Positions 1 to 57,845 of a stretch of 57,845 bases of DNA are shown piece by piece (within the stretch, counting starts at the first letter, position 1; the number at the start of each line of letters is the position of its first letter). Source of the DNA: an uncultured Mycoplasmatota bacterium. Its GTDB lineage: Bacteria; Bacillota_I; Bacilli_A; RF39; UBA660. The notes under the pieces were generated by a model. The model saw nothing but the letters and a program-made list of their open reading frames with translations. It had not been told where the DNA came from and did not search any database. The stretch is taken from the NCBI GenBank assembly GCA_947426265.1, contig CANEDJ010000003.1, positions 1-57,845 on the forward strand, given 5' to 3'. Both the position numbers and the translations under genes were made by a program.

Positions 1-458
1 CAGCAATGACAGTATATGGAACATATAAAGTAGGACAAGGTATTTATAATAAAGTAACCCAGGTAAATACTGCTGGAACTTTGAAAACATATGGAAATAA
101 TAATTTATCAAATGCTAATTTGTATAGAAATAGTCCATATAGTGGGCAAAAAACTTACTTGGTTGATTATAATAAAATTATTAATCAGTATAATTGGGGA
201 AATCCTGAAACTTTATATAGGCATTATAAAGAACATGGAAAGGATTTTAACTCAACTAATCCAGAAGATTATGCACTACAAGCAAAAGAATTTTATCTAG
301 ATAAGTCTAGCTACCAAGTAAAAACTGGAAGAGATGGAATAACGCGAATATATGATAAGAACACCAATACTTTTGGTTCCTATAATTTAGATACTACAAC
401 CAAAACATTTTTTAGACCAACGCGGAAAAATTATTGGGACAATCAAGGAAGAAAGTAA
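1..458 (+). CDS. 3' end of a gene entering from the left edge: C-terminal toxin-like module of a polymorphic toxin (family not assigned)
   Basis: Frame is open to base 1, so the ATG at 6 is probably internal. Small basic/aromatic terminal module (YRHYKEHGKDF...DGITRIYD...TFFRP) is followed 41 nt later by a small ORF with a Shine-Dalgarno (SD), the usual toxin-immunity layout. Confidence 0.45.
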   Translation, partial: AMTVYGTYKVGQGIYNKVTQVNTAGTLKTYGNNNLSNANLYRNSPYSGQKTYLVDYNKIINQYNWGNPETLYRHYKEHGKDFNSTNPEDYALQAKEFYLDKSSYQVKTGRDGITRIYDKNTNTFGSYNLDTTTKTFFRPTRKNYWDNQGRK

Positions 459-499
459 AAGTTCAGAAAGCTAATTCGCTATGAAAAAGGTGATAATAA

Positions 500-889
500 A
501 TGAAGCAGAATGAAAGCATAATGAGAAAATTTTATAATAAAAATAATGATATTTCATATAATCCTATAACCAATTTTGAACAAGCAAAAAAAGAAAAAAA
601 TGCAGTGTTGATATTTGAAGGAGATTATGGTGGCATAATTTACCTTACTTGTCCTATTAGATTAATAAACTGCAATGAAGAAACACTTTATTATCTTTTA
701 AAAAGAATAGATGGTCTTTATTGGAGTGATATTGATGGAGCTAATATATTTTATGAGATTATAGAAGATGATCGTGTTGCAGGAGGTATGAATGGTGGGA
801 AAGTGTTAGAAAAATTATGGATTCATCCAAAAATTTTAGACTTAGGTTTAGGAACTGAAATAGAGAATTTGATTTTTGGTCGTAAATAA
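500..889 (+). CDS. hypothetical 129-aa protein, candidate cognate immunity protein
   Basis: AGGTGA SD 6 nt upstream of ATG; position immediately after the toxin-like domain; no recognisable family. Confidence 0.4.
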   Translation: MKQNESIMRKFYNKNNDISYNPITNFEQAKKEKNAVLIFEGDYGGIIYLTCPIRLINCNEETLYYLLKRIDGLYWSDIDGANIFYEIIEDDRVAGGMNGGKVLEKLWIHPKILDLGLGTEIENLIFGRK

Positions 890-906
890 CAAAACATATT
901 GAAAGT

Positions 907-934
907 AGCCAATCATTTGATTGGCTTTCCTTCT
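907..934 (+). terminator. putative intrinsic terminator
   Basis: 8-bp stem AGCCAATC/GATTGGCT with 4-nt loop, followed by a T-rich run that is interrupted. Confidence 0.45.
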
Positions 935-1098
935 ATTATGCATTCTAAAACTGTCCAAATCAGTAAATTAGTCAAAGTTAAATAACTGACTTAGTAATTA
1001 GTAGAGGAAAACAAAAATTGGCAAATCTCAGGAATAATACAATGTTTTTCCTAGAAAAAGGAAATTATATAAATTATTAAGTATGGAATTAACCCAAG

Positions 1099-1126
1099 CA
1101 AAAAAGGAAGAAGACTTCCTTTTTTT
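1099..1126 (-). terminator. intrinsic terminator of the YjcZ-like gene (A-run/T-run flanked, possibly bidirectional)
   Basis: Stem AGGAAG/CTTCCT, loop AAGA, flanked by A5-6 and T6; begins at the gene's stop codon. Confidence 0.75.
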
Positions 1127-1301
1127 AGTTATTAAATGCTCTTGCACCAATAACGATTACTAATAAGATAAATAGGACTAATATGATAGCAGCACCATAT
1201 CCAGCACCGCCACCGTATCCGTATCCTCCACCATAAGATGGATATCCAGAGTTGCAGCAGCAATTATTTCCATAACCACTATAACCACCGTAATAATACA
1301 T
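1125..1301 (-). CDS. YjcZ-family tiny Gly/Tyr/Cys-rich sporulation membrane protein (58 aa)
   Basis: MYYYGGYSGYGNNCCCNSGYPSYGGGYGYGGGAGYG followed by one TM helix; GGGAGGGA SD 5 nt before ATG 1301 (the track start at 1316 lies upstream of the SD). Confidence 0.7.
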   Translation of the reverse strand: MYYYGGYSGYGNNCCCNSGYPSYGGGYGYGGGAGYGAAIILVLFILLVIVIGARAFNN

Positions 1302-1409
1302 TATAATCCCTCCCATCTAATCTAATATATTGTATTAAACTGTCAAAATAATGTTTATGAAATTCACCTATTTTTGAAAAATTGATTGTGAGATAATGAA
1401 ATATATGTT

Positions 1410-2609
1410 ATGATTAAAAGTAGAGTAGGTGAGGATATGATCAAACAAATAAGACGTAACTTACATGATTTAGATAAACCATTACTCTTTGTTACAGTAG
1501 CTTTCTTCTTGTTTGGATTATTTAATATCTTAACTGCCTCTAGTAGAGAAGCTGTTGTCAGATACGATGCTTCTATGTATCACTATTTTATTCAACAATT
1601 AAAAATGCTTTCTATTGGTTTTGTAGGATTTCTCATTATCATTAATATTGATAGCAAACATTATCCAAAATGGGCATTTTTCTTATTTATTGCAATTTTA
1701 CTTTTACTGCTTTACTTGTCTTTTGCTGGAACAGAACATAAAGGAGCTAAAAACTGGGTAAATATTGCAGGTTTTTCTTTTCAACCAAGTGAATTTGCCA
1801 AACCTATCATTATTGTATCTTTAGCTTGTTTTTTTGATTTATTTGGAAAAAAACTTAAAAACAAAAAAATTGCTCACTATGACATGATTTCAGTTGTTCT
1901 GATAATCGGATTATTAATTCCAGTAATTGTATTCTTACAAAAGGACTTTGGAACCATGTTAATATTAATGACAATTTTCTTCGTAATGTTTTTTGCCAGC
2001 CCTATTTTGAGAATTGAAAAATTAAAAACTTTCTTTTTACTAATAGGACTTGGAATTGTAGCATGTTCTATGATGATTATGGTGAAAGGATATATTTTAT
2101 CTCCAGCCCAAATGGCAAGATTTGATTTCTTTAATCCTTGCTCTAAATACGAGAAAGGCGGATATCAAGTCTGTAATGGTTTCATCGCTTTCAATGATGG
2201 AGGTTTATGGGGACTTGGAATAGGAAAAAGTAAGCAAAAATATTCTTATATTCCAGAACCTCATACAGATAGCGTTTTCGCTATCATAGGAGAAGAATGG
2301 GGATTTTTAAAAAGCACTTTTATCTTTATTGTTTATGCATATATTTTAAAGCGGATATTAGACCTATCAGCAAAAGCAAGTAGGGTAAGAGGCAAATTTA
2401 TTTGTTTGGGAGTGGCAACTTATATATTTTCTCATATTTTAATTAACCTAGGTGGATTATTTGGAGTAATTCCTTTAACTGGAGTTCCATTACCTTTCTT
2501 ATCTTATGGTGGCTCTTTTGCCATTTCCCTAATTGGTTCTCTTAGTCTTGTACAAAGAGTTCATATAGAAACAAAAAATCAAAAAATTAATGTAGGAGGA
2601 AGAATATGA
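1410..2609 (+). CDS. ftsW: SEDS-family peptidoglycan polymerase (FtsW/RodA/SpoVE)
   Basis: About 10 TM segments, with NWVNIAGFSFQPSEFAKP, IPEPHTDSVFA and GVPLPFLSYGGS motifs; alternative start ATG 1437. Confidence 0.9.
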   Translation: MIKSRVGEDMIKQIRRNLHDLDKPLLFVTVAFFLFGLFNILTASSREAVVRYDASMYHYFIQQLKMLSIGFVGFLIIINIDSKHYPKWAFFLFIAILLLLLYLSFAGTEHKGAKNWVNIAGFSFQPSEFAKPIIIVSLACFFDLFGKKLKNKKIAHYDMISVVLIIGLLIPVIVFLQKDFGTMLILMTIFFVMFFASPILRIEKLKTFFLLIGLGIVACSMMIMVKGYILSPAQMARFDFFNPCSKYEKGGYQVCNGFIAFNDGGLWGLGIGKSKQKYSYIPEPHTDSVFAIIGEEWGFLKSTFIFIVYAYILKRILDLSAKASRVRGKFICLGVATYIFSHILINLGGLFGVIPLTGVPLPFLSYGGSFAISLIGSLSLVQRVHIETKNQKINVGGRI

Positions 2610-2977
2610 AAAAAAATGGATTTACATTAGCTGAACTTTTAGGAGTAGTTGTTATTTTAGGGCTTTTGCTTCTTCTCGTATTCCCATCAGTTGTAAAAGA
2701 ACTAAAAGAAGGAGAAGCGAACATTGATAGCGCAGTAGAACAGATTATTAAAAATGGGGCTTCAAATTATGTTGAAAATAACAAAAATACTTATCCATCT
2801 ACCAAGAATGCAACTTATTGTATTACTTTAAGTACTTTAGTAAATGCAGGAGAAATTTCTAAAAGCTTGCTTATTGATAAAAAAGGCAATGAATTGGATT
2901 TAGGAAAAAAAGTAGAAGTTCAGATTCAAAGTGGTCAAAAAACTTATCAAATGAATGATCAATGTCAAAATAGTTAG
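2606..2977 (+). CDS. type IV pilin / ComGC-like pseudopilin (prepilin N-terminal cleavage-methylation signal)
   Basis: MKKNG|FTLAELLGVVVILGLLLLLVFP signal, 2 Cys in the C-terminal half; ATGA overlap with the ftsW stop; AGGAGG SD lies inside the ftsW 3' end. Confidence 0.85.
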   Translation: MKKNGFTLAELLGVVVILGLLLLLVFPSVVKELKEGEANIDSAVEQIIKNGASNYVENNKNTYPSTKNATYCITLSTLVNAGEISKSLLIDKKGNELDLGKKVEVQIQSGQKTYQMNDQCQNS

Positions 2978-3020
2978 GATTTTTTATCTATGAGCAAATA
3001 TCATTTTATGAGGTGATAAA

Positions 3021-3677
3021 ATGATACAAAAAATATTTGAGAAAAAAAGAATGTTACTAATTTTAAGTATCACTCTTTTTTTATTACTTTCTTGTTTTTT
3101 ATTTCCAAAAGAGGAAGAAATTATATTAGAGGAATCATTGAAAGAAGAAACTGGAAAAGTTGTTCAAGAAGACGTTATTCAAGTAGATATCAAGGGAGCT
3201 GTTAAAACTCCAGGAGTCTATCAAATGAATAACAATTCTAGGGTTCAGGATGCTATAGAAAAAAGTGGAGGACTTTTAGAAAATGCTTATTTAAATACAA
3301 TCAATTTAAGTAAAAGATTACATGATGAAATGGTAATTATCATTTATACAAAAGAAGAAATAGATCAATTTCTAAAAGAAGAAACACGAACATTAAAACA
3401 AGAGAACACTTGTATTTGTCCTAAAATAACAAATGATGTTTGTATAGAAAAATCAATTACAAATAAAGAAGAAATCAATCATACATTGAAAATATCCTTA
3501 AACCATGGAAAGAAAGAAGACTTTGAAACATTAACAGGAATAGGCCCATCAAAAGCAGAAGCAATTATAAAATATCGAAATGAGCATGGAAAATTTGAAA
3601 CCATTGAAGAAATTAAAAATGTAAATGGAATAGGAGAAGCAACTTTTGAAAAGATTAAAGATCATCTTACACTCTAA
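3021..3677 (+). CDS. comEA: DNA receptor ComEA (TM anchor, SLBB-like domain, C-terminal helix-hairpin-helix)
   Basis: VDIKGAVKTPGVYQM...RVQDAIEKSGG, and C-terminal LTGIGPSKAEAIIKYRNEHGKFETIEEIKNVNGIGEATFEKIK. Confidence 0.9.
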   Translation: MIQKIFEKKRMLLILSITLFLLLSCFLFPKEEEIILEESLKEETGKVVQEDVIQVDIKGAVKTPGVYQMNNNSRVQDAIEKSGGLLENAYLNTINLSKRLHDEMVIIIYTKEEIDQFLKEETRTLKQENTCICPKITNDVCIEKSITNKEEINHTLKISLNHGKKEDFETLTGIGPSKAEAIIKYRNEHGKFETIEEIKNVNGIGEATFEKIKDHLTL

Positions 3678-5691
3678 TTACTTTTTGCTAATTTGTTTTT
3701 TACTTTTATTATTTTATCTTTTTTATTCTTTTACATTTGTAAAATCTAAATACCAAAAAAATGATATTTCCTTTGAGGGAACTATTTTATCTAAAAAAAT
3801 ATACGAAAGTTATGCTATCTTAGAAATAAAGGGAAAAGAAAAATTGCTTGTCCAATATACTTTTTCTTCTATAAAATTGATACAAAACTTAAAAATAGGG
3901 GATGTTATTTCTTTTAAAGGTACTTTAGAATTGCCTAGTTCAAATAGGAACTTTTACCTATTTAATTATCAAAAGTATTTAAAAGGAAAACAAATTTTTT
4001 GGATTGCGAAAACGGATAGCATTATATTAAAGAAACCTTCTAGTGGATTTTATTTATGGAAAGATAAACTGATTCGAAAAATGGAAAAGAAAAAACAAGC
4101 CTCTTATTATTTTTCCTTTTTATTAGGGGATAGTTCTAGTTTAAAGAAAAAAAATTTATATCAAGAATTAGGAATTAGCCACTTATTTGCTGTTTCAGGA
4201 ATGCATATCCTCTTTATTGCAGGTTTCCTATCAAAATTGTTTCAAAAACTATGTTCTAAAACACTAATTTCCTTTTTTCTTGTTACAGTTGTATTAACTT
4301 TCTATATTTGGTTATTATCAGATAGCGCTTCTGCTAATAGAGCTTATCTACTATATCTTTTCTCTTTCTTAAATAAATATTACAAATTACAACTTTCTTC
4401 TTTAAAATTATTGCTTTTTGTTCTTATGATTTCTATTTTTAAAAATCCATTTTGTCTCTTTCAAATAGGATTTCAATTTAGTTTTTTAATTTGCTTTTTT
4501 TTGATGCTTAAAAAAAGAGATTCCAAAGGATATATAAAAGACTTATGGATCACATCTAGTCTTGCCTTTCTTGTGAGCCTACCACTTTCTTTATACCATT
4601 TTCATCAAATTCATTTAGGAAGTATTTGCTTTAATATGATTGCGGTTCCTTTTGTAACAATCATTTTATTTCCATTATCCTTCTTGTCCTTTTTCTTTCC
4701 AATATTTGAAAATCTTTTTTGTTTATGTATTGGAATTTTTGAATTTACAATAGATAGCTTCAAAATATTTGATTTTTTAAAATTGATATTTCCAGCTTAT
4801 CCAGTTTTTTCTCTTTTCTTCTATTATTTTATATTAATCTTTGGTTTTATTAAAACTAAAAAAATATTGGTTTTCTTTTTCTTACTTTTATTTTTGCACT
4901 TTCTAACTCCTTATATCAATAACTCTTATTGGGTTGATATGATTGACATAAAAGAAGGAGACGCTATTTTAATACGTTATCCTCATTTAGAAAAGACCAT
5001 TTTAATTGATTGTGGAGGTAGGCTACCTTTTCAAAAAAATAGTATATCTCAAGTAGATAACATATTCATTCCTTATATGAAAGCATTAGGAGTGAAAAAA
5101 ATAGACATTTTAATACTCTCCCATGGAGATTACGATCATATGGGAAATGCAATAGAATTAGTAGAAAAATTTAAAGTAGAAAAAGTAATTTTTAATTGTG
5201 GGGAATGGAATGAATTAGAACAAAATTTAATTAAAGTTTTAGAAAAAAAGAAATTAAAATACTATTCTTGCATAAAAGAACTCAAAACTGCTTCTAATAA
5301 ATTGTATTTTCTAAATACAAGAGAATACGAGAATGAAAATGATAATTCAAGTGTTATTTATACAGAACTGAGTCATTACAAATTTCTATTTATGGGTGAT
5401 GCAGGAGAAAAGAAAGAAAAGGAAATATTAAATAAATATAAATTGCAAGATATAGATGTACTAAAAGTAGGGCATCATGGAAGTAAAACAAGCTCTAGTG
5501 AAGAATTTATTGATAGAATAAATCCTAAATATTCTATTATTTCAGTTGGCAAAAATAACAGGTATGGGCATCCAAATCAAGAAGTATTGAAAAACTTAGC
5601 AAATTCAAAAATATATAGAACAGACAAAAATGGAGGAATCCAAATAAAACTAAGCAAGAATGGGTATCAGATGAAAACTTGTCATCCATAA
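3646..5691 (+). CDS. comEC: DNA internalisation channel ComEC/Rec2 with C-terminal metallo-beta-lactamase domain
   Basis: Polytopic competence domain (GISHLFAVSGMHI) plus LSHGDYDHMGN and VGHHGS MBL motifs; TTG start with AGGAGA SD, overlapping the comEA end. Confidence 0.9.
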   Translation: MKRLKIILHSNYFLLICFLLLLFYLFYSFTFVKSKYQKNDISFEGTILSKKIYESYAILEIKGKEKLLVQYTFSSIKLIQNLKIGDVISFKGTLELPSSNRNFYLFNYQKYLKGKQIFWIAKTDSIILKKPSSGFYLWKDKLIRKMEKKKQASYYFSFLLGDSSSLKKKNLYQELGISHLFAVSGMHILFIAGFLSKLFQKLCSKTLISFFLVTVVLTFYIWLLSDSASANRAYLLYLFSFLNKYYKLQLSSLKLLLFVLMISIFKNPFCLFQIGFQFSFLICFFLMLKKRDSKGYIKDLWITSSLAFLVSLPLSLYHFHQIHLGSICFNMIAVPFVTIILFPLSFLSFFFPIFENLFCLCIGIFEFTIDSFKIFDFLKLIFPAYPVFSLFFYYFILIFGFIKTKKILVFFFLLLFLHFLTPYINNSYWVDMIDIKEGDAILIRYPHLEKTILIDCGGRLPFQKNSISQVDNIFIPYMKALGVKKIDILILSHGDYDHMGNAIELVEKFKVEKVIFNCGEWNELEQNLIKVLEKKKLKYYSCIKELKTASNKLYFLNTREYENENDNSSVIYTELSHYKFLFMGDAGEKKEKEILNKYKLQDIDVLKVGHHGSKTSSSEEFIDRINPKYSIISVGKNNRYGHPNQEVLKNLANSKIYRTDKNGGIQIKLSKNGYQMKTCHP

Positions 5692-6050
5692 GAAGACTTA
5701 AGATGTGAATTAGATAGATGAAAATGTAAAAAAGAATCAAAGTGAAACTATTGGAATTGTCATTTGTAAATAAGATAATAAAATATTGTTTCAATGAAAG
5801 AATATCAATTAATTGAATATTAAAAGATGAGTAAAAGAAGCAATCATTTTTTTGACACATATTGACTACATAAAAATATACTATTTATGAAAGAGGTAAG
5901 AAAATGAAGCAAACAGGAATATTATTTATCAAAACTGGATACGCTATAAGTAGGACATTATGATTTAAAAAATGGAGAAGAAAAAATTGAATTCTAAATC
6001 TTGTCTTCCCTGAGACACGTTACCCATATGGTGGCGTTTTATATAGATTT

Positions 6051-6073
6051 GAGGCATAAATTGCCTCTTTTTT
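6051..6073 (+). terminator. intrinsic terminator in the comEC-dnaG spacer
   Basis: GAGGCA-TAAAT-TGCCTC followed by T6. Confidence 0.6.
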
Positions 6074-6153
6074 GCGTTTTTATAAAAAATATTATTAAAT
6101 TTTTAGGATTTTTAAAAGTTTTGTCGTATATTATTAATAGGGAGTTCGATAAT

Positions 6154-7905
6154 ATGCCTTTGATAAGTCCAGAAGAAATTAATCGCATAAAAGATAGTAA
6201 TGATATCGTAGATACAATATCAAAGTATATTCCGCTTGTACCAAAAGGGAAAAACTTTTTTGGAGTTTGTCCTTTTCATGAGGACCATTCCCCTAGTATG
6301 AGTGTCTCTAAAGAAAAGCAAATCTATACTTGCTTTTCATGTGGTGCTACTGGAAATGTTATAAAATTTATTGAAGACTATGAAAATGTTAGCTTTATGG
6401 AAGCTTTAAAAATATTAGCAGATCGTGCTGGTATTATTTTATCGGTAGGAACTGTTCAAAAAAAAGGATCAGATAGAAATGCTCCACTTTACGATATTTA
6501 TGATTTAAGCTCTAAATTTTATCATAATAACATTAATACTGCTCTTGGAAAGGCCGCCAAAGAATATTTAAAGCAAAGAGACATTGATGAAGCAATCATT
6601 AAAGAATTTGGAATAGGGCTGGCTTTAAAAAAACATGACATGCTGACAAGTCTTCTTACCAATAAAAAATTTGATATGAACATGCTTATGAAAAGTGGGC
6701 TTGTAGTAAGAAATGAACGAGGTTATTTGGATTCTTATTACAATCGGATTATGTTTCCACTATGGGATATTACAGGAAAAGTAGTAGGGTTTAGTGGAAG
6801 AATTTATAATGGAGAAAAAGATGCCCCTAAATATATTAATTCTAAAGAATCAGAGATTTTTAAAAAAGGAGAACTCTTATACAACTATCATCGAGCGAAG
6901 GATGAAGCAAGAAAAGAAAACAAAGTCATTATCATGGAAGGCTTTATGGATGTTATTAGAGCTTATACGATTGGATTAAAAAATGTTGTTGCTATGATGG
7001 GAACAGCAGTAACCAAAGAGCAAGCATTGCTTATAAAGCGTATGGCAAAAGATGTAATTCTATGTTTTGATGGAGATAGAGCTGGAGAAAAAGCAACTCT
7101 ATCTTGTTCAGAAGAACTTTTAAAAATTGGGGTGACCCCTAAAATTATTTATTTAGAAGAAGATTTAGATCCAGATGAATATATTAGTAAATATGGAAAA
7201 GAAAGATTTTTAGGAAAACTTGAAAATCCAATTAATGTAATGGATTTTAAATTATTTTATCTAAAAAAACAGAAAAATTTGTCTAGTGAACAGGATGTCG
7301 CAAAATATGTGAGTGATGTATTAGAAGAATTGACGAAAATAGATGATGATATTCTAAAAGAATTAACTCTTCAAAAAATCAGTAAAGAATCAAAATTGGA
7401 TATTGAATTTTTGAAAGCTCAATTAGCATCGAAAGAAATACCAAAAAAAGTAGAAGAAAAGAAAGATCCGAAGAAAAAAATAAATAAGTATGATAAAGCT
7501 CAAATGTATTTGTTATATTATATGTTAAGAAGCAAAGAAGTTATTCGCTTATATAATAAAAAAATTACATTTATGCCTATAGAGCGTTATCGTAATTTAG
7601 CGTTTCATATTAGTTATTACTATAAATTGAATGGAGATATTAATATTTCATCATTGATTGATCAATTTGAAGATCATAAAGAACTGATTCGAACATTAGG
7701 AGAAATAGAACAATTAAACTTAAAAGAAGATTATACATTAGAAGAAATAGAAGATTATTTAAATACGATTAAAGAATATAATATCAAAAACGGACAAGCT
7801 GAATTGCAAAAAAAATTAAAAGAAGAACGAGATTTGAAAGAAAAAGTTAGAATTGCAAATGAAATACTTGCATTAAAAGTAAGGAGAGAAGAAAATGATA
7901 AATGA
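6154..7905 (+). CDS. dnaG: DNA primase
   Basis: Zinc ribbon [13 protein letters not shown]...[17 protein letters not shown]...DGDRAG; AGGGAG SD before ATG 6154 (the track's TTG 6001 start runs through a terminator). Confidence 0.95.
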
Positions 7906-8983
7906 AATTAAAAGTTTTGAAGAAAGAAAACAAGAATTAGTAAAAAAAGGAAAAGAAAAAGGCTTCATTAGTTATGAAGAATTGGCAGTTGCTTTAAAGG
8001 GACTAGATTTAGATGCAGATGCTTTAGATGAATTATATAATTTGTTTACTGAAAATAATATTGCAGTTGTATCTGAAGATGAAAGTGAAGGCGGAAATGG
8101 TGGAAATGTTGATAAAATTCTGTTAGATGATAATGCTTTAACCAAAGATCTAACAATTAATGATCCAGTTAGAATGTATTTAAAAGAAATAGGACAGATC
8201 AAATTACTCAGTATGGAAGAAGAACTAGAATTATCTGATCGTATTCGTGAAGGAGACGAACAAGCCAAAACGATTTTAGCAGAAGCAAATTTGCGTTTGG
8301 TTGTTAGTATTGCAAAAAGATATGTAGGGAGAGGGATGCTTTTCTTAGACTTAATTCAAGAAGGAAACATTGGCTTAATGAAAGCAGTAGATAAATTCGA
8401 TGTTTCAAAAGGATTTAAATTTTCTACATATGCAACATGGTGGATTAGACAAGCTATTACAAGAGCAATCGCAGACCAAGCACGTACAATTCGTGTTCCA
8501 GTGCATATGGTTGAAACAATTAATAAGCTAGCGCGTGTTCAAAGGCAACTTACATTAGAATTGAATCGTGAGCCAAGTGAAGAAGAATTGGCCAAAAAAA
8601 TGAATGTTTCTGTTGACAAAATTAGAGACATCTATAAAATTTCACAAGAACCAGTTAGTTTAGAAACTCCAATTGGAGAAGAAGACGATTCGCATTTGGG
8701 GGATTTTGTTCCAGATGAAAGGAATATGAGCCCAGAAGAATATGCAACGAATGAAATGTTAAAAGATGAAATTTCAGAAGTACTTCTTACTTTGACAGAA
8801 AGAGAAGAAAAGGTAATTCGTTTACGTTTTGGACTAGAAGATGGAAAATCTAGAACATTAGAAGAAGTTGGACAAATGTTTGGAGTTACTCGTGAGCGCA
8901 TTAGACAAATTGAAGCGAAAGCTTTAAGAAAATTGCGTCATCCTTCTCGTTCTAGAAAATTAAAGGATTATATGGGGGATTAA
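7895..8983 (+). CDS. sigA: primary RNA polymerase sigma factor (sigma-70/SigA)
   Basis: Region 2 [16 protein letters not shown], region 4 [30 protein letters not shown]; overlaps dnaG by 11 nt. Confidence 0.97.
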
Positions 8984-9636
8984 TGAAATTATCAAGACGA
9001 TTACAAACAATTATAGATATGATCCCAGAAGGAGTTCGAGTGATTGATGTCGGTTGTGATCATGCTTTTTTAGACATTTATTTAACTTTAAAAGGAACCA
9101 ACCGATGTATTGCTAGTGATATCAATGAAAATGTATTAAAAAAGACCAAGGAAATGATAGAAAGCTATCAGTTGTTAGATAAGATACAAATTGTTAGAAG
9201 TGATGGATTAAAAGAAATAGAAGTAAAGCAAGATGATTTTGTAGTGATTGCTGGAATGGGGACTTCTACAATTTTAAGAATTTTATCAGAAAAAGAAATT
9301 ACACAAGTGATAATTCAAAGCAATAATGATTTAGAGGAACTTCGTAGAAAACTTTCTGACAATTATGGATTTTTAATTGTTGATGAGCAAGTGGTTTTTG
9401 AAAAAAATCTTTATTATGTTATTATGAAAATTCAAAAAGGAAATGTTCGTTACAGTGATAAAGAGTGTCAGTTAGGACCAATTTTGATTTCTAAAAGAGA
9501 CAGTTTAACAAAAAGCTATTTTGAAGCTTTGTTAAAGAAAAAAAAGAAAATACTAGATGCTTTACCAATCGATTGCGAAGAACAAAAAAAATTTATGGTG
9601 GAGATATCATATTTGAAAGAGGTTTTAAAAGGATAA
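8983..9636 (+). CDS. trmK: tRNA (adenine22-N1)-methyltransferase TrmK (YqfN-like)
   Basis: KLSRRLQTIIDMIPEGVRVIDVGCDHAFLDIYL N-terminus; conserved dnaG-sigA-trmK synteny. Confidence 0.85.
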   Translation: MKLSRRLQTIIDMIPEGVRVIDVGCDHAFLDIYLTLKGTNRCIASDINENVLKKTKEMIESYQLLDKIQIVRSDGLKEIEVKQDDFVVIAGMGTSTILRILSEKEITQVIIQSNNDLEELRRKLSDNYGFLIVDEQVVFEKNLYYVIMKIQKGNVRYSDKECQLGPILISKRDSLTKSYFEALLKKKKKILDALPIDCEEQKKFMVEISYLKEVLKG

Positions 9637-9686
9637 TTTTGTTATCTTTTTTTATATAATTGGTGATTTTGGAAATAATAGTAAAG

Positions 9687-9713
9687 AAAAAACTGTTAGA
9701 AATTAACAGTTTT
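9687..9713. terminator. bidirectional intrinsic terminator between trmK and the yqfQ-like gene
   Basis: AAAACTGTTA-GAAAT-TAACAGTTTT hairpin with an A-run upstream and a T-run downstream. Confidence 0.65.
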
Positions 9714-10059
9714 AAGCAAAGAAAGTAGGTCCTGCTTCATTTGCTAGAGAACTTTTTGATACAATATCAGCAGTATTTTCTGAAGAAATATTTTGTTTTA
9801 TTGTTTGAGGTTTTTGTTCTTTTGTATCTACTTTTTTAAATTCATTCATAACTCTGAACATTGTTTTCGCATTTTTCATCATTGGTGATACTTGCTTTAC
9901 AACTGGAATTGCTTGATTTACAAAGTTTAGTGTTCTTTGTGCTCCATTTAGGAGACTAGAAAAACTAAAACCTTTGCCTAAACCACTCCCTAATAAATTT
10001 GTTGTAGGTGCGGAAAGCGTGCTGTAAGGATATAGAAAATAAGGATTATAGTAATTCAT
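9712..10059 (-). CDS. VrrA/YqfQ-family protein (115 aa)
   Basis: SFSSLLNGAQRTLNFVNQAIPVVKQVSPMMKNAKTMFRVMNEF resembles the YqfQ core; GGAG SD before ATG 10059 (the track start at 10224 is an upstream extension). Confidence 0.6.
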   Translation of the reverse strand: MNYYNPYFLYPYSTLSAPTTNLLGSGLGKGFSFSSLLNGAQRTLNFVNQAIPVVKQVSPMMKNAKTMFRVMNEFKKVDTKEQKPQTIKQNISSENTADIVSKSSLANEAGPTFFA

Positions 10060-10105
10060 GCTAGTACTCCTTTCTAACTTATTATATGAATTTGTCAAAA
10101 AAAGT

Positions 10106-10133
10106 TTTACAAAATCAAAATATGTGGTATAAT
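10106..10133 (+). promoter_or_regulatory. sigma-A type promoter for pilC/comGB-pilD
   Basis: TTTACA-16 nt-TATAAT with an extended TG (TGGTATAAT). Confidence 0.55.
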
Positions 10134-10180
10134 CTTTATAGTATAAAAGAGTAGAGGAGATTGGAAGGTGTTCTTTTATT

Positions 10181-12121
10181 ATGAATAAACCAGTATTATC
10201 GAGACCTTTTTTCTTCATTTTCAAGATGTTGAAACTAATAGTGTTATCACCAGTATATTTGGTAAAATATTTTTCATTAGGCTTCTTTTTTACTATGTGG
10301 TTTTTTATTTCTAATGTAGTGAATATGATAGGCTTTATTGTGATGTACCCGTCTTATATTGTTTATAAGATTGTTAGGTTTGTAGTAAATATAGTAGGAA
10401 AATTGGTGTTATTTCTATCTTATGGAGTGTATAGAATTGTAAAATTGATTTTCTTCCCAGTATTGATATTAGCAAAACCTAAGTCAAAACCAGGAACAAA
10501 GAACGAGACACTTGCAACTACAAAATCAGAAAAAGTTGTAAAAGTAGACGCAAAGAAATTAAAGAAAGCCAAAGCATTAGAAGAAAAACAATTACGAATT
10601 GAAAAGGAAAAAGAAGAAAAAGCAAGACTTGCTGAAGAACGTAAGAAAAGAAAAAAACGTGAAAATGAATCATATGTTAATGAGAATGTTACTAGAGAAA
10701 AGAAATCGTTTGGAGATAAAATTAATGATGCTTTACTTCATATGGGAAAAACTCCAAAACGTATGGTTGAGAACGTTAAAAAACGTTGGAATAATACATC
10801 TTTTGTAAAAAATGCTAAAAACAAAAAAGATATTAATCGTCAAGCATTATTGATTAATTTTGAAGGCGATGATGCCAAAAAATCTGATAAAAAGTTGATG
10901 TATGAATATGAAGGTAAAAATGCTGAAGGAAAGATTGTAAAAGGTTATTTTGAGGCCTATTCAAAAGTAGAAGTGCATTCTTTCTTATTGAGTGAAGGAT
11001 TCGAAGTTTATAGTATAAAAACAAATAAATTAATTCAGTTATTACATAGTAATGCAACTGGAAATACCTCTAAAATGAAAGTGAAAGATATGATTTTCTT
11101 TTTAACACAACTTTCTACTTATATCAAAGCAGGTATTCCATTGGTTGATTCGTTAAAAATTTTAACAAAACAATTTAAAAACAAAACTTATCAACGTATA
11201 TTTAGAGCAATGATTTATGACTTGACAATGGGAGAAAGTTTTAGTTCAGCTTTAGAAAAGCAAGGAAATGCTTTTCCTAGATTATTGATTAACATGGTAA
11301 AGGCATCTGAAATGACAGGAGAACTTCCAGAAGCACTAGATGATATGTCAGACTATTATACAGAAACAGAAAGAACTAGAAAACAAATGATTAGTGCTAT
11401 GATGTATCCAAGTATTGTATTTGTGGTAGCAATAGCAGTAGTAACTTTTATTTTACTATATGTTGTACCAAGGTTTGTAGAAATTTACAAAACGATGGAT
11501 GAAGCGTCTATTCCAGAATTTACTAGATTCGTACTTAATGTGAGTGATTTCTTACAAGCATACTTTGTATGGATATTGATTGGCTTTATTATATTTGTAT
11601 TGGTAACAAGATATTTATATCATAATGTAAAAGTTATTCGTACTATGTTACAATGGACGATTATGCATTTTCCTGTATTTGGGAATGTTATCATTTATAA
11701 TGAAGTTACGATGTTTACCAAAACGTTTAGCTCTTTATTAGCTCATAACGTATTTATTACGGATAGTATGGAAGTATTAAATAAAATTACAAATAATGAA
11801 GTTTATAAAATGCTAATTTTAGATACAATTACAAACTTAGCTAAAGGTGAAAAAATTTCAGAAGCTTTTAAGGATCATTGGGCGTTTCCACTTCCTGCTT
11901 ATGAAATGATTGTAACTGGAGAAAAGACAGGTCAATTAGCTGAAATGATGGCAAAAGTATCTAGTTATTATCAAGATTTACATGCCAATGCGGTTACTAG
12001 AATTAAGTCTTTCTTGGAACCAGTATTAATTATTTCACTTACTGTAGTTGTAGGATTTATCGTATTAGCAGTTGTTATTCCAATGTTTAATATGTATTCT
12101 TCAATTCAAGGAATAAGTTAG
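10181..12121 (+). CDS. type IV pilus / competence platform protein (PilC/GspF/ComGB family) with a ~239-aa non-canonical N-terminal extension
   Basis: From M240 (nt 10898) on, a canonical PilC: MYEYEGKNAEGKIVKGYFEAYSKVEVHSFLLSEGFEV, two T2SSF repeats, 3 TM segments. Residues 1-239 are hydrophobic repeats plus a Lys/Glu-rich stretch. Confidence 0.9.
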   Translation: MNKPVLSRPFFFIFKMLKLIVLSPVYLVKYFSLGFFFTMWFFISNVVNMIGFIVMYPSYIVYKIVRFVVNIVGKLVLFLSYGVYRIVKLIFFPVLILAKPKSKPGTKNETLATTKSEKVVKVDAKKLKKAKALEEKQLRIEKEKEEKARLAEERKKRKKRENESYVNENVTREKKSFGDKINDALLHMGKTPKRMVENVKKRWNNTSFVKNAKNKKDINRQALLINFEGDDAKKSDKKLMYEYEGKNAEGKIVKGYFEAYSKVEVHSFLLSEGFEVYSIKTNKLIQLLHSNATGNTSKMKVKDMIFFLTQLSTYIKAGIPLVDSLKILTKQFKNKTYQRIFRAMIYDLTMGESFSSALEKQGNAFPRLLINMVKASEMTGELPEALDDMSDYYTETERTRKQMISAMMYPSIVFVVAIAVVTFILLYVVPRFVEIYKTMDEASIPEFTRFVLNVSDFLQAYFVWILIGFIIFVLVTRYLYHNVKVIRTMLQWTIMHFPVFGNVIIYNEVTMFTKTFSSLLAHNVFITDSMEVLNKITNNEVYKMLILDTITNLAKGEKISEAFKDHWAFPLPAYEMIVTGEKTGQLAEMMAKVSSYYQDLHANAVTRIKSFLEPVLIISLTVVVGFIVLAVVIPMFNMYSSIQGIS

Positions 12122-12148
12122 CAAAAAGAGAGTAGAGGAGTAAGTACT

Positions 12149-12925
12149 ATGGAATTATACTATGCAATTACATTCTTTATATTTGGAACTATCTTTGGTT
12201 CCTTCTATAATGTTGTTGGGTACAGGTTACCAAAAGGAGAGTCGATTTTATATCCTCCTTCCCATTGCCCAAATTGTAATCATAGATTGGGTCCATTAGA
12301 ACTTATCCCTATATTCTCTTTTTTTATACAGGGAAGAAAGTGTGTTAGTTGTTATCAAAAAATTTCATGGTTTTATCCAATCTTTGAATTTAGCTGTGGT
12401 TTATTGTTCGCTATTGCTTATCTTATTTTTGGTTTATCTTTAGAACTGGTAATTGCGCTTACTTTTATTTCTATGTTATGTATTATTGTATTAAGTGATT
12501 ATGAATATATGATTATTTCAGATGAAGTATTAATATTTTTTAGCATTATACTTACAGTAGAATTATTTATAAAAGATGGATTTGCTTCTACTGGAATGCA
12601 TTTATTAGAAGGAGTTTTGGCATTTTTTACAATGTGGGGAATTAAAAAGCTTGGCGATTTTATGTTTAAAAAGGAGTCCATGGGTGGTGGAGATATTAAA
12701 TTAATGTTTGTATTTGGATTAGTTCTAGGTTATCCGCTTTCCATTATTTCCATCTTTGTTGGATCAATTATTGGACTTCCTATTTCTTTGATTATTGTGG
12801 CAAAAAAGAGTAGTCATGAAATCCCATTTGGACCATTTTTGAGTGCAGGTGCCTTAATTTTATTACTATCACGAATTGATTTTAATTCAATTATAAAAGC
12901 GATGGAAACTTTGATAATTATGTAA
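12149..12925 (+). CDS. pilD: prepilin peptidase (A24 family; PilD/ComC)
   Basis: N-terminal CPNCNHRL...CVSC zinc motif, FGPFL, GGGDIKL catalytic Asp motif. Confidence 0.92.
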   Translation: MELYYAITFFIFGTIFGSFYNVVGYRLPKGESILYPPSHCPNCNHRLGPLELIPIFSFFIQGRKCVSCYQKISWFYPIFEFSCGLLFAIAYLIFGLSLELVIALTFISMLCIIVLSDYEYMIISDEVLIFFSIILTVELFIKDGFASTGMHLLEGVLAFFTMWGIKKLGDFMFKKESMGGGDIKLMFVFGLVLGYPLSIISIFVGSIIGLPISLIIVAKKSSHEIPFGPFLSAGALILLLSRIDFNSIIKAMETLIIM

Positions 12926-12947
12926 AGAACCTTATTGGTTCTTTTTT
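12926..12947 (+). terminator. intrinsic terminator of pilD
   Basis: AGAACC-TTATT-GGTTCT followed by T6. Confidence 0.75.
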
Positions 12948-12962
12948 ATTTTAAAAGAGCAT

Positions 12963-12988
12963 AAAAAAAGAAGCAAGTCTTTGCTTCT
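12963..12988 (-). terminator. intrinsic terminator of pilB/comGA
   Basis: AGAAGCAA-AGAC-TTGCTTCT then T-run on the minus strand; the stop codon lies in the stem. Confidence 0.75.
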
Positions 12989-14552
12989 ATAATGAATCTA
13001 AATCAACATCAGCTGCTTGCATCATAATCTCATCAATACTACGTGCAGCATTAGTAGGTGTAGAAGTTCTTTCTCTTACCATAGCGCTTCTACTTGGAGT
13101 AGAACTTTCAGATGGTCTTGCAGGTATTTCTCTAGGTACTTGCTGTGTATTGATTGGCCTTGGCTGAGTAGGTCTAGCTTGTGGTTGCTGTTGATGTGGT
13201 ACTTCAGAATTTCTTGTATGATTTTCTAAATTAGGCCTTTGAATTGGACTTGTAGGTCTTGCAGGAGTAGGTCTTATAGAACCTCTATCATTTTCATTTA
13301 CAGAGCGATGTGTTGAGTCTGTATAATCAAGTGCAGTTTTTAAGTCAAATGAACCTGCTAAATTATCATCATCATCTAATTCAATAAGTTTTAAAATTTC
13401 TTCAAATGTTGTTAAACCTTTTTCTACTTTTTCAAGTCCGTCTTGAAGTAATGTAATTACATCAGTATTATATACTAAACGACGTAAATCTTCTTTTCGC
13501 ATATCTTGACTAATAGCGTCTTTAATCTCTTGATTAATTAATAATACTTCATGAATAGCAATTCTTCCTTTATATCCATTTCCACATTCAGGGCAGCCTT
13601 CTACAGAATAAACTTCACTTACTTCATGTCCTAATACTTTTCTAAATAAATCTTTTTCATATTGATTTGTTGGTCTTTTAGAGCGGCATTTTGGACATAA
13701 CTTACGTGCTAATTTTTGTGAAATGATTCCTTCTAAAGCACTTGATAGTAAGTAACGTTCAACATCCATATCAAGCAAACGTTCAATTGTATTTAATGAA
13801 TTGTTGGTGTGAATTGTTGATAATACAATATGACCTGTAATAGAAGCACGTACTGCGATTTTTGCTGTTTCAGTGTCACGAATTTCTCCGATCATGATAA
13901 CATTAGGGTCTTGACGTAGGATAGATCGTAATGCAGTTGCAAAGTCTAGTCCAATTTCAGAATTGGTTTGAACTTGATTGATACCTTCGATATCCATTTC
14001 TATTGGGTCTTCAACCGTAACAATATTTGTATCTTCATTATTTAATTTTTGAAGAATAGAGTATACAGTAGTTGATTTACCACTTCCTGTAGCTCCAGTT
14101 ACTAGGATAATTCCGTTAGGAACGCTAATCATTTTTAAAACCTTTTTATAATTTTCTTCACTAAATCCTAAATTTTCTATTCCACTTAAACTCATAGAGT
14201 AGTCTAAAATACGAATAACAATCTTTTCTCCTTCGCTTGTTGGTAAACAAGAAACACGAAGATCTAAGTTAACTCCCTGTAAAGTAGCTTTAATTGCACC
14301 ATCTTGTGGAAGTCTAGATTCTGTAATGTTCATTCCAGAAATAATTTTGATACGCGTAACTAAGTTCTTTTTTATGGTATTAGGAACTTCAGCATAGTCA
14401 ATTAGCGCACCATCAATACGAATTCTGATTTTCATGAACTCTGCATGAGGGTCAAAGTGAATATCGCTGGCACCTCTTTTGGCGGCATCAACCATAATCT
14501 CATTTACTACCTCAACAACAGGCATTTTCTCAAAATCAAATTTTTTTAACAT
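12987..14552 (-). CDS. type IV pilus / competence assembly ATPase (GspE/PilB/ComGA family) with a ~130-aa low-complexity C-terminal tail
   Basis: Walker A GATGSGKST, Asp box, Walker B, His box, tetra-Cys CPKC...CPEC. No long N1 domain (ComGA-like). Tail aa 392-521 is Pro/Thr/Gln/Arg-rich. Confidence 0.92.
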   Translation of the reverse strand: MLKKFDFEKMPVVEVVNEIMVDAAKRGASDIHFDPHAEFMKIRIRIDGALIDYAEVPNTIKKNLVTRIKIISGMNITESRLPQDGAIKATLQGVNLDLRVSCLPTSEGEKIVIRILDYSMSLSGIENLGFSEENYKKVLKMISVPNGIILVTGATGSGKSTTVYSILQKLNNEDTNIVTVEDPIEMDIEGINQVQTNSEIGLDFATALRSILRQDPNVIMIGEIRDTETAKIAVRASITGHIVLSTIHTNNSLNTIERLLDMDVERYLLSSALEGIISQKLARKLCPKCRSKRPTNQYEKDLFRKVLGHEVSEVYSVEGCPECGNGYKGRIAIHEVLLINQEIKDAISQDMRKEDLRRLVYNTDVITLLQDGLEKVEKGLTTFEEILKLIELDDDDNLAGSFDLKTALDYTDSTHRSVNENDRGSIRPTPARPTSPIQRPNLENHTRNSEVPHQQQPQARPTQPRPINTQQVPREIPARPSESSTPSRSAMVRERTSTPTNAARSIDEIMMQAADVDLDSL

Positions 14553-14650
14553 TTAAAAATTCATCCCCTTTTATTCTTTTGGACTAGCTTTTATCCTGAA
14601 ACTATTATATAATACTATTAGAATAAATTCAAGTACCGTGGGAGGAGTTT

Positions 14651-15148
14651 ATGAAAAAATTAAATAATAAGGGGTTTATGTTGACAGAAACGTTAGTGGT
14701 TGCAACTTTTGTAATTGCAACATTGGTTTTCTTATATACACAATTTAGAACAGTAAATAGAAGTTATAGTACCAGTTTTAAATATAATAATGCAGAAGAA
14801 TTATATGCACTTGGAAATGTGAGTGATTATTTAAAGCTAAATGGAATTCATACAGTTGGCTCTATTGTAGCTTCTAGTTCTGAACGCTATTTGGATATTA
14901 CTGATTGTAATGGTAGTTTTTTATCAGAAGCAAATTATTGTACAGCTCTTGTAAACACATTGGGAATTAAACAGATGATTGTCACCTCTGAAAATTTAGA
15001 TGAATTAAAATCTGCCATGAAAAGTAATGAACGTTTGTCAGAGAATATGAAAGATTTTATTTCTGTTATTAAATATAATAAAACGGGATCAAATTACCGA
15101 ATTATTGCAGAATTTACAAATGGTACATTTGCGACAATTACTATATAA
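14651..15148 (+). CDS. minor pilin-like protein (prepilin-type N-terminus)
   Basis: MKKLNNKG|FMLTETLVVATFVIATLVFLY; GGGAGG SD. Confidence 0.7.
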   Translation: MKKLNNKGFMLTETLVVATFVIATLVFLYTQFRTVNRSYSTSFKYNNAEELYALGNVSDYLKLNGIHTVGSIVASSSERYLDITDCNGSFLSEANYCTALVNTLGIKQMIVTSENLDELKSAMKSNERLSENMKDFISVIKYNKTGSNYRIIAEFTNGTFATITI

Positions 15149-15159
15149 GGAGGAGTAAC

Positions 15160-15666
15160 ATGAAGAATCAAAAAGGGTTTACCTTGGTAGAATTAATTGC
15201 ATCTTTTACACTTGCGCTTGTTATTATGTTTTTCTTATTCCAAATTGTGATTACTGTAAAAGAACTTTATGTATCATCTGGATTAAAAACAGAAATGTTG
15301 ATTAGACAAGCCAATTTAGAAAGACAAATAGGATTAGATTTGAAGGAAAAGGCATTAACAAGCGTTGCTAGCTGTGGAACTGACTGTTATAGACTTGTCT
15401 ATGGAGATAATACTTCAAAAGAATTAAAGGTAGATAGAAGTAGGAATATTGTTTCTTATGGGGCTTATCAAATTTCTATTCAAGATGGAAGTAAAATTGG
15501 TAATTTTACAATTACTAAAAATACAGTGTCTGGAGTTTCTAGTGGAAAATATAATACCATTTTATTAATTGATATTCCGATTACCAATAAAGTAGTAACA
15601 GGAAGAAACTTTGGAGTTCATATGGTTTATCAATATGATAGTAGGGTAACTAATATTGGTTTATAA
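15160..15666 (+). CDS. minor pilin-like protein (prepilin-type N-terminal cleavage/methylation domain)
   Basis: MKNQKG|FTLVELIASFTLALVIMFFLF; GGAGGAG SD. Confidence 0.75.
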   Translation: MKNQKGFTLVELIASFTLALVIMFFLFQIVITVKELYVSSGLKTEMLIRQANLERQIGLDLKEKALTSVASCGTDCYRLVYGDNTSKELKVDRSRNIVSYGAYQISIQDGSKIGNFTITKNTVSGVSSGKYNTILLIDIPITNKVVTGRNFGVHMVYQYDSRVTNIGL

Positions 15667-16641
15667 CAGAAGAGTCCAAAAATCAAATAAGAAAAATACC
15701 AAAATTGAAGCGAGTAAGGCATGAATGACTCTTGCTACTAAAAATGGAAAGTATTTAATTTTAGTAGTACTGATGATGCTGATTACTTGCATATGGACAG
15801 AAAGTCCGCCAAATGAAAGTATCATAGCAGTTAAGATACTTTTTAATTTTAATGGGATATTTAATACACTGACATACTTTAATCCTTGTGTCATTTCTAC
15901 AAATCCGTTTAAAATGCTTTGATTATAATTGTTAAGTTGAATATTTTTATCAATAATTGTTGTGATAACTAAGAAAGTTGTTACAGTCCCTAAAATTAAT
16001 AAAAGGGTTGAAATACTATTTTGAAGCGCTTTTGTTAAAATCTGGCCGAAATTAGAAGAGTTACTGATTCGTTTTTGATGCATAGAAAAAATTGCCTTTT
16101 TTAAAGATATGGAGCAACTTTTTTCTTTTGTTGGATAGAAATTTCGAAAAAGAATCCCAATGATAATATTTCCTATATAATGGCAAAGTAAAATGAGTAG
16201 TCCTACTTCTTTATTGTTTAAGAATAAAATAGAAACCGTTCCTAATATAAATAAAGGATTAGAAAAGCAGGTAAACATTAGAATTTTAGTTCCCTCTTGT
16301 TCATCAATTCTTCCTTGTTCTAATAACTCTTTTGTATATTTGGCATTGGAAGGAAATCCTGATATAATACTCATAACAAATATAAAAGCACATGAACTAT
16401 TTGTTTTAAATAAACGTACCATGATAGGTTTTAATAACTCTCCACAAAGCTCAATAAAACCATAATTCATTAAAATTTCAGATAGCACAAAAAAAGGAAA
16501 AAGAGAAGGAAAAATATTGTTTTTCCATATACTAAATGAAAATGTTACCGATTCTAAAATGGCAGCACGTTCTGTTAATATTTGAATGCCAATAAAAATG
16601 AATAAACTCATTATAATAATACTAGACCATATTTTTTTCAT
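15661..16641 (-). CDS. ylbJ: sporulation integral membrane protein YlbJ (nucleoside-recognition/Gate domain)
   Basis: IFPSLFPFFVLSEILMNYGFIELCGELLKPIM...ISGFPSNAKYT...FSNPLFILG matches the YlbJ pattern; converges on the pilin gene with a 6-nt overlap. Confidence 0.85.
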   Translation of the reverse strand: MKKIWSSIIIMSLFIFIGIQILTERAAILESVTFSFSIWKNNIFPSLFPFFVLSEILMNYGFIELCGELLKPIMVRLFKTNSSCAFIFVMSIISGFPSNAKYTKELLEQGRIDEQEGTKILMFTCFSNPLFILGTVSILFLNNKEVGLLILLCHYIGNIIIGILFRNFYPTKEKSCSISLKKAIFSMHQKRISNSSNFGQILTKALQNSISTLLLILGTVTTFLVITTIIDKNIQLNNYNQSILNGFVEMTQGLKYVSVLNIPLKLKSILTAMILSFGGLSVHMQVISIISTTKIKYFPFLVARVIHALLASILVFFLFDFWTLLL

Positions 16642-16685
16642 AACTTTCTCCTTTTGGTGATATAATTTTAAAAGAGGTGAAGCAA

Positions 16686-17696
16686 ATGTTTACTAAAGTA
16701 TATGATAAAGTGAAGCAATTTTTGAGTAATGAGTGGAAATTTTTTCTTTTAATTGTTGTAATTAGTTTTATTACAATGTTTGAATTTCCATATTATATAG
16801 ATACTCCAGGTGGACTTCTTGATGTATCTGATCGTATTGAAATAAAAGATAGTTATAGTAGTAAAGGTAGCTTTAATTTAGCCTATGTTTCTGAATTGAA
16901 AGCAACAATTCCAACTTTATTTATTGCTTGGCTTCATCCAGATTGGGACATTTTAAAAGAAGAAGATGTTCTTTATGATAATGAAACGATGAAAGATTTG
17001 ATGTTAAGGGATCAATTACTATTACAAGAAGCAGTAGGAAATGCCACCATAGTAGGGTATCAGAAAGCAGGAAAAGAATTAACCATAAAAAATGAAAAAG
17101 TATACGTTGGATATGTTTTGGAAGAGGCTGAAACGACTTTAAAAGTAGGAGATCAAATTTTAGAAGTAAATGGAATAAAAGTAGAAAATAAAGAACAATT
17201 ATCCAAATTAACTCAAACATTTAAAAAAGGAGAAACAATTGAATTAAAAGTATTGTATGAAGAGAAAGAAAAAATTAGAACTGCTACTTTAAAAGAAGTA
17301 GATGGTCGAATATTGGTAGGTATTATTCTAACTCAAATTAGTGAAGTGGAAACAAACCCAGAAATTGAATTTCATTTTAAAAAAAGTGAATCGGGTCCAT
17401 CAGGAGGATTAATGACCGCACTTTCTATTTATAATATGCTTACAGAAGAAGATTTAACAAAAGGAAAGAGAATTGTTGGAACGGGAACAATTGAACTAGA
17501 TGGAACAGTAGGAAGTATTGGTGGAGTGAAATATAAATTAAAAGGTGCAGTCAATAAAAAAGCTGAAATATTTTTTGTTCCAGCAGGCGAAAATTATGAA
17601 GAAGCCATGAAGTTAAAAGAAAAAAATAATTATAAAATAGAAATTATTTCGATTTCTAATATTGATGATGCGATCAATTATTTAAAAAACTTATAA
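16686..17696 (+). CDS. ylbL: YlbL-type membrane-anchored PDZ + Lon-like (S16) protease
   Basis: TM anchor, PDZ (LKVGDQILEVNGIKV), Lon C-terminal domain SESGPSGGLMTAL...GTGTIELDGTVGSIGGVKYKL. The GTG at 16677 lies inside the SD, so ATG 16686 is preferred. Confidence 0.85.
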   Translation: MFTKVYDKVKQFLSNEWKFFLLIVVISFITMFEFPYYIDTPGGLLDVSDRIEIKDSYSSKGSFNLAYVSELKATIPTLFIAWLHPDWDILKEEDVLYDNETMKDLMLRDQLLLQEAVGNATIVGYQKAGKELTIKNEKVYVGYVLEEAETTLKVGDQILEVNGIKVENKEQLSKLTQTFKKGETIELKVLYEEKEKIRTATLKEVDGRILVGIILTQISEVETNPEIEFHFKKSESGPSGGLMTALSIYNMLTEEDLTKGKRIVGTGTIELDGTVGSIGGVKYKLKGAVNKKAEIFFVPAGENYEEAMKLKEKNNYKIEIISISNIDDAINYLKNL

Positions 17697-17761
17697 AGAA
17701 CTGAAAAGTTCTCTTTTTTGTATACTTGTGCTATAATCGTAGTTAGTATAGGAGTGTTGTT

Positions 17762-20476
17762 ATGATAGAACTAAAAGGGGTTAGTAAAATATACAAAGCG
17801 AAAAAAGGAGTAAAAACAGTTGCACTTGATAATGTTTCTTTTACACTTCCAAATAAAGGGCTATTCTTTATTTTAGGAAAAAGTGGCTCAGGGAAATCGA
17901 CACTATTAAATATTTTAGGTGGATTAGACAAATATGATAGTGGCGATATGATAGTTGACACTAAAAGTACAAAAAAATTTTGGGGCAAAGATTATGATTA
18001 TTATCGAAATACTTATATTGGTTTTATCTTTCAAGAATTTAATTTATTAGAAGAATATAATGTTTATGATAATATTATGCTGAGTAGGAAACTTCAAAAA
18101 GAAAAAGTAAGTCAAACAGTTGTTGATGAGTTACTAAATAAAGTGGGAATTGATGGTTTAGGAAAAAGGCGGATGAACGAATTATCTGGAGGACAAAAAC
18201 AGAGGGTTGCAATTGCAAGAGCATTAATAAAAAATCCAGAAATTATATTAGCAGACGAACCAACAGGAAATTTAGATGCTGAAACTGGAAAACAAATTTT
18301 TACTTTGTTAAAATCAATCTCTAAAGAAAAGCTTGTGATTGTTGTGTCACATGATAGAGAATCAGCACTCGCTTACGCAGATGGTATTATAGAAATTGCA
18401 GATGGGAAAATCATTTCTAATAGTATTCAATTATCATTAGAGGAAAATAAAGCTTTTAGAGCTAAAAAGTCAAAACTTCCGTTTTTCTCTAGTATGAAAT
18501 TTGCATTTGCCAACCTAGGAAGTCATAAAGTGAAACTCTTTTTCACCATTTTATTGGTTTTTATGTCCGTTGTATTTTTTGGAACATCTAAAATCCTATC
18601 TAAATTTGATATTGAAAAAAGCCATGCGAAAACGATGGCTGAAAATAATAATGAATATGTTACTTTAAAAAAAGGAACTTATGATGACTATAATAAAAAA
18701 TGGTATAATGGCGCAGATTATGTTGAATTAAACGATGAGGATATTGCTTATATATCAAAATATTTAACAAGTACTTATGTGAATAAATATCTATTAAATG
18801 AGGATAATGAAGAAATAACATTTGATATTGATTACAAGGGAATGTTTAATAATGATAAAACTTCTTCATACTATTTGATGCAACCAAACTACTTGAAATT
18901 TATAGAAACTGATGAACAATTTATCAAGCAAAAAATAATTGGAGAATATCCAAAAGCATATGATGAAATTATGATTCACAGTTATTTTGCAGATTATATT
19001 ATGCAGTATGGAATTTTATTATATGAAGAAAATCCAAATCAATTTAAGAAGGAATATTATAAACCAACTAGTTATGAGGATTTTTTTGTAGGAGATAAAT
19101 ATTTGAAACTAGGAACAACAAAAGTAAAAGTAACAGGTATTATTTTAGATGATACAGAACCATTTCAATTTTTAAAAGAAATTCCTTATAAAGAACAAGT
19201 AGGAGTAAAAATCGAAGCCTTTTTAGGGGTTCCAACAAGCAATAATAAAATGTATGAATTTAATGCGAAAATATTAAGTAACGCAACGGATATTTATGTA
19301 GTACCAGGTTTTGTTAAAAACGTTGGTTTAAAGCCAAATACTGTTATTGATAGTAACCACTATGCTACTCAATTAAAACAAGAAGATAAGACTTATTATT
19401 TAGGAAGTCAAATGCGTCATTTAGAAAATAAAGTGAGTATATTGAATGGAGAAAAAATGACTACAATAGATTCATTGCAAAATAATGAGATTATTGTTCC
19501 AGAAAGTTATTTAGATCGAATTTCCAAAAACGAATACACAAAATTAAAGGAACAATACATTAAAGATTATAATGAGAATGTTAGAAAATTAGAAATTGAA
19601 AATAAAACTATTCGTGAGGAAAATAAAAAAGCGCAAGAAGAATATGATCTAAAATTGGAAAACGGCGAGGAAGTAGAAGAACCAATATTCAAAGAAGAAA
19701 AAGAAATTATATATAAAGATGATGATGAATTAAAGCAAGAATTTTTGAAAAACTATTTAAAAGAAAACTCTATATTAGATATTCCTGTATCTTTAATATT
19801 GTCAGCTCACCAAGGCACAAATAAACTAGGAAAATTTGAAAATTTAAAAATTATAGGGATAGAATTAGATGGAGATAATATCTATATACCTAATACAATG
19901 GCACAAGATTTCATGAGAAAAAACTATTATGTTTGTAACTTATTGATTCGAGAAAAAGATAGGAAAAAAATTGAAGAACTATTTATAAATTTTCCATATG
20001 ATGATGCGAAATATTTAAGTATTACAACTTATTCTGAAAATATTTCAACAATTAGTTTGGCATTGGGAAACCTTGCTTTTATTGCAAAATATGCAAGTTA
20101 TATATTTGGTTTTTTTGCCTTTATTCTACTTACCAATTTTATTGTAAATTCAATTTATTATAATAAAAAAACAATTGGAATATTAAGAGGATTAGGTGCT
20201 AGAAAAAAAGATGTTTTCAAGATTTTCTTAAACGAAGGTCTTATTATCGGAGTTTTTTCATTAATTTTATCAATTACAACTTTATATATTGCCATATACA
20301 TAACAAATAATTATATATCAAGCCATTTATTTTTCCATATCGATTTTATTATATTTATGCCAGAAAATTTATGTATTATTATTGGTAGTGTACTTGCTAT
20401 TATCTTTGTATCTTCACTATTTACAGTTAGAAGAATAGCGAAAATGAATCCAGTAGATGCTATATTAAATAAATAG
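17762..20476 (+). CDS. fused ABC transporter ATPase + FtsX/MacB-type permease with a very large extracytoplasmic domain
   Basis: Walker A GKSGSGKST, signature LSGGQKQRVAIARAL, Walker B ILADEPT; C-terminal FtsX 4-helix core (GILRGLGARKKDV). Confidence 0.85.
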   Translation: MIELKGVSKIYKAKKGVKTVALDNVSFTLPNKGLFFILGKSGSGKSTLLNILGGLDKYDSGDMIVDTKSTKKFWGKDYDYYRNTYIGFIFQEFNLLEEYNVYDNIMLSRKLQKEKVSQTVVDELLNKVGIDGLGKRRMNELSGGQKQRVAIARALIKNPEIILADEPTGNLDAETGKQIFTLLKSISKEKLVIVVSHDRESALAYADGIIEIADGKIISNSIQLSLEENKAFRAKKSKLPFFSSMKFAFANLGSHKVKLFFTILLVFMSVVFFGTSKILSKFDIEKSHAKTMAENNNEYVTLKKGTYDDYNKKWYNGADYVELNDEDIAYISKYLTSTYVNKYLLNEDNEEITFDIDYKGMFNNDKTSSYYLMQPNYLKFIETDEQFIKQKIIGEYPKAYDEIMIHSYFADYIMQYGILLYEENPNQFKKEYYKPTSYEDFFVGDKYLKLGTTKVKVTGIILDDTEPFQFLKEIPYKEQVGVKIEAFLGVPTSNNKMYEFNAKILSNATDIYVVPGFVKNVGLKPNTVIDSNHYATQLKQEDKTYYLGSQMRHLENKVSILNGEKMTTIDSLQNNEIIVPESYLDRISKNEYTKLKEQYIKDYNENVRKLEIENKTIREENKKAQEEYDLKLENGEEVEEPIFKEEKEIIYKDDDELKQEFLKNYLKENSILDIPVSLILSAHQGTNKLGKFENLKIIGIELDGDNIYIPNTMAQDFMRKNYYVCNLLIREKDRKKIEELFINFPYDDAKYLSITTYSENISTISLALGNLAFIAKYASYIFGFFAFILLTNFIVNSIYYNKKTIGILRGLGARKKDVFKIFLNEGLIIGVFSLILSITTLYIAIYITNNYISSHLFFHIDFIIFMPENLCIIIGSVLAIIFVSSLFTVRRIAKMNPVDAILNK

Positions 20477-20559
20477 GTATTTAAAAACAAATCATATCAA
20501 TTTTTTTGAGGGTTTGTTTTTTTTGTTATAATACATTTATTAAGAAAGGGGTAATCTAA

Positions 20560-20998
20560 ATGACTTTTTTAGAACTTAATGATGAAAATATTAAAGCAAT
20601 TGCAGATAAAGTGATTAATCATACTTATTATGGAGATGAAAAACGTATTATTCATGATGTCTTTCACCAGTTTAAATGCAATAATAATTTAAATGAAATT
20701 GCTATAAAAATAGCAATCGTTGATTTAACAAGTTCTACTCATTTATCACAAAGACTGTTATTCAATTTATGCTGGAATTATAAAGAGAATGTTACCTCAT
20801 TATAGTAAAAAAGTAACTGCATATCAAATTGAAACGTGGAGAAAAAATTTCAACTATGAAGCTTTTAATGATTGCATTACAAATTTATTAGAAGAAAAAA
20901 ATGTTCATGTCAAATATCGACGTAGAATGCTTGATTATTTTATGTGGTATCCAAATAGAAAAAATCAAAATTTGAGTGAACATAATGTAGCTTTATAA
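20560..20998 (+). pseudogene. two overlapping small ORFs (81 + 69 aa; second in the +1 frame): possibly one ~145-aa gene broken by a frameshift
   Basis: The second frame is open from 20729, overlapping the first ORF by ~75 nt; the second ORF has no convincing SD. Confidence 0.3.
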
Positions 20999-21056
20999 AG
21001 AGGAGTATTAATTTTTTTGCAACTATGTTATACTAATGGCGTTGAGGAGTGAATGT

Positions 21057-21566
21057 ATGGGAAGAAAATTATTGATAACAACTATTATTTTGACATTTTG
21101 TTTTTCTTGGGTAGGGTGTCAAAAAAAGGATATTCCAAGTGAATTTGGAAAGGACAATCAAGAAGAAAAAGTAAACTATAGAATTATAGAACCAGCTGAA
21201 CTAAATGAAATAGATGGAGTTTTAATGAGAATAAAAAAAGACACCTTAACTAGAATAAGTGCAACAATTGTTATTTATGATTATACCAATGATGATAATA
21301 TTTATGGTCAAGCTTACCGAATTGATAAAAAAGAAAACGGGAAATGGACATCTTTAAAAACATTAGATGGAAAAAATTGGACAGAAGTAAACTGGATTTT
21401 AATAGGGTATCATGTTGATGAACATGATCGATTAGAACTAAATATTGGTTGGAAAGATATGTATGGCACATTACCAAATGGAGAATATCGAATTGTAAAA
21501 GACACTTCAAAGCAAGGTGAAATGAAACATTACGAATTTTCTGTACAATTTATTATTGAATCATAG
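21057..21566 (+). CDS. putative lipoprotein (169 aa)
   Basis: Signal peptide with lipobox FSWVG|C; GAGGAG SD 7 nt before ATG 21057. Confidence 0.6.
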   Translation: MGRKLLITTIILTFCFSWVGCQKKDIPSEFGKDNQEEKVNYRIIEPAELNEIDGVLMRIKKDTLTRISATIVIYDYTNDDNIYGQAYRIDKKENGKWTSLKTLDGKNWTEVNWILIGYHVDEHDRLELNIGWKDMYGTLPNGEYRIVKDTSKQGEMKHYEFSVQFIIES

Positions 21567-21567
21567 A

Positions 21568-21590
21568 AAGCAAGAAATTCTTGCTTTTTT
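21568..21590 (+). terminator. intrinsic terminator
   Basis: AAGCAAG-AAATT-CTTGCTT followed by T-run. Confidence 0.8.
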
Positions 21591-21655
21591 GTAAGCTTAA
21601 TTTGATAGAATAAAAAGAGAAATTATTGTATCCTGAAAAAGGAAAGGAGGACATT

Positions 21656-22375
21656 ATGAACCTAGGTGAGAAAATAGTCAAAATTAGAAAAGACAATGAG
21701 ATGTCTCAAGATGATTTAGCTGAAATTTTAAACGTTGCAAGACAAACTGTTTCAAATTGGGAAAACTCTAAAAATTATCCTGATATTGAAACATTGATTG
21801 AACTTAGTGATAAATTTCATATTTCTTTAGATGTCTTATTAAAAGGAGATAAAGAAATGGTTTATAAAATGGATAAGAAAATGAAGAATGCAAAAATTTT
21901 TAAAACTGTTACACTTGTTTTACTTTTAATATTACTTTTTGTAAGTGTTATTTTTGGGTTAAATTATCGAATGAAAAAAGAAAAAGAGAGGAAAGTAGAA
22001 CAAAAATATAATACGCTTATGAAGAATATTGATAAATTAGGCTTTGAAAAGGATGGAATTGGCTTTGCGTTTATCAAAGAAGATGGAATTATTTATAGAG
22101 TTTTTATAAAAAAACCATTATCAGAAAATAATGAAATAAGCGCAAATACAATAACTTTTAGTGATGAAGAAGCAATTTCTGTTGACTATGATGGAAAAAT
22201 AGCAAAAGTGACATATTTAAATGAGAATAAGACAACTGTTTATTGCGATCAATTTGGTAATTTATTTAACGAAGCTCAAAATAAAAATTCTATAGAGATT
22301 TATGATAAATATCAAGATAGAACGATTTCTATTGTCACTAGGATGGTAGAACTATTTGATAACATTTACAGATAG
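21656..22375 (+). CDS. membrane-anchored XRE-family HTH protein (HTH, one TM, extracytoplasmic domain)
   Basis: LGEKIVKIRKDNEMSQDDLAEILNVARQTVSNWENSKNYPDIETLIELSDKF, then TM VTLVLLLILLFVSVIFGL; GGAAAGGAGG SD. Confidence 0.75.
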   Translation: MNLGEKIVKIRKDNEMSQDDLAEILNVARQTVSNWENSKNYPDIETLIELSDKFHISLDVLLKGDKEMVYKMDKKMKNAKIFKTVTLVLLLILLFVSVIFGLNYRMKKEKERKVEQKYNTLMKNIDKLGFEKDGIGFAFIKEDGIIYRVFIKKPLSENNEISANTITFSDEEAISVDYDGKIAKVTYLNENKTTVYCDQFGNLFNEAQNKNSIEIYDKYQDRTISIVTRMVELFDNIYR

Positions 22376-22461
22376 CATTCAACAAAATAAAATTCATGAA
22401 ATAAAAGAGAAAAAATAGACTTCTCTTTTATTTTTGTGTTAAAATAAGAACAGGTGAGACC

Positions 22462-25017
22462 ATGAAATGTAGTGAAGTAGATTTAACAAAAGTAACGCCA
22501 GCAATGAGGCAGTATTTAGAAATAAAAGAAGCAAATCCAGATGTTGTTTTGTTTTTTAGACTAGGAGACTTTTATGAAATGTTTTTTGAAGATGCAATTA
22601 CAGTATCTCGGGAGTTAGAATTAACTTTAACAAGTAAAAATGCAGGTTTGGGAGAAAAAGTTCCAATGAGTGGAGTTCCCCATCATGCTGCTAATGTCTA
22701 TATTGATAAACTGATTGAAAAAGGGTATAAAGTTGGAATCTGTGAACAATTAGAAGATCCCAAATCAGTAAAAGGAATTGTTAAAAGAGGTTTAATTCAA
22801 ATTGTTTCTAGAGGAACTATTTTTAATAATGAATCACTAGTAGAAAATGATTTTAATTATATTGGAAGTATTTTGGATTTTGGTCATGCATATGCTATTG
22901 CGTATGCAGATATCTCAACAGGAGCAATCTATGCAGAATTAGTGGAACATAATGCAAGTAAACTCGTGAGTGAAGTTGTTAATATCGGATTAAAAGAAGC
23001 GATTATTAGTGATAAAGTAGATAAGGCTATTGTGTCTATGCTTAAGAACCAATTTAAAATTTCTGTTTCTATTTCTGATGCAATTGATGAATTAGAAGAA
23101 TATGGATATATCTATGAAGATATTGAAGATATGCGTTATATTGAGGCAGTAAAACATTTACTTACTTATGTAACAAATACGCAAAAAAGAAGTTTGTCTC
23201 ACTTACAAAAAGTAGTTATTGAAGAACAAAAAAATCATTTAAAAATGGACATTCATACCAAAAGGAATTTGGAATTAACTGAAACTTTACGTTTAAAACA
23301 AAGAAACTTTTCTTTGATTTGGCTACTTGATAAAACCAAAACGGCAATGGGAGCTAGAATGTTAAAATCTTTTATTGAAAATCCTTTGGTAGATAAAGAT
23401 GAGATTAATCGAAGATATGATGTAGTAGAAATTTTATTAAAAGAATTTATTTTAAAAGAAGATCTGTGTGCTGCTCTTTTTGAAGTTTATGACTTAGAAC
23501 GTTTGAGTGGGCGTGTGGCGTTTGGAAATGCGAATGCTAGAGACTTGTTACAATTAAAAACTTCATTAAAAGTATTACCAGCAATTCATGATATATTAGA
23601 AAAAATTGGCTTTCATGAAAATATAGAAACATTAGATGACTTATATCAATTATTAGAAAACAGCATTTATGAAAATCCACCTTTATCTATTAAAGAAGGA
23701 TACTTAATTAAAGAAGGATATAGTTCCGAACTTGATGAACTAAAAAATCTAAGAAAAGGTGGCAAAGATTTTGTAGCTAGATTTGAAGCTGAAGAAAAAG
23801 AAAAAACTGGTATCAAGAATTTAAAAGTTGGATATAATAAAATATTTGGTTATTATATTGAAGTTTCTAAAGGAAATGTATCTATGGTAAAACCAGAGTA
23901 TGGATATGAAAGAAAACAGACACTAACAAATTGTGAACGTTACATTAGTCCTGTATTAAAAGAAAAAGAAGCATTAATTTTAAATGCAGAAGAAAAAATT
24001 ATAGAATTAGAATATACACTTTTCTCTGAGATCAGAGAGAAAATTAAAAGTTATATTCCTAGATTGCAGAAAATTTCTAAAACCATTAGTGAAATAGATG
24101 TATTGCAGTCTTTTACAACTGTTACAGAAGAAAATAATTATGTTAGACCAATTTTAACAGATGAAAAAGTGCTTGAAATCATTGATGATAGACATCCAGT
24201 TGTAGAAAAAGTAATTGATGGTGAATATGTTCCAAATGACATTTTGATGGACAAAGATACTGACATTTTACTAATTACTGGACCAAATATGGCTGGAAAA
24301 TCTACATATATGCGTCAGCTGGCAATTACAGTTATTATGGCTCAAATAGGATGCTTCGTTCCAGCGAACAAAGCAGTTCTTCCAATTTTTGATCATATTT
24401 TTACTAGAATTGGTGCTAGTGATGATTTAGTAAGTGGAGAATCCACTTTTATGGTAGAAATGATGGAAGCCAATCATGCTATTAGTAATGCAACTGAAAA
24501 TAGTTTGATTTTATTTGATGAGCTTGGAAGAGGAACGGCAACTTTTGATGGAATGAGTTTGGCGCAAGCTATTATTGAATATATTCATGATAACATTCAC
24601 GCAAAAACTTTATTTTCAACTCATTATCATGAATTGACAGATTTGGAAAAGAATTTAAAACATTTAAAAAACATTCATGTTAGTGCTCATGAAGAAGACG
24701 GAAATATTACATTTTTACATAAAATTAAATCAGGTAGTGTTGACAAAAGTTATGGAATTCATGTTGCAAAACTTGCAAATCTTCCTGATAGTCTTATTAA
24801 AAGAGCCAATCAAATTTTGGATGTTTATGAAAATACAGAAAAGAAAAGGGATATTAAAATCCAGGAATCACTACCAATAGATGAATTAGTAATTCCACAA
24901 AAATCTAAAATAGAAGAAGAATTAGAACAAATTAATCCAATGGAGGTTACCCCATTGGAGGCACTAAATATTTTGTATCGTTTAAAAAATGAAGTAAAGG
25001 GTAAAATAAATTCGTAG
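22462..25017 (+). CDS. mutS: DNA mismatch repair protein MutS
   Basis: TPAMRQYLEIK, FFRLGDFYEMFFEDA, Walker A GPNMAGKST, STFMVEM, DELGRGT. Confidence 0.97.
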   Translation: MKCSEVDLTKVTPAMRQYLEIKEANPDVVLFFRLGDFYEMFFEDAITVSRELELTLTSKNAGLGEKVPMSGVPHHAANVYIDKLIEKGYKVGICEQLEDPKSVKGIVKRGLIQIVSRGTIFNNESLVENDFNYIGSILDFGHAYAIAYADISTGAIYAELVEHNASKLVSEVVNIGLKEAIISDKVDKAIVSMLKNQFKISVSISDAIDELEEYGYIYEDIEDMRYIEAVKHLLTYVTNTQKRSLSHLQKVVIEEQKNHLKMDIHTKRNLELTETLRLKQRNFSLIWLLDKTKTAMGARMLKSFIENPLVDKDEINRRYDVVEILLKEFILKEDLCAALFEVYDLERLSGRVAFGNANARDLLQLKTSLKVLPAIHDILEKIGFHENIETLDDLYQLLENSIYENPPLSIKEGYLIKEGYSSELDELKNLRKGGKDFVARFEAEEKEKTGIKNLKVGYNKIFGYYIEVSKGNVSMVKPEYGYERKQTLTNCERYISPVLKEKEALILNAEEKIIELEYTLFSEIREKIKSYIPRLQKISKTISEIDVLQSFTTVTEENNYVRPILTDEKVLEIIDDRHPVVEKVIDGEYVPNDILMDKDTDILLITGPNMAGKSTYMRQLAITVIMAQIGCFVPANKAVLPIFDHIFTRIGASDDLVSGESTFMVEMMEANHAISNATENSLILFDELGRGTATFDGMSLAQAIIEYIHDNIHAKTLFSTHYHELTDLEKNLKHLKNIHVSAHEEDGNITFLHKIKSGSVDKSYGIHVAKLANLPDSLIKRANQILDVYENTEKKRDIKIQESLPIDELVIPQKSKIEEELEQINPMEVTPLEALNILYRLKNEVKGKINS

Positions 25018-25034
25018 AATAATGGAGGGGAAAT

Positions 25035-25541
25035 ATGAAATTATTAGAAAAAGAAAATTGGTGGATATGGCTTATTTTAGCTTTTTTATCAGGAGGAACA
25101 AGCGTTCTTGTATTAGGGGCTTTATTAGATATATATGATAAAGAGGCGTGGTATTATAGGTGGACTAGAAAATTACCAAAACCATTATTGATCATAGGAA
25201 TTTTCTTATTTGGAGTAACAGCACTTATCTCCGTTTTTGCACTTCCATATTTATCATCTTTTGATATTAGTAAGTTTAATCTTGGAGTTGCAATTGGGAT
25301 TTCTGTTATTTCTATTATTTACATGATAATAGAAATCGTGTTAGTTGTTTTTCAAATTCAAATTGTGTGTGAAGTAAATGCAAGACTAGGTACTCCAGGA
25401 AGTGAAATTTATTTATCACCATATATTTGGATTTTAGGGCTGATTATTCCAATAATTGGTTGGATTATGATATTAGTGATGACTTTTTATCTACAAATAT
25501 GGTATTTGGTAATGTTATATCGAGGTATTGATATTAAATGA
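25035..25541 (+). CDS. hypothetical 4-TM membrane protein
   Basis: GGAGGGG SD; four hydrophobic helices; 17 nt after mutS. Confidence 0.6.
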   Translation: MKLLEKENWWIWLILAFLSGGTSVLVLGALLDIYDKEAWYYRWTRKLPKPLLIIGIFLFGVTALISVFALPYLSSFDISKFNLGVAIGISVISIIYMIIEIVLVVFQIQIVCEVNARLGTPGSEIYLSPYIWILGLIIPIIGWIMILVMTFYLQIWYLVMLYRGIDIK

Positions 25542-25581
25542 AAAGAGGAACTGTAAAGTTGCTTTTTTCTTTTGATTTTTT

Positions 25582-25610
25582 TTGACAAAGAAAACTATCT
25601 ATAGTATAAT
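25582..25610 (+). promoter_or_regulatory. perfect-consensus sigma-A promoter
   Basis: TTGACA-17 nt-TATAAT, 36 nt upstream of ATG 25647. Confidence 0.7.
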
Positions 25611-25646
25611 GAATAAAGTTAGAATAAAAGGTATGGAGGGGTAAGT

Positions 25647-27140
25647 ATGGTAAGTAATTCCAAAGTTATTTATCTACAAAAAGAAGATGGAAGAAGCATT
25701 AAAGCCTATGTAGTTAGTTATTTAAAACAACAAATAACAGGAAAAACATATGTAATTGTTGCCAATCAAAATGGGCAGAATGCTAAAGGATATGAGGTAG
25801 TAGAAGGTCAAGCGGTCATTCTTTCAAAGGAAGATAGCGCAATATTCAAAGGATATAAAAGTAATCCTGATTTTTTGGATGTTACGAATGAATTTGAAGA
25901 TGGCATTGCGTTAGAATTAGTAAAAGAAGCCAAAAAAGAAGAAAAAGTTGATGTTGTTTATTATGTTTATGACAATCGTACATTAAATGCGTATAGAGCT
26001 TCTTTGTCAACAACAAATACTTTATCTGATATTCATTTTTTAAAGACTTGGGAGGGTATTAGTGAAGAGGAGATCGCTCGTATTGTGAATGAAAATCAAT
26101 ATCCTGAACCTGCTTTTGTTGTATATGACAAAAAAAATGATTTAGAGTATGGAAATGATGGCACATTAACCCCTTTAAAATGGACCGCTGTTAGTGACAT
26201 TCCTTATGAAGGAAGTATGGATGTGTATGATTTGTCTATAGAAGAGCATCCTGAAATAACTGAGCTAGCTTCTGCTTCTTCTAGTGTTGTAGAACCAGAA
26301 AGTTTTATGGAAGAACTAGACACTAGCTTTGAAGAAGATTCGGCCCATAAAGATGCAGGAACAGAGGAAAGTTCTCGGGGAGATTTTGTTGACTTTGATT
26401 ATATTATTTTTTATGTTTATGACCAAAATGTTGTTAAAAAATATAGCGCACTTCTAACAAAAGTAACAGAGGATAGCATTGAAGTAAAAGATATAAAAAC
26501 AGTTGAAGTAATTACTGGAGCAGCCAACTTGGATATAAATCAATTCTTGGCTGGAGAAGAGGTTGCTCTTGGTTCATATTTTGTAACTTATGATGATTAT
26601 AATCCAACAATTGAAAATATCAATGGAAAATTAGTTGCAGTAGCAACTTTGAGTAATGTAATTTGTAAAACTGAGGAGATGAATGTACAAGATTTTGAAG
26701 AGCAACCAGAGCCAGAAATGGAAGCTACTGAGAATTTGGCGGCAAAGAAAATTTTAGTATTTAATGGAGATATTGATGTTTATGACAATCAAACGCATTA
26801 TACTATTTGGGGATGTTTTTGTACAGTTTTATCCGAAGATCCCCTTAGTGTTATTCCAGAAAAAAATGGAATAAAAACAGTTATATATGAAGATGAGAAG
26901 TCTTCTTCGATTAATGAAGTTTGTCAAAAATACCAAGATTTATATCCAGGAATTTCAGTTTATTTGACAAGTGCAGAAATAAAAGGAAGCAATGCGATCA
27001 CAATTGATGAATATACAAGCTTTCAACCTCAATCTAAAATGGAAGAAGGAAGCTTATTAGAAAATGGAAGAAAAGTATTAACCGAAGAAGAAATGATCGC
27101 CAAAAGAGAAAAAGAGTTGGAAGACTTAAAAAAAAAGTAA
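25647..27140 (+). CDS. hypothetical acidic 497-aa protein with three internal ~125-aa repeats
   Basis: GGAGGGG SD; long ORF in a stop-rich AT genome; repeat blocks VVYYVYDNRTLNAY / IIFYVYDQNVVKKY / ILVFNGDIDVYDNQTHY. Confidence 0.75.
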   Translation: MVSNSKVIYLQKEDGRSIKAYVVSYLKQQITGKTYVIVANQNGQNAKGYEVVEGQAVILSKEDSAIFKGYKSNPDFLDVTNEFEDGIALELVKEAKKEEKVDVVYYVYDNRTLNAYRASLSTTNTLSDIHFLKTWEGISEEEIARIVNENQYPEPAFVVYDKKNDLEYGNDGTLTPLKWTAVSDIPYEGSMDVYDLSIEEHPEITELASASSSVVEPESFMEELDTSFEEDSAHKDAGTEESSRGDFVDFDYIIFYVYDQNVVKKYSALLTKVTEDSIEVKDIKTVEVITGAANLDINQFLAGEEVALGSYFVTYDDYNPTIENINGKLVAVATLSNVICKTEEMNVQDFEEQPEPEMEATENLAAKKILVFNGDIDVYDNQTHYTIWGCFCTVLSEDPLSVIPEKNGIKTVIYEDEKSSSINEVCQKYQDLYPGISVYLTSAEIKGSNAITIDEYTSFQPQSKMEEGSLLENGRKVLTEEEMIAKREKELEDLKKK

Positions 27141-27166
27141 TAAGCACTGGTAAAAATACACCAGTG
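27131..27166 (+). promoter_or_regulatory. candidate -1 programmed ribosomal frameshift signal
   Basis: In-phase slippery heptamer A_AAA_AAG (27131-27137), tandem TAA TAA stops, 7-nt spacer, hairpin CACTGGT-N8-ACCAGTG (27145-27166). Confidence 0.45.
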
Positions 27167-27520
27167 ACGGAAGAATTTTTGAGCGTTTGTCCAAACGATT
27201 TAGAGTTTGCAAGTTATTTAAGAATGCTAGAAAGTGCTGGCGTTACCAAAGAGCATATGAAAGCAACAGGACTTCTAGAACAAATTGAAGAACGAAAAAA
27301 AGAAGCTCAAAAGAATAGGGTGCTATCAATTGCTTTTAAAAATTGTTTGCAAGTTAATGCAGCAAATCTAGAAATGCTAAAACAAATTGAGAAGTTTGAA
27401 AATTTAGGATTGAAACCAGAAGAAATCATAGCTACTTTGGGTATTCCAGATGTTGTTTTAGCACAATTACAGTTAGGTCCTTTTGACCTTAATGAGGGTA
27501 AAGAAGAAAGGAAAAAGTAA
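27164..27520 (+). CDS. 118-codon ORF in the -1 frame relative to the upstream gene; either a frameshift extension or a poorly initiated separate gene
   Basis: No ATG start, no SD, and the GTG candidate lies in the hairpin's 3' arm; the frame is open from 27038. Confidence 0.5.
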   Translation: MTEEFLSVCPNDLEFASYLRMLESAGVTKEHMKATGLLEQIEERKKEAQKNRVLSIAFKNCLQVNAANLEMLKQIEKFENLGLKPEEIIATLGIPDVVLAQLQLGPFDLNEGKEERKK

Positions 27521-27562
27521 TATGATATCGCTTTTTTCTTTATTTTTACTGAGGAGAGTCAT

Positions 27563-27922
27563 ATGAAACAAATGAAGCAAGAAGCCTTAAATCATTATAC
27601 TAAGATTATTGAAGAAATGGATAAATTAAACATGACGAAAGAAGAACAAATTGAGTATTTAAAATCCCGATTATTATATTTAGAATATAAATCGATGAGA
27701 AAAAATAAGATTGAGAAATTGTTATTTTTGGGCTTTTTTTTCGTTTTAATTGGTTTTTATTTGATTTCTATAAAACTTTATTTACTAGGTTTTCTTTGTA
27801 TGTTACTTCCAGGAATTTATATATCGTATAAAATTATTACTTTTGCAGAAGAAAATAGTGAGAATATGAAAGAGAGTGAAAGAAAAAAATTAGTGTCTCT
27901 TTTGAATTCTAATTTAGAATAG
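27563..27922 (+). CDS. hypothetical 2-TM membrane protein (119 aa)
   Basis: GAGGAGAG SD; helical N-terminus then two TM helices. Confidence 0.6.
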   Translation: MKQMKQEALNHYTKIIEEMDKLNMTKEEQIEYLKSRLLYLEYKSMRKNKIEKLLFLGFFFVLIGFYLISIKLYLLGFLCMLLPGIYISYKIITFAEENSENMKESERKKLVSLLNSNLE

Positions 27923-27987
27923 GAAAGTTCCTATTTTTTCTTTTGTTTTTATTTTATTTATGATAAAATTAAAAAAGGTGATGATAA

Positions 27988-28410
27988 ATGGAACAAATGA
28001 CTAGAAGTGAGCTTCGTGTAAAAATTATGACAATTTTGTATCAAATTAATATTTATGCAAAGAATAAGATTGACTATCAAGTAGAACATGTTATCAAAGA
28101 AGTTTTAGAAGTAGAAAATGAATTTGTAAAAGATGTTGTTTATGGAGTTATTACTTATCAGAATGAAATTGATGCAATTGCAAATCGCTATTTAAATAAT
28201 TGGACAATAGATCGTTTAGGAAATACAGATCAAGCAATTTTGAGAATTGGAATTTATGAACTTTTATATACTTCAACTCCAGAAATTGTAGCAATTAATG
28301 AAGCGATTGAACTGGCAAAATCTTATAGTGATGATGAAGTTCGCAAAATGATTAATGCAGTATTAGACAATGTTTATCATGATAAGGAGAACAAGAATGA
28401 ATCAAGATAA
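27988..28410 (+). CDS. nusB: transcription antitermination factor NusB
   Basis: RSELRVKIMTILYQ...DRLGNTDQAILRIGIYELLY...AINEAIELAK. Confidence 0.9.
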   Translation: MEQMTRSELRVKIMTILYQINIYAKNKIDYQVEHVIKEVLEVENEFVKDVVYGVITYQNEIDAIANRYLNNWTIDRLGNTDQAILRIGIYELLYTSTPEIVAINEAIELAKSYSDDEVRKMINAVLDNVYHDKENKNESR

Positions 28411-29662
28411 GTATTTAACAGTTAGTGCTGTAACAAAATACTTAAAATTTAAGTTTGATACAGATGAACATTTAAGAACGGTTTTTTTAAAAGGAGAAAT
28501 TTCTAATTTTAAAGCTCATACAACTGGTCATTTTTATTTTTCTTTAAAGGATGAAGGAAGCAAAATTAATGCTATTATGTTTAGTGCAAATGCTAAAAAA
28601 TTAAGTTTTGTTCCTGCTGAAGGAATGAAAGTTTTGGCCACTGGAAGGATCAGTGTTTATGAAGCAACAGGAGGATATCAGATTTATGTAGAGCAAATGG
28701 AACAGGATGGATTAGGGAACTTATATGTTGCTTTTGAAAAACTAAAACAAGATTTAGCAAAAGAGGGGTTGTTTGATCCAGCACATAAAAAGTCAATTCC
28801 TAAAATACCAACTCGAATAGGGATTGTGACAGCTCCGACTGGTGCGGCAATTAAAGATATATTATCAACAATTAAAAGGAGATTTCCAATTTGTGAGACA
28901 ATTCTTTTTCCAGCACTTGTTCAAGGAGAAAATGCAGCTAGTGATATTGCTGCTAAAATAGATATGGCATCTCACTATGAGCTGGATACTTTGATTATTG
29001 GAAGAGGAGGAGGCTCTATTGAAGACTTATGGCCGTTTAATGAAGAAATCGTTGCTAGAGCTATCTATTATTCTCCAATACCTATTATTAGTGCCGTAGG
29101 ACATGAAATTGATTTTACAATCAGTGATTTTGTTTCAGATTTAAGAGCGCCTACTCCAACAGGTGCTGCAGAAATAGCAGTTCCAAATATGATTGATTTA
29201 TTAAATCATCTAGAACAATTAAAAATTCGTTTGAAAGAAAGTATTTTAAAAAAAATAAATTATAATAGTCTATATTTAGATAGTTTAAAAAATTCTTTTG
29301 TGTTAAAAACACCAATGGTAATGTATGAAAATAAAAAGCAAAAATTGGATCTTATACAATCTAAGCTAAGTTCTTTGGTAATACATCAATTAGAAATATC
29401 AAAAAAAAATTTGGAATACATTAAGAATAATCACATTTTATTAAAACCGCAAACGATCTATGAACCTTACCAAAAAAACTTAGACCAAATAATAGAAAAA
29501 TTAGAGTTGCTTAATCCACTCAGTGTTTTAAAAAGAGGATATACATTAACATATCAAAATGGTCATTTGATAAAAAGTGTTTCTGATATTAAGGAAGAAC
29601 CATTAGAATTAAAATTCCAAGATGGAATAGTAACTGTAAAAAAAGTAAAAGTGGAGGAATAA
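28397..29662 (+). CDS. xseA: exodeoxyribonuclease VII large subunit
   Basis: YLTVSAVTKYLKFKFD...GEISNFKAHTTGHFYFSLKD...IGIVTAPTGAAIKD...GRGGGSIEDLWPFN; ATG 28397 overlaps the nusB end. Confidence 0.93.
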   Translation: MNQDKYLTVSAVTKYLKFKFDTDEHLRTVFLKGEISNFKAHTTGHFYFSLKDEGSKINAIMFSANAKKLSFVPAEGMKVLATGRISVYEATGGYQIYVEQMEQDGLGNLYVAFEKLKQDLAKEGLFDPAHKKSIPKIPTRIGIVTAPTGAAIKDILSTIKRRFPICETILFPALVQGENAASDIAAKIDMASHYELDTLIIGRGGGSIEDLWPFNEEIVARAIYYSPIPIISAVGHEIDFTISDFVSDLRAPTPTGAAEIAVPNMIDLLNHLEQLKIRLKESILKKINYNSLYLDSLKNSFVLKTPMVMYENKKQKLDLIQSKLSSLVIHQLEISKKNLEYIKNNHILLKPQTIYEPYQKNLDQIIEKLELLNPLSVLKRGYTLTYQNGHLIKSVSDIKEEPLELKFQDGIVTVKKVKVEE

Positions 29663-29663
29663 T

Positions 29664-29888
29664 ATGGCAGAGAAAGAAAAAAAATTTGAAGAAAAAATCA
29701 AAGAGTTGGAGACAATTATTAGTGAACTTGAAAACGGAAATACTGATTTAGAGGATTCTATCAATAAATATACTAAAGCAATGAAACTTGTAAAAGAATG
29801 TGATGAGAAATTAAAATCTATTGAAGAACAAGTAAATAAGATTGTTTTAGAAAATGGAGAATTAGAAACTTTTGAAATAGAATCTTAG
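29664..29888 (+). CDS. xseB: exodeoxyribonuclease VII small subunit
   Basis: FEEKIKELETIISELENGNTDLEDSINKYTKAMKLVKEC; adjacent to xseA. Confidence 0.9.
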   Translation: MAEKEKKFEEKIKELETIISELENGNTDLEDSINKYTKAMKLVKECDEKLKSIEEQVNKIVLENGELETFEIES

Positions 29889-29895
29889 TTGTTTA

Positions 29896-29920
29896 AAAAT
29901 ACCATTTTGGTATTTTTTTG
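29896..29920 (+). terminator. intrinsic terminator of the nusB-xseAB operon
   Basis: AAAAATACC-ATTTT-GGTATTTTT hairpin with T-run. Confidence 0.8.
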
Positions 29921-29923
29921 TAT

Positions 29924-29952
29924 TCATATTTGAATTCATTTTCTTCATAATA
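29924..29952 (+). promoter_or_regulatory. possible forespore (sigma-G/F-like) promoter of spoIVB
   Basis: TCATA-17 nt-CATAATA versus the GnATR-17/18-CATnnTA consensus; first -35 base mismatched. Confidence 0.3.
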
Positions 29953-29987
29953 AAAATGTAGTCTGTAGAACGAAGGAGAGATTTCAA

Positions 29988-30986
29988 ATGTTTTTTAAAA
30001 AATTTAAAAAATCATTCCTTTTACTTCTTCTTTCATTATTTATCATACCAATAAACGCTTTTGCTTATTCAGATTATTTAATAGCTGGGGGAGAAAACAT
30101 TGGAATAGAAATCCATTCCAAAGGTGTGATGGTTGTAGGCTTATATCAAGTAGAAAATAAATATCCAGCAACAGAAGCAGGGCTAAAAGTAGGAGATATT
30201 ATAACAACAATCGAAGGGGAAAATGTTTCATCTGTAGAAGACATGGTAAAGAAAATAAGTTCGAATAAAAAAGATGGAACTATTCAAATTGGCTATTCAA
30301 GAGAAAATGAACAAAAAGAAACGAACTTAAAATTATACAAAGATGAAACAGGTGTATATAAGACTGGTCTTTATGTTAAAGATAGTATTACTGGGATTGG
30401 TACATTAACTTTCATTGATCCATCAAATAAGATATTTGGTGCCTTGGGCCATGAAATTATTGAAAAATCAACAGGCAGAGTTTTAGAGATTAAAGATGGA
30501 AAAATATTTGAGTCTAATGTTACTAGTATTACACCAAGTAAAGATGGCGTCCCTGGAGAAAAAAATGCAGAATTCCATTATGAGAAAGTCAATGGTACAA
30601 TTAGCGAAAATACAACACAAGGTATTTTTGGAACTTATACAGGAGAAATAGATGGAAAAACAAAATATAAAGTTTCAAAACCAGATGAGATAAAAAAAGG
30701 AACTGCGAAAATATTGACAGTGCTTGAAGATAAAACAATTAAAGAGTATACGATATCTATTACCAAGATTGATAAAAACACAAAGCAGAAAACTAAAAAT
30801 ATAGTATTTGAAATTACAGATCAAGAGTTGTTGCAAAAAACAGGCGGTATTGTGCAAGGAATGAGTGGTTCTCCAATTATTCAAGGTGATTCTATTATTG
30901 GTGCTGTGACACATGTTGTGATTGACAATCCTCAAAAAGGGTATGGTATTTTTATTACGAATATGTTAGAGGAAGCAGAAGATTAA
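29988..30986 (+). CDS. spoIVB: SpoIVB peptidase (S55) with PDZ domain
   Basis: Signal anchor, PDZ (EAGLKVGDIITTIEGENV), GIGTLTFIDP...GALGH, and catalytic GGIVQGMSGSPII. Confidence 0.9.
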   Translation: MFFKKFKKSFLLLLLSLFIIPINAFAYSDYLIAGGENIGIEIHSKGVMVVGLYQVENKYPATEAGLKVGDIITTIEGENVSSVEDMVKKISSNKKDGTIQIGYSRENEQKETNLKLYKDETGVYKTGLYVKDSITGIGTLTFIDPSNKIFGALGHEIIEKSTGRVLEIKDGKIFESNVTSITPSKDGVPGEKNAEFHYEKVNGTISENTTQGIFGTYTGEIDGKTKYKVSKPDEIKKGTAKILTVLEDKTIKEYTISITKIDKNTKQKTKNIVFEITDQELLQKTGGIVQGMSGSPIIQGDSIIGAVTHVVIDNPQKGYGIFITNMLEEAED

Positions 30987-31014
30987 GAAGCAAGCTAGCT
31001 TGACTTCTTTTTAC

Positions 31015-31043
31015 TTGAGAAAAAATAAGATCTATATTATAAT
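31015..31043 (+). promoter_or_regulatory. sigma-A type promoter of mscL
   Basis: TTGAGA-17 nt-TATAAT. Confidence 0.6.
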
Positions 31044-31065
31044 ATTACCCAGGAAGTGAATGTTT

Positions 31066-31467
31066 ATGTTAAAAGAATTTAAAGAATTTATTTCGAGAGG
31101 TAATGTCCTTGATATGGCAATAGGTGTTATTATTGGAGGTGCTTTTGGCAAAATTGTAACATCTGTTGTAAATGATTTATTAATGCCTTTAATTGGTATT
31201 GTATTAGGTGGTTTGGATTTCTCTAATTTATCATTTAAAATTGGTTCTGCAGAAATTTTATATGGATCATTTATTCAAAATGTAGTAGATTTCTTAATTG
31301 TGGCAGCTTGTATTTTTATTCTTATGAAAATTATCAATAAGTTAACTCACAAAGAAAAGAAAAAAGAAGAGAAAAAGGTTCCAGCTAAAGCAGATGACAT
31401 AGTATTGCTAGAAGAAATTAGAGATTTATTAAAAGAAGCAAAGAAGACAAAAAAAGCAGCGAAATAA
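31066..31467 (+). CDS. mscL: large-conductance mechanosensitive channel
   Basis: [44 protein letters not shown]. Confidence 0.92.
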
Positions 31468-31477
31468 TCGCTGTTTT

Positions 31478-31597
31478 TTATATAAATAATAAAGAAGAAA
31501 TATACATTGCTATTGTAGCAATTAATAAAAGGATAACTCCAATTTTTTTAAAATTAATGTTTACTTGTTTTCTTGATTTATTCTTTTCTTTAGCCAT
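31478..31597 (-). CDS. unlisted small ORF: 39-aa single-TM protein MAKEKNKSRKQVNINFKKIGVILLLIATIAMYISSLLFI
   Basis: AGGTGA SD 6 nt before ATG; basic N-terminus plus one TM; too short to be listed in the ORF track (shortest listed ORFs are 60 aa). Confidence 0.4.
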   Translation of the reverse strand: MAKEKNKSRKQVNINFKKIGVILLLIATIAMYISSLLFI

Positions 31598-31687
31598 GAA
31601 ATCACCTCATATAAGTATTATAATATAATTTTTTGTTTTTTGGAATATCTTTTTTTTGCTTTCATATGCTTAAGTGAGGTGGAATTG

Positions 31688-32317
31688 ATGAAGAAAGAAA
31701 TGGACAAGTTAAAAAGTAAAATTAGAACAAGCAAAAAATTCACCATATTTTTAGTTGTATTATTATTAGTTGGAGTAGTAGCTGGGACTTTATTTATTAC
31801 AATTTTATCTTCGACAGACAAATCTTTAGTCAAAGAGTACATGAATTCTTATATGTCAAGTATAGAAAAAGATAAAATCAATTATTTAGCGCTTTTTTGT
31901 AATTCTTTTTTGAAAGAATTCTTAATTGCTAGTGTGATTTGGTTACTTGGAATTTCCATTGTTGGTATACCTGCAATTTTATTTTTATTTTTTAAAGAAG
32001 CTTTTGTATTGGGCTTCTCAATAGGAAGTTTGTTGTTTGTTTATAAGGGAAAAGGATTGCTTTATGCATTATTTTATATTTTTCCTTGTCAAATTTTAAA
32101 TATTATTGCATATGGTATTTTATTAATGTATGCTCTTTCTGTTTCTATGAAGATGATTGAAGCAGTATTTAGACATAAAACAATAGATTTTAAAACGATT
32201 ATGGGAAAATATTCAAAAGTATTAGGAATTGTATTGATTTTATTCCTTGTAAGTTCATTGTTGGAAACTTTTTTACTACCAAACATTTTAAAGTGGTTAT
32301 TATCAATTATTAAATAA
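31688..32317 (+). CDS. spoIIM: stage II sporulation protein M
   Basis: Topology and motifs parallel B. subtilis SpoIIM (FFKEAFVLGF..., SSLLETFLLP); GAGGTGG SD before ATG 31688. Confidence 0.8.
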   Translation: MKKEMDKLKSKIRTSKKFTIFLVVLLLVGVVAGTLFITILSSTDKSLVKEYMNSYMSSIEKDKINYLALFCNSFLKEFLIASVIWLLGISIVGIPAILFLFFKEAFVLGFSIGSLLFVYKGKGLLYALFYIFPCQILNIIAYGILLMYALSVSMKMIEAVFRHKTIDFKTIMGKYSKVLGIVLILFLVSSLLETFLLPNILKWLLSIIK

Positions 32318-32363
32318 GTAGTAAAAGAAAAAAAATAATGATATAATATGATTGGTGAGTTTT

Positions 32364-33473
32364 ATGAAGAAAGTAGTCATTGGAATGAGTGGTGGAGTAG
32401 ATAGTAGTGTAGCCGCAATTTTATTAAAGCAACAAGGTTATGAAGTGATTGGTTTATTTATGAGAAATTGGGATGCGGCTTTAAATAATGATATTTTAGG
32501 GAACCCAACATTAGAAGAAAATATTTGCCCTCAGGAACAAGACTATAATGATGCATTAAAAGTGTGTGAGCAAATTGGAATTCCATTACACCGCATTGAT
32601 TTTGTAAAAGAATATTGGGAATATGTATTTACTTATTTTTTGGAAGAATTAAAACAAGGGAGAACGCCAAATCCAGACATTATGTGTAATAAATATATTA
32701 AGTTTGATATGTTTGTGCAAGAAGCTGAAAAATTGGGTGCTGATTATATTGCGACTGGTCATTATGCTAGAATTTTAGATGGGAAACTAATGAAAGCAGT
32801 TGACCATAATAAAGACCAGACATACTTTTTGTCTCAACTATCTAAAAAGCAGCTTTCAAATGTTTTGTTTCCAATCGGAGAATTGGAAAAAAGAGAGGTT
32901 CGCAAGATTGCTGATGAATTTGGATTAATAACTGCTGCCAAAAAGGATTCTACAGGAATATGTTTCATTGGTGAACGTAATTTTACTAAGTTCCTAGAAA
33001 ATTATTTACCAAATATTCCAGGAGATATTATAGATATTGAAACAAATACAGTAATAGGAAAACATATCGGATTAATGTATTATACAATTGGACAGCGGAA
33101 AGGGCTTAATTTAGGTGGAAATCATGATAGAGTGTTTGTAGTTGGAAAAGATTTATCAAAAAAGGTTTTGTATGTGGCACATGGAGATGATAATTCATAT
33201 CTTTTTAGTGATAGCGCTATTATAGATACTATTAATTGGATTAGTGATGAAAAACCAAAGAATTGTTTGGCAAAATTTCGATATCGGCAAAATGATAATC
33301 CTGTAGAAATGGAATACCTTGATGATAATCATATTTTAGTTAAATATCCACAAGGAGTAAAAGCAGTAACTCCAGGGCAAGCGTGTGTCTTTTATGCCGA
33401 AAATGGAGAATGCCTTGGTGGTGGATTAATTAAGGAAATAAGAAAAGAAGGGGAGAAACTTTGGTATTTATAA
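32364..33473 (+). CDS. mnmA: tRNA 2-thiouridine(34) synthase
   Basis: PP-loop [33 protein letters not shown], catalytic Cys [11 protein letters not shown]. Confidence 0.95.
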
Positions 33474-33504
33474 AGTAGGGGAGGAGATTGTCACTTTCTC
33501 TACT
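33474..33504. repeat. inverted pair of the 13-nt motif AGTAGRGRARGTG; doubles as the mnmA terminator hairpin
   Basis: AGTAGGGGAGGAG (33474-33486, +) and CACTTTCTCTACT (33492-33504, i.e. minus-strand copy), followed by T7. Confidence 0.6.
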
Positions 33505-33534
33505 CTTTTTTTGTTCTATACTTTTTGTTTACAC

Positions 33535-33562
33535 TTGACATTTGACATAAAAGTGATAGAAT
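33535..33562 (+). promoter_or_regulatory. sigma-A type promoter of the XRE regulator gene
   Basis: TTGACA-16 nt-TAGAAT with extended TG (TGATAGAAT). Confidence 0.5.
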
Positions 33563-33580
33563 GATAATAGGAGGGTTGAT

Positions 33581-34366
33581 ATGATGAACAGATTAAACGA
33601 AATCTTGCATGAATTAGGAATATCAAAAGTAAAATTAGCTAAATTCTTAGGAGTTTCCAGACAAATGATTTATAATTACTTGGAACTAGATGATATCAAT
33701 AAATGGCCAAAAGATAAAAAAGTACTATTATTGAATTTGCTTGGAATTAAGTCTCCAGAAGAATTAGAGAATATAAAAGTAGACACAGACTATATTATGG
33801 ATGTAGAAGCTAGAATCAACAACTTATTTGAAAGCACTCAAAAAAATATTGCAAATGAAACAAATTCTATTTATAATGGATTAAATAAAAGACAAAAAGA
33901 AGTTATGGTAAATATTGTCGATTTGATGAAAGAACGTTTGGAAGATGATAAAGATGATGAGGCATATTATACTTTTAAATATTTGTATCATTTTTTACAG
34001 TCTTTGGATACTTCAAAAGAATTAAAGTATGTTTTAGCATATGTTGCAAAGGCAACTGGATTTGTAAAACCTCTGGAGTTTGTATTTGAAGAAAACGAAC
34101 AATTTATTTTTGAAAGTATTTTGTTTTCTGCTTTTACATTGTATAATGGGGGAGGTGCTTCCAAAACTAAAATAGCAGAGACTCATAGACGTTTTGTAGC
34201 TCAAATTGAACACAAAAATGAAGAAAGGATGAGCCGCACTTTAGAATTGAATACAATTAAAGTTCAGGCTTTAAAAGAACTTGGATATACTGAGATTAAC
34301 GAAAGAAATGCAGCAGAAATATTTGAAAAAATTGCTGAAATTCAATCAAGAAAAGTTGGACAATAA
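33581..34366 (+). CDS. XRE-family HTH protein with a ~195-aa uncharacterised helical C-terminal domain
   Basis: LNEILHELGISKVKLAKFLGVSRQMIYNYLE HTH; GGAGGG SD. Confidence 0.7.
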   Translation: MMNRLNEILHELGISKVKLAKFLGVSRQMIYNYLELDDINKWPKDKKVLLLNLLGIKSPEELENIKVDTDYIMDVEARINNLFESTQKNIANETNSIYNGLNKRQKEVMVNIVDLMKERLEDDKDDEAYYTFKYLYHFLQSLDTSKELKYVLAYVAKATGFVKPLEFVFEENEQFIFESILFSAFTLYNGGGASKTKIAETHRRFVAQIEHKNEERMSRTLELNTIKVQALKELGYTEINERNAAEIFEKIAEIQSRKVGQ

Positions 34367-34394
34367 ACACTACATTTTGTAGTTTTTTTTATGT

Positions 34395-34438
34395 CACTTC
34401 CCCTACTTTATTTTTTGAATTTTAATAGTAGAGTAGTG
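34395..34438. repeat. second inverted pair of the 13-nt motif
   Basis: CACTTCCCCTACT (34395-34407) and AGTAGAGTAGTG (34427-34438). 34392-34417 is a near-copy (21 of 25 identical, one indel) of 33489-33513. Confidence 0.55.
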
Positions 34439-34724
34439 TTATTTTTAACGCAAAAAACTATTAGTAGATGATGGATTATAAAGATAAAGTACTTAAAATG
34501 AAGTTATATAGAATAATAATTTCAGTATAATTATAGATATTTCTTTTCAATATAATAATGTATTAAAGCAAATGAAAAGAATTTATCTTTTGAAGGATAA
34601 TTATATTATTGATTTTTTAATGTTATAATATACAAAGCTAATTATGGTTATTATTTGTGCTATTTTTAATCCACTAACAACTTTCTATAATGTATATTAT
34701 GTTAACTTCTTTTGATAAAGAAAA

Positions 34725-35423
34725 TTATTTCTTTTGAAGCTTATTTATAATCATTGCTATAATATTACTCCAACTATCTTCATATTTATTTTTTTTAATG
34801 TTATATAAATGATTTTTAGCAATAATAGCTAGTTTATATTCTTCTTTTTTTGCACGTTTCTTTTTAGATAAAATATCATATAAAAAATCAATTATGTATT
34901 TACACGCTAAAAAAGTGATTAAAATTATGACAATACTAAAATATAAAGCGCTTTCATCTATATTATTAGCATTATTTTCGGACATGGATGGAATAGCAAA
35001 TAAATAAGAACAAATTAAGGGAAAAATTATTGAAGAAAAAAAGCTATTTTCTCCAGTTTTATTGTTTATACAAATTAGCTCTAAAAATTCCTCTATGTCA
35101 TGGTTATAGCTTTTTTTATATTTTTTTAAACAGTGAAAAAAGATTTGCTCGTCTGCTTTAAACTTATTCTTTTGGTTTTTATTTATATAGTAATACCAAA
35201 TGGATTCCCCTGCTTTTAACCATATCGCTACCCCAATAAATAGAGACATTATTTTAGCATAAACATCACCTATATTGAATTTGTTCCAATCTAAAATAAT
35301 ATGTATTGTCATTCCTAGAATCATTATGATGATTGAAATGATAACAATATTGATTGGATTATCATATTTATCCATTATAACTGTTTTCTTTTTATATTCT
35401 TCCCACCAATCTTCATGTATCAT
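34725..35423 (-). CDS. hypothetical 4-TM membrane protein (232 aa), distal gene of a 2-gene operon
   Basis: AGGTGA SD 5 nt before ATG 35423, overlapping the upstream gene's stop; extremely AT-rich, Lys/Ile/Asn-rich. Confidence 0.6.
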   Translation of the reverse strand: MIHEDWWEEYKKKTVIMDKYDNPINIVIISIIIMILGMTIHIILDWNKFNIGDVYAKIMSLFIGVAIWLKAGESIWYYYINKNQKNKFKADEQIFFHCLKKYKKSYNHDIEEFLELICINNKTGENSFFSSIIFPLICSYLFAIPSMSENNANNIDESALYFSIVIILITFLACKYIIDFLYDILSKKKRAKKEEYKLAIIAKNHLYNIKKNKYEDSWSNIIAMIINKLQKK

Positions 35424-35428
35424 TTTTA

Positions 35429-35935
35429 TCACCTACTCTCTTTTATTTGAATTTTGTCAATTTTATTATGTATAATAATGTTTATAAAAATTGAAAATGC
35501 AACAATTATAAGTGGCGTTAGCCATTGAAGCATAGATTTATCGAGAATGCCAAAAAGAATTGCTAGCACACTTGTGAAAAATGTAAGCACATTGATTGGG
35601 GTAATAAGATAAATGTTTTTATAGTTGTCAATTAGCCTAGATAAAAATTCTACAGTTTCATAATTTATAGTAATTGTTTCCCTTTCTAATTTAGCTAAAT
35701 TTTTACTTTTTAGAAATTCTTTGATTTCAATTAAGACTTTATCATCAATATTACAGTCTTTTATGATTTCAGAATCACTAAATTCTTTTTTTAAATTTTT
35801 ATAATATTCATTTACAAAATAGTTAAAAGTCTTATAAAAGCTTATTTTGTTTTTATTTATAGTCTTATTTATCTTTTTACTTTTTTTCTTATCTTTCAAA
35901 TATGATTTTAAATGTTTCTTTTCTAGTTCAAGCAT
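35429..35935 (-). CDS. hypothetical protein (168 aa): Lys-rich helical N-terminal domain plus 2 C-terminal TM helices
   Basis: AGAGGTGA SD 5 nt before ATG 35935 (the track's GTG 35944 lies inside the SD). Confidence 0.6.
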   Translation of the reverse strand: MLELEKKHLKSYLKDKKKSKKINKTINKNKISFYKTFNYFVNEYYKNLKKEFSDSEIIKDCNIDDKVLIEIKEFLKSKNLAKLERETITINYETVEFLSRLIDNYKNIYLITPINVLTFFTSVLAILFGILDKSMLQWLTPLIIVAFSIFINIIIHNKIDKIQIKESR

Positions 35936-35957
35936 AAAACTCACCTCTTAATTTTTT

Positions 35958-35966
35958 ATTATAGCA
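35958..35966 (-). promoter_or_regulatory. extended -10 element (TGCTATAAT) for the 2-gene membrane operon
   Basis: TGnTATAAT ~22 nt upstream of ATG 35935; no good -35. Confidence 0.4.
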
Positions 35967-35998
35967 CAAATATAACAAAAACGAACATAATTTCATCA

Positions 35999-36033
35999 TA
36001 AAAAAAATCAGAAACTTATTGAAAGCTTCTGAT
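35999..36033 (-). terminator. intrinsic terminator of the 20-codon mini-gene
   Basis: 11-bp stem (one mismatch) ATCAGAAGCTT-TCAAT-AAGTTTCTGAT followed by T8 on the minus strand; the mini-gene's stop codon sits in the loop. Confidence 0.7.
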
Positions 36034-36078
36034 ATTATTCCTCATATAATGAATGAGTAATATTAATAATAAAATCAT
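36016..36078 (-). CDS. unlisted 20-codon hydrophobic ORF MILLLILLIHYMRNNIRSFQ
   Basis: Own promoter, AAAGGGGA SD 4-5 nt before ATG, own terminator; too short to be listed in the ORF track. Confidence 0.45.
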   Translation of the reverse strand: MILLLILLIHYMRNNIRSFQ

Positions 36079-36106
36079 AAAATCCCCTTTTTTCTTTCGA
36101 GAGGAT

Positions 36107-36134
36107 ATTATAACAGAAATTTAAAAAAATGCAA
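36107..36134 (-). promoter_or_regulatory. sigma-A type promoter of the mini-gene
   Basis: TTGCAT-16 nt-TATAAT with extended TG (TGTTATAAT) on the minus strand. Confidence 0.55.
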
Positions 36135-36161
36135 ATTGATTAAAATCGTTCCAAATTCTAC

Positions 36162-36173
36162 CACTTCCCTACT
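36162..36173 (-). repeat. fifth copy of the 13-nt motif
   Basis: CACTTCCCTACT (plus strand) = AGTAGGGAAGTG on the minus strand; lies between two divergent promoters. Confidence 0.5.
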
Positions 36174-36177
36174 CTTT

Positions 36178-36207
36178 GCATAATTCACTCATAAGCAATC
36201 CATAATA
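36178..36207 (+). promoter_or_regulatory. forespore sigma-G-like promoter
   Basis: GCATA-18 nt-CATAATA matches GnATR-17/18-CATnnTA. Caveat: this leaves only a ~10-nt leader before ATG 36225. Confidence 0.35.
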
Positions 36208-36224
36208 CTAATGGGTGATGAAAT

Positions 36225-36434
36225 ATGGCAAAGAAAAATATGAAACAGTCTAATAAAGCATCTGTAAAGAACTGTAAGAATAATAATGTTAGTAATGCTA
36301 ACAATAATGCAGTAACTGATGCTAATAGTAATAAAGTTTCAAACAAAGCCAATAATGAAATTGGTTTTGATGACGCTGAAGACCATTCGTTTGAACTAGA
36401 TGAAGATAATGGCGATTCTTTTAGACTAATATAG
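36225..36434 (+). CDS. small Asn/Lys/Asp-rich protein (69 aa); possible minor spore protein
   Basis: GGGTGA SD 6 nt before ATG, strong terminator directly downstream; basic N-terminal half, acidic C-terminus. Confidence 0.55.
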   Translation: MAKKNMKQSNKASVKNCKNNNVSNANNNAVTDANSNKVSNKANNEIGFDDAEDHSFELDEDNGDSFRLI

Positions 36435-36446
36435 GTAGTCATACCT

Positions 36447-36474
36447 AAGAAAGAGTTTTCTCTTTCTTTTTTTT
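36447..36474 (+). terminator. intrinsic terminator
   Basis: 9-bp stem AAGAAAGAG-TTTT-CTCTTTCTT followed by T8. Confidence 0.8.
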
Positions 36475-37219
36475 AAAAACAATAATGATTCATTAACATA
36501 ACTCCAACACCTAATCCAAAATAAAGCAAAGATTTTTTTTCAAAATGATAATTCAATGAAGTTGGCAATAATTCATTTAATGAAATATGTATCATAATGC
36601 CAGCAATCGTAATATATATCATTCCCATAATAGATTCTGTAATTATGCTTCCTAACAAGAAAAATGCTAATAAAGCACCAAATAGTTCAGACATTCCAGA
36701 GATAAAAGTATAAAATATGGCTTTTTTATGGCTTTTAGATGCATAAAAAATAGGAATTGAAATACTGATACCTTCTGGGATATTGTGTAGCGCTATAGCA
36801 ATAGAAAGAGAAATTCCGAGGGACAAGTTGTGAGAACTGGTAATGAATGTTGCGATACCTTCAGGAATATTATGAATGATAATGGCGAGCATGGAAATAA
36901 TTCCTACTCGATATAACTTTGAATTGTTTTTAGAAGATTCTGGCAAATAATGATTGATAGAAATTGAAATTAAAATGCCAATGAGTAAAAATAAAAATGT
37001 AATAAAAATAACAGTCCATGAGTTAACATGTGCTTTTAATAAACTTTGACCTTCAGGAATTAAATCAGTTAGAGAAACTGTAATCATAACTCCAGCAGCA
37101 AAAGCAAGCGCTTTCATTACTAATGTGTCCTTTTTTTTGAAAAATATAAAAAGTGTTCCTATCATAGTAGAAAATCCTGCTAATGTTGTTAAAATAAATG
37201 CTTGTACAGTATTTGTCAT
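36473..37219 (-). CDS. zupT: ZIP-family zinc transporter
   Basis: 8 TM segments; HNIPEGIA and HNIPEGIS metal-binding motifs. Confidence 0.9.
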   Translation of the reverse strand: MTNTVQAFILTTLAGFSTMIGTLFIFFKKKDTLVMKALAFAAGVMITVSLTDLIPEGQSLLKAHVNSWTVIFITFLFLLIGILISISINHYLPESSKNNSKLYRVGIISMLAIIIHNIPEGIATFITSSHNLSLGISLSIAIALHNIPEGISISIPIFYASKSHKKAIFYTFISGMSELFGALLAFFLLGSIITESIMGMIYITIAGIMIHISLNELLPTSLNYHFEKKSLLYFGLGVGVMLMNHYCF

Positions 37220-37306
37220 AATCTCACCTACTTTAATATATTCAAAAAGAAAAAGATTATTGTTTAAAATATCTTTTTCATGTACACAATAAAAATGGTG
37301 AAGACT

Positions 37307-37840
37307 ATGTATTATTTAAATTGTTTCTTTTTATATTCTATTGTTGGATTTTTATTTGAGCATCTTGTCTACTTTTTTATGAATCGTCATGGAGATAGTG
37401 GGATTTTATATGGACCTTGGACACCTGTTTATGGAATTGGAATTATCATTATCATATTAACTTCTAATTTTATCTTTAAAAATTTACACACTTCTAAACT
37501 GTTTCAAACCTTTATTATTTTTGTAGCAGTTATTGTCCTTTTAACGACCATAGAATTAATTGGCGGTGTGTTAATTGAAAAAATATTTAAAATCACATTT
37601 TGGGATTACAGCAATTTAAAATTTCATATTGGAAAGTATATCTCATTAGAAATTTCTTTGGCATGGGGATTTTTAAGCATATTTGTAATTTATGTAATAA
37701 AGCCTTTATTTGATAAAATGATTGCGAAAATACCTTCTTGGTTAACATTTCTTTTGCTCACTCTTTTCTTAATTGATATTGCAGCTACTCTATTTTTGAA
37801 AACAAAATTAAAAGATTACTTTATCAAAGTTTTTAAGTAA
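37307..37840 (+). CDS. membrane protein of the putative ABC-transporter type IV / CmpB-like (DUF1113) family
   Basis: FFLYSIVGFLFEHLVY...GILYGPWTPVYGIG pattern; start uncertain (37280, 37295 or 37307). Confidence 0.65.
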   Translation: MYYLNCFFLYSIVGFLFEHLVYFFMNRHGDSGILYGPWTPVYGIGIIIIILTSNFIFKNLHTSKLFQTFIIFVAVIVLLTTIELIGGVLIEKIFKITFWDYSNLKFHIGKYISLEISLAWGFLSIFVIYVIKPLFDKMIAKIPSWLTFLLLTLFLIDIAATLFLKTKLKDYFIKVFK

Positions 37841-38529
37841 TCTTTTTCATTTTTAGAAACTCTATAAGAATCTCTAATCTTGGAGATGCTTTTATTTTGA
37901 ATCCATTTTGAAAGTTTCTTTTCTTTTAGTATTTTTATTGTCTTATCTGGATATTTTATATAACAAAAGGATAAGAGCCAAGCAATGGCCATATTGACAT
38001 AATAATGGTCTATGTAGTGCTTGCAACATAATGTTAGGATAATTTCAATATATTGGTCATTGATATAATGATCTAAAAGCAAAATTAATCCAAAGCGAAT
38101 GTCCCACGGATTTTTACTTTTTAATTTTTCTAAAATCCAATGAAAACCTTCTTCTTGATGTTTCTTAAATTGTTTTAAGCTGGCACATACTGTATCATTG
38201 ATTGCCCAATTGGTGTTGTATGGAAGAAAAGCATCTAGTTCTTTTTGTAACTCTTGAAAGTCAATTTTTGAATACCCTAGAGTAAGTCCATGTAGTAGAA
38301 CTTCTTCATAATAATAGTGAGTATTGTACTTTAAAAAGGTCTGATAGTTCCCTTTACTAATTTTTTTGGCTAAATCGTGTAAAATAGGAAAACGAATTCC
38401 AATCATATTGACTTTTTCTAATATCAATTTTGATTGAAATTTTTGATATTTTAAATCTTGCAAAGATAATAAATATTGAATGAATTTTTGATAATTTTCA
38501 AAATTCCAAGTAACTGTTTCTAAATTCAT
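37816..38529 (-). CDS. DNA alkylation repair protein (AlkD-like HEAT-repeat family)
   Basis: YQKFQSKL..., WAINDTVCASL, NPWDIRFGLILLLDHY; TAGGAG SD before ATG 38529. Confidence 0.8.
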   Translation of the reverse strand: MNLETVTWNFENYQKFIQYLLSLQDLKYQKFQSKLILEKVNMIGIRFPILHDLAKKISKGNYQTFLKYNTHYYYEEVLLHGLTLGYSKIDFQELQKELDAFLPYNTNWAINDTVCASLKQFKKHQEEGFHWILEKLKSKNPWDIRFGLILLLDHYINDQYIEIILTLCCKHYIDHYYVNMAIAWLLSFCYIKYPDKTIKILKEKKLSKWIQNKSISKIRDSYRVSKNEKDYLKTLIK

Positions 38530-38539
38530 AATATAACTC

Positions 38540-39433
38540 CTATCCATGGGGATGAAAATTTTTATAATCTGCTTCTAATTTTTCATTGGAAACATGTGTA
38601 TAAATTTGAGTCGTTGATAGAGAACTATGTCCAAGCATTTCCTGGATATCTCTTAAATTTGCACCATTTTGCAATAAGTGAGTAGCAAAGGAATGTCTTA
38701 GTGTATGAGGAGAAAAAGGAGTTTCAATTCCCTTTTGTTTGGCAAGTGCTTGTATCATTTTAAAAATTGCTTGCCTAGTTAAACTGGTTCCATGATTATT
38801 GATAAATAAATAATCATTCCAGCCTTTGATTAAAAGTTCACTACGATAATGATATAGGTAGTTATGGAGTGCATTTGCTGCATAATCGCCAATTGGAACA
38901 ATCCTTTCTTTATTTCCCTTTCCCATTGTTCTAACAATAGACATTTCTAAGTCAATATCCCCTACTTTTAAATTGATAAGCTCAGTCACTCTTAAACCGC
39001 TTGCATACATAAGCTCTAAAATTGCTTTGTTTCTAGCACTAAAAGCATCTTTCACAGAAATGTCGAGCAATTGGTCTATTTCTTCGATACTAAGCACTTT
39101 AGGCAGCTTTTTTGGCTGTTTCGGGATTGGAACTTCTTCTAATGGATTTTCTTTGATATAGTGATTTATCATCAAAAACTTATAAAAAGAACGCAAACAA
39201 GAAATATTATGAGAAATACTTCTCGCACTTTCATTTTGTAAAGTATGAATATATGTTTCAACATGCTTGCTGTTAAGATTTAAATTTAACTGTTTTTCTT
39301 TTAAAAATATAGCAAATTTTTCTAGCTCAAATTGATATGATATGCGTGTGTTTTCACTATAACCTCTGTCAATATACAAATATTCAATAAATTCGTTTCC
39401 ATAAGGTGGTAATATATTTTTTCTATTTGCCAT
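38540..39433 (-). CDS. xerD: tyrosine site-specific recombinase, XerD/XerC-like
   Basis: SAM-like N-terminal domain (YIDRGYSENTRISYQFELEKF), catalytic GLRVTEL...HTLRHSFATHLL...LGHSSLSTTQIYTHV. Confidence 0.85.
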   Translation of the reverse strand: MANRKNILPPYGNEFIEYLYIDRGYSENTRISYQFELEKFAIFLKEKQLNLNLNSKHVETYIHTLQNESARSISHNISCLRSFYKFLMINHYIKENPLEEVPIPKQPKKLPKVLSIEEIDQLLDISVKDAFSARNKAILELMYASGLRVTELINLKVGDIDLEMSIVRTMGKGNKERIVPIGDYAANALHNYLYHYRSELLIKGWNDYLFINNHGTSLTRQAIFKMIQALAKQKGIETPFSPHTLRHSFATHLLQNGANLRDIQEMLGHSSLSTTQIYTHVSNEKLEADYKNFHPHG

Positions 39434-39513
39434 ATTTCATCACCATTTTTATTATAACAAAATGACTATTTTTTTACTACTTTTTTTGATAAAATAAAAT
39501 AGTGGTGATAACT

Positions 39514-40740
39514 ATGAATGAACCGTTAGCTGTAAAAATGAGACCAAAAAAGACAAGTGATGTAATTGGACAAAGTCATTTAGTTGGGGAAAAGAAAATT
39601 ATTACGAATATGGTAAATAACAAGAGACTATTTTCTATGATTTTATATGGAAAGCCAGGAATTGGTAAGACGACAATCGCAACAGCAATTGTGGAAGAAC
39701 TAGAACTTCGGCATCGCTTTTTGAATGCAGTGATAAATAATAAAAAAGATTTTGATGTTGTAATTGAAGAAGCAAAACTATATGGTGGTATTGTATTAAT
39801 ATTAGATGAGATTCATAGAATGAATAAAGATAAGCAAGACTTATTATTGCCTTATTTAGAAAATGGTTTGATTACTCTGATTGGTATGACAACATCCAAT
39901 CCTTATCACAAAATAAATCCAGCGATTCGAAGTCGTTGTCAAATTTTTGAATTGAAAGAACTCTCAGAAGAAGAAATAAAGTTAGGAATAAAAAAAGCAA
40001 TTCAAAGTCCTTATTTAAAGGAAATCGATATTGATGAAAAAGCCATAGACCATATTGTTACCGTATCTGGTGGAGACCTTCGAGCTGCTTATAATTTGTT
40101 AGAAGTTGCTTACTACTCTACTTCTGATTATCATATTACCAGTGACCTTATCAAAAATATTAATAATAAACCTGTTTTCTTTCATGATAAAAATGAAGAT
40201 GGTCACTATGATGTGATTAGTGCTTTTCAAAAGTCTATTCGAGGAAGTGATGTGAATGCCGCACTACATTATTTGGCTCGCTTAATTGAAGCGGAAGATT
40301 TGGATATTATTTATAGAAGAATGACGGTGATTGCTTATGAAGATATTGGTCTTGCGAATCCTTCTATGGGGCCAAAAGTAGATGCTTGTATTAATGCATG
40401 TGAACGGTTGGGTTTGCCAGAAGCTAGAATTCCACTTGCTACAACTGTTGTTGAATTAGCGCTTTCTCCAAAATCCAATAGTGCTCATATCGCTTTGGAT
40501 ATTGCACTCAATGATATTCGGATAGGCTTCACTGGGAATGTTCCAAATCACATTAAGACAACTTCTAGGGATTATAAGTATCCTCATGATTATCCAAATG
40601 CTTGGGTCAATCAGCAATATCTTCCAGATAAGATAAAGAATAAAAAATATTATGTTCCAAAAACAACTAGTAAATATGAAACAAGTTTAAAAAATGTTTA
40701 TGATAATATTGAGAATGCAAAAAGAACTACTCATCAGTAG
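39514..40740 (+). CDS. rarA: replication-associated recombination protein A (MgsA/RarA AAA+ ATPase)
   Basis: PLAVKMRPK..., Walker A GKPGIGKTT, LDEIHRMNK, GDLRAAYNLLE, ISAFQKSIRGSD. Confidence 0.93.
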   Translation: MNEPLAVKMRPKKTSDVIGQSHLVGEKKIITNMVNNKRLFSMILYGKPGIGKTTIATAIVEELELRHRFLNAVINNKKDFDVVIEEAKLYGGIVLILDEIHRMNKDKQDLLLPYLENGLITLIGMTTSNPYHKINPAIRSRCQIFELKELSEEEIKLGIKKAIQSPYLKEIDIDEKAIDHIVTVSGGDLRAAYNLLEVAYYSTSDYHITSDLIKNINNKPVFFHDKNEDGHYDVISAFQKSIRGSDVNAALHYLARLIEAEDLDIIYRRMTVIAYEDIGLANPSMGPKVDACINACERLGLPEARIPLATTVVELALSPKSNSAHIALDIALNDIRIGFTGNVPNHIKTTSRDYKYPHDYPNAWVNQQYLPDKIKNKKYYVPKTTSKYETSLKNVYDNIENAKRTTHQ

Positions 40741-40743
40741 TTC

Positions 40744-41688
40744 TTATATTTTTAAGATAAAAAGCTCTAATGCAAGGTCTTTTTCTACAATTCCACTTTT
40801 GATATTGCTGTCTAAGTCTGCGAGTTCTTCTAAATAATGTAACAGAATTGAACTAGAAAAGTCTTTGCTTTTTTCTAACGCCAATTTTAGACGATATGGA
40901 TGAACTTCTAAAGTAGAAGCGATATCATTTGCAGTATACCCTTTTTTGCTTAATTCTTTTGCTTGGTACATAATACGAAATTGATTTGCTAATAAAATTA
41001 AGATTTTAATTGGCTCTTCATTTCTTTTTATCATTTCTTGATAAGCTTCAAGAGCTGTTTGCTTCCTTTTTAATACAATGTTTTCAATGAGTTTAAAAAT
41101 GTCTGCATCAATGTTTTTTGTGGTCAGATTTAAAATGTCTTGTTCAGTAACTGTTTTTTCTTTGTCTTTATACGTTTTAATCTTATCACATTCCTGCTTT
41201 AATATTTGTAGATTGTCACCTACTCTATCAATCAGCAGTTGTATAACATTAGATTTAATCTCGTAATCTTCAAACATTTCTTTTACAATTGCGTTTAAGT
41301 TTTGGTTTCTCCCAATTTCTATAACAGAGCCAACTTTTTTGATGGATTTCGTTATTTTTTTTCGCTCATCTAACTTCTCAGATAAAGTAGAGAATATTAA
41401 AATGGTATCTGGATTAAAATGGTCTAAGTAAGACAATAATAAGTCAGTATTTTGTTCTATGGAACTTTTTTTTGTTGTTCCTGTAAAAATGTAACTATTT
41501 GCTACAACAATTCCTTTTTTGTCTCCAAACATAGAGATAGTAGTTGCATCTTCTATGATGCTATTTAAAGAATCGTTTTCTAAATCGTATTTATTGATAC
41601 TATATTCTGATAGATGTTCTTTTTTTATGATTTCTTCTATCTTTTTTTCAATTAATAATAGCTCTTTGCCATAAAGTAAATATATCAT
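40744..41688 (-). CDS. holA: DNA polymerase III delta subunit
   Basis: IYLLYGKELLLIEK N-terminus, size and helical C-terminal domain typical of HolA. Confidence 0.8.
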   Translation of the reverse strand: MIYLLYGKELLLIEKKIEEIIKKEHLSEYSINKYDLENDSLNSIIEDATTISMFGDKKGIVVANSYIFTGTTKKSSIEQNTDLLLSYLDHFNPDTILIFSTLSEKLDERKKITKSIKKVGSVIEIGRNQNLNAIVKEMFEDYEIKSNVIQLLIDRVGDNLQILKQECDKIKTYKDKEKTVTEQDILNLTTKNIDADIFKLIENIVLKRKQTALEAYQEMIKRNEEPIKILILLANQFRIMYQAKELSKKGYTANDIASTLEVHPYRLKLALEKSKDFSSSILLHYLEELADLDSNIKSGIVEKDLALELFILKI

Positions 41689-42281
41689 GCTTTTTTATCC
41701 TTTCTTCTGAGTAAGCTTCCAATTTCTAAAGTAAGAGCCCCTAAAGAGTAACCTGCTAATACATCACTAAAGTAATGTACTCCAAGATAAATTCGGCTAA
41801 AGCCGATTCCTAAAATAAAGAATACTCCAGGAAGAAATAAAATGTTTTTTTTTGAATGTTCTATGAAGTAAGTCATAAGATATCCATAAAAAGATACTGA
41901 GATAATAGAATGGCCACTTGGAAAACTATAGCCATCAATAGGAATCAATCTTAGAATGTCTGGTCTTTCTCTCATAAAAATAAGTTTTAAGAAAACAATA
42001 AAACATACACTCATTAAAAGAATGATACAAAAAGGTTTTAGTTCTCTCTTTTCTTTTTTGAAAAGGTAAATTGCCCATATACTAGAGAATATTACAATTG
42101 TTTTTGGCTCTCCTAGAAGTGTAAAAATTTTCATGATTGTTGTAATGGGTTCTCCAATAAATCCTTCCATTTTGTGGTAAATCCATAAATCGATAGGAAG
42201 GACTTGATTACATAGTAATAATACAGTGATAAATAAAAAACAGACAAATGGTATCCATATTTCTTTATATTTTTTAATCAT
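41685..42281 (-). CDS. PAP2-family phosphatase (BcrC-like undecaprenyl-diphosphatase candidate)
   Basis: KxxxxxRP (KLIFMRERP), SFPSGHS, SRIYLGVHYFSDV; AGGTGA SD before ATG 42281. Confidence 0.85.
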   Translation of the reverse strand: MIKKYKEIWIPFVCFLFITVLLLCNQVLPIDLWIYHKMEGFIGEPITTIMKIFTLLGEPKTIVIFSSIWAIYLFKKEKRELKPFCIILLMSVCFIVFLKLIFMRERPDILRLIPIDGYSFPSGHSIISVSFYGYLMTYFIEHSKKNILFLPGVFFILGIGFSRIYLGVHYFSDVLAGYSLGALTLEIGSLLRRKDKKA

Positions 42282-42330
42282 TATTATCACCTACTATATT
42301 ATAACACGTATGGACTCTATCGTAAATTGT

Positions 42331-42360
42331 AAAAAAGAAAAAGAGACAATTTTGTCTCTT
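42331..42360 (-). terminator. intrinsic terminator
   Basis: AAGAGACA-AAAT-TGTCTCTT then T-rich run on the minus strand. Confidence 0.75.
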
Positions 42361-42811
42361 ATTCAAAAGTAATATTGCTATATAGTAAGGAAGCTTGTCT
42401 ATCAAAGTTTTTCTTTAATAATGGTAAATTTACCAATAAAGAAATTCCTACTATCAGAATATTTAATGTATTTGATAATGATAATAAAACCATCATACCA
42501 ATGAAGAAACACCAATCTTTAATGACTGCTTTTCTTAATGGCAATAGATTTTTTTTCGCTATTTTTTGGTTATTGAAAATATTGTACACTCCAATTCTAC
42601 CAGCTATATACCAGATTAGGATATTTAATCCTAATTCAATAGGTGTCATTACAAAGTAAAATGCTTCTGTTGATATATTATGAATTAATAGGTGTTTTAA
42701 TCCTCCTACAACGATAAATGTAAGAACTGCTAAAACGAGTTGTACAAGAAATACTGTCACACAGAAATACATATTTCTTTCCGAGACAATATTTTCTTTT
42801 TTCTTTTCCAT
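42359..42811 (-). CDS. hypothetical 4-TM membrane protein (150 aa)
   Basis: GGAGAG SD; consensus promoter upstream; terminator downstream. Confidence 0.6.
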   Translation of the reverse strand: MEKKKENIVSERNMYFCVTVFLVQLVLAVLTFIVVGGLKHLLIHNISTEAFYFVMTPIELGLNILIWYIAGRIGVYNIFNNQKIAKKNLLPLRKAVIKDWCFFIGMMVLLSLSNTLNILIVGISLLVNLPLLKKNFDRQASLLYSNITFE

Positions 42812-42845
42812 TTAAAATCTCTCCTTTTTCATGTGAGCAGTGCCT

Positions 42846-42874
42846 ATTTTAACATAAGCAAGTGGTTCTGTCAA
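42846..42874 (-). promoter_or_regulatory. sigma-A type promoter
   Basis: TTGACA-17 nt-TAAAAT on the minus strand. Confidence 0.6.
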
Positions 42875-42981
42875 ATTGAGGCTCAAATTATTTTAAATTT
42901 GGCATAAAAAAGGGGCGACAAAGGAACAATTGTTCTAGTCCCACGATTTAAAAGGTTACAAATTTTTTGTTTTATAGTCTT

Positions 42982-43527
42982 TTATTCATCAGTTTCATAA
43001 TAATATGATGTTTCTACACCCTTAAAAAAACTATCTAAACTAAAATCATCAGTCAAATTATTTTCAATTAAAGTTTTGATTTCTAAAGTGTTTATTGGAC
43101 TTCTTTCCATTGCTTGTAAATATAGTTTTTTATCAATATTTTCCCAATTAACAATTTTATTTAAGTTCTTTTTTAAAATCAAATCTAACCAAATTCTTGT
43201 ACTGCGACCATTTCCTTCTAAAAAAGGATGAGCGATATTCATTTCAACATATTTATCTATAATTTCATTTAAAGTTGTTTCACTCATAGTTTCAATTTTT
43301 TTTAGCATTTCTTCTAAATATAAAGAATTACCAAATCGAAAGTTTCCTTTAGAAATATTTTCTTTACGAATTTTTCCAGCGAAATCATACAAATCATCAA
43401 ATAGATATTTATGAATTTGCTGTAATCCTTTTGTTGTACCAATTTCAATATTGTTGATCTTGCCATTTGAAAATAATTTTTTAGCATTTTCTAAACTTTT
43501 TTTATCTATTTCATTCATTATCTTCAT
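42982..43527 (-). CDS. Fic-family protein (AMPylase-type), single-domain
   Basis: Canonical Fic motif [12 protein letters not shown]; C-terminal [10 protein letters not shown] resembles the class III inhibitory helix. Confidence 0.9.
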
Positions 43528-43620
43528 CTCATTTCACTAATAGTTAAGCTATTTTATCTACATAATATTTTATCATAAAAACCTTATTACTACAATAAGG
43601 ATATAAGTTTGATAGATGAA

Positions 43621-45045
43621 CTATCTTTCGATTGGAATTTCAAAATAAAAAGTTGTACCTTTTCCCTTTTTAGAAATAACTCCATATTGAAACTTGTGGT
43701 CTTCTAGTATTTTTTTTACAATGGAAAGACCTAATCCAGTTCCTATTACGTTTCTTTGATGCTTTTTTTCGTTCTTGTAATATTTATCCCATATATGTGG
43801 TAAGTCTTTTGAAGAGATTCCTTTTCCACTATCTGTAATTTCTACTCTGATTTTATTTTCAAGTTTTAAAATTTTTATCCAAATGGTTTTATTTTCTCCT
43901 GTATAGTTAATTGCATTGTTGATTAGATTATAAATAACTTGTTCCATTTTTTTTATATCAGCACAAATGATAATGGATTCATTTTCTTCAAAAATAAAGG
44001 TGTAATTCTCGGTTTCTATTAATATATCATATCGTTTTAATATTTTTTCCATCAATTTTGTTAAATCAATCTTTTCTTTTTTTAATGGTTCAATAGAAGC
44101 TTGTACTTTTGAAAGTTCTAAAATATCATTTACAAGAATATTAAGTCGGTCTGCTTCCTCGATGATGACATTTAGGTTTTGATTTCTTTTTTCTTTGTTG
44201 TTAGAGTTTAAGTCTCGTGCCATTTCTGCATAGGCTTTAATCATGGTAAGTGGAGTTTTTAAGTCATGTGATACATTAGCCATTAAATCTCTTCGTAATT
44301 CTTCTGTTTTAGAGAGCTCATTTTTCGCATGATTTAATGTATTTGATAAAACTTGTATTTCTGCGATATCTGTTTTTCCATTAAATTCAAAATTATAGTC
44401 TCCTTTTGACATCTTTCTGGCTCCATCATTCAGCTCAATGATTGGTGCTGATATTTTTTTTGATATGAAATAAGCAATGACAAAAGATAGCAATAAGACA
44501 ATAATGGTAACATAGATAAGTTGCGTAGATAATATCTTTGTTGTTGCATCTAGAGGCTCTAAAGAAGCGCTTATAAAGGCGTAAGTTTGATTATCTAGTT
44601 TGACTCCATAAATTAGAATTTTGTTTTTAAAATCGGAATTTGTAATAATGTAACTTTGTTTTTTGAGTCCACTTTCTATAAAATGATATTGGTAGGATGT
44701 TCTATTTTTTTTATCAAACATCATGCATCCTCTATTAAAAGAGCTAGAAATAAATGCAGCGTCTCCTTTTTGGAGTACTTCAATACAAACTCCTTTTTCA
44801 TAAGCAATCATATTAAACATAGTTTCAATATTGTTTTTATCATAAGTTTCTATAATTTTATTCGCAGTTTCATTCAAGTCTTTCTTTTTAGACCATTCAT
44901 AATAATCATCTAAAAAAGAGATTTGAAAAAACCATAGAAATATCAGTATGATGCAAGAAAAAAGAGCCAAATAAAGCCAAATTTTGACTGTTAAACTATT
45001 CTTCTGGAAGGACAAATTTATACCCCATTCCTCTAACTGTAACAA
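43621..45045 (-). CDS. sensor histidine kinase (2 TM, HAMP, HisKA, HATPase_c)
   Basis: H-box MANVSHDLKTPLT, N-box NLINNAINYT, G-boxes DSGKGI and GTGLGLSIV; true start may be TTG 45015. Confidence 0.88.
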   Translation of the reverse strand: MLQLEEWGINLSFQKNSLTVKIWLYLALFSCIILIFLWFFQISFLDDYYEWSKKKDLNETANKIIETYDKNNIETMFNMIAYEKGVCIEVLQKGDAAFISSSFNRGCMMFDKKNRTSYQYHFIESGLKKQSYIITNSDFKNKILIYGVKLDNQTYAFISASLEPLDATTKILSTQLIYVTIIVLLLSFVIAYFISKKISAPIIELNDGARKMSKGDYNFEFNGKTDIAEIQVLSNTLNHAKNELSKTEELRRDLMANVSHDLKTPLTMIKAYAEMARDLNSNNKEKRNQNLNVIIEEADRLNILVNDILELSKVQASIEPLKKEKIDLTKLMEKILKRYDILIETENYTFIFEENESIIICADIKKMEQVIYNLINNAINYTGENKTIWIKILKLENKIRVEITDSGKGISSKDLPHIWDKYYKNEKKHQRNVIGTGLGLSIVKKILEDHKFQYGVISKKGKGTTFYFEIPIER

Positions 45046-45664
45046 TTAGGTCTCTATATTTTCCTAGATTATTACGAAGCATTTTAATATGTGTATCTAT
45101 TGTTCTATCATCTCCATAGAAGTCATATCCCCAAATTTTGCTAAGCAATTGTTCTCTTGAAAGAGCAACATTAGGATTGCTCGTGAAATAAATTAAAAGT
45201 TCGTATTCTTTTGGAGTGATTGATAATTCTTTTCCCTCAACCATTACAGTATGTGCTTTTTCGTCAATTACTAAGTCATGATAGATATAGATGTCATCTC
45301 TAATCTTATTACAACGTTTTAAGATTGCTTTTATTCTAGCCATTAATTCTTTTGGACTAAATGGTTTGGTTAAATAGTCATCAACTCCTAATTCAAAACT
45401 AGATAGTTTATCATATTCTTCTGTTCTGGCAGATAGAATGATAGTAGGAATATTTTTTATTTCTTTCATTTGTTTAAACATATTTAATCCATCTAGCTTT
45501 GGCATCATAATATCAAGTATTAAGCAATCAATGTCCTCCCGTTTAATGATTTCTAGTGCCTCTTCTCCATTACATGCTTCTAAAATTTCATATCCTTCAT
45601 GTAATGCATATTCTTTTACAACTTCTCGAATTAAAATTTCATCATCTACAATTAATAATTTCAT
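44996..45664 (-). CDS. OmpR-family response regulator
   Basis: Receiver LLIVDDE...ILDIMMPKLDG...KPF; winged-helix VTVRGMGYKF. Confidence 0.93.
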   Translation of the reverse strand: MKLLIVDDEILIREVVKEYALHEGYEILEACNGEEALEIIKREDIDCLILDIMMPKLDGLNMFKQMKEIKNIPTIILSARTEEYDKLSSFELGVDDYLTKPFSPKELMARIKAILKRCNKIRDDIYIYHDLVIDEKAHTVMVEGKELSITPKEYELLIYFTSNPNVALSREQLLSKIWGYDFYGDDRTIDTHIKMLRNNLGKYRDLIVTVRGMGYKFVLPEE

Positions 45665-45732
45665 AGTTCACCTCTATATTTTATTATACAGAAAAATATG
45701 TAGTTTACGTGAAAAAATAAGCCAAAATTGAC

Positions 45733-46743
45733 TTATTTTAAAGCTGTAGGATTTTTTCTATATTGTGCTTCTCTTTCTGCACTATATCCTTTTACAATGT
45801 TTTTATTTTTCACTCTAAAAATTTCCATTACTTTTTTTCTTTCTGCTAAATTTAAAGGCAATGACATTCCAATTTTATCTTTAAATTTAACCACTAAACT
45901 TTTTCCAGTTTCAACAAGACCATAACGTTTTATTCCTTTTTCGTACATCCATACAGCTTCATTTACTTTATGATAAGTAAAATTGTAACCTCTTGTATCA
46001 AAAATATAATTGTTTGTAATTCTAATATCTTTGTTTTTAAATAAGTATGGTCCATTTTGATATTCAAAACTTGCTTTGTCTGCATTTCCTTCTTTTTCTA
46101 GCGTCTTTCTTCCGTATATAATAAATTTATTTGGATTTACAATCATTTTTAAGCCTTCATATACTTTAAATAGCAGTAATAAAATAATGACGCCTATTAG
46201 GATAATTAAAAAGATAAATGGAAATCCTTCCCCATCATATTGGTTCAGCATGTAATTAAAAAACATTCCTCTTGTTTGTTCTTCTGTAATAATTTCAGCT
46301 TCATTTGTAAAGCGTTCAATATAATCTTTTTCTACTTTTTCTTTCGTTTCTTTAAATACTTTATTTTTAAATGGAGTAAAGTTTCCAGAAATTTCTCGTT
46401 CTCCAGTTTGTGCTAAAAGTTCATCTGCGGTTGTAGTATCTGCGAGCGTTAAAATAACATATCCTTCCAAATCAACATCTAGAAATTTTCCAACTGTAAC
46501 ACCATCTACGACATAATTATATCCAACATCATAAATGTTTGCCGTTTTGATTGTTGTAAATCGTCCTTCTTGCTGACATTTTTGAAGTTCTTTATAATTG
46601 GTTGCTACACAAGTCCCTTTAAATGTCCCAGTTGTCTGCTTGTGAAATACAATGAATGGAGTAAACATTATTATTGTTAAAATAAGATATAAAAGTGTTT
46701 TTTTGATTCCTTTCTTTTTGATTATCTCTTTAAATTCTTTCAT
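45733..46743 (-). CDS. hypothetical membrane protein (336 aa; N-terminal TM, extracytoplasmic domain, TM, cytoplasmic domain)
   Basis: GAGAGGGGA SD; lies directly upstream of the response regulator/kinase pair on the same strand. Confidence 0.6.
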   Translation of the reverse strand: MKEFKEIIKKKGIKKTLLYLILTIIMFTPFIVFHKQTTGTFKGTCVATNYKELQKCQQEGRFTTIKTANIYDVGYNYVVDGVTVGKFLDVDLEGYVILTLADTTTADELLAQTGEREISGNFTPFKNKVFKETKEKVEKDYIERFTNEAEIITEEQTRGMFFNYMLNQYDGEGFPFIFLIILIGVIILLLLFKVYEGLKMIVNPNKFIIYGRKTLEKEGNADKASFEYQNGPYLFKNKDIRITNNYIFDTRGYNFTYHKVNEAVWMYEKGIKRYGLVETGKSLVVKFKDKIGMSLPLNLAERKKVMEIFRVKNKNIVKGYSAEREAQYRKNPTALK

Positions 46744-46801
46744 ATAAATCCCCTCTCATCGAATAATCGTATTTATTATATCATATTTTTTTATCTAGAA
46801 C

Positions 46802-46829
46802 AAAAAAAGAAATTATTTTCATAATTTCT
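46802..46829 (-). terminator. intrinsic terminator of the GH25 gene
   Basis: 9-bp stem AGAAATTAT-GAAA-ATAATTTCT then T6 on the minus strand. Confidence 0.7.
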
Positions 46830-47853
46830 TCAAAGCAGTTGCTTGGTAAAATCCAGTTGTTCCTGTTTCATTTCCAACACGATATGGATATGGTGCTTGA
46901 GAGTCAATTGCAAGAATTGTTCTTTTGTATCCAATTCCCCAAGCGATTTTCCCACTTCCATCTTTAGAAGCGCGACCAGGTGCAATAATTGTAACAGTAT
47001 CTCCAACTGATAATTCATTCCCAGAACTTACTTTTAAATCATTTTCACTTACCCAGCCTAATCCATTATTGATGTTATAAGGTTTTGTCGCATTTGCGTT
47101 ATCGTTCACTCTGCTGATAATTGCATTTAAATTACTTCTATTTTGTCCTGGACCATTTCCATAGCTATCTTTATATAATGTTCCTGTGAATATTACTTGA
47201 TCTCCTACTTTGAATTTTCTAGTTGATGGATTTTCTTCTTCTAAATGATTTAATCCTTTTTCACGAATTAATTTTGGGTAATCTTTATAAGCAATGTCTC
47301 CATCAACATATCCATCGATTCCTGAGAGTGTTAATTTTGAAGTATATTGCCACATTCCAAATGGTTTTGTGTAAGTTGGTTCACTACTCCATTGTGCTAA
47401 CCAATGGTCAAATTTATCAAGTTGTGGACGATTTAATCGGTTTACAAACCAATCTAAATTCGCATATATTCCAACGTAGTAACCAGCTTCTTCCAGTTTT
47501 TGACAATAATGATAAACAATATCATTTAAAGTATCTAATGGGAGTGCTTTTTGGACTTCACTTTCTACATCTAAAAAGATTGGATATTCTATTTTTTTGT
47601 TTTTGATTAAACGCAATGTATGTTCTACTTCACTGTTTGCTTGCTCAATTGTTGTTGCATAACTATATAAATATACACCATATGGAATGTTTAAACGTTC
47701 ACATTCTTGTGTATTTCTTTCATATTTGTTATCATCTTGTGATGTTAAATTATTTCCAAATCCACATCTGATAATGGCGAAATCAATTGATTTTTTGACT
47801 TCATCCCAATTGATATTTCCTTGATGACTCGATACATCGATTCCTTTTGCCAT
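46819..47853 (-). CDS. GH25 muramidase (lysozyme) with two C-terminal SH3-like wall-binding repeats, no signal peptide
   Basis: MAKGIDVSSHQGNINWDEVKKSIDFAIIRCGFG, LDVE catalytic region, two repeats starting FKVGDQV / LSVGDTV. Confidence 0.88.
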   Translation of the reverse strand: MAKGIDVSSHQGNINWDEVKKSIDFAIIRCGFGNNLTSQDDNKYERNTQECERLNIPYGVYLYSYATTIEQANSEVEHTLRLIKNKKIEYPIFLDVESEVQKALPLDTLNDIVYHYCQKLEEAGYYVGIYANLDWFVNRLNRPQLDKFDHWLAQWSSEPTYTKPFGMWQYTSKLTLSGIDGYVDGDIAYKDYPKLIREKGLNHLEEENPSTRKFKVGDQVIFTGTLYKDSYGNGPGQNRSNLNAIISRVNDNANATKPYNINNGLGWVSENDLKVSSGNELSVGDTVTIIAPGRASKDGSGKIAWGIGYKRTILAIDSQAPYPYRVGNETGTTGFYQATALKKL

Positions 47854-47937
47854 ACAAAAACCTCCTTTCCTTTTATTTTATGAAAGGCGTTTTTTTTGAA
47901 ATAACGAAAATGACTAAAAAAGAGAACTTTCATTCTC

Positions 47938-48750
47938 TTAAAAAATAACCATTCCGATTACAATTAATGCAAGTATGATACGATACCACATAAAAATTTT
48001 AAAGTCATGTTTCCTTAAATATTTTAATAAAAACTCAATACATAATAGTCCTGCAATAAAAGCAACTAAAATCCCTATTATGAAGATATTCGTATTGGCT
48101 CCTATCACTTGCCATGTTTCACTTTTTAACAAATGTAAAGTGACAGCTCCTAAGACAACTGGGGCAGATAAATAAAAGGAAAATTTTGCTGCATCTTCTC
48201 TATTTAATTTTAATGTTCTAGCAGCAGCAATGGTTGTTCCACTTCTAGAAAATCCTGGGATGAGAGCAAATACTTGAGCACAACCAATGATAACAGCTTC
48301 TTTTAAACTCATCTTTTCAATAGAGTTTGTCTGTTTTGATACTTTGTCAGCAAAATAAATGATAATTCCCATAATTGCTAAAGCGAGTGCGATTAAAATG
48401 TAGTTACTTCTAATTGCATTTTCTATCAGATCTTCAAAAAGAACTCCTACAATGGCAGCTGGTATGGTTGCAAAAACCAAAAACCATAGAATTTTTCCTT
48501 CTTTATCATGGATTCCTTTGGTAAATCCTTTTATAATCATTTGAATAAAATCTTTAAAGAAATAAATTCCAATGGCAAGTAATGTTCCTAAATGGAGTGC
48601 GATATCTAAACAGAGTGCTACATTTTCATGAATTCCATCCCCTATTCCGAATATATCCCTAAAAATAATGAGATGGGCAGATGAAGAAATTGGTAGGAAT
48701 TCTGCAATTCCCTGAACAATTCCCAAAATAACAATTTCAAATATTCCCAT
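47938..48750 (-). CDS. uppP: undecaprenyl-diphosphate phosphatase
   Basis: GIVQGIAEFLPISSSAHL..., PGFSRSGTTIAA; the TTG at 48765 lies inside the SD, so ATG 48750 is preferred. Confidence 0.92.
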   Translation of the reverse strand: MGIFEIVILGIVQGIAEFLPISSSAHLIIFRDIFGIGDGIHENVALCLDIALHLGTLLAIGIYFFKDFIQMIIKGFTKGIHDKEGKILWFLVFATIPAAIVGVLFEDLIENAIRSNYILIALALAIMGIIIYFADKVSKQTNSIEKMSLKEAVIIGCAQVFALIPGFSRSGTTIAAARTLKLNREDAAKFSFYLSAPVVLGAVTLHLLKSETWQVIGANTNIFIIGILVAFIAGLLCIEFLLKYLRKHDFKIFMWYRIILALIVIGMVIF

Positions 48751-48815
48751 AACTTGTTCCTCCAATTCTAATAATCATTATATCAGTTTTTGATGCAATT
48801 TAGAAGCTTTAGAAG

Positions 48816-49496
48816 CTAAGAATTTAAATTCATCGGTTCATTGATAAACTCTTTGTCTTCTCTTAATAATTCGTGCATATATTCTTCTTCATTTTTTAAG
48901 GATACTTCTTCGATTCTATCTACTCTACATTTTTCTGCTTTGATAATAGAAAGAACTTTGTCTGCTGCTGTTGTTAACTCATCATTGACAACAACATAAT
49001 TATATTTTGTTACCTCATTGATTTCTTTGTAAGCAATTTTAAACCGTTCTAATATTTTTTCTTTGGTGTCTGTTCCTCTATTTTCAAGTCTTCTTTTTAA
49101 TTCTTTCAAAGAGGGAGGCATGATAAAAATGCAAAGTGCTTCAGGTATTTGTTTTTTGACATTCATTGCTCCTTCGATTTCAATTTCTAAGATGACATCC
49201 TGTCCTTTATCCAAGTGTTCTTGAATTTGTGCTTTTGGTGTACCATAATAATTTCCAGCATAATTGGTATACTCTAAAAAATAGTTTTCTTTTAATTTTT
49301 CTTCGAATTCTTCTTTTGATATAAAATAATAGGTGACTCCTTCTTGGTCGTTGGTTCGTGGTTTTCTAGTGGTTGCTGAAATAGAGACCCAAAGGTTTTC
49401 ACTTTGATGAAGCATTTCTTTGATAACAGAGCCTTTCCCTGCACCAGAAGGTGCTGAAATAATAATTAAAATTCCTTGTTTTTTTGATTTTATCAC
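48816..49496 (-). CDS. gmk: guanylate kinase
   Basis: GILIIISAPSGAGKGS, TTRKPRTNDQEGVTYYFIS, YGT; GTG start with GGGAGGGG SD. Confidence 0.93.
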   Translation of the reverse strand: MIKSKKQGILIIISAPSGAGKGSVIKEMLHQSENLWVSISATTRKPRTNDQEGVTYYFISKEEFEEKLKENYFLEYTNYAGNYYGTPKAQIQEHLDKGQDVILEIEIEGAMNVKKQIPEALCIFIMPPSLKELKRRLENRGTDTKEKILERFKIAYKEINEVTKYNYVVVNDELTTAADKVLSIIKAEKCRVDRIEEVSLKNEEEYMHELLREDKEFINEPMNLNS

Positions 49497-49549
49497 AATA
49501 ATTCCCCTCCCTTTGTTATCACATTATAACATATTTTATAGAAAAAGAA

Positions 49550-50440
49550 CTAAAAAAGTTCTAATTGCGTTTGTTCTTTTCCTTTTGGAACATATTTTTG
49601 ATAATTTCGATTCACTTGATATTCTTTTTCTAACTGATTTAAAAGTTTGAATAGTTGTATTTTATATTCTTTCATCTTGTTTTTCTGATGATATAAGTTC
49701 CATAGTTTCTGATGCTTTTCAGGAAAGGATGTCAAAATAAATTGAAAAAAGTCTGTTCTTGTAATTCCTCTTAAATTTAGTAAGCCAGTTATCATATAGT
49801 CAACTTTGCATTTAGAAGCCACTTCAAAAATGTTTTTTAAATTGCTTCTAGTAGCTGTGATATAAGGTATGATTGGCATCAAATGCCAACCGACAGTTAG
49901 CCCTTCTTCCCTCAGTTTTTGAATGGTTTCAATTCGTTTTTTTACTGTGGATGCATTTGGTTCTATGATACTTGCTAAATTTTGGTCTAAGGTTGTAATG
50001 GTACAAGCAATTTGTACACCAGCTACTTTTGATAGTTCTTTTAATAAATCAATATCTCTTAAAATGAGAGATGATTTTGTACTGATAATGGCAGGTGTTT
50101 TATATTTGATTAAAAGTTTTAATATTTCTGGCATTAATTTCATTTCTTTTTCAATCGGTTGATAGCTATCTGTGATGCCACCAAGGTTGATGACATCTCG
50201 CTTCCAACTTTTGCTACTTAATTTCTTTTCTAATTCTTCTACAATGTTTTCTTTGATATAAATGTGGTTAAAAAATTGATTGTCTTCTAAGTAGCGATGA
50301 GAATATTTGGCAAAGCAATAAACACAATGATGTTCACAACCACGATATATGTTCAAATCATAATGGTATGGCAAAAAACTATTAATTTTATTTAATGCGC
50401 TTTTACATGTTATTGTTTGATAACTAAATTTATCGCTCAT
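49550..50440 (-). CDS. radical SAM protein of the SPL / DNA-photolyase-like (COG1533) type
   Basis: CEHHCVYC (CxxxCxxC) after YRGC; GGTGA SD before ATG 50440. Confidence 0.8.
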   Translation of the reverse strand: MSDKFSYQTITCKSALNKINSFLPYHYDLNIYRGCEHHCVYCFAKYSHRYLEDNQFFNHIYIKENIVEELEKKLSSKSWKRDVINLGGITDSYQPIEKEMKLMPEILKLLIKYKTPAIISTKSSLILRDIDLLKELSKVAGVQIACTITTLDQNLASIIEPNASTVKKRIETIQKLREEGLTVGWHLMPIIPYITATRSNLKNIFEVASKCKVDYMITGLLNLRGITRTDFFQFILTSFPEKHQKLWNLYHQKNKMKEYKIQLFKLLNQLEKEYQVNRNYQKYVPKGKEQTQLELF

Positions 50441-50488
50441 AAATATCACCATATTTATTATATAACCAACATAGGTTCTACGCAATGG

Positions 50489-51148
50489 CTATTTTATTGT
50501 TTTTTGGTATTGTGAGATAATTGGATTCCTTTCAAAATCTTCAAGCAGTTTTGCTAATAAATCATAACTTAATTGAGGAGCAGCGATAACCTTATGTTTT
50601 ATTTTGTTGATATCTAGAAATGTAAAACCTGGGATACAACATTCTAATATTAAGGTGCGAAATTGTTTCAATAGTATTTGTAATTGTTCTGGAGATTTTA
50701 GGTGGTGGCAATTGTTACCATCTATATCAATGATTTGTACCTCTTCTTCTTTTGTTATCACGATGTTGTCTTGAAATAAATCGTCTAAAATGAGATTCTG
50801 TTTTGTAAGTTCCTGTAAGTTTCTGCTTAATTCTTTTAATTTTTGAATTTTAAAAGGAAGTGGTCTGGTAAAGATGGTTTCAAAAGAAGAGGCATCAAAT
50901 GGATGTAAAACCGCCCCTATAAATTGAGTATTAAAATAAATTGCTCCTAGAGGTAATTGAGTGTGTTTGATTTTTGGTTGAAATGAGATAATTTCTTCTA
51001 ATCTAATGTCACTATAAGAGTATGGATTATGATAAAGTTTATAAAGGCGAGAACCTACTTTATATAAATTCCCTTCACTCCCACCAAAATCTGGTTTCTT
51101 AGATAATAATTCCATGTATTCTTCATTAGAAAGTATCACTTTTTCCAC
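50489..51148 (-). CDS. hypothetical 219-aa protein with minimal protein-kinase-like motifs
   Basis: GGSEGNLYKV (Gly-rich loop), LYKLY (Lys), LDDLFQDNIVI (DLxxxN catalytic loop), IIDIDG (DFG-like); GTG start with AAGGGGGA SD. Confidence 0.55.
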   Translation of the reverse strand: MEKVILSNEEYMELLSKKPDFGGSEGNLYKVGSRLYKLYHNPYSYSDIRLEEIISFQPKIKHTQLPLGAIYFNTQFIGAVLHPFDASSFETIFTRPLPFKIQKLKELSRNLQELTKQNLILDDLFQDNIVITKEEEVQIIDIDGNNCHHLKSPEQLQILLKQFRTLILECCIPGFTFLDINKIKHKVIAAPQLSYDLLAKLLEDFERNPIISQYQKTIK

Positions 51149-51212
51149 TTTTTATCCCCCTTTTTTGGAACGCTATTGTATCAATAATTATGGAGTTTGT
51201 CAAAACCTATTT

Positions 51213-51241
51213 TTGACTATTTTATTCTTTTATTATATGAT
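51213..51241 (+). promoter_or_regulatory. sigma-A type promoter
   Basis: TTGACT-17 nt-TATGAT. Confidence 0.55.
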
Positions 51242-51264
51242 ATATAGGAATTGGAGTTGGTAGT

Positions 51265-52563
51265 ATGCTTGCAAAAAGTATTAATGCAACTACCCTACTA
51301 TTAAATGGGATTACATTTATTGTTTTGGGAATTTGTTTATTTTTTATCAATCATTTGACTTTGAAAATCCTGCTTTTCATTTTTGGAGGATTGACTATTT
51401 TATTTGGTGTTTTTTCTATTTTAAAATTGTTATGGGAAAAGCAAGTAAAAAATGCTTGGATGTCCATTTTAAATGGAGTACAAGATATCATTATCGGTAT
51501 TTTAATATTCTCTTTTTCTGATTTTATTCTACATAGCTTAGGAGTTTGCTTTGGACTTTATTTGCTCCTTCATACCATAATTAATAGTATTGAATATTTT
51601 ATTTATAGGAAATATCAAATTAAAGGAAGACTCCGCATTATTTTAAATATTTTGGTTTTAATTTTATTTTTAATTCCTTTATTATTTAATATGGAACAAA
51701 ATATTCAAGTGACTTCTATTATTTTGGGTATTTATTTAATCAGTTATGGTTTTACTAAAATTACTGATTTTTTTACCATTTTGATTCCTAAGAGGACTAC
51801 AAATAAAATTAAGCAGCAAATTCAAATTCCTCTTCCTGTGATTTTGAATGCTTTTATTCCAAGGCGATTAATTACTTTGGTAAATGAAATGTTGGTAGTT
51901 GAAAATGACGGGTTTAGTTATCAAAAGCAATCTGTTGCTCCAGATATTTATGTTTTGATTCATCTAGCAAAAGGTGGAACTGCAGCAATGGGACATATGG
52001 AAATCGCATTTGAAGGGAAAATTTATTCATATGGAAATTATGATATGCATTCAAGGAGCTTATTTGATGCAGTTGGAGATGGAGTTATTTTAGTCGCTGA
52101 TAAAGAAAAATATATTGCGTATATGATAGAAAAAAAAGACCGTTATTTAGTAGAATTTGGCCTTACTTTAACCAATAAAGAGAAAAAGGTTGTAAAAGAA
52201 CAAATCGAAAAATTGGTTTCTACTGCTACAGTTCCCTATTTTTCTGATTTTGAATTAGCAGAAAAAGAGTTACTTCCAAAAGGAAATTATCAGGATATGT
52301 CCAGTGAAATTTATAAGTATGCTAATGGAAAGTTTTATAAAATTACAAAAGGAAAATATAGAAAATTTTTTGTATTAAAAACAAACTGTGCAATGGTAGC
52401 TCAATATGTTTTAAGTTCTATTGGAAAACAGATTTTGTGTGTAAATGGAATTATTACTCCAGGAGCTTATTATGATTATTTAAATGCCCGCTTTAAGTTA
52501 AAAAATACCAATGTGATTAGTAGAAAAGTTTATACAAAAAAAGATTTTAATGATGTCAAGTAG
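51265..52563 (+). CDS. membrane protein: HdeD/DUF308-like 6-TM N-terminal half plus ~230-aa soluble domain
   Basis: Repeated GxxxxxxG-type TM pairs; soluble domain with His (AMGHMEIAF) then Cys (KTNCAMVAQYV). Confidence 0.65.
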   Translation: MLAKSINATTLLLNGITFIVLGICLFFINHLTLKILLFIFGGLTILFGVFSILKLLWEKQVKNAWMSILNGVQDIIIGILIFSFSDFILHSLGVCFGLYLLLHTIINSIEYFIYRKYQIKGRLRIILNILVLILFLIPLLFNMEQNIQVTSIILGIYLISYGFTKITDFFTILIPKRTTNKIKQQIQIPLPVILNAFIPRRLITLVNEMLVVENDGFSYQKQSVAPDIYVLIHLAKGGTAAMGHMEIAFEGKIYSYGNYDMHSRSLFDAVGDGVILVADKEKYIAYMIEKKDRYLVEFGLTLTNKEKKVVKEQIEKLVSTATVPYFSDFELAEKELLPKGNYQDMSSEIYKYANGKFYKITKGKYRKFFVLKTNCAMVAQYVLSSIGKQILCVNGIITPGAYYDYLNARFKLKNTNVISRKVYTKKDFNDVK

Positions 52564-52603
52564 ATAATACTGAAAAAATAGAGATGATACGTTTAAACGA
52601 AAA

Positions 52604-52623
52604 AACAAGATTAAAGTCTTGTT
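52604..52623. terminator. putative bidirectional terminator between convergent genes
   Basis: AACAAGA-TTAAAG-TCTTGTT with A-run upstream and a short T-run downstream. Confidence 0.5.
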
Positions 52624-54027
52624 TTAATTTGCAACTCTATGATGAATTTCTGGAGTACTCATTGTAATTTTCTCAAATGTGTAACCATTATTTTTTCCAT
52701 ACCTAATAATTTTTCTAATTGCATTTAATGTTTTATAGTTTCCATTAAAATCATGCATTAAAACGATATTATTTTTATTTCTTAAGTTTTTGATAACGTT
52801 GTTATAAACTTCATCTGATGTACGTGCTTCTCCTGCATCTCCACTTCCTACATTCCAATCAAAATAATGAAATCCTTTTAATCTTACTTCCTTTGTTAAA
52901 GTTGTCATTATTCCAGGGTTAAATCTACTGACTGTGTTTGAACTTCCTCCTGGAAAACGAATTATCATTGGTTTTTGTCCTGTAATTCGTTCTACTTTCT
53001 TTTGGATTATTTCTAAATCTGTAAAAAAAGCATTGGAAGAACTATAGATTTGTTTATAATTGTGGCTACTACCATGAAGTGCGACTGTATGTCCTTCTTC
53101 ATATTCTCGTTTTATTAAATAGTCCAATTCTGAACTATGATTTAAAATAAAGAAAGTTGCTTTTACATTTTCTTCTTTTAAGATATCTAAAAGCTCTGGT
53201 GTAATAGAAGCACTTGGACCATCATCAAAAGTAAGATAGATAACTTTTCCATTTGATGGTTTTTGTCCCAAAACAACAACTTTTCGACTTATTTTTGTAG
53301 TATTAGAAGAACTATCTGTTACTTCATAAGTAACTTCATAGGTTCCTATTTTGTGAGTATCTAAATTCGATTTTACGTTTACTTTTTTTGTAATATCTCC
53401 ATCACAATTATCGGTTGCTTGATATCCAGGCTCTTGATAAGTTTCTCCGATGTAAAGGGAATAAGCATTCCCATCATTTAATGTAATAACAGGTGCATCT
53501 TTATCCTGATATTGAATTTCTCTTTTTATGAAAGAAAAGTTTCCAGATTTGTCTTTGACTGAATAAAGTATATGGTCTTTATTATTTTTGACAATGACAT
53601 CTTTTGTTAAATCCCCATCATAATTATCCACGCTTGTATACCCTTCTTCTTCATATTTGCTTCTTGGACAAATAATTGCAGGATTAGAGCCTTTTAGTGT
53701 AAGTGTAGGCGGTGTTTGGTCTAAAACGGATACATAACGAATTTTCTGATAGGCTTGTCCATTATAATGAATTTTATAAATTACTTTATAGGTCCCTATT
53801 TTTTTGGTATTGATGTTATTTTCAATTACTACTTTATTGGTCATATCCAAATATACTCTGTGAGCATGATATCCTGGTTCTTCATAGGTATCGTTTAGAT
53901 TTAGAATGAGATTTCCTTTTTCTAATGTGATAGTTGGAATGATGTTTGCAATGATGATAATAAAAAAGTCGGTAAAAAGTAGTATGATGGCAAGTGTAAA
54001 TAACCATTTTTCTTCTTTTTCCATCAT
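52624..54027 (-). CDS. membrane-anchored polysaccharide/peptidoglycan deacetylase (CE4 NodB domain) with two Ig-like repeats
   Basis: TM anchor; two repeats (YEEPGY...KKIGTYKVIY / YQEPGY...HKIGTYEVTY); NodB motifs TFDDGP, HGSSH, LMHD. Confidence 0.88.
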   Translation of the reverse strand: MMEKEEKWLFTLAIILLFTDFFIIIIANIIPTITLEKGNLILNLNDTYEEPGYHAHRVYLDMTNKVVIENNINTKKIGTYKVIYKIHYNGQAYQKIRYVSVLDQTPPTLTLKGSNPAIICPRSKYEEEGYTSVDNYDGDLTKDVIVKNNKDHILYSVKDKSGNFSFIKREIQYQDKDAPVITLNDGNAYSLYIGETYQEPGYQATDNCDGDITKKVNVKSNLDTHKIGTYEVTYEVTDSSSNTTKISRKVVVLGQKPSNGKVIYLTFDDGPSASITPELLDILKEENVKATFFILNHSSELDYLIKREYEEGHTVALHGSSHNYKQIYSSSNAFFTDLEIIQKKVERITGQKPMIIRFPGGSSNTVSRFNPGIMTTLTKEVRLKGFHYFDWNVGSGDAGEARTSDEVYNNVIKNLRNKNNIVLMHDFNGNYKTLNAIRKIIRYGKNNGYTFEKITMSTPEIHHRVAN

Positions 54028-54040
54028 ACATCACCAACCT

Positions 54041-54868
54041 TTATTCATCATAATTATCTAAAAAAGAGTGTTTTTCTCCGTCTTTTCGATAAGCGATTAC
54101 GGCGTCTAAGTTAACATTTTCGATACTTCTAAAAATATTGATGTCTACATAATCGCTTTTTTTTCGGAATTCATGAATCAAAGCTTTCATTTCTAATCGT
54201 TTTGAAAGACTTGGGTCCACTTTTTCTGTATGTTCTGTAAACCTGCAAGCACAGTTTAAAAACTCTAGATGATTGCTGTTTTTCCATGAAATGATATCGT
54301 GTTCTTTTACATAATAAAGAGGTCTTATTAGTTCCATTCCTTCAAAATTTTCACTATGAAGTTTTGGCATCATTGTTTTGATTTCCCCGCCATAGAACAT
54401 AGAAAGTAATATGGTTTCAATGGCATCATCAAAATGGTGTCCTAAAGCAATTTTATTACATCCGAGCTCTTTTGCTTTGCTATATAAAGAACCTCTTCTC
54501 ATTCTTGCACATAAATAGCAAGGATTTCCTTCTGTTAATCCATTTACAGAATCAAAAATATTACTTTCAAAAATGATAATTGGAAGATTCATTTTCTTGG
54601 CATTTTCTATAATTAGCTCCCTATTTTTTTTGTTATACCCAGGGTCCATTACAATAAACTCTAATTCAAAGTTTATTTTTCCATGTCTTTTAATTTCCTG
54701 CATACATTTTGCTAATAAAAAAGAGTCTTTTCCTCCAGAAATACAGACTGCGATTTTATCATTTTCTTTGATTAATTCATAGTCTGTAACGGCCCTAACA
54801 AATCTTCCCCATATTTTTTTTCGATATTTTTTAATGATGCTTTTTTCTATTTCTTTATATTCTTCCAT
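54041..54868 (-). CDS. ttcA: PP-loop ATPase, TtcA-like tRNA 2-thiocytidine biosynthesis protein
   Basis: SGGKDS PP-loop, CYLCARMRRG, ALGHHFDD. Confidence 0.82.
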   Translation of the reverse strand: MEEYKEIEKSIIKKYRKKIWGRFVRAVTDYELIKENDKIAVCISGGKDSFLLAKCMQEIKRHGKINFELEFIVMDPGYNKKNRELIIENAKKMNLPIIIFESNIFDSVNGLTEGNPCYLCARMRRGSLYSKAKELGCNKIALGHHFDDAIETILLSMFYGGEIKTMMPKLHSENFEGMELIRPLYYVKEHDIISWKNSNHLEFLNCACRFTEHTEKVDPSLSKRLEMKALIHEFRKKSDYVDINIFRSIENVNLDAVIAYRKDGEKHSFLDNYDE

Positions 54869-54877
54869 AAATAACCT

Positions 54878-55531
54878 CTAACATTCTTTGTTACATACAT
54901 CTCCTAAGATAGTATGCATATATTCGCTATATATCAAAGCCAACTCTTTTTCTTCTTCTTTGGTTAAGTCTGTATTTGGATTGGCTTTTCTTGTATGGCA
55001 ACCAATAATTTCTCCGTCTTTTATGAAAACAACTGTTGGAAAATATAAACGTTTTATTGTTTCGTTTTTTAAACCCTCATAAATGGGTAGATGTGGTTCT
55101 AAAACATCTAAGAGTTGATAGTATTCTTTGGTTCCTTCTTTCTCTGTTACGATTTCCCCATTTATATCTAAATGTTTTGTATCTCTTATTTCGGTTGCAT
55201 TTAAATAATAAATGGTTTCAATTCCTACCATGTTGGCTGTATTCAGCAATGTTTCTATGATACTTCTACTTAAAAAGTCATCTGGAGCACCAAAATAGAT
55301 AATTGCTGTTCCCTCTTTTAGCAAATGTAAGACTTCTTCTATATTGGAATATTGAATGGCATTATCTTCTGGTATGAAAACCTTTTGATAAGTGTTACTT
55401 CCTATTGTTTTTCCGTTTAAAGTCTCATATTCTTCTTTAAAAATAATTGCGTCTGTTTTCTTTTTTTCTTCTTTATTACAACCTGATACAATTGATACTA
55501 TTATGATTAAAATTAATACAGCTTTTTTCAT
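54878..55531 (-). CDS. putative lipoprotein (possibly thioredoxin-fold, no CxxC)
   Basis: MKKAVLILIIIVSIVSG|C lipobox; ATG 55531. Confidence 0.55.
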   Translation of the reverse strand: MKKAVLILIIIVSIVSGCNKEEKKKTDAIIFKEEYETLNGKTIGSNTYQKVFIPEDNAIQYSNIEEVLHLLKEGTAIIYFGAPDDFLSRSIIETLLNTANMVGIETIYYLNATEIRDTKHLDINGEIVTEKEGTKEYYQLLDVLEPHLPIYEGLKNETIKRLYFPTVVFIKDGEIIGCHTRKANPNTDLTKEEEKELALIYSEYMHTILGDVCNKEC

Positions 55532-55681
55532 ATTTTCACGAACCCATTCCACAAACATTATACGGAAAAAGTAGTTTATGGTCAATAGAAAAAGAAATCA
55601 TAAGCTTATTTTTAGAAATATCATGATTTTTATAAATGATTCAATAAAAAAATCGTTTCTAATTATAGAAACGAATGTTAA

Positions 55682-55993
55682 TTATCTATTTTTATTAATC
55701 CAATCTTCTAACATTGGTTTTGGCATAAATCCATGCTCTGTAGAAACTGCTTCTCCATTTTTAAATAGCATTAAAGTAGGAACACTCATAATCGCATATT
55801 TTTTAGAAAGCTCTGGACATTCATCAACGTCCATTTTTACAATTTTCACATCTGCTCTTTCGCTTGCCATTTCTTCTAAAACTGGTCCTAACATTTTACA
55901 AGGCCCACACCAAGTAGCAAAAAAATCTACTAAGACAAGCTCATCATGAATTAAGTTTTCAAATTCATTTTCATTTCCATGAATGATTTCCAT
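55682..55993 (-). CDS. trxA: thioredoxin
   Basis: VDFFATWCGPCKML active site; 103 aa. Confidence 0.95.
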   Translation of the reverse strand: MEIIHGNENEFENLIHDELVLVDFFATWCGPCKMLGPVLEEMASERADVKIVKMDVDECPELSKKYAIMSVPTLMLFKNGEAVSTEHGFMPKPMLEDWINKNR

Positions 55994-56727
55994 TATTCTG
56001 TCGCCTCTTTTCTATATTTATTTAATACACTATCTACATTGTCAATCACCAATTGGTTTTTTTCAATCAGTCTATCAACAGAAGATAGTTTTACAATATC
56101 ATATTTTAAGAATAAATCCAATGTTTCTAGATTGAATTCTGTTGCACTTTCTGCTACTTCGTATTTTTCTTTTAAAGATGCGAATTCATCAATTACTTTC
56201 ATACTACTATTTACCATATTTGACAAAATAGGAGTCGATTTTAAAATTGTGTTAGCATATTTTGATTCTTGTACTGCTTTGATATGAAACATTGGTAACA
56301 TTAATACATAAAGAATAATAAATGTAATTACAAAATATTCGATAATACCAATCAATGCTCCCAATAGTTTTGATGGAATTCCAAGTACAATTGTTGCCTT
56401 TAAAATTGCTTCAAACAGTGTTGTTGCAAGCATCAATACTTTTAGCGCAACCATCAAAATTGTAAACACTACTAAAAAAGCAATTACTTCATATAGCAAA
56501 ATGTTTAAGACAGTAACTCCTTTTAATATCCCGCCAAATTTAAAAAATGGCAAATGTTCATATAAAAATACAGAAACTGGATTTTTTAGGAAGAATGATA
56601 AGACAACAACAAGAATTAATCCCAAACAAGAAACCAATTGCTTTGTTGCTCCCCTTTTCCATCCAATTGCTACCCCTGATAAAATGAATACAATGATAAT
56701 GATATCAACTAAATTCAAATTAACCAT
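55993..56727 (-). CDS. cvpA: CvpA-family membrane protein
   Basis: NLVDIIIIVFILSGVAIGWKRGATKQL N-terminus, 4 TM segments; stop overlaps the trxA start by 1 nt. Confidence 0.82.
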   Translation of the reverse strand: MVNLNLVDIIIIVFILSGVAIGWKRGATKQLVSCLGLILVVVLSFFLKNPVSVFLYEHLPFFKFGGILKGVTVLNILLYEVIAFLVVFTILMVALKVLMLATTLFEAILKATIVLGIPSKLLGALIGIIEYFVITFIILYVLMLPMFHIKAVQESKYANTILKSTPILSNMVNSSMKVIDEFASLKEKYEVAESATEFNLETLDLFLKYDIVKLSSVDRLIEKNQLVIDNVDSVLNKYRKEATE

Positions 56728-56818
56728 TCCCTTCTATTAGAATTATATTATAAATTTGTCGAAAAAGAAAGAATTTTCTTGGATTTATGGTAAAATAACA
56801 ATATAGGAGGCATAAATT

Positions 56819-57781
56819 ATGACAATTACATTAAAAGTTAGTGAAAATACAAAAAAGAAAATGATAGAATATTTTGAAGATAAAAAACGTTTAAAAACGC
56901 CACCTTATGCAGTTTTTCAAGCAGACGAATCAGATACTGTTGTTACACTTTATGAGTCTGGGAAAGCGGTTTTTCAAGGTACGAGTGCGGATATAGATGC
57001 TGCTATGTGGAAAGAAATGGAACAACATTTAAACCCATTAAAGCAAGTAGAAATGACAAATAGTGAACAAAAAGAGAAGAAAGAAAAAAAAGAAATTATG
57101 ATTGACCCGAATATTTATTATGCTTCTTCTATTGGCTCAGATGAAGTTGGAACTGGAGATTATTTTGGGCCTATGGTTGTGACAGCTGCTTATATTAAGA
57201 AAGAAGATATTCCTTTTCTAGAAGAATTAGGAGTAAAAGATTCTAAAAAATTGACAGATGATAAAATTCTAGATATTGTTCCAAAATTAATCAAAAGAAT
57301 TACATACCATTCTATTGTTTTATCAAACAAAGAATATAATGAACGATATAGTTCTGATGTTAATATGAACAAAATAAAAGCAATTATGCATAATAAAGCA
57401 TTGTTTGAATTGGTTCAAAAAAATTTAGGACAGGAATATATTGTAGTGGATGAATTTGCGAAACCAGGTGTTTATTTTCATTATTTAAAAGGTGTTCCTA
57501 ATGTCGTTCGGAATATCACTTTTATGACAAAAGGAGAAGATAAATGTCTATCTGTTGCTTGTGCTTCTTTGATTAGTAGATATATTTTTATTGGAGAATT
57601 TGATAAACTAGGAGATTCATTGGGCGTCTTTTTACCAAAAGGAGCAAGTGATGTGGTGGATGAAATGGGAGTTAAAATCGCCACTCAATTTGGATTTGGA
57701 AAATTGAAAGAATGTGCGAAATTAAATTTTAAAAATACAGGAAAAATTCAAAGTATATTACAAAAAAAACAAGGACTATAA
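56819..57781 (+). CDS. rnhC: ribonuclease HIII
   Basis: N-terminal TBP-like domain (AVFQADESDTVVTLYESGKAVFQG), catalytic GSDEVGTGDYFGP; divergent from cvpA as in Bacillus. Confidence 0.92.
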   Translation: MTITLKVSENTKKKMIEYFEDKKRLKTPPYAVFQADESDTVVTLYESGKAVFQGTSADIDAAMWKEMEQHLNPLKQVEMTNSEQKEKKEKKEIMIDPNIYYASSIGSDEVGTGDYFGPMVVTAAYIKKEDIPFLEELGVKDSKKLTDDKILDIVPKLIKRITYHSIVLSNKEYNERYSSDVNMNKIKAIMHNKALFELVQKNLGQEYIVVDEFAKPGVYFHYLKGVPNVVRNITFMTKGEDKCLSVACASLISRYIFIGEFDKLGDSLGVFLPKGASDVVDEMGVKIATQFGFGKLKECAKLNFKNTGKIQSILQKKQGL

Positions 57782-57794
57782 AAGTTCTTGTTTC

Positions 57795-57831
57795 AGACTG
57801 TTGACAAATAATTTCTTGTGAACAGTCTTTT
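57795..57831 (+). terminator. possible terminator of rnhC
   Basis: 8-bp stem AGACTGTT/AACAGTCT but an 18-nt loop and only a short T-run. Confidence 0.4.
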
Positions 57832-57845
57832 AAAATTATAAATGT

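Follow-up and report, generated by a model that had tools for sequence, protein, structure and literature searches.

The terminus-proximal patch and its flanks

The window analysed here is a stretch of 57,845 nucleotides from an uncultured Mycoplasmatota bacterium, and its most AT-rich part is a 1.8-kb patch at positions 34394-36173, as the first-pass annotation had pointed out. The GC content of this patch is 22.4%, compared to 28.6% across the whole window, which places it in the 0.2nd percentile among all segments of 1.78 kb, with the minimum of the window falling here. Only two long ORFs are found in the patch, both on the minus strand. ORF1 (ORF1-W; 35429-35935, minus strand) encodes a protein of 168 aa when read from an ATG, or 171 aa from a GTG, for which hydropathy predicts a Lys-rich, basic, and helical cytoplasmic N-domain (residues 1-112) followed by a C-terminal TM hairpin (residues ~113-134 and 138-159). 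ORF2 (ORF2-W; 34725-35423, minus strand) encodes a membrane protein of 232 aa (235 aa from a GTG) with four predicted TM segments (26-44, 51-69, 127-145, and 160-178) and K/R-rich inside loops. The earlier description of two orphan membrane proteins with two and four TM helices, respectively, thus agreed with our analysis.

At the junction of the two genes, which reads ...AGT AGG TGA TAAAA ATG on the minus strand, the stop codon of ORF1 (TGA, 35429-35431) lies inside the SD of ORF2 (AGGTGA), 5 nt before the ATG at 35423. We infer from this overlap that ORF1 and ORF2 are translationally coupled in this haplotype (haplotype W, see below). Such coupling is not a general feature, however, as the gap between ORF1 and its downstream partner is 38 nt in haplotype B and 56 nt in L113.

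Neither ORF1 nor ORF2 gave a significant match in Pfam, NCBIfam, PADLOC, PHROGs, or PDB; the best sub-threshold family scores were 18 bits for DUF2583 (cut-off 27) and 20 bits for YchH (cut-off 108). No toxin-antitoxin or Abi family was matched by sequence for the patch genes, and PADLOC-DB v2 returned 0 families for ORF1, ORF2, the neighboring HTH protein, and p69, even at E≤1. The ORF1 family counted 12 representatives in 1.84 billion proteins; a profile of these 12 members retrieved nothing from PDB sequences at E≤10, and Pfam scans of each member produced sub-threshold noise only. Among 5.8 billion proteins, only 2 to 3 relatives were found, and the single known relative of ORF2-W, P0002, is 67% identical to it (dN/dS 0.20). 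The proteins are therefore orphans, as had been proposed, and no known housekeeping membrane family was recovered from Pfam or NCBIfam. AlphaFold2 models built from the shallow alignments were unusable (pLDDT 47.7 and 38.6).

Only 17 nt separate the ORF2-W stop codon from the XerD arm of a 28-bp site on the plus strand (34680-34707), composed of two 11-bp arms (XerC arm, ACTTTCTATAA; XerD arm, TTATGTTAACT) and a 6-bp central region (TGTATA). This site is identical to the B. subtilis dif at 24 of 28 positions (B. subtilis sequence as printed in PMC3025954). It is single-copy within the window, where the second-best site has 9 mismatches, and in none of 200 shuffles did a site come within 4 mismatches of the B. 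subtilis dif. It is located at a sign change of the GC skew; the cumulative GC skew is maximal at 34 to 40 kb, where the genes also switch orientation. All same-species contigs that reach this position carry the identical 28-mer, and syntenic copies with ≤6 mismatches were found in 46 of the 63 relatives having the HTH gene. A tyrosine recombinase gene, xerD (38540-39433, minus strand; TIGR02225 XerD equivalog, 342 bits with a cut-off of 329.6), is encoded 3.8 kb from the site. The arm and center layout, the single occurrence in the window, at the skew shift, the conservation in relatives, and the encoded XerD together identify 34680-34707 as the chromosomal dif. The dif and replication terminus setting was absent from the first-pass annotation.

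The left conserved flank is a core gene for a 261-aa HTH protein (33581-34366, plus strand). It adjoins mnmA in 63 of 80 related species (45-85% identity), whatever the cargo, and is ≤900 nt from dif in 40 of 46 relatives. This gene had been taken for a neighboring XRE regulator, but its HTH match is weak (HTH_7, 25.7 bits; HTH_3, under its cut-off) and, since it is convergent with the ORF1-ORF2 pair, its layout is not that of a regulator of the pair. The right conserved flank is p69 (36225-36434, plus strand), a gene for a small Asn-rich protein that is always paired with zupT and has homologues beside zupT in many relatives. The housekeeping nature of the outer flanks was borne out by matches of mnmA on the left (tRNA_Me_trans, E=7e-80) and of the ZIP transporter gene zupT on the right (E=2e-28). 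The surrounding genome is also rich in sporulation genes (spoIIM, S55/SpoIVB-like peptidase).

Upstream of ORF1, we found the mini-gene and terminator that had been noted before. The mini-ORF (36016-36078, minus strand; 20 codons; peptide MILLLILLIHYMRNNIRSFQ, SD AAAGGGGA) is kept, with synonymous or conservative changes, in the three haplotypes described below, in L113/L114, which are sister species, and also further away in L110/L111, and it was not found in L103, L104, or L109. Its 3' end lies inside an intrinsic terminator hairpin (36007-36033, minus strand; 11-bp stem and U8), which would end the mini-ORF transcript. An extended -10 element (TGTGCTATAAT, 35958-35968, minus strand), predicted from the consensus, is located downstream of this terminator, with TATGTTATAAT at the aligned position in haplotype B. 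ORF1 and ORF2 are thus probably transcribed from their own sigma-A-type extended -10 promoter and insulated from the mini-ORF by the terminator. Cross-species alignment pointed to a second, conserved sigma-A-like promoter (36107-36135, minus strand; TTTGCA-17-TATAAT with TG), which is predicted to drive the mini-ORF here and ORF1 directly in relatives without the mini-ORF.

The patch had been delimited by two copies of a motif, and these are indeed present on the plus strand at 34395-34407 (CACTTCCCCTACT) and from 36162 to 36173 (36162-36175 for the full CACTTCCCTACTCT); two copies were obtained by chance in 0 of 100 shuffles. They are, however, not borders of the patch, as the same two positions are occupied in relatives with an empty slot (e.g., L055). 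The left copy lies just past the HTH gene, where AGTAGAGTAGTG at 34427-34438 is its inverted partner, and the motif is found at this position in L034, L037, L050, L052, L055, L057, and L073. The right copy, a conserved host element between the ORF1 and p69 promoters, is identical in L103-L111, L113, and L114, and the motif is present upstream of p69 in L031, L037, L055, and L064. A further inverted pair (33474-33486/33492-33504) is the mnmA terminator. We therefore rejected the motif copies as att sites or island repeat borders. A KOPS/SRS-like role, considered since the motif contains GAGTAGGG, was also rejected, since the two copies flanking dif share one strand and thus show no polarity switch there. 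Rfam gave no match in 33000-37500 at E≤1. The annotation of the region is hereby corrected to a replication terminus with dif, a core HTH gene, and conserved motifs in place of island borders, and the patch is a strain-variable pair of orphan membrane-protein genes directly abutting the chromosomal dif.

Diverged haplotypes on near-identical flanks

The comparison sequences were short metagenome contigs, and those assigned to the same species were so assigned by 97 to 99% flank identity rather than from whole genomes. On this basis, at least three haplotypes exist between dif and the ORF1 start, with flanks 97 to 100% identical. Haplotype W, that of the window, carries ORF1-W and ORF2-W; haplotype B carries ORF1-B, 50% identical to ORF1-W, together with an unrelated 259-aa membrane protein, ORF2B; and haplotype D carries ORF1-D (49% identical to ORF1-W) alone, with no ORF2. 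The possibility that ORF2 and ORF2B are very diverged homologues was rejected, with a profile-profile probability of 0.2% in hhalign. In the B contigs, identity to the window is 95 to 100% for zupT/p69 with the intergenic region upstream, and 91% overall (97 to 98% in most blocks) for the spacer between the HTH gene and dif. The D contigs match the window at 99.2% on the left flank, up to dif+4, and at approximately 100% on the right flank, down to the ORF1 start; the breakpoints between D and W coincide with the ORF1 coding sequence. Between W and B, identity breaks at the upstream edge of the terminator, which in haplotype B is replaced by another hairpin that likewise precedes a T-rich run. 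In all haplotypes, no more than 17 to 31 nt lie between dif and the cargo, and divergence begins 4 nt past the XerD arm. The limits of variability are thus not the motif copies but dif (34680-34707, plus 4 nt), the left limit of the strain-variable segment, and the ORF1 start or mini-ORF (~35947 or ~36037). JGI metagenome contigs yielded no more alleles, either in a scan with a protein pattern or with an exact 30-mer taken from the conserved flank.

The allele classes of ORF1 are mutually 39 to 50% identical, and the dS of 1.3 between W and B reaches the level of zupT in between-species comparisons. W and B were found in samples of one sequencing series (SRR29686xxx). Together, the contigs indicate that three or more anciently diverged haplotypes co-circulate on near-identical flanks in one species. 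The patch was thus rightly seen as non-core and strain-variable, but ORF1 is conserved in position with divergent alleles, and ORF2 alone comes and goes, as an exchangeable downstream partner of ORF1.

Given dN/dS values of 0.2 to 0.45 for the patch genes (0.27 for ORF1) compared to 0.03 to 0.06 for their neighbors (0.03 for p69, which is 100% identical among W, B, and D), the patch ORFs are real genes under relaxed or diversified constraint. Such dN/dS values below 1, combined with saturated dS, would fit the import of old alleles as well as balancing selection. The relaxed purifying selection would also be expected if ORF1 and ORF2 were ordinary lineage-specific membrane proteins, e.g., of the envelope or of sporulation, evolving fast under weak constraint and shuffled into a mosaic by recombination and turnover at the terminus. 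We consider this neutral explanation rather unlikely. Decayed copies of ORF1/ORF2 in L114 (where ORF1 is pseudogenised) and L102 show that the genes are dispensable, and these pseudogenes, the lack of defence domains, the sporulation genes in the surroundings, and the low GC content of the whole dif region in relatives, irrespective of cargo, are all consistent with it. Drift alone, however, would not easily produce the 39 to 50% allele classes on 97 to 100% identical flanks, with D/W breaks at the ORF1 coding sequence, and the NERD nucleases that occupy the same slot in sister species and the strict link of ORF1 to dif (both described below) also count against it.

The divergence is unevenly distributed along ORF1, with 48 to 58% identity between alleles in the N-domain and merely 13 to 25% in the TM hairpin. 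A conserved N-domain with a hypervariable module at the C-terminus, encoded upstream of a membrane protein that co-varies with it and is not homologous between haplotypes, would also fit a polymorphic toxin-immunity or addiction-like pair, in which the ORF1 hairpin would act on the membrane like a holin or a pore and the polytopic ORF2 would confer the cognate immunity. The tight translational coupling in haplotype W and a weak holin-like match (phrog_4237, E=0.23) point in the same direction. We nevertheless regard this as very unlikely; ORF1 has no secretion signal or known delivery domain, neither protein significantly matches a toxin or immunity family, the wider gaps in haplotype B and L113 show that coupling is not general, and ORF1 occurs without a partner in haplotype D, L110, L112, and L029.

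A variable slot beside dif and what its cargo may do

Across the 80 related species, the slot between dif and p69/zupT is either empty or filled with different cargo, and the gap ranges from ~350 nt (apparently empty) to 3 kb. Among the cargo are NERD nucleases, in some cases together with multi-TM proteins, a C11 peptidase accompanied by a zinc-ribbon protein, a TSCPD protein, and further membrane proteins; the NERD-nuclease genes were found in sister species. Comparison of the mnmA-zupT interval among relatives, which had been suggested as a check, thus revealed a variable slot, but no presence/absence variation of ORF1 within the species. The accessory cargo in sister species fits an island-like character of the slot.

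Filamentous-phage integration at dif has been described, as have accessory and defence loci on such prophages (PMC5357621, PMC11630473). Inovirus-like prophages (Zot and rolling-circle Rep) were found integrated at dif with hybrid junctions in our set, including in the same species (L115); junctions combining a perfect XerD arm with a degenerate XerC arm were present in L104, L108, L113, and L115. In these integrations, the prophage is across the XerD arm from ORF1, which remains in the host flank. In L110 and L115, ORF1 alleles are found alongside integrated inoviruses, so that ORF1 is no obvious barrier to inovirus integration. The viral contig L125, with a dif-like site beside its own integrase, was also considered and proved unrelated.

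With such activity at dif documented by the hybrid junctions, the patch could be a stabilised IMEX remnant, i.e., ORF2 or ORF1 and ORF2 would have arrived on a circular element with a full dif-like attP and been integrated by XerCD, the distal hybrid site having decayed and the youngest cargo being stacked next to the surviving dif, on its XerD-arm side. The close spacing to dif and the divergence from 4 nt past the XerD arm would suit this scenario, and the order of genes, with the variable ORF2 next to dif and the more widely shared ORF1 further out, is that predicted by stacking. In addition, a second, directly oriented site whose XerD arm is perfect lies 74 nt past dif in L033, and IMEX with one degenerate arm are known (PMC5357621). 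No recombinase gene was found in 34708-36224, although the lack of an own integrase is a trivial, non-discriminating criterion for IMEX. On the p69 side, however, we found no second dif-like site (no half-site with ≤4/17 mismatches in 33000-38000), and the sole XerC-arm-like 11-mer near the far boundary is inverted and of a kind that occurs at chance frequency. The terminator hairpin at 36007-36033, considered as a pseudo-dif (palindrome of 11+6+10), was rejected as an ordinary terminator, given this inverted 11-mer and the different hairpin in haplotype B. Moreover, ORF1, ORF2, and ORF2B had no occurrence away from the dif locus in protein searches, nor were they found in phage data (tblastn against 50,697 phage genomes and IMG/VR pattern scans), and the exact dif 28-mer was not found in IMG/VR. 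The inovirus integrations on the opposite side of the XerD arm, and the ORF1-D allele occurring both with and without a prophage (L115 and L117, respectively), also speak against it. Taken together, we find such an origin unlikely.

The family of ORF1 is tiny and fast-evolving, and its position is tied to dif. Family members adjoin dif in L029, L059, L104, L108, L110, L112, L113, and L117, and in at least nine lineages the 3' end of ORF1 invariably points towards the XerD arm. This link persists across species in which zupT is only 64% identical. The fixed position would be explained if ORF1 acted on the terminus or the dif region, for instance as a membrane-anchored, possibly winged-helix DNA binder that tethers the terminus or modulates Xer/IMEX recombination. 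The low-confidence model of ORF1 (pLDDT ~50) places a helix (65-77) and a β-hairpin (81-84/87-90) between basic helices, 3 of the 12 family members have weak winged-helix matches (RuvB_C, E=0.033, in two; MCM_WH, E=0.029, in one), and a recombinase gene linked to its own site is known from xerS-difSL (PMC5357621). All winged-helix hints are, however, non-significant, most related species keep dif without having the gene, and it is a pseudogene in L114. Allelic divergence would also be extreme for a binder of an invariant site, and a factor dedicated to dif in this sense seems to us very unlikely. In a broader form, hardly less unlikely, the ORF1 family would be a dif-linked, membrane-anchored nucleic-acid-binding factor outside the XerD arm, policing or exploiting Xer/dif transactions through exclusion or control of filamentous phages and IMEX at dif, or through terminus tethering. 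If so, the extreme divergence of ORF1 alleles within the species, matched by their ORF2 partners, would have been left behind by an arms race at the dimer-resolution site.

In our preferred interpretation, which we hold to be probable as a whole, a hypervariable slot for cargo extends from the XerD arm of dif to p69-zupT, and the patch is this slot when occupied. The haplotypes would be maintained or swapped by recombination, anchored on one side in the universally conserved dif and HTH-gene flank and on the other in the conserved promoter, mini-ORF, and p69 flank. ORF1 could act in the cytoplasm as a membrane-tethered adaptor and pair, through its variable TM hairpin, with a cognate polytopic partner, although haplotype D, without any partner gene, stands against a cognate pair. 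Together with its partner, ORF1 may serve to exclude filamentous phages, or other invaders using the locus or the membrane, or to mount an abortive response to them. That the pair is a strain-specific module of this conflict type, and not a housekeeping one, is our leading guess from sequence comparison, though a tentative one.

Relation to known systems

It is known, mostly from Proteobacteria, that filamentous phages and other elements exploiting Xer use dif sites as landing pads. What is new here is that, throughout a clade of uncultured gut Bacilli, the XerD-arm side of dif hosts a slot for cargo that differs from species to species, and that this slot carries, within one species, deeply diverged alleles of a dif-bound orphan family found nowhere else. 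It provides a precise, testable locus with defined haplotypes and breakpoints and with an inovirus integrating a few nucleotides away, which could be used to study the exchange of dif-adjacent genes and could reveal host dif-proximal functions against Xer-exploiting parasites. Even if the genes should prove to encode fast-evolving membrane proteins of an ordinary kind, the corrected annotation of the region would still stand.

The locus shares features with several known systems. Diverged allele classes within one species, conserved flanks, sharp identity breaks, and co-varying membrane partners are hallmarks of the agr specificity groups and comQXP pherotypes. The patch likewise has deep allele classes, breaks at gene boundaries, and co-varying membrane proteins, but no recognisable signalling peptide, kinase, or processing enzyme, and the mini-ORF peptide is conserved rather than variable. 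In CdiA-CT/CdiI polymorphic toxin-immunity cassettes, a conserved N-terminal part is followed by a hypervariable C-terminal module and a switching, non-homologous downstream partner. The ORF1 N-domain, its variable C-terminal module, and the switched partner resemble this arrangement, whereas delivery machinery and a toxin domain are lacking and partner-less alleles exist. As in genomic-island and defence hotspots, conserved flanks (HTH gene and dif, p69-zupT) enclose species-specific cargo of low GC content, including NERD nucleases; however, the cargo in the window has no recognised defence domain, and ORF1 is fixed in position and varies by allele.

Two further systems are Xer-related. Like IMEX, the patch is variable DNA set against the dif of an XerCD organism, with no integrase of its own, and inovirus-like elements use the same dif (PMC5357621). 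It differs from them by having no second degenerate dif-like site, by its cargo outside the XerD arm, on the host-flank side of the integrations seen, and by genes that were found nowhere else and span 1.3 kb only, without replication or morphogenesis genes. In the Acinetobacter pdif modules (PMC7399989), a cassette of one to two genes likewise abuts an Xer site and cassettes differ by strain. Those modules, in contrast, have two pdif sites, are plasmid-borne, and carry known resistance or TA genes, while here orphan genes lie at one chromosomal dif.

A hypervariable slot beside the chromosomal dif site

The AT-rich patch at 34394-36173 represents a hypervariable terminus slot, reaching from dif to p69-zupT, in its occupied form; one species has three or more deeply diverged haplotypes of it, and sister species carry different cargo there. 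The first-pass annotation had described a strikingly AT-rich patch with two tightly coupled membrane protein genes between mnmA and zupT, and this description was borne out: GC content is 22.4%, compared to approximately 28.6% for the window, the lowest among all 1.78-kb windows (0.2nd percentile), and mnmA and a ZIP transporter gene flank the patch. ORF1 (35429-35935, minus strand, 168 aa) and ORF2 (34725-35423, minus strand, 232 aa) meet at AGG TGA TAAAA ATG, with the ORF1 stop lying within the ORF2 Shine-Dalgarno, 5 nt from the ORF2 ATG. By hydropathy and charge, ORF1 is a Lys-rich cytoplasmic N-domain (112 aa) followed by a TM hairpin (approximately residues 113-134 and 138-159), and ORF2 has four TM segments with N-in/C-in topology, in agreement with the two and four helices counted initially.

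The upstream mini-gene and terminator were likewise found. With promoters assigned by reading against consensus, the minus-strand order was a sigma-A-like promoter (36135-36107), a 20-codon mini-ORF with a strong SD (MILLLILLIHYMRNNIRSFQ, 36078-36016), a terminator (11-bp hairpin plus U8, 36033-36007) whose 5' arm lies inside the mini-ORF, an extended -10 element (TGTGCTATAAT, 35968-35958), and ORF1. The mini-ORF peptide, MILLLILLI(H/N)YM(R/K)NN..., has nine Ile/Leu codons in succession and its stop lies on the loop-side of the terminator; it may act as a leader-peptide attenuator or be a tiny membrane peptide. The relatives L103, L104, and L109 lack it, and there this promoter directly abuts ORF1.

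Missed in the initial account were dif and the terminus; dif (ACTTTCTATAA-TGTATA-TTATGTTAACT, 34680-34707) lies 17 nt beyond the ORF2 stop. The site is identical at 24 of 28 positions to the B. subtilis dif, a figure that depends on the B. subtilis sequence as given by Kono et al. 2011 (PMC3025954). Within the window it stands alone (the second-best site has 9 mismatches), and none of 200 window shuffles yielded a site as close to the B. subtilis dif. Cumulative GC skew climbs to approximately 34.5 kb, reaches a plateau, and declines beyond approximately 40 kb, gene orientation switches where it turns, and a XerD equivalog is encoded at 38540-39433. The identical 28-mer was present in all same-species contigs extending this far, and also in the relative L110 (28/28), although zupT there is only 64% identical. 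By all features testable here, 34680-34707 is a bona fide dif, the chromosomal dimer-resolution site.

Conserved genes and motifs on both flanks

Among 80 related species (MAGs of uncultured gut Bacilli), spoIIM-mnmA-HTH is a conserved block. The XRE regulator next door of the first-pass annotation is the 261-aa HTH protein (33581-34366, plus strand) found beside mnmA in 63/80 species with 45 to 85% identity; its gene is convergent with ORF2 and, judged from this conservation, belongs to the core; it is not an accessory regulator. Copies of dif with ≤6 mismatches occur shortly downstream in 46 of the 63 relatives having the gene, ≤900 nt away in 40 of these 46 and down to 3 to 30 nt in some. 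Only the N-terminal ~35 aa of the protein fit HTH models, the remainder being without family; it may be a terminus/dif-associated DNA-binding protein, or the proximity may be simple synteny.

On the far side of the slot, p69 and zupT are conserved. The small p69 protein (36225-36434, plus strand) is Asn/Lys-rich with a conserved C-terminal motif, IGFDD..(D/E)SF.L, and is always accompanied by zupT; strong purifying selection acts on it (dN/dS 0.03). The DNA upstream (GCATA-18 nt-CATAATA) resembles, as far as sequence can tell, forespore promoters of the sigma-G/F type, and p69 may be a spore-associated small protein. In some strains (L001, L002, and L124), zupT is disrupted at approximately codon 145 (window ~36777) by an element that looks like an ICE, since it encodes a large serine recombinase (Resolvase + Recombinase + Zn_ribbon_recom) at its end, a sortase, and a TraG/VirD4-type coupling protein.

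The motif CACTTCCC(C)TACT occupies two fixed places in many relatives, directly after the HTH gene and approximately 50 nt upstream of p69. Copies were indeed present at the patch edges, where they had been read as its bounds, but because the same positions are kept in relatives, including L055, whose slot is empty, they are conserved host elements and were discarded as patch borders. In the window, the motif (CACTTCCC(C)TACT / AGTAGGGGAAGTG) was found at 33474-33504, 34395-34438, and 36162-36175. The inverted pair at 33474-33504 is the mnmA terminator, a second inverted pair follows the HTH gene, and a single copy, identical across species despite diverged surroundings, separates the divergent ORF1/mini-ORF and p69 promoters. 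A KOPS-like function was rejected because the dif-flanking copies share one strand; the core HTH protein could use the motif as an operator.

Old haplotypes within the species and other cargo in relatives

Same-species contigs were gathered by exact-protein look-ups; all comparison sequences are metagenome contigs, many of 1 to 3 kb, with "same species" judged by flank identity. In haplotype W, that of the window, the flanking proteins are identical in all contigs. Haplotype B was found in 17 contigs, some from the SRR29686xxx series that also gave W. Its zupT, p69, and intergenic DNA are 95 to 100% identical to the window as far as ~36037, beyond which identity falls to 55 to 78% and the TM region and ORF2 become unalignable; the ORF1 proteins are 50% identical, and a 259-aa protein without detectable homology (ORF2B; hhalign probability 0.2%) stands in place of ORF2. 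After the ORF2 stop, a first stretch is only 77% identical, after which most dif-HTH spacer blocks reach 97 to 98% (91% for the spacer overall). Haplotype D (L117) is 99.2% identical over 2.7 kb of left flank, stopping at window 34711 (dif+4), and ~100% identical on the right down to ~35947, shortly before the ORF1 start. It carries a 166-aa ORF1 allele (49% identical to W, 39% to B) without ORF2, with dif 31 nt beyond the ORF1 stop. Among the W, B, and D ORF1 proteins, the N-domain is 48 to 58% identical and the TM hairpin 13 to 25%, and divergence therefore grows towards dif.

The dS between W and B (1.3) matches that of zupT between this species and the sister L113, where the pair is of type B (67% and 67% identity). 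The allele classes are old, and either long maintained or brought in from related species. Decayed copies mark the genes as dispensable: in the sister-lineage contig L114 (2975-4266), ORF1 and ORF2B are frameshifted or truncated, and in L102 (67-488) a fourth ORF1 allele (P0005) is cut to 99 aa, at ~1x coverage, where sequencing error is possible. Between W and allele C (L011), DNA identity is ~70 to 80% over both genes, yet 97% at the ORF1-stop/ORF2-start junction (35378-35437), and codons 1 to 27 of ORF2 encode the same amino acids; either a recombination mosaic or conservation of a coupling/regulatory element could explain this block.

We propose that haplotypes would be swapped by recombination anchored on one side in the invariant dif/HTH flank and on the other in the conserved promoter/mini-ORF/p69 flank. 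The upstream breakpoints differ (W/B ~36037, W/D ~35947), as expected for independent recombination events.

Comparing the mnmA-zupT interval among relatives, as had been suggested, showed variable contents from the XerD arm of dif to p69/zupT. Eight relatives (L024, L039, L055, L057, L062, L066, L069, and L088) have ~350 to 660 nt without a convincing gene. A NERD nuclease, alone or with an orphan multi-TM protein, occupies the slot in L028 (9412-10737), L034 (9558-11047), L060 (9349-10092), L064 (9369-10010), and L033 (8381-8917); in L028 and L034, the NERD gene is followed by an orphan 230 to 270-aa multi-TM protein gene terminating right at dif, the same layout as ORF1-ORF2 but made of unrelated genes. 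Others carry an orphan 5-TM protein (L037), a C11 peptidase with a zinc-ribbon protein (L045, L051), a TSCPD protein (L031, L058), or further orphans. In L025 (2935-6046), a ~3.3 kb HTH-zupT stretch encodes two proteins, one of 625 aa containing sigma-70 regions 2-4 and one of 160 aa resembling AbrB/MraZ, with two dif-like sites in inverted orientation (3581-3608 and 3916-3943) between their genes. ORF2 was found in 0/80 species, and the ORF1 profile matched only L029 and a fragment in L059, both immediately beside dif.

An orphan family beside dif and its possible roles

ORF1 belongs to an orphan family linked to dif; ORF2 is an exchangeable gene. That neither resembles a known family held up, with no significant match in Pfam, NCBIfam, PADLOC, or PHROGs. 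Among 5.8 billion proteins, ORF2 had a single relative (67% identity) and ORF1 two outside its own cluster; searching 1.84 billion cluster representatives by profile gave an ORF1 family of only 12 proteins, whose profile had zero PDB matches and no significant Pfam match. AlphaFold models were unusably poor (pLDDT 48 and 39), the low-confidence ORF1 model showing a helix plus beta-hairpin at residues 65-90; winged-helix matches, all sub-threshold, occurred in 3/12 members. The defence models in PADLOC, proposed as a check, gave nothing significant for the patch genes, nor did the patch match any known defence, TA, or housekeeping family, and a toxin-immunity pair, as the tight coupling might suggest, is very unlikely. 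In comparisons of ORF1, ORF2, and ORF2B, dN/dS was 0.20 to 0.45, compared to 0.06 for zupT and 0.03 for p69, marking them as translated genes whose constraint is relaxed or diversified. Neutral, fast evolution of lineage-specific membrane proteins, a possible though doubtful account, would go with relaxed constraint.

In every lineage with sufficient contig reach (W, B, C [L011], D, L029, L104, L108, L110/L111, L112, and L113), the 3' end of ORF1, or of its downstream partner, faces the XerD arm at 17 to 210 nt. A factor dedicated to dif would account for this position, and, with the family so rare among the 80 species, is highly improbable. L110/L111 carry an inovirus-like prophage (rolling-circle Rep, Zot), which starts 12 nt past the XerC arm. 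The cargo of L104/L105, L108/L109, and L113/L114 is followed by a hybrid site, perfect in its centre and XerD arm and degenerate in its XerC arm; these sites are integration junctions. L115 carries the D allele and, past a hybrid site (AAGTTTCTGTGGCTACAA-TTATGTTAACT) that keeps only the XerD arm of the host, its centre and its XerC arm being foreign, an inovirus-like prophage (Zot-like ATPase, XRE-type repressor). Xer-exploiting elements therefore enter between the arms, leaving the host flank on the ORF1 side unaltered. These prophages at the dif of Gram-positive gut Bacilli (L110 8600-16500, L111 4830-12740, and L115 1-2700, the last in the window's own species) encode Zot-like ATPase, rolling-circle Rep, many small ORFs, and an XRE-type repressor. 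An unrelated viral contig, L125 (IMG/VR UViG_3300028591_003100, 24.6% GC), has a dif-like site (AACTTATTAAAATATATATTATGTTAACT, 5605-5651), with its own tyrosine integrase gene ~450 nt away.

A Xer route, by integration of a circular molecule bearing a complete dif-like site and later decay of the distal copy, is possible; its diagnostic second site is missing, as no further dif-like site was found beyond the window's cargo towards p69. A decayed IMEX remnant would explain the position at dif, and is unlikely given the single dif. Our leading guess, a tentative one, is that ORF1/ORF2 form a strain-specific membrane module in genetic conflict, because of the allelic pattern, accessory slot neighbours including NERD nucleases, dispensable genes (pseudogenised copies), and inovirus traffic at dif. 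In such a module, the ORF1 N-domain would be the conserved cytoplasmic part and the TM hairpin would be matched to the partner protein.

The patch behaves like integration-hotspot cargo and, lying tight against a Xer site, resembles IMEX and pdif modules; unlike an IMEX, it has one dif only and lies on the host-flank side, and for these reasons we do not class it as one. Xer/dif hotspot cargo is itself already known; what is new here is an orphan family at the core of strain-variable cargo.

Follow-up and report, generated by a model that had tools for sequence, protein, structure and literature searches.

A candidate stand-alone gene for a short hydrophobic peptide beside the chromosomal dif site of uncultured gut Bacilli

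Genes and sites at the locus

The window (the whole stretch of DNA that was analysed, 57,845 nucleotides) is a 28%-GC segment of the chromosome of an uncultured gut member of the Bacilli. Contigs identical to it are found in many gut metagenomes and in the MAG GCA_022793145.1, and the nearest GTDB species are represented by MAGs labelled uncultured Bacilli or "Tenericutes". The metagenome runs SRR13251504, SRR22341264 and SRR29764170 are among the places in which the species occurs. The gene order XerD, DNA-alkylation-repair protein, CmpB-like protein, ZupT, p69, variable segment, HTH-261, MnmA is wholly or largely common to many relatives. In the window, the variable segment holds a very small transcription unit (the mini-gene) and, beyond it, two genes for membrane proteins (the cassette); the features of this region are the following.

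36225 to 36434, plus strand: p69, a divergent gene for a 69-residue, Asn-rich protein whose C-terminus is acidic; the region upstream of the gene forms the conserved flank to the left of the variable segment
36107 to 36135, minus strand: promoter P1 of the mini-gene, with the −35 element TTTGCA (36135 to 36130), a 17-nt spacer and the extended −10 element TGtTATAAT (36115 to 36107)
36083 to 36090, minus strand: Shine-Dalgarno sequence AAAGGGGA, 4 nt 5' of the ATG, by direct reading
36016 to 36078, minus strand: the mini-ORF, 20 codons plus TAA (ATG 36078 to 36076, TAA 36018 to 36016), encoding MILLLILLIHYMRNNIRSFQ
36000 to 36033, minus strand: intrinsic terminator, with a hairpin at 36033 to 36007 (11 pairs, one of them G-U, and a 5-nt loop) and a T-run to 36000
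35958 to 35966, minus strand: promoter P2 of the cassette, with the extended −10 element TGcTATAAT and a weak −35 element, by direct reading
35429 to 35935, minus strand: cassette gene 1, 168 residues, with a Lys-rich N-terminal part and two C-terminal hydrophobic helices
34725 to 35432, minus strand: cassette gene 2, a membrane protein of 235 residues (232 from the next ATG)
34680 to 34707, plus strand: canonical dif site, ACTTTCTATAA-TGTATA-TTATGTTAACT, which bounds the variable region (with mini-gene and cassette) on the right

The core motif of dif is present in a single copy in 44 related loci and, where its neighbors could be mapped, lies between zupT/p69 and the HTH-261 gene; because the site is single-copy and the cumulative GC skew of the window peaks at approximately 38–42 kb, we take the locus to be the replication terminus. 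No second dif-like site was found at the left boundary of the cassette, by pattern search or by eye, as would be present in the structure of an IMEX or pdif module. Searches of Pfam, PHROGs, PADLOC and NCBIfam assigned no family to p69 or to the 168- and 235-residue cassette proteins, and an AlphaFold2 model of the 168-residue protein, built from a three-sequence alignment, had a mean pLDDT of 47.7, too poor for a fold search.

The two membrane-protein genes are a separate, replaceable cassette with its own promoter, located between the mini-gene and dif. A second cassette allele is found within the same species (contigs L019–L028; the L019-type allele), in which the first protein is 50% identical to the 168-residue protein of the window and the 235-residue protein is replaced by an unrelated protein of 259 residues. 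Upstream, the window and the L019-type allele differ at 2 positions in approximately 230 nt; the similarity breaks off precisely at codon 16 of the mini-ORF and returns at the stop codon of cassette gene 2, just before dif. The extended −10 element TGnTATAAT also precedes the cassette alleles of L019, L121 and L029, and the corresponding sequence in L116 is TAGTATAAT. The copy in the window (35966 to 35958), a second promoter between the terminator and the downstream gene, was absent from the first-pass annotation of this DNA, which had placed a membrane operon 60 nt downstream of the mini-gene; a cassette gene does follow, and its ATG at 35935 is 64 nt past the T-run and 80 nt past the stop codon of the mini-ORF.

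The mini-gene and its expression signals

The promoter, Shine-Dalgarno sequence, 20-codon ORF and terminator that the first-pass annotation described on the minus strand are all present in the sequence and are kept in two other species. P1 scores 10 of 12 plus the TG extension in a promoter scan; its −35 element can be read equally well as TTGCAT with a 16-nt spacer. Leu or Ile is specified by 9 of the 20 codons, as had been annotated and as our reading of the ORF bears out. Across the orthologues the peptide follows the pattern MILLLILLI-(H/N)YM(R/K)NN(I/V)R.., in which a Leu/Ile block of nine residues leads into a polar and basic tail.

The 5' arm of the terminator is formed by codons 16–19 of the mini-ORF, so the earlier observation that the terminator has to be unwound by a ribosome completing the ORF is geometrically correct. 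Two details of the annotated hairpin needed adjustment. Its 11 pairs stand (one is G-U), and the T8 run occupies 36007 to 36000, with its first T doubling as the last base of the stem; position 35999, at which the terminator had been said to end, is an A. The stop codon, which had been placed in the loop, contributes only its first base there (the last loop base), and its other two bases are the first two of the 3' arm.

In a 1.2-kb region that includes the mini-gene, terminator-like sites are more frequent than expected (2 vs 0.2), whereas promoter-like sites taken by themselves are not enriched (8 vs 8.3 expected in shuffled sequence). We also scanned the whole 57.8-kb window for the combination of a Shine-Dalgarno sequence, an ATG and a 12–40-codon ORF that ends at a hairpin with a T-run; only the mini-gene locus has this combination, and 20 shuffles gave 0.2 on average. 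A stronger argument against a chance arrangement is the conservation of the unit in two other species. In each of the four ORF-bearing variants described below, and in L121, the terminal hairpin is predicted by RNAfold, which gives no alternative antiterminator fold for the unit. If transcription is assumed to start immediately after the −10 element, a 5' stem able to sequester the Shine-Dalgarno sequence is predicted in all three species; the purine closest to the −10 element of P1 is 9 nt downstream, and with a start there the 5' arm of this stem is untranscribed. We gave the stem no weight, as it rests on an assumed transcription start. A 23-residue ORF just past the terminator (35928 to 35999) was dismissed, as it is without a Shine-Dalgarno sequence and is not conserved in L019.

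The first-pass annotation had suggested that the product might be a secreted signaling propeptide sensed by a nearby XRE-like regulator. The protein in question, HTH-261 (261 residues with an N-terminal HTH), is encoded 1.7 kb from the mini-gene, and this proximity is what the suggestion has in its favor. However, its gene adjoins mnmA, with the cassette and dif lying between it and the mini-gene, and is a core gene: the protein is 53–90% identical in approximately 30 related genomes (at one locus the match is partial, at 38%), nearly all of which are without the mini-gene. The peptide also has the wrong polarity, with the hydrophobic block first and a polar, basic end; it has neither the basic N-terminus and hydrophobic C-terminus of the SHP type nor the signal peptide of the Phr type, and no exporter or processing genes are located nearby. 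We regard a signaling pair as highly improbable and have set it aside.

Conservation and loss in related genomes

In the contigs L001–L018 of the same species the intergenic region is 100% identical and, therefore, uninformative. Orthologues of the mini-ORF encode MILLLILLIHYMRNNIRDL in the L019-type strains, MILLLILLINYMKNNVRS in L031 and L120, and MILLLILLINYMKNNNVRS in L030. L031 and L120 represent one species and L030 another, both different GTDB species from that of the window, with ZupT proteins 64–66% identical to the window's. The P1 architecture is found at the same place in L030 and L031, where the Shine-Dalgarno sequence is AAGGGGAG with 7-nt spacing.

In L031, the unit consists of TTTGCA-17-TGcTATAAT, AAGGGGAG, the ORF for MILLLILLINYMKNNVRS with its stop codon, and a hairpin with the arms UAAGAAGUUA and UAACUUCUUA. 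In this genome and in L120 no gene follows the mini-gene, and dif is located approximately 130 nt further on; between the two, the unit is unchanged, while indels of 48 and 34 nt have accumulated just downstream. In L030, the same promoter and Shine-Dalgarno sequence are followed by the ORF for MILLLILLINYMKNNNVRS, its stop codon and an 18-pair hairpin; the Shine-Dalgarno sequence of a gene for a protein related to the 168-residue cassette protein (p168-like, 35% identity) is located a few bases past the T-run of the hairpin, and no promoter-like site was recognised between the hairpin and this gene. In the L019-type allele, the mini-ORF ends ..NNIRDL (..IRSFQ in the window), with its stop codon within the loop of a hairpin with the arms AUAAGAGAU and AUCUCUUAU that is followed by a T-run.

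A hairpin and a T-run are kept, with differing sequence, in L019, L030, L031 and L121, and the stop codon is inside the hairpin in all four ORF-bearing variants. The third pair of the stem is C:G in the window and A:U in the other variants; positions 7–9 are AGC:GUU in the window, GAU:AUC in L019 and AGU:ACU in L031, so the arms are still complementary. The hairpins of L030 and L031 contain fewer than three G-C pairs and were not flagged by a simple scanner, which makes their efficiency as terminators less certain.

Other relatives, both close and distant, are without the ORF. In L116–L119, the conserved p69 flank leads to a weak hairpin (in L116, a stem of 6 pairs with T7), a −10 element and a homologue of the 168-residue protein. 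In L121, only the −35 element is kept (AATTTGCA), followed by a hairpin of 10–11 pairs with T8, the cassette promoter and the cassette. A promoter remnant and then dif are found in L115, and other sequence occupies the position of the mini-gene in L112–L114 and L110. All four combinations of mini-gene and cassette are, therefore, found: both, either alone, and neither. Because at least five close lineages (L110, L112–L114, L115, L116–L119 and L121) no longer have the unit, through loss or replacement, we consider the mini-gene to be dispensable. The first-pass annotation had made conservation of the ORF wherever the operon is conserved a test of its proposal; the ORF accompanies cassette genes in L030 and the L019-type strains, and cassettes occur without it in L116–L119 and L121.

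The mini-gene is present as one copy per locus, with no paralogues or tandem copies in the 1.09 Mb of the window and related loci. In genomes in which p69 is at most 58% identical to that of the window, nothing comparable to it was found. A four-sequence nhmmer profile searched against 80 related loci matched only L030 and L031. A scan of JGI metagenomes for the pattern TATAAT...AAGGGGA...ATGATTTTATT gave 15 matches, all of them chance occurrences with unrelated ORFs. Phage and plasmid collections gave no match to the 3-kb region by megablast or to the 146-nt unit by sensitive blastn. No family in Rfam 15 matched the window at gathering thresholds, and positions 35900 to 36260 gave only far sub-threshold hits (E at least 0.17).

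Substitutions in the mini-ORF

The window and L031 differ at 9 of 54 aligned nucleotides of the mini-ORF (83% nucleotide identity) with no indel, and past the terminator the similarity of the two is not recognisable by direct reading. The differences fall at codon positions 3, 1, 3, 1, 2, 3, 1, 3 and 3 (4–5 at third positions), and only three residues are changed, all conservatively (H/N, R/K and I/V). When nine composition-weighted substitutions were placed at random, the ORF remained open with three or fewer residue changes in 0.13% of the trials (P = 0.0013). The frame of the mini-ORF is the sole frame that is open in both species; the other five contain stop codons and 6–7 residue differences. 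In L030, the single difference in length is an in-frame AAT.

The dN/dS ratio of the mini-ORF is approximately 0.10 against L031 and 0.145 against L030; both values are within the range of the neighboring genes in the same species pair (p69, 0.02; HTH-261 gene, 0.02; zupT, 0.19), for which dS is saturated (1.3–2.6). The comparison is essentially that of one deep split, between the lineage of the window and that of L030/L031, with approximately 10 substitutions, and codons 16–18 are also constrained by the hairpin; the substitutions, therefore, support selection on the peptide sequence well but not conclusively. The first-pass annotation had asked whether the peptide or only the hairpin is conserved, and in L030 and L031/L120 it is the peptide that is kept, while the sequence of the hairpin differs. 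Because the amino-acid sequence appears to be under purifying selection, the peptide, and not merely the RNA, is the probable selected product.

These substitutions bear directly on the alternative that the mini-ORF is a relic, that is, that the selected element is the terminator only, perhaps with a promoter region shared with the divergent p69 gene. The terminator would then shield the cassette and dif from upstream transcription, and the Shine-Dalgarno sequence and ORF would be the decaying 5' stump of an older gene that was cut by cassette replacement, its peptide functionless. A hairpin with a T-run does precede P2 even where the ORF is absent (in L121 and, more weakly, L116), the joint of allele recombination is located exactly at codon 16 where the hairpin begins, and the unit has been lost repeatedly; furthermore, at 24% GC an ATG is not rarely followed by 20 open codons (P approximately 0.15, estimated from base composition). 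However, a functionless stump is difficult to reconcile with a dN/dS of 0.10–0.15 and conservative replacements only, at a divergence that has saturated the synonymous sites of the neighbors; with the retention of the start codon, Shine-Dalgarno sequence and frame in three species, the only indel being in frame; and with a unit that is unchanged between L031 and L120 despite the indels just downstream. We consider the relic decidedly unlikely.

A stand-alone gene or a leader for the cassette

Our preferred reading, held with middling confidence, is that the mini-gene is a stand-alone, self-contained gene for a small peptide, accessory and dispensable. As judged from the DNA, the unit has the anatomy of a complete gene, is conserved in three species with coding-type substitutions, and occurs independently of the cassette. 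Of the classes that we considered, a stand-alone small protein gene is, on this sequence evidence, the only one for which each feature that can be examined is found, namely its own promoter, Shine-Dalgarno sequence, ORF and terminator together with coding-type substitutions. We infer that the unit is transcribed and translated and that its product associates with the membrane and acts in trans; a small, membrane-associated peptide acting in trans is the most likely product.

In the proposed mechanism, P1, a strong sigma-A-type promoter with an extended −10 element, would direct the synthesis of a monocistronic RNA of approximately 100 nt with a good Shine-Dalgarno sequence, an ORF of 18–20 codons and its own intrinsic terminator overlapping the last codons. 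RNA polymerase generally outruns the ribosome in low-GC Gram-positive bacteria, and Bacillota have been classed as having "runaway transcription" (PMC13323073); for this reason we expect the terminator to act ahead of translation of the ORF, releasing the short mRNA. Ribosomes would then translate the released RNA, unwinding the 3' hairpin as they finish, and the selected product would be the peptide of 18–20 residues, probably at the membrane. The gene itself would be an accessory module in the variable segment that extends from the conserved p69 gene to the chromosomal dif site.

Besides the repeated loss of the unit, three observations fit this stand-alone reading less well. A hydrophobic run of 9 residues, or of 12 with HYM counted, falls short of a normal transmembrane helix; the tail differs between alleles of the same species, which suggests that it either matters little or is set by the hairpin; and in L030 the Shine-Dalgarno sequence of the next gene is located just past the hairpin with no recognisable promoter, a leader-like layout.

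That layout raises the alternative, proposed in the first-pass annotation as one of its three readings, that the mini-gene is a translation-gated attenuator of the cassette. According to this model, P1 transcripts end at the hairpin unless a ribosome on codons 12–20 occupies the 5' arm as the polymerase reaches the T-run, so that efficient, closely coupled translation would produce read-through from P1 into the cassette and, beyond it, dif. The idea that translation melts the terminator is physically sound, provided that transcription is coupled to translation. In each of the four variants, the 5' arm is built from the final sense codons and the hairpin encloses the stop codon; judging from footprint sizes, a ribosome with its P site at approximately codon 12 or later must unwind the hairpin, and one that has collided with a polymerase on the T-run would place its P site at approximately codon 16. 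In addition, the p168-like gene of L030 has no recognisable promoter of its own, so read-through from P1 is its simplest route of expression. 

For the locus as a whole, the model fares poorly. A leader that controls a gene would have no promoter between itself and that gene, and only in L030 is this the case; in the window P2 intervenes, and the extended −10 element of the cassette promoter is conserved in L019, L121 and L116 as well. A leader would also be expected to co-occur with its target, and the mini-gene is intact without a downstream gene in L031 and L120, while L116–L119 and L121 have cassettes without the mini-gene. There is no predicted antiterminator fold, Bacillota are classed with the organisms whose ribosomes do not closely trail the polymerase (PMC13323073), and the model does not require that the peptide sequence be under purifying selection. 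Because the cassette has its own promoter, the mini-gene and cassette occur separately, and the polymerase is reported to outrun the ribosome in such bacteria, we judge a dedicated leader/attenuator unlikely; a role in cis is most plausible in L030.

Comparison with known systems

The leader of the E. coli pyrBI operon is an attenuator whose leader ORF runs into the terminator. Like leaders of this type, the mini-gene is a short ORF with its own Shine-Dalgarno sequence directly 5' of an intrinsic terminator, in which a ribosome on the last codons blocks formation of the terminator. In Tn916, orf12, which precedes tet(M), was proposed to act as an attenuator of the same type (Su, He and Clewell 1992, in the summary given by bioRxiv 10.1101/2021.03.24.436905); the leader-peptide model for tet(M) was not supported experimentally in E. 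faecium (bioRxiv 10.1101/2021.03.24.436905), which also weighs against its extension to the mini-gene. Unlike the pyrBI and tet(M) leaders, the mini-gene has no obligatory target, its terminator is followed by a second promoter, its peptide sequence is conserved (not just its translation), and its host is from a group for which uncoupled transcription and translation are assumed; for the mini-gene we can name no regulatory signal of the kind provided by UTP or an antibiotic.

A second group of leaders consists of the antibiotic-responsive uORF attenuators of Firmicutes (vmlR, msrD and mef/mel; PMC9226507, PMC10314930 and PMC4335068), in which a stalled ribosome favors an antiterminator 5' of a resistance gene. 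The mini-gene shares with them a uORF and a terminator in a 5' region of approximately 100 nt in a low-GC Gram-positive bacterium; it differs in having neither an antiterminator nor a resistance gene and, in some genomes, in being followed by no gene.

The smallest type I toxins include the Ibs peptides of 18–19 residues and the Fst/Ldr family (PMC8309996, PMC2887945), and the first-pass annotation had offered a toxin of this type as another possibility. This is a special case of the stand-alone reading, in which the peptide damages the membrane and its translation is held in check by RNA. The resemblance is in size, in an N-terminal part that is hydrophobic and a C-terminus that is polar or basic, in the possession of a promoter and terminator, in the lack of annotation, and in a patchy, accessory distribution among close relatives. 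With 10 of its first 15 residues hydrophobic, the peptide narrowly satisfies the loose hydrophobicity rule of Fozo et al. 2010 (PMC2887945); by the criterion of intergenic distance that the same authors used, the gene does not qualify. The 5' end, if transcription starts immediately after the −10 element, could pair with the Shine-Dalgarno sequence in all three species, much as in the translationally inert primary transcripts of several type I toxins; however, this pairing rests on an assumed start site, with the nearest purine 9 nt past the −10 element. Other properties also point away from a toxin: the hydrophobic block is only 9 residues, approximately half a membrane span; there is no sequence similarity to a known family; the gene is single-copy throughout the 1.09 Mb; and neither an antisense RNA gene nor an Rfam family was recognised. 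A weak, consensus-only scan found no antisense promoter above background within the unit in the window, and L030 and L031 have matches of 9/12 on the opposite strand, at a frequency that does not exceed that of shuffled sequences. We consider a type I toxin improbable.

SpoVM (26 residues) and KdpF (29 residues) are small membrane-associated bacterial proteins encoded by stand-alone sORFs. The mini-gene resembles their genes in being monocistronic, in encoding a hydrophobic peptide without a signal sequence and in being conserved in a narrow clade; it differs in that the peptide is shorter and that neither a partner protein nor an operon context indicates its target. To our knowledge, the peptide is shorter than any well-characterised membrane peptide from a stand-alone sORF.

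Implications for the dif-linked variable slot

Standard annotation does not see genes of 18–20 codons, and evidence of selection exists for very few of them; the mini-gene is a clean case, with full expression signals and coding-type substitutions, from uncultured gut Bacilli with reduced genomes. Its practical value is limited by its narrow distribution (three species so far) and its repeated loss in sister lineages, and we regard it as a candidate for the catalogue of small proteins and not as a new mechanism. As the fixed boundary of a slot beside dif whose content varies among strains, it may also be of use in studying how such slots are filled and expressed.

A more speculative idea, which we think quite improbable, extends the attenuator to the slot itself: P1, the sORF and the terminator would constitute a resident, translation-gated expression gate at the edge of the dif-linked variable slot. 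If this were true, any cassette inserted between the mini-ORF and dif would come under the control of a strong chromosomal promoter, with read-through metered by how closely ribosomes trail the polymerase along the leader of 18–20 codons. The arrangement would be a functional analogue, at a XerCD site of a gut bacterium with a reduced genome, of the integron Pc promoter and the short attI-associated ORF, and L030, in which the cassette gene abuts the hairpin and has no promoter of its own, would represent its undisguised form.

A strain-variable cassette beside dif

The unit composed of a terminator, P2 (the extended −10 promoter of the downstream genes), and the genes for a 168-aa and a 235-aa protein is a strain-variable cassette; its left edge is codon 16 of the mini-ORF, that is, the 20-codon minus-strand reading frame with its own promoter, Shine-Dalgarno (SD) sequence, and terminator, and its right edge is dif.

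34725-36033, minus strand: cassette (terminator, P2, 168-aa gene, 235-aa gene)
34680-34707, plus strand: canonical XerCD dif site, ACTTTCTATAA-TGTATA-TTATGTTAACT

Within the same species we found a second allele of the cassette, in which the first gene is 50% identical and the second encodes an unrelated protein of 259 aa. Among the related loci, L030 keeps only the first cassette gene and L031 has no cassette. Neither the 168-aa nor the 235-aa protein belongs to a known family, and a search for a second dif-like site at the cassette gave none.

The dif site is present as a single copy and is conserved in many related MAGs (about 6340-6367 in L031, about 6813-6840 in L030, and approximately 40 other loci). 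The cumulative GC skew reaches its maximum at ~38-42 kb of the window, so the replication terminus is located within the window. On the far side of dif, L030 contains the following genes:

L030 6852-10600: 390-aa replication-initiator-like protein, 227-aa P-loop protein (GVPGSGKT), several small hydrophobic ORFs

This region resembles an integrated element (IMEX) of the inovirus or plectrovirus type that uses dif as its site; likewise, in L110 a Rep_trans gene adjoins dif.

Conserved genes on the two sides of dif

In the loci with mapped neighbors, zupT and p69 (a 69-aa gene transcribed divergently from the mini-gene) are located on one side of dif, and HTH-261 (a gene for a 261-aa helix-turn-helix protein) is located on the other.

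33581-34366, plus strand: HTH-261
36225-36434, plus strand: p69
36447-36468: 9-pair hairpin with flanking A- and T-runs, separating the convergent genes zupT and p69
36162-36172 and 34395-34406, minus strand: motif [AG]TAGGG(G)AAGTG

The HTH-261 protein has its HTH at the N-terminus, followed by a C-terminal part of ~200 aa for which no family match was found. The gene adjoins mnmA in every case and is conserved far beyond its neighbors (up to 90% identity; omega of 0.02 between the window and L031); the protein, described as an XRE regulator in the first-pass annotation, probably has a core function, possibly an essential one, rather than being a mobile element's own regulator. The p69 protein is Asn-rich, and its C-terminus is acidic (..FELDEDNGDSF..). 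It matches no family, and its homologues form only six clusters among 5.8 billion proteins, but purifying selection on it is strong in the same species pair (omega of 0.02).

The motif recurs in L030 (6041), L031 (6047), L033 (7348), L038 (8098), and L053 (6978 and 8204) and occupies two fixed places, one in the interval that separates the start of p69 from the −35 element of the mini-gene and the other just beyond the HTH-261 terminator. It looks SD-like; alternatively, it may be a regulator site.

The hairpin between zupT and p69 is probably a shared bidirectional terminator. Some strains or species retain just a 103-aa C-terminal fragment of zupT (in the regions L019 1-933, L020 1-1226, and L112 1769-3700). 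In L112-L114 this fragment adjoins the gene for a large serine recombinase of 532 aa, and in L019 and L020 it adjoins unannotated genes of 205 and 302 aa. This arrangement suggests that an element inserted into zupT.
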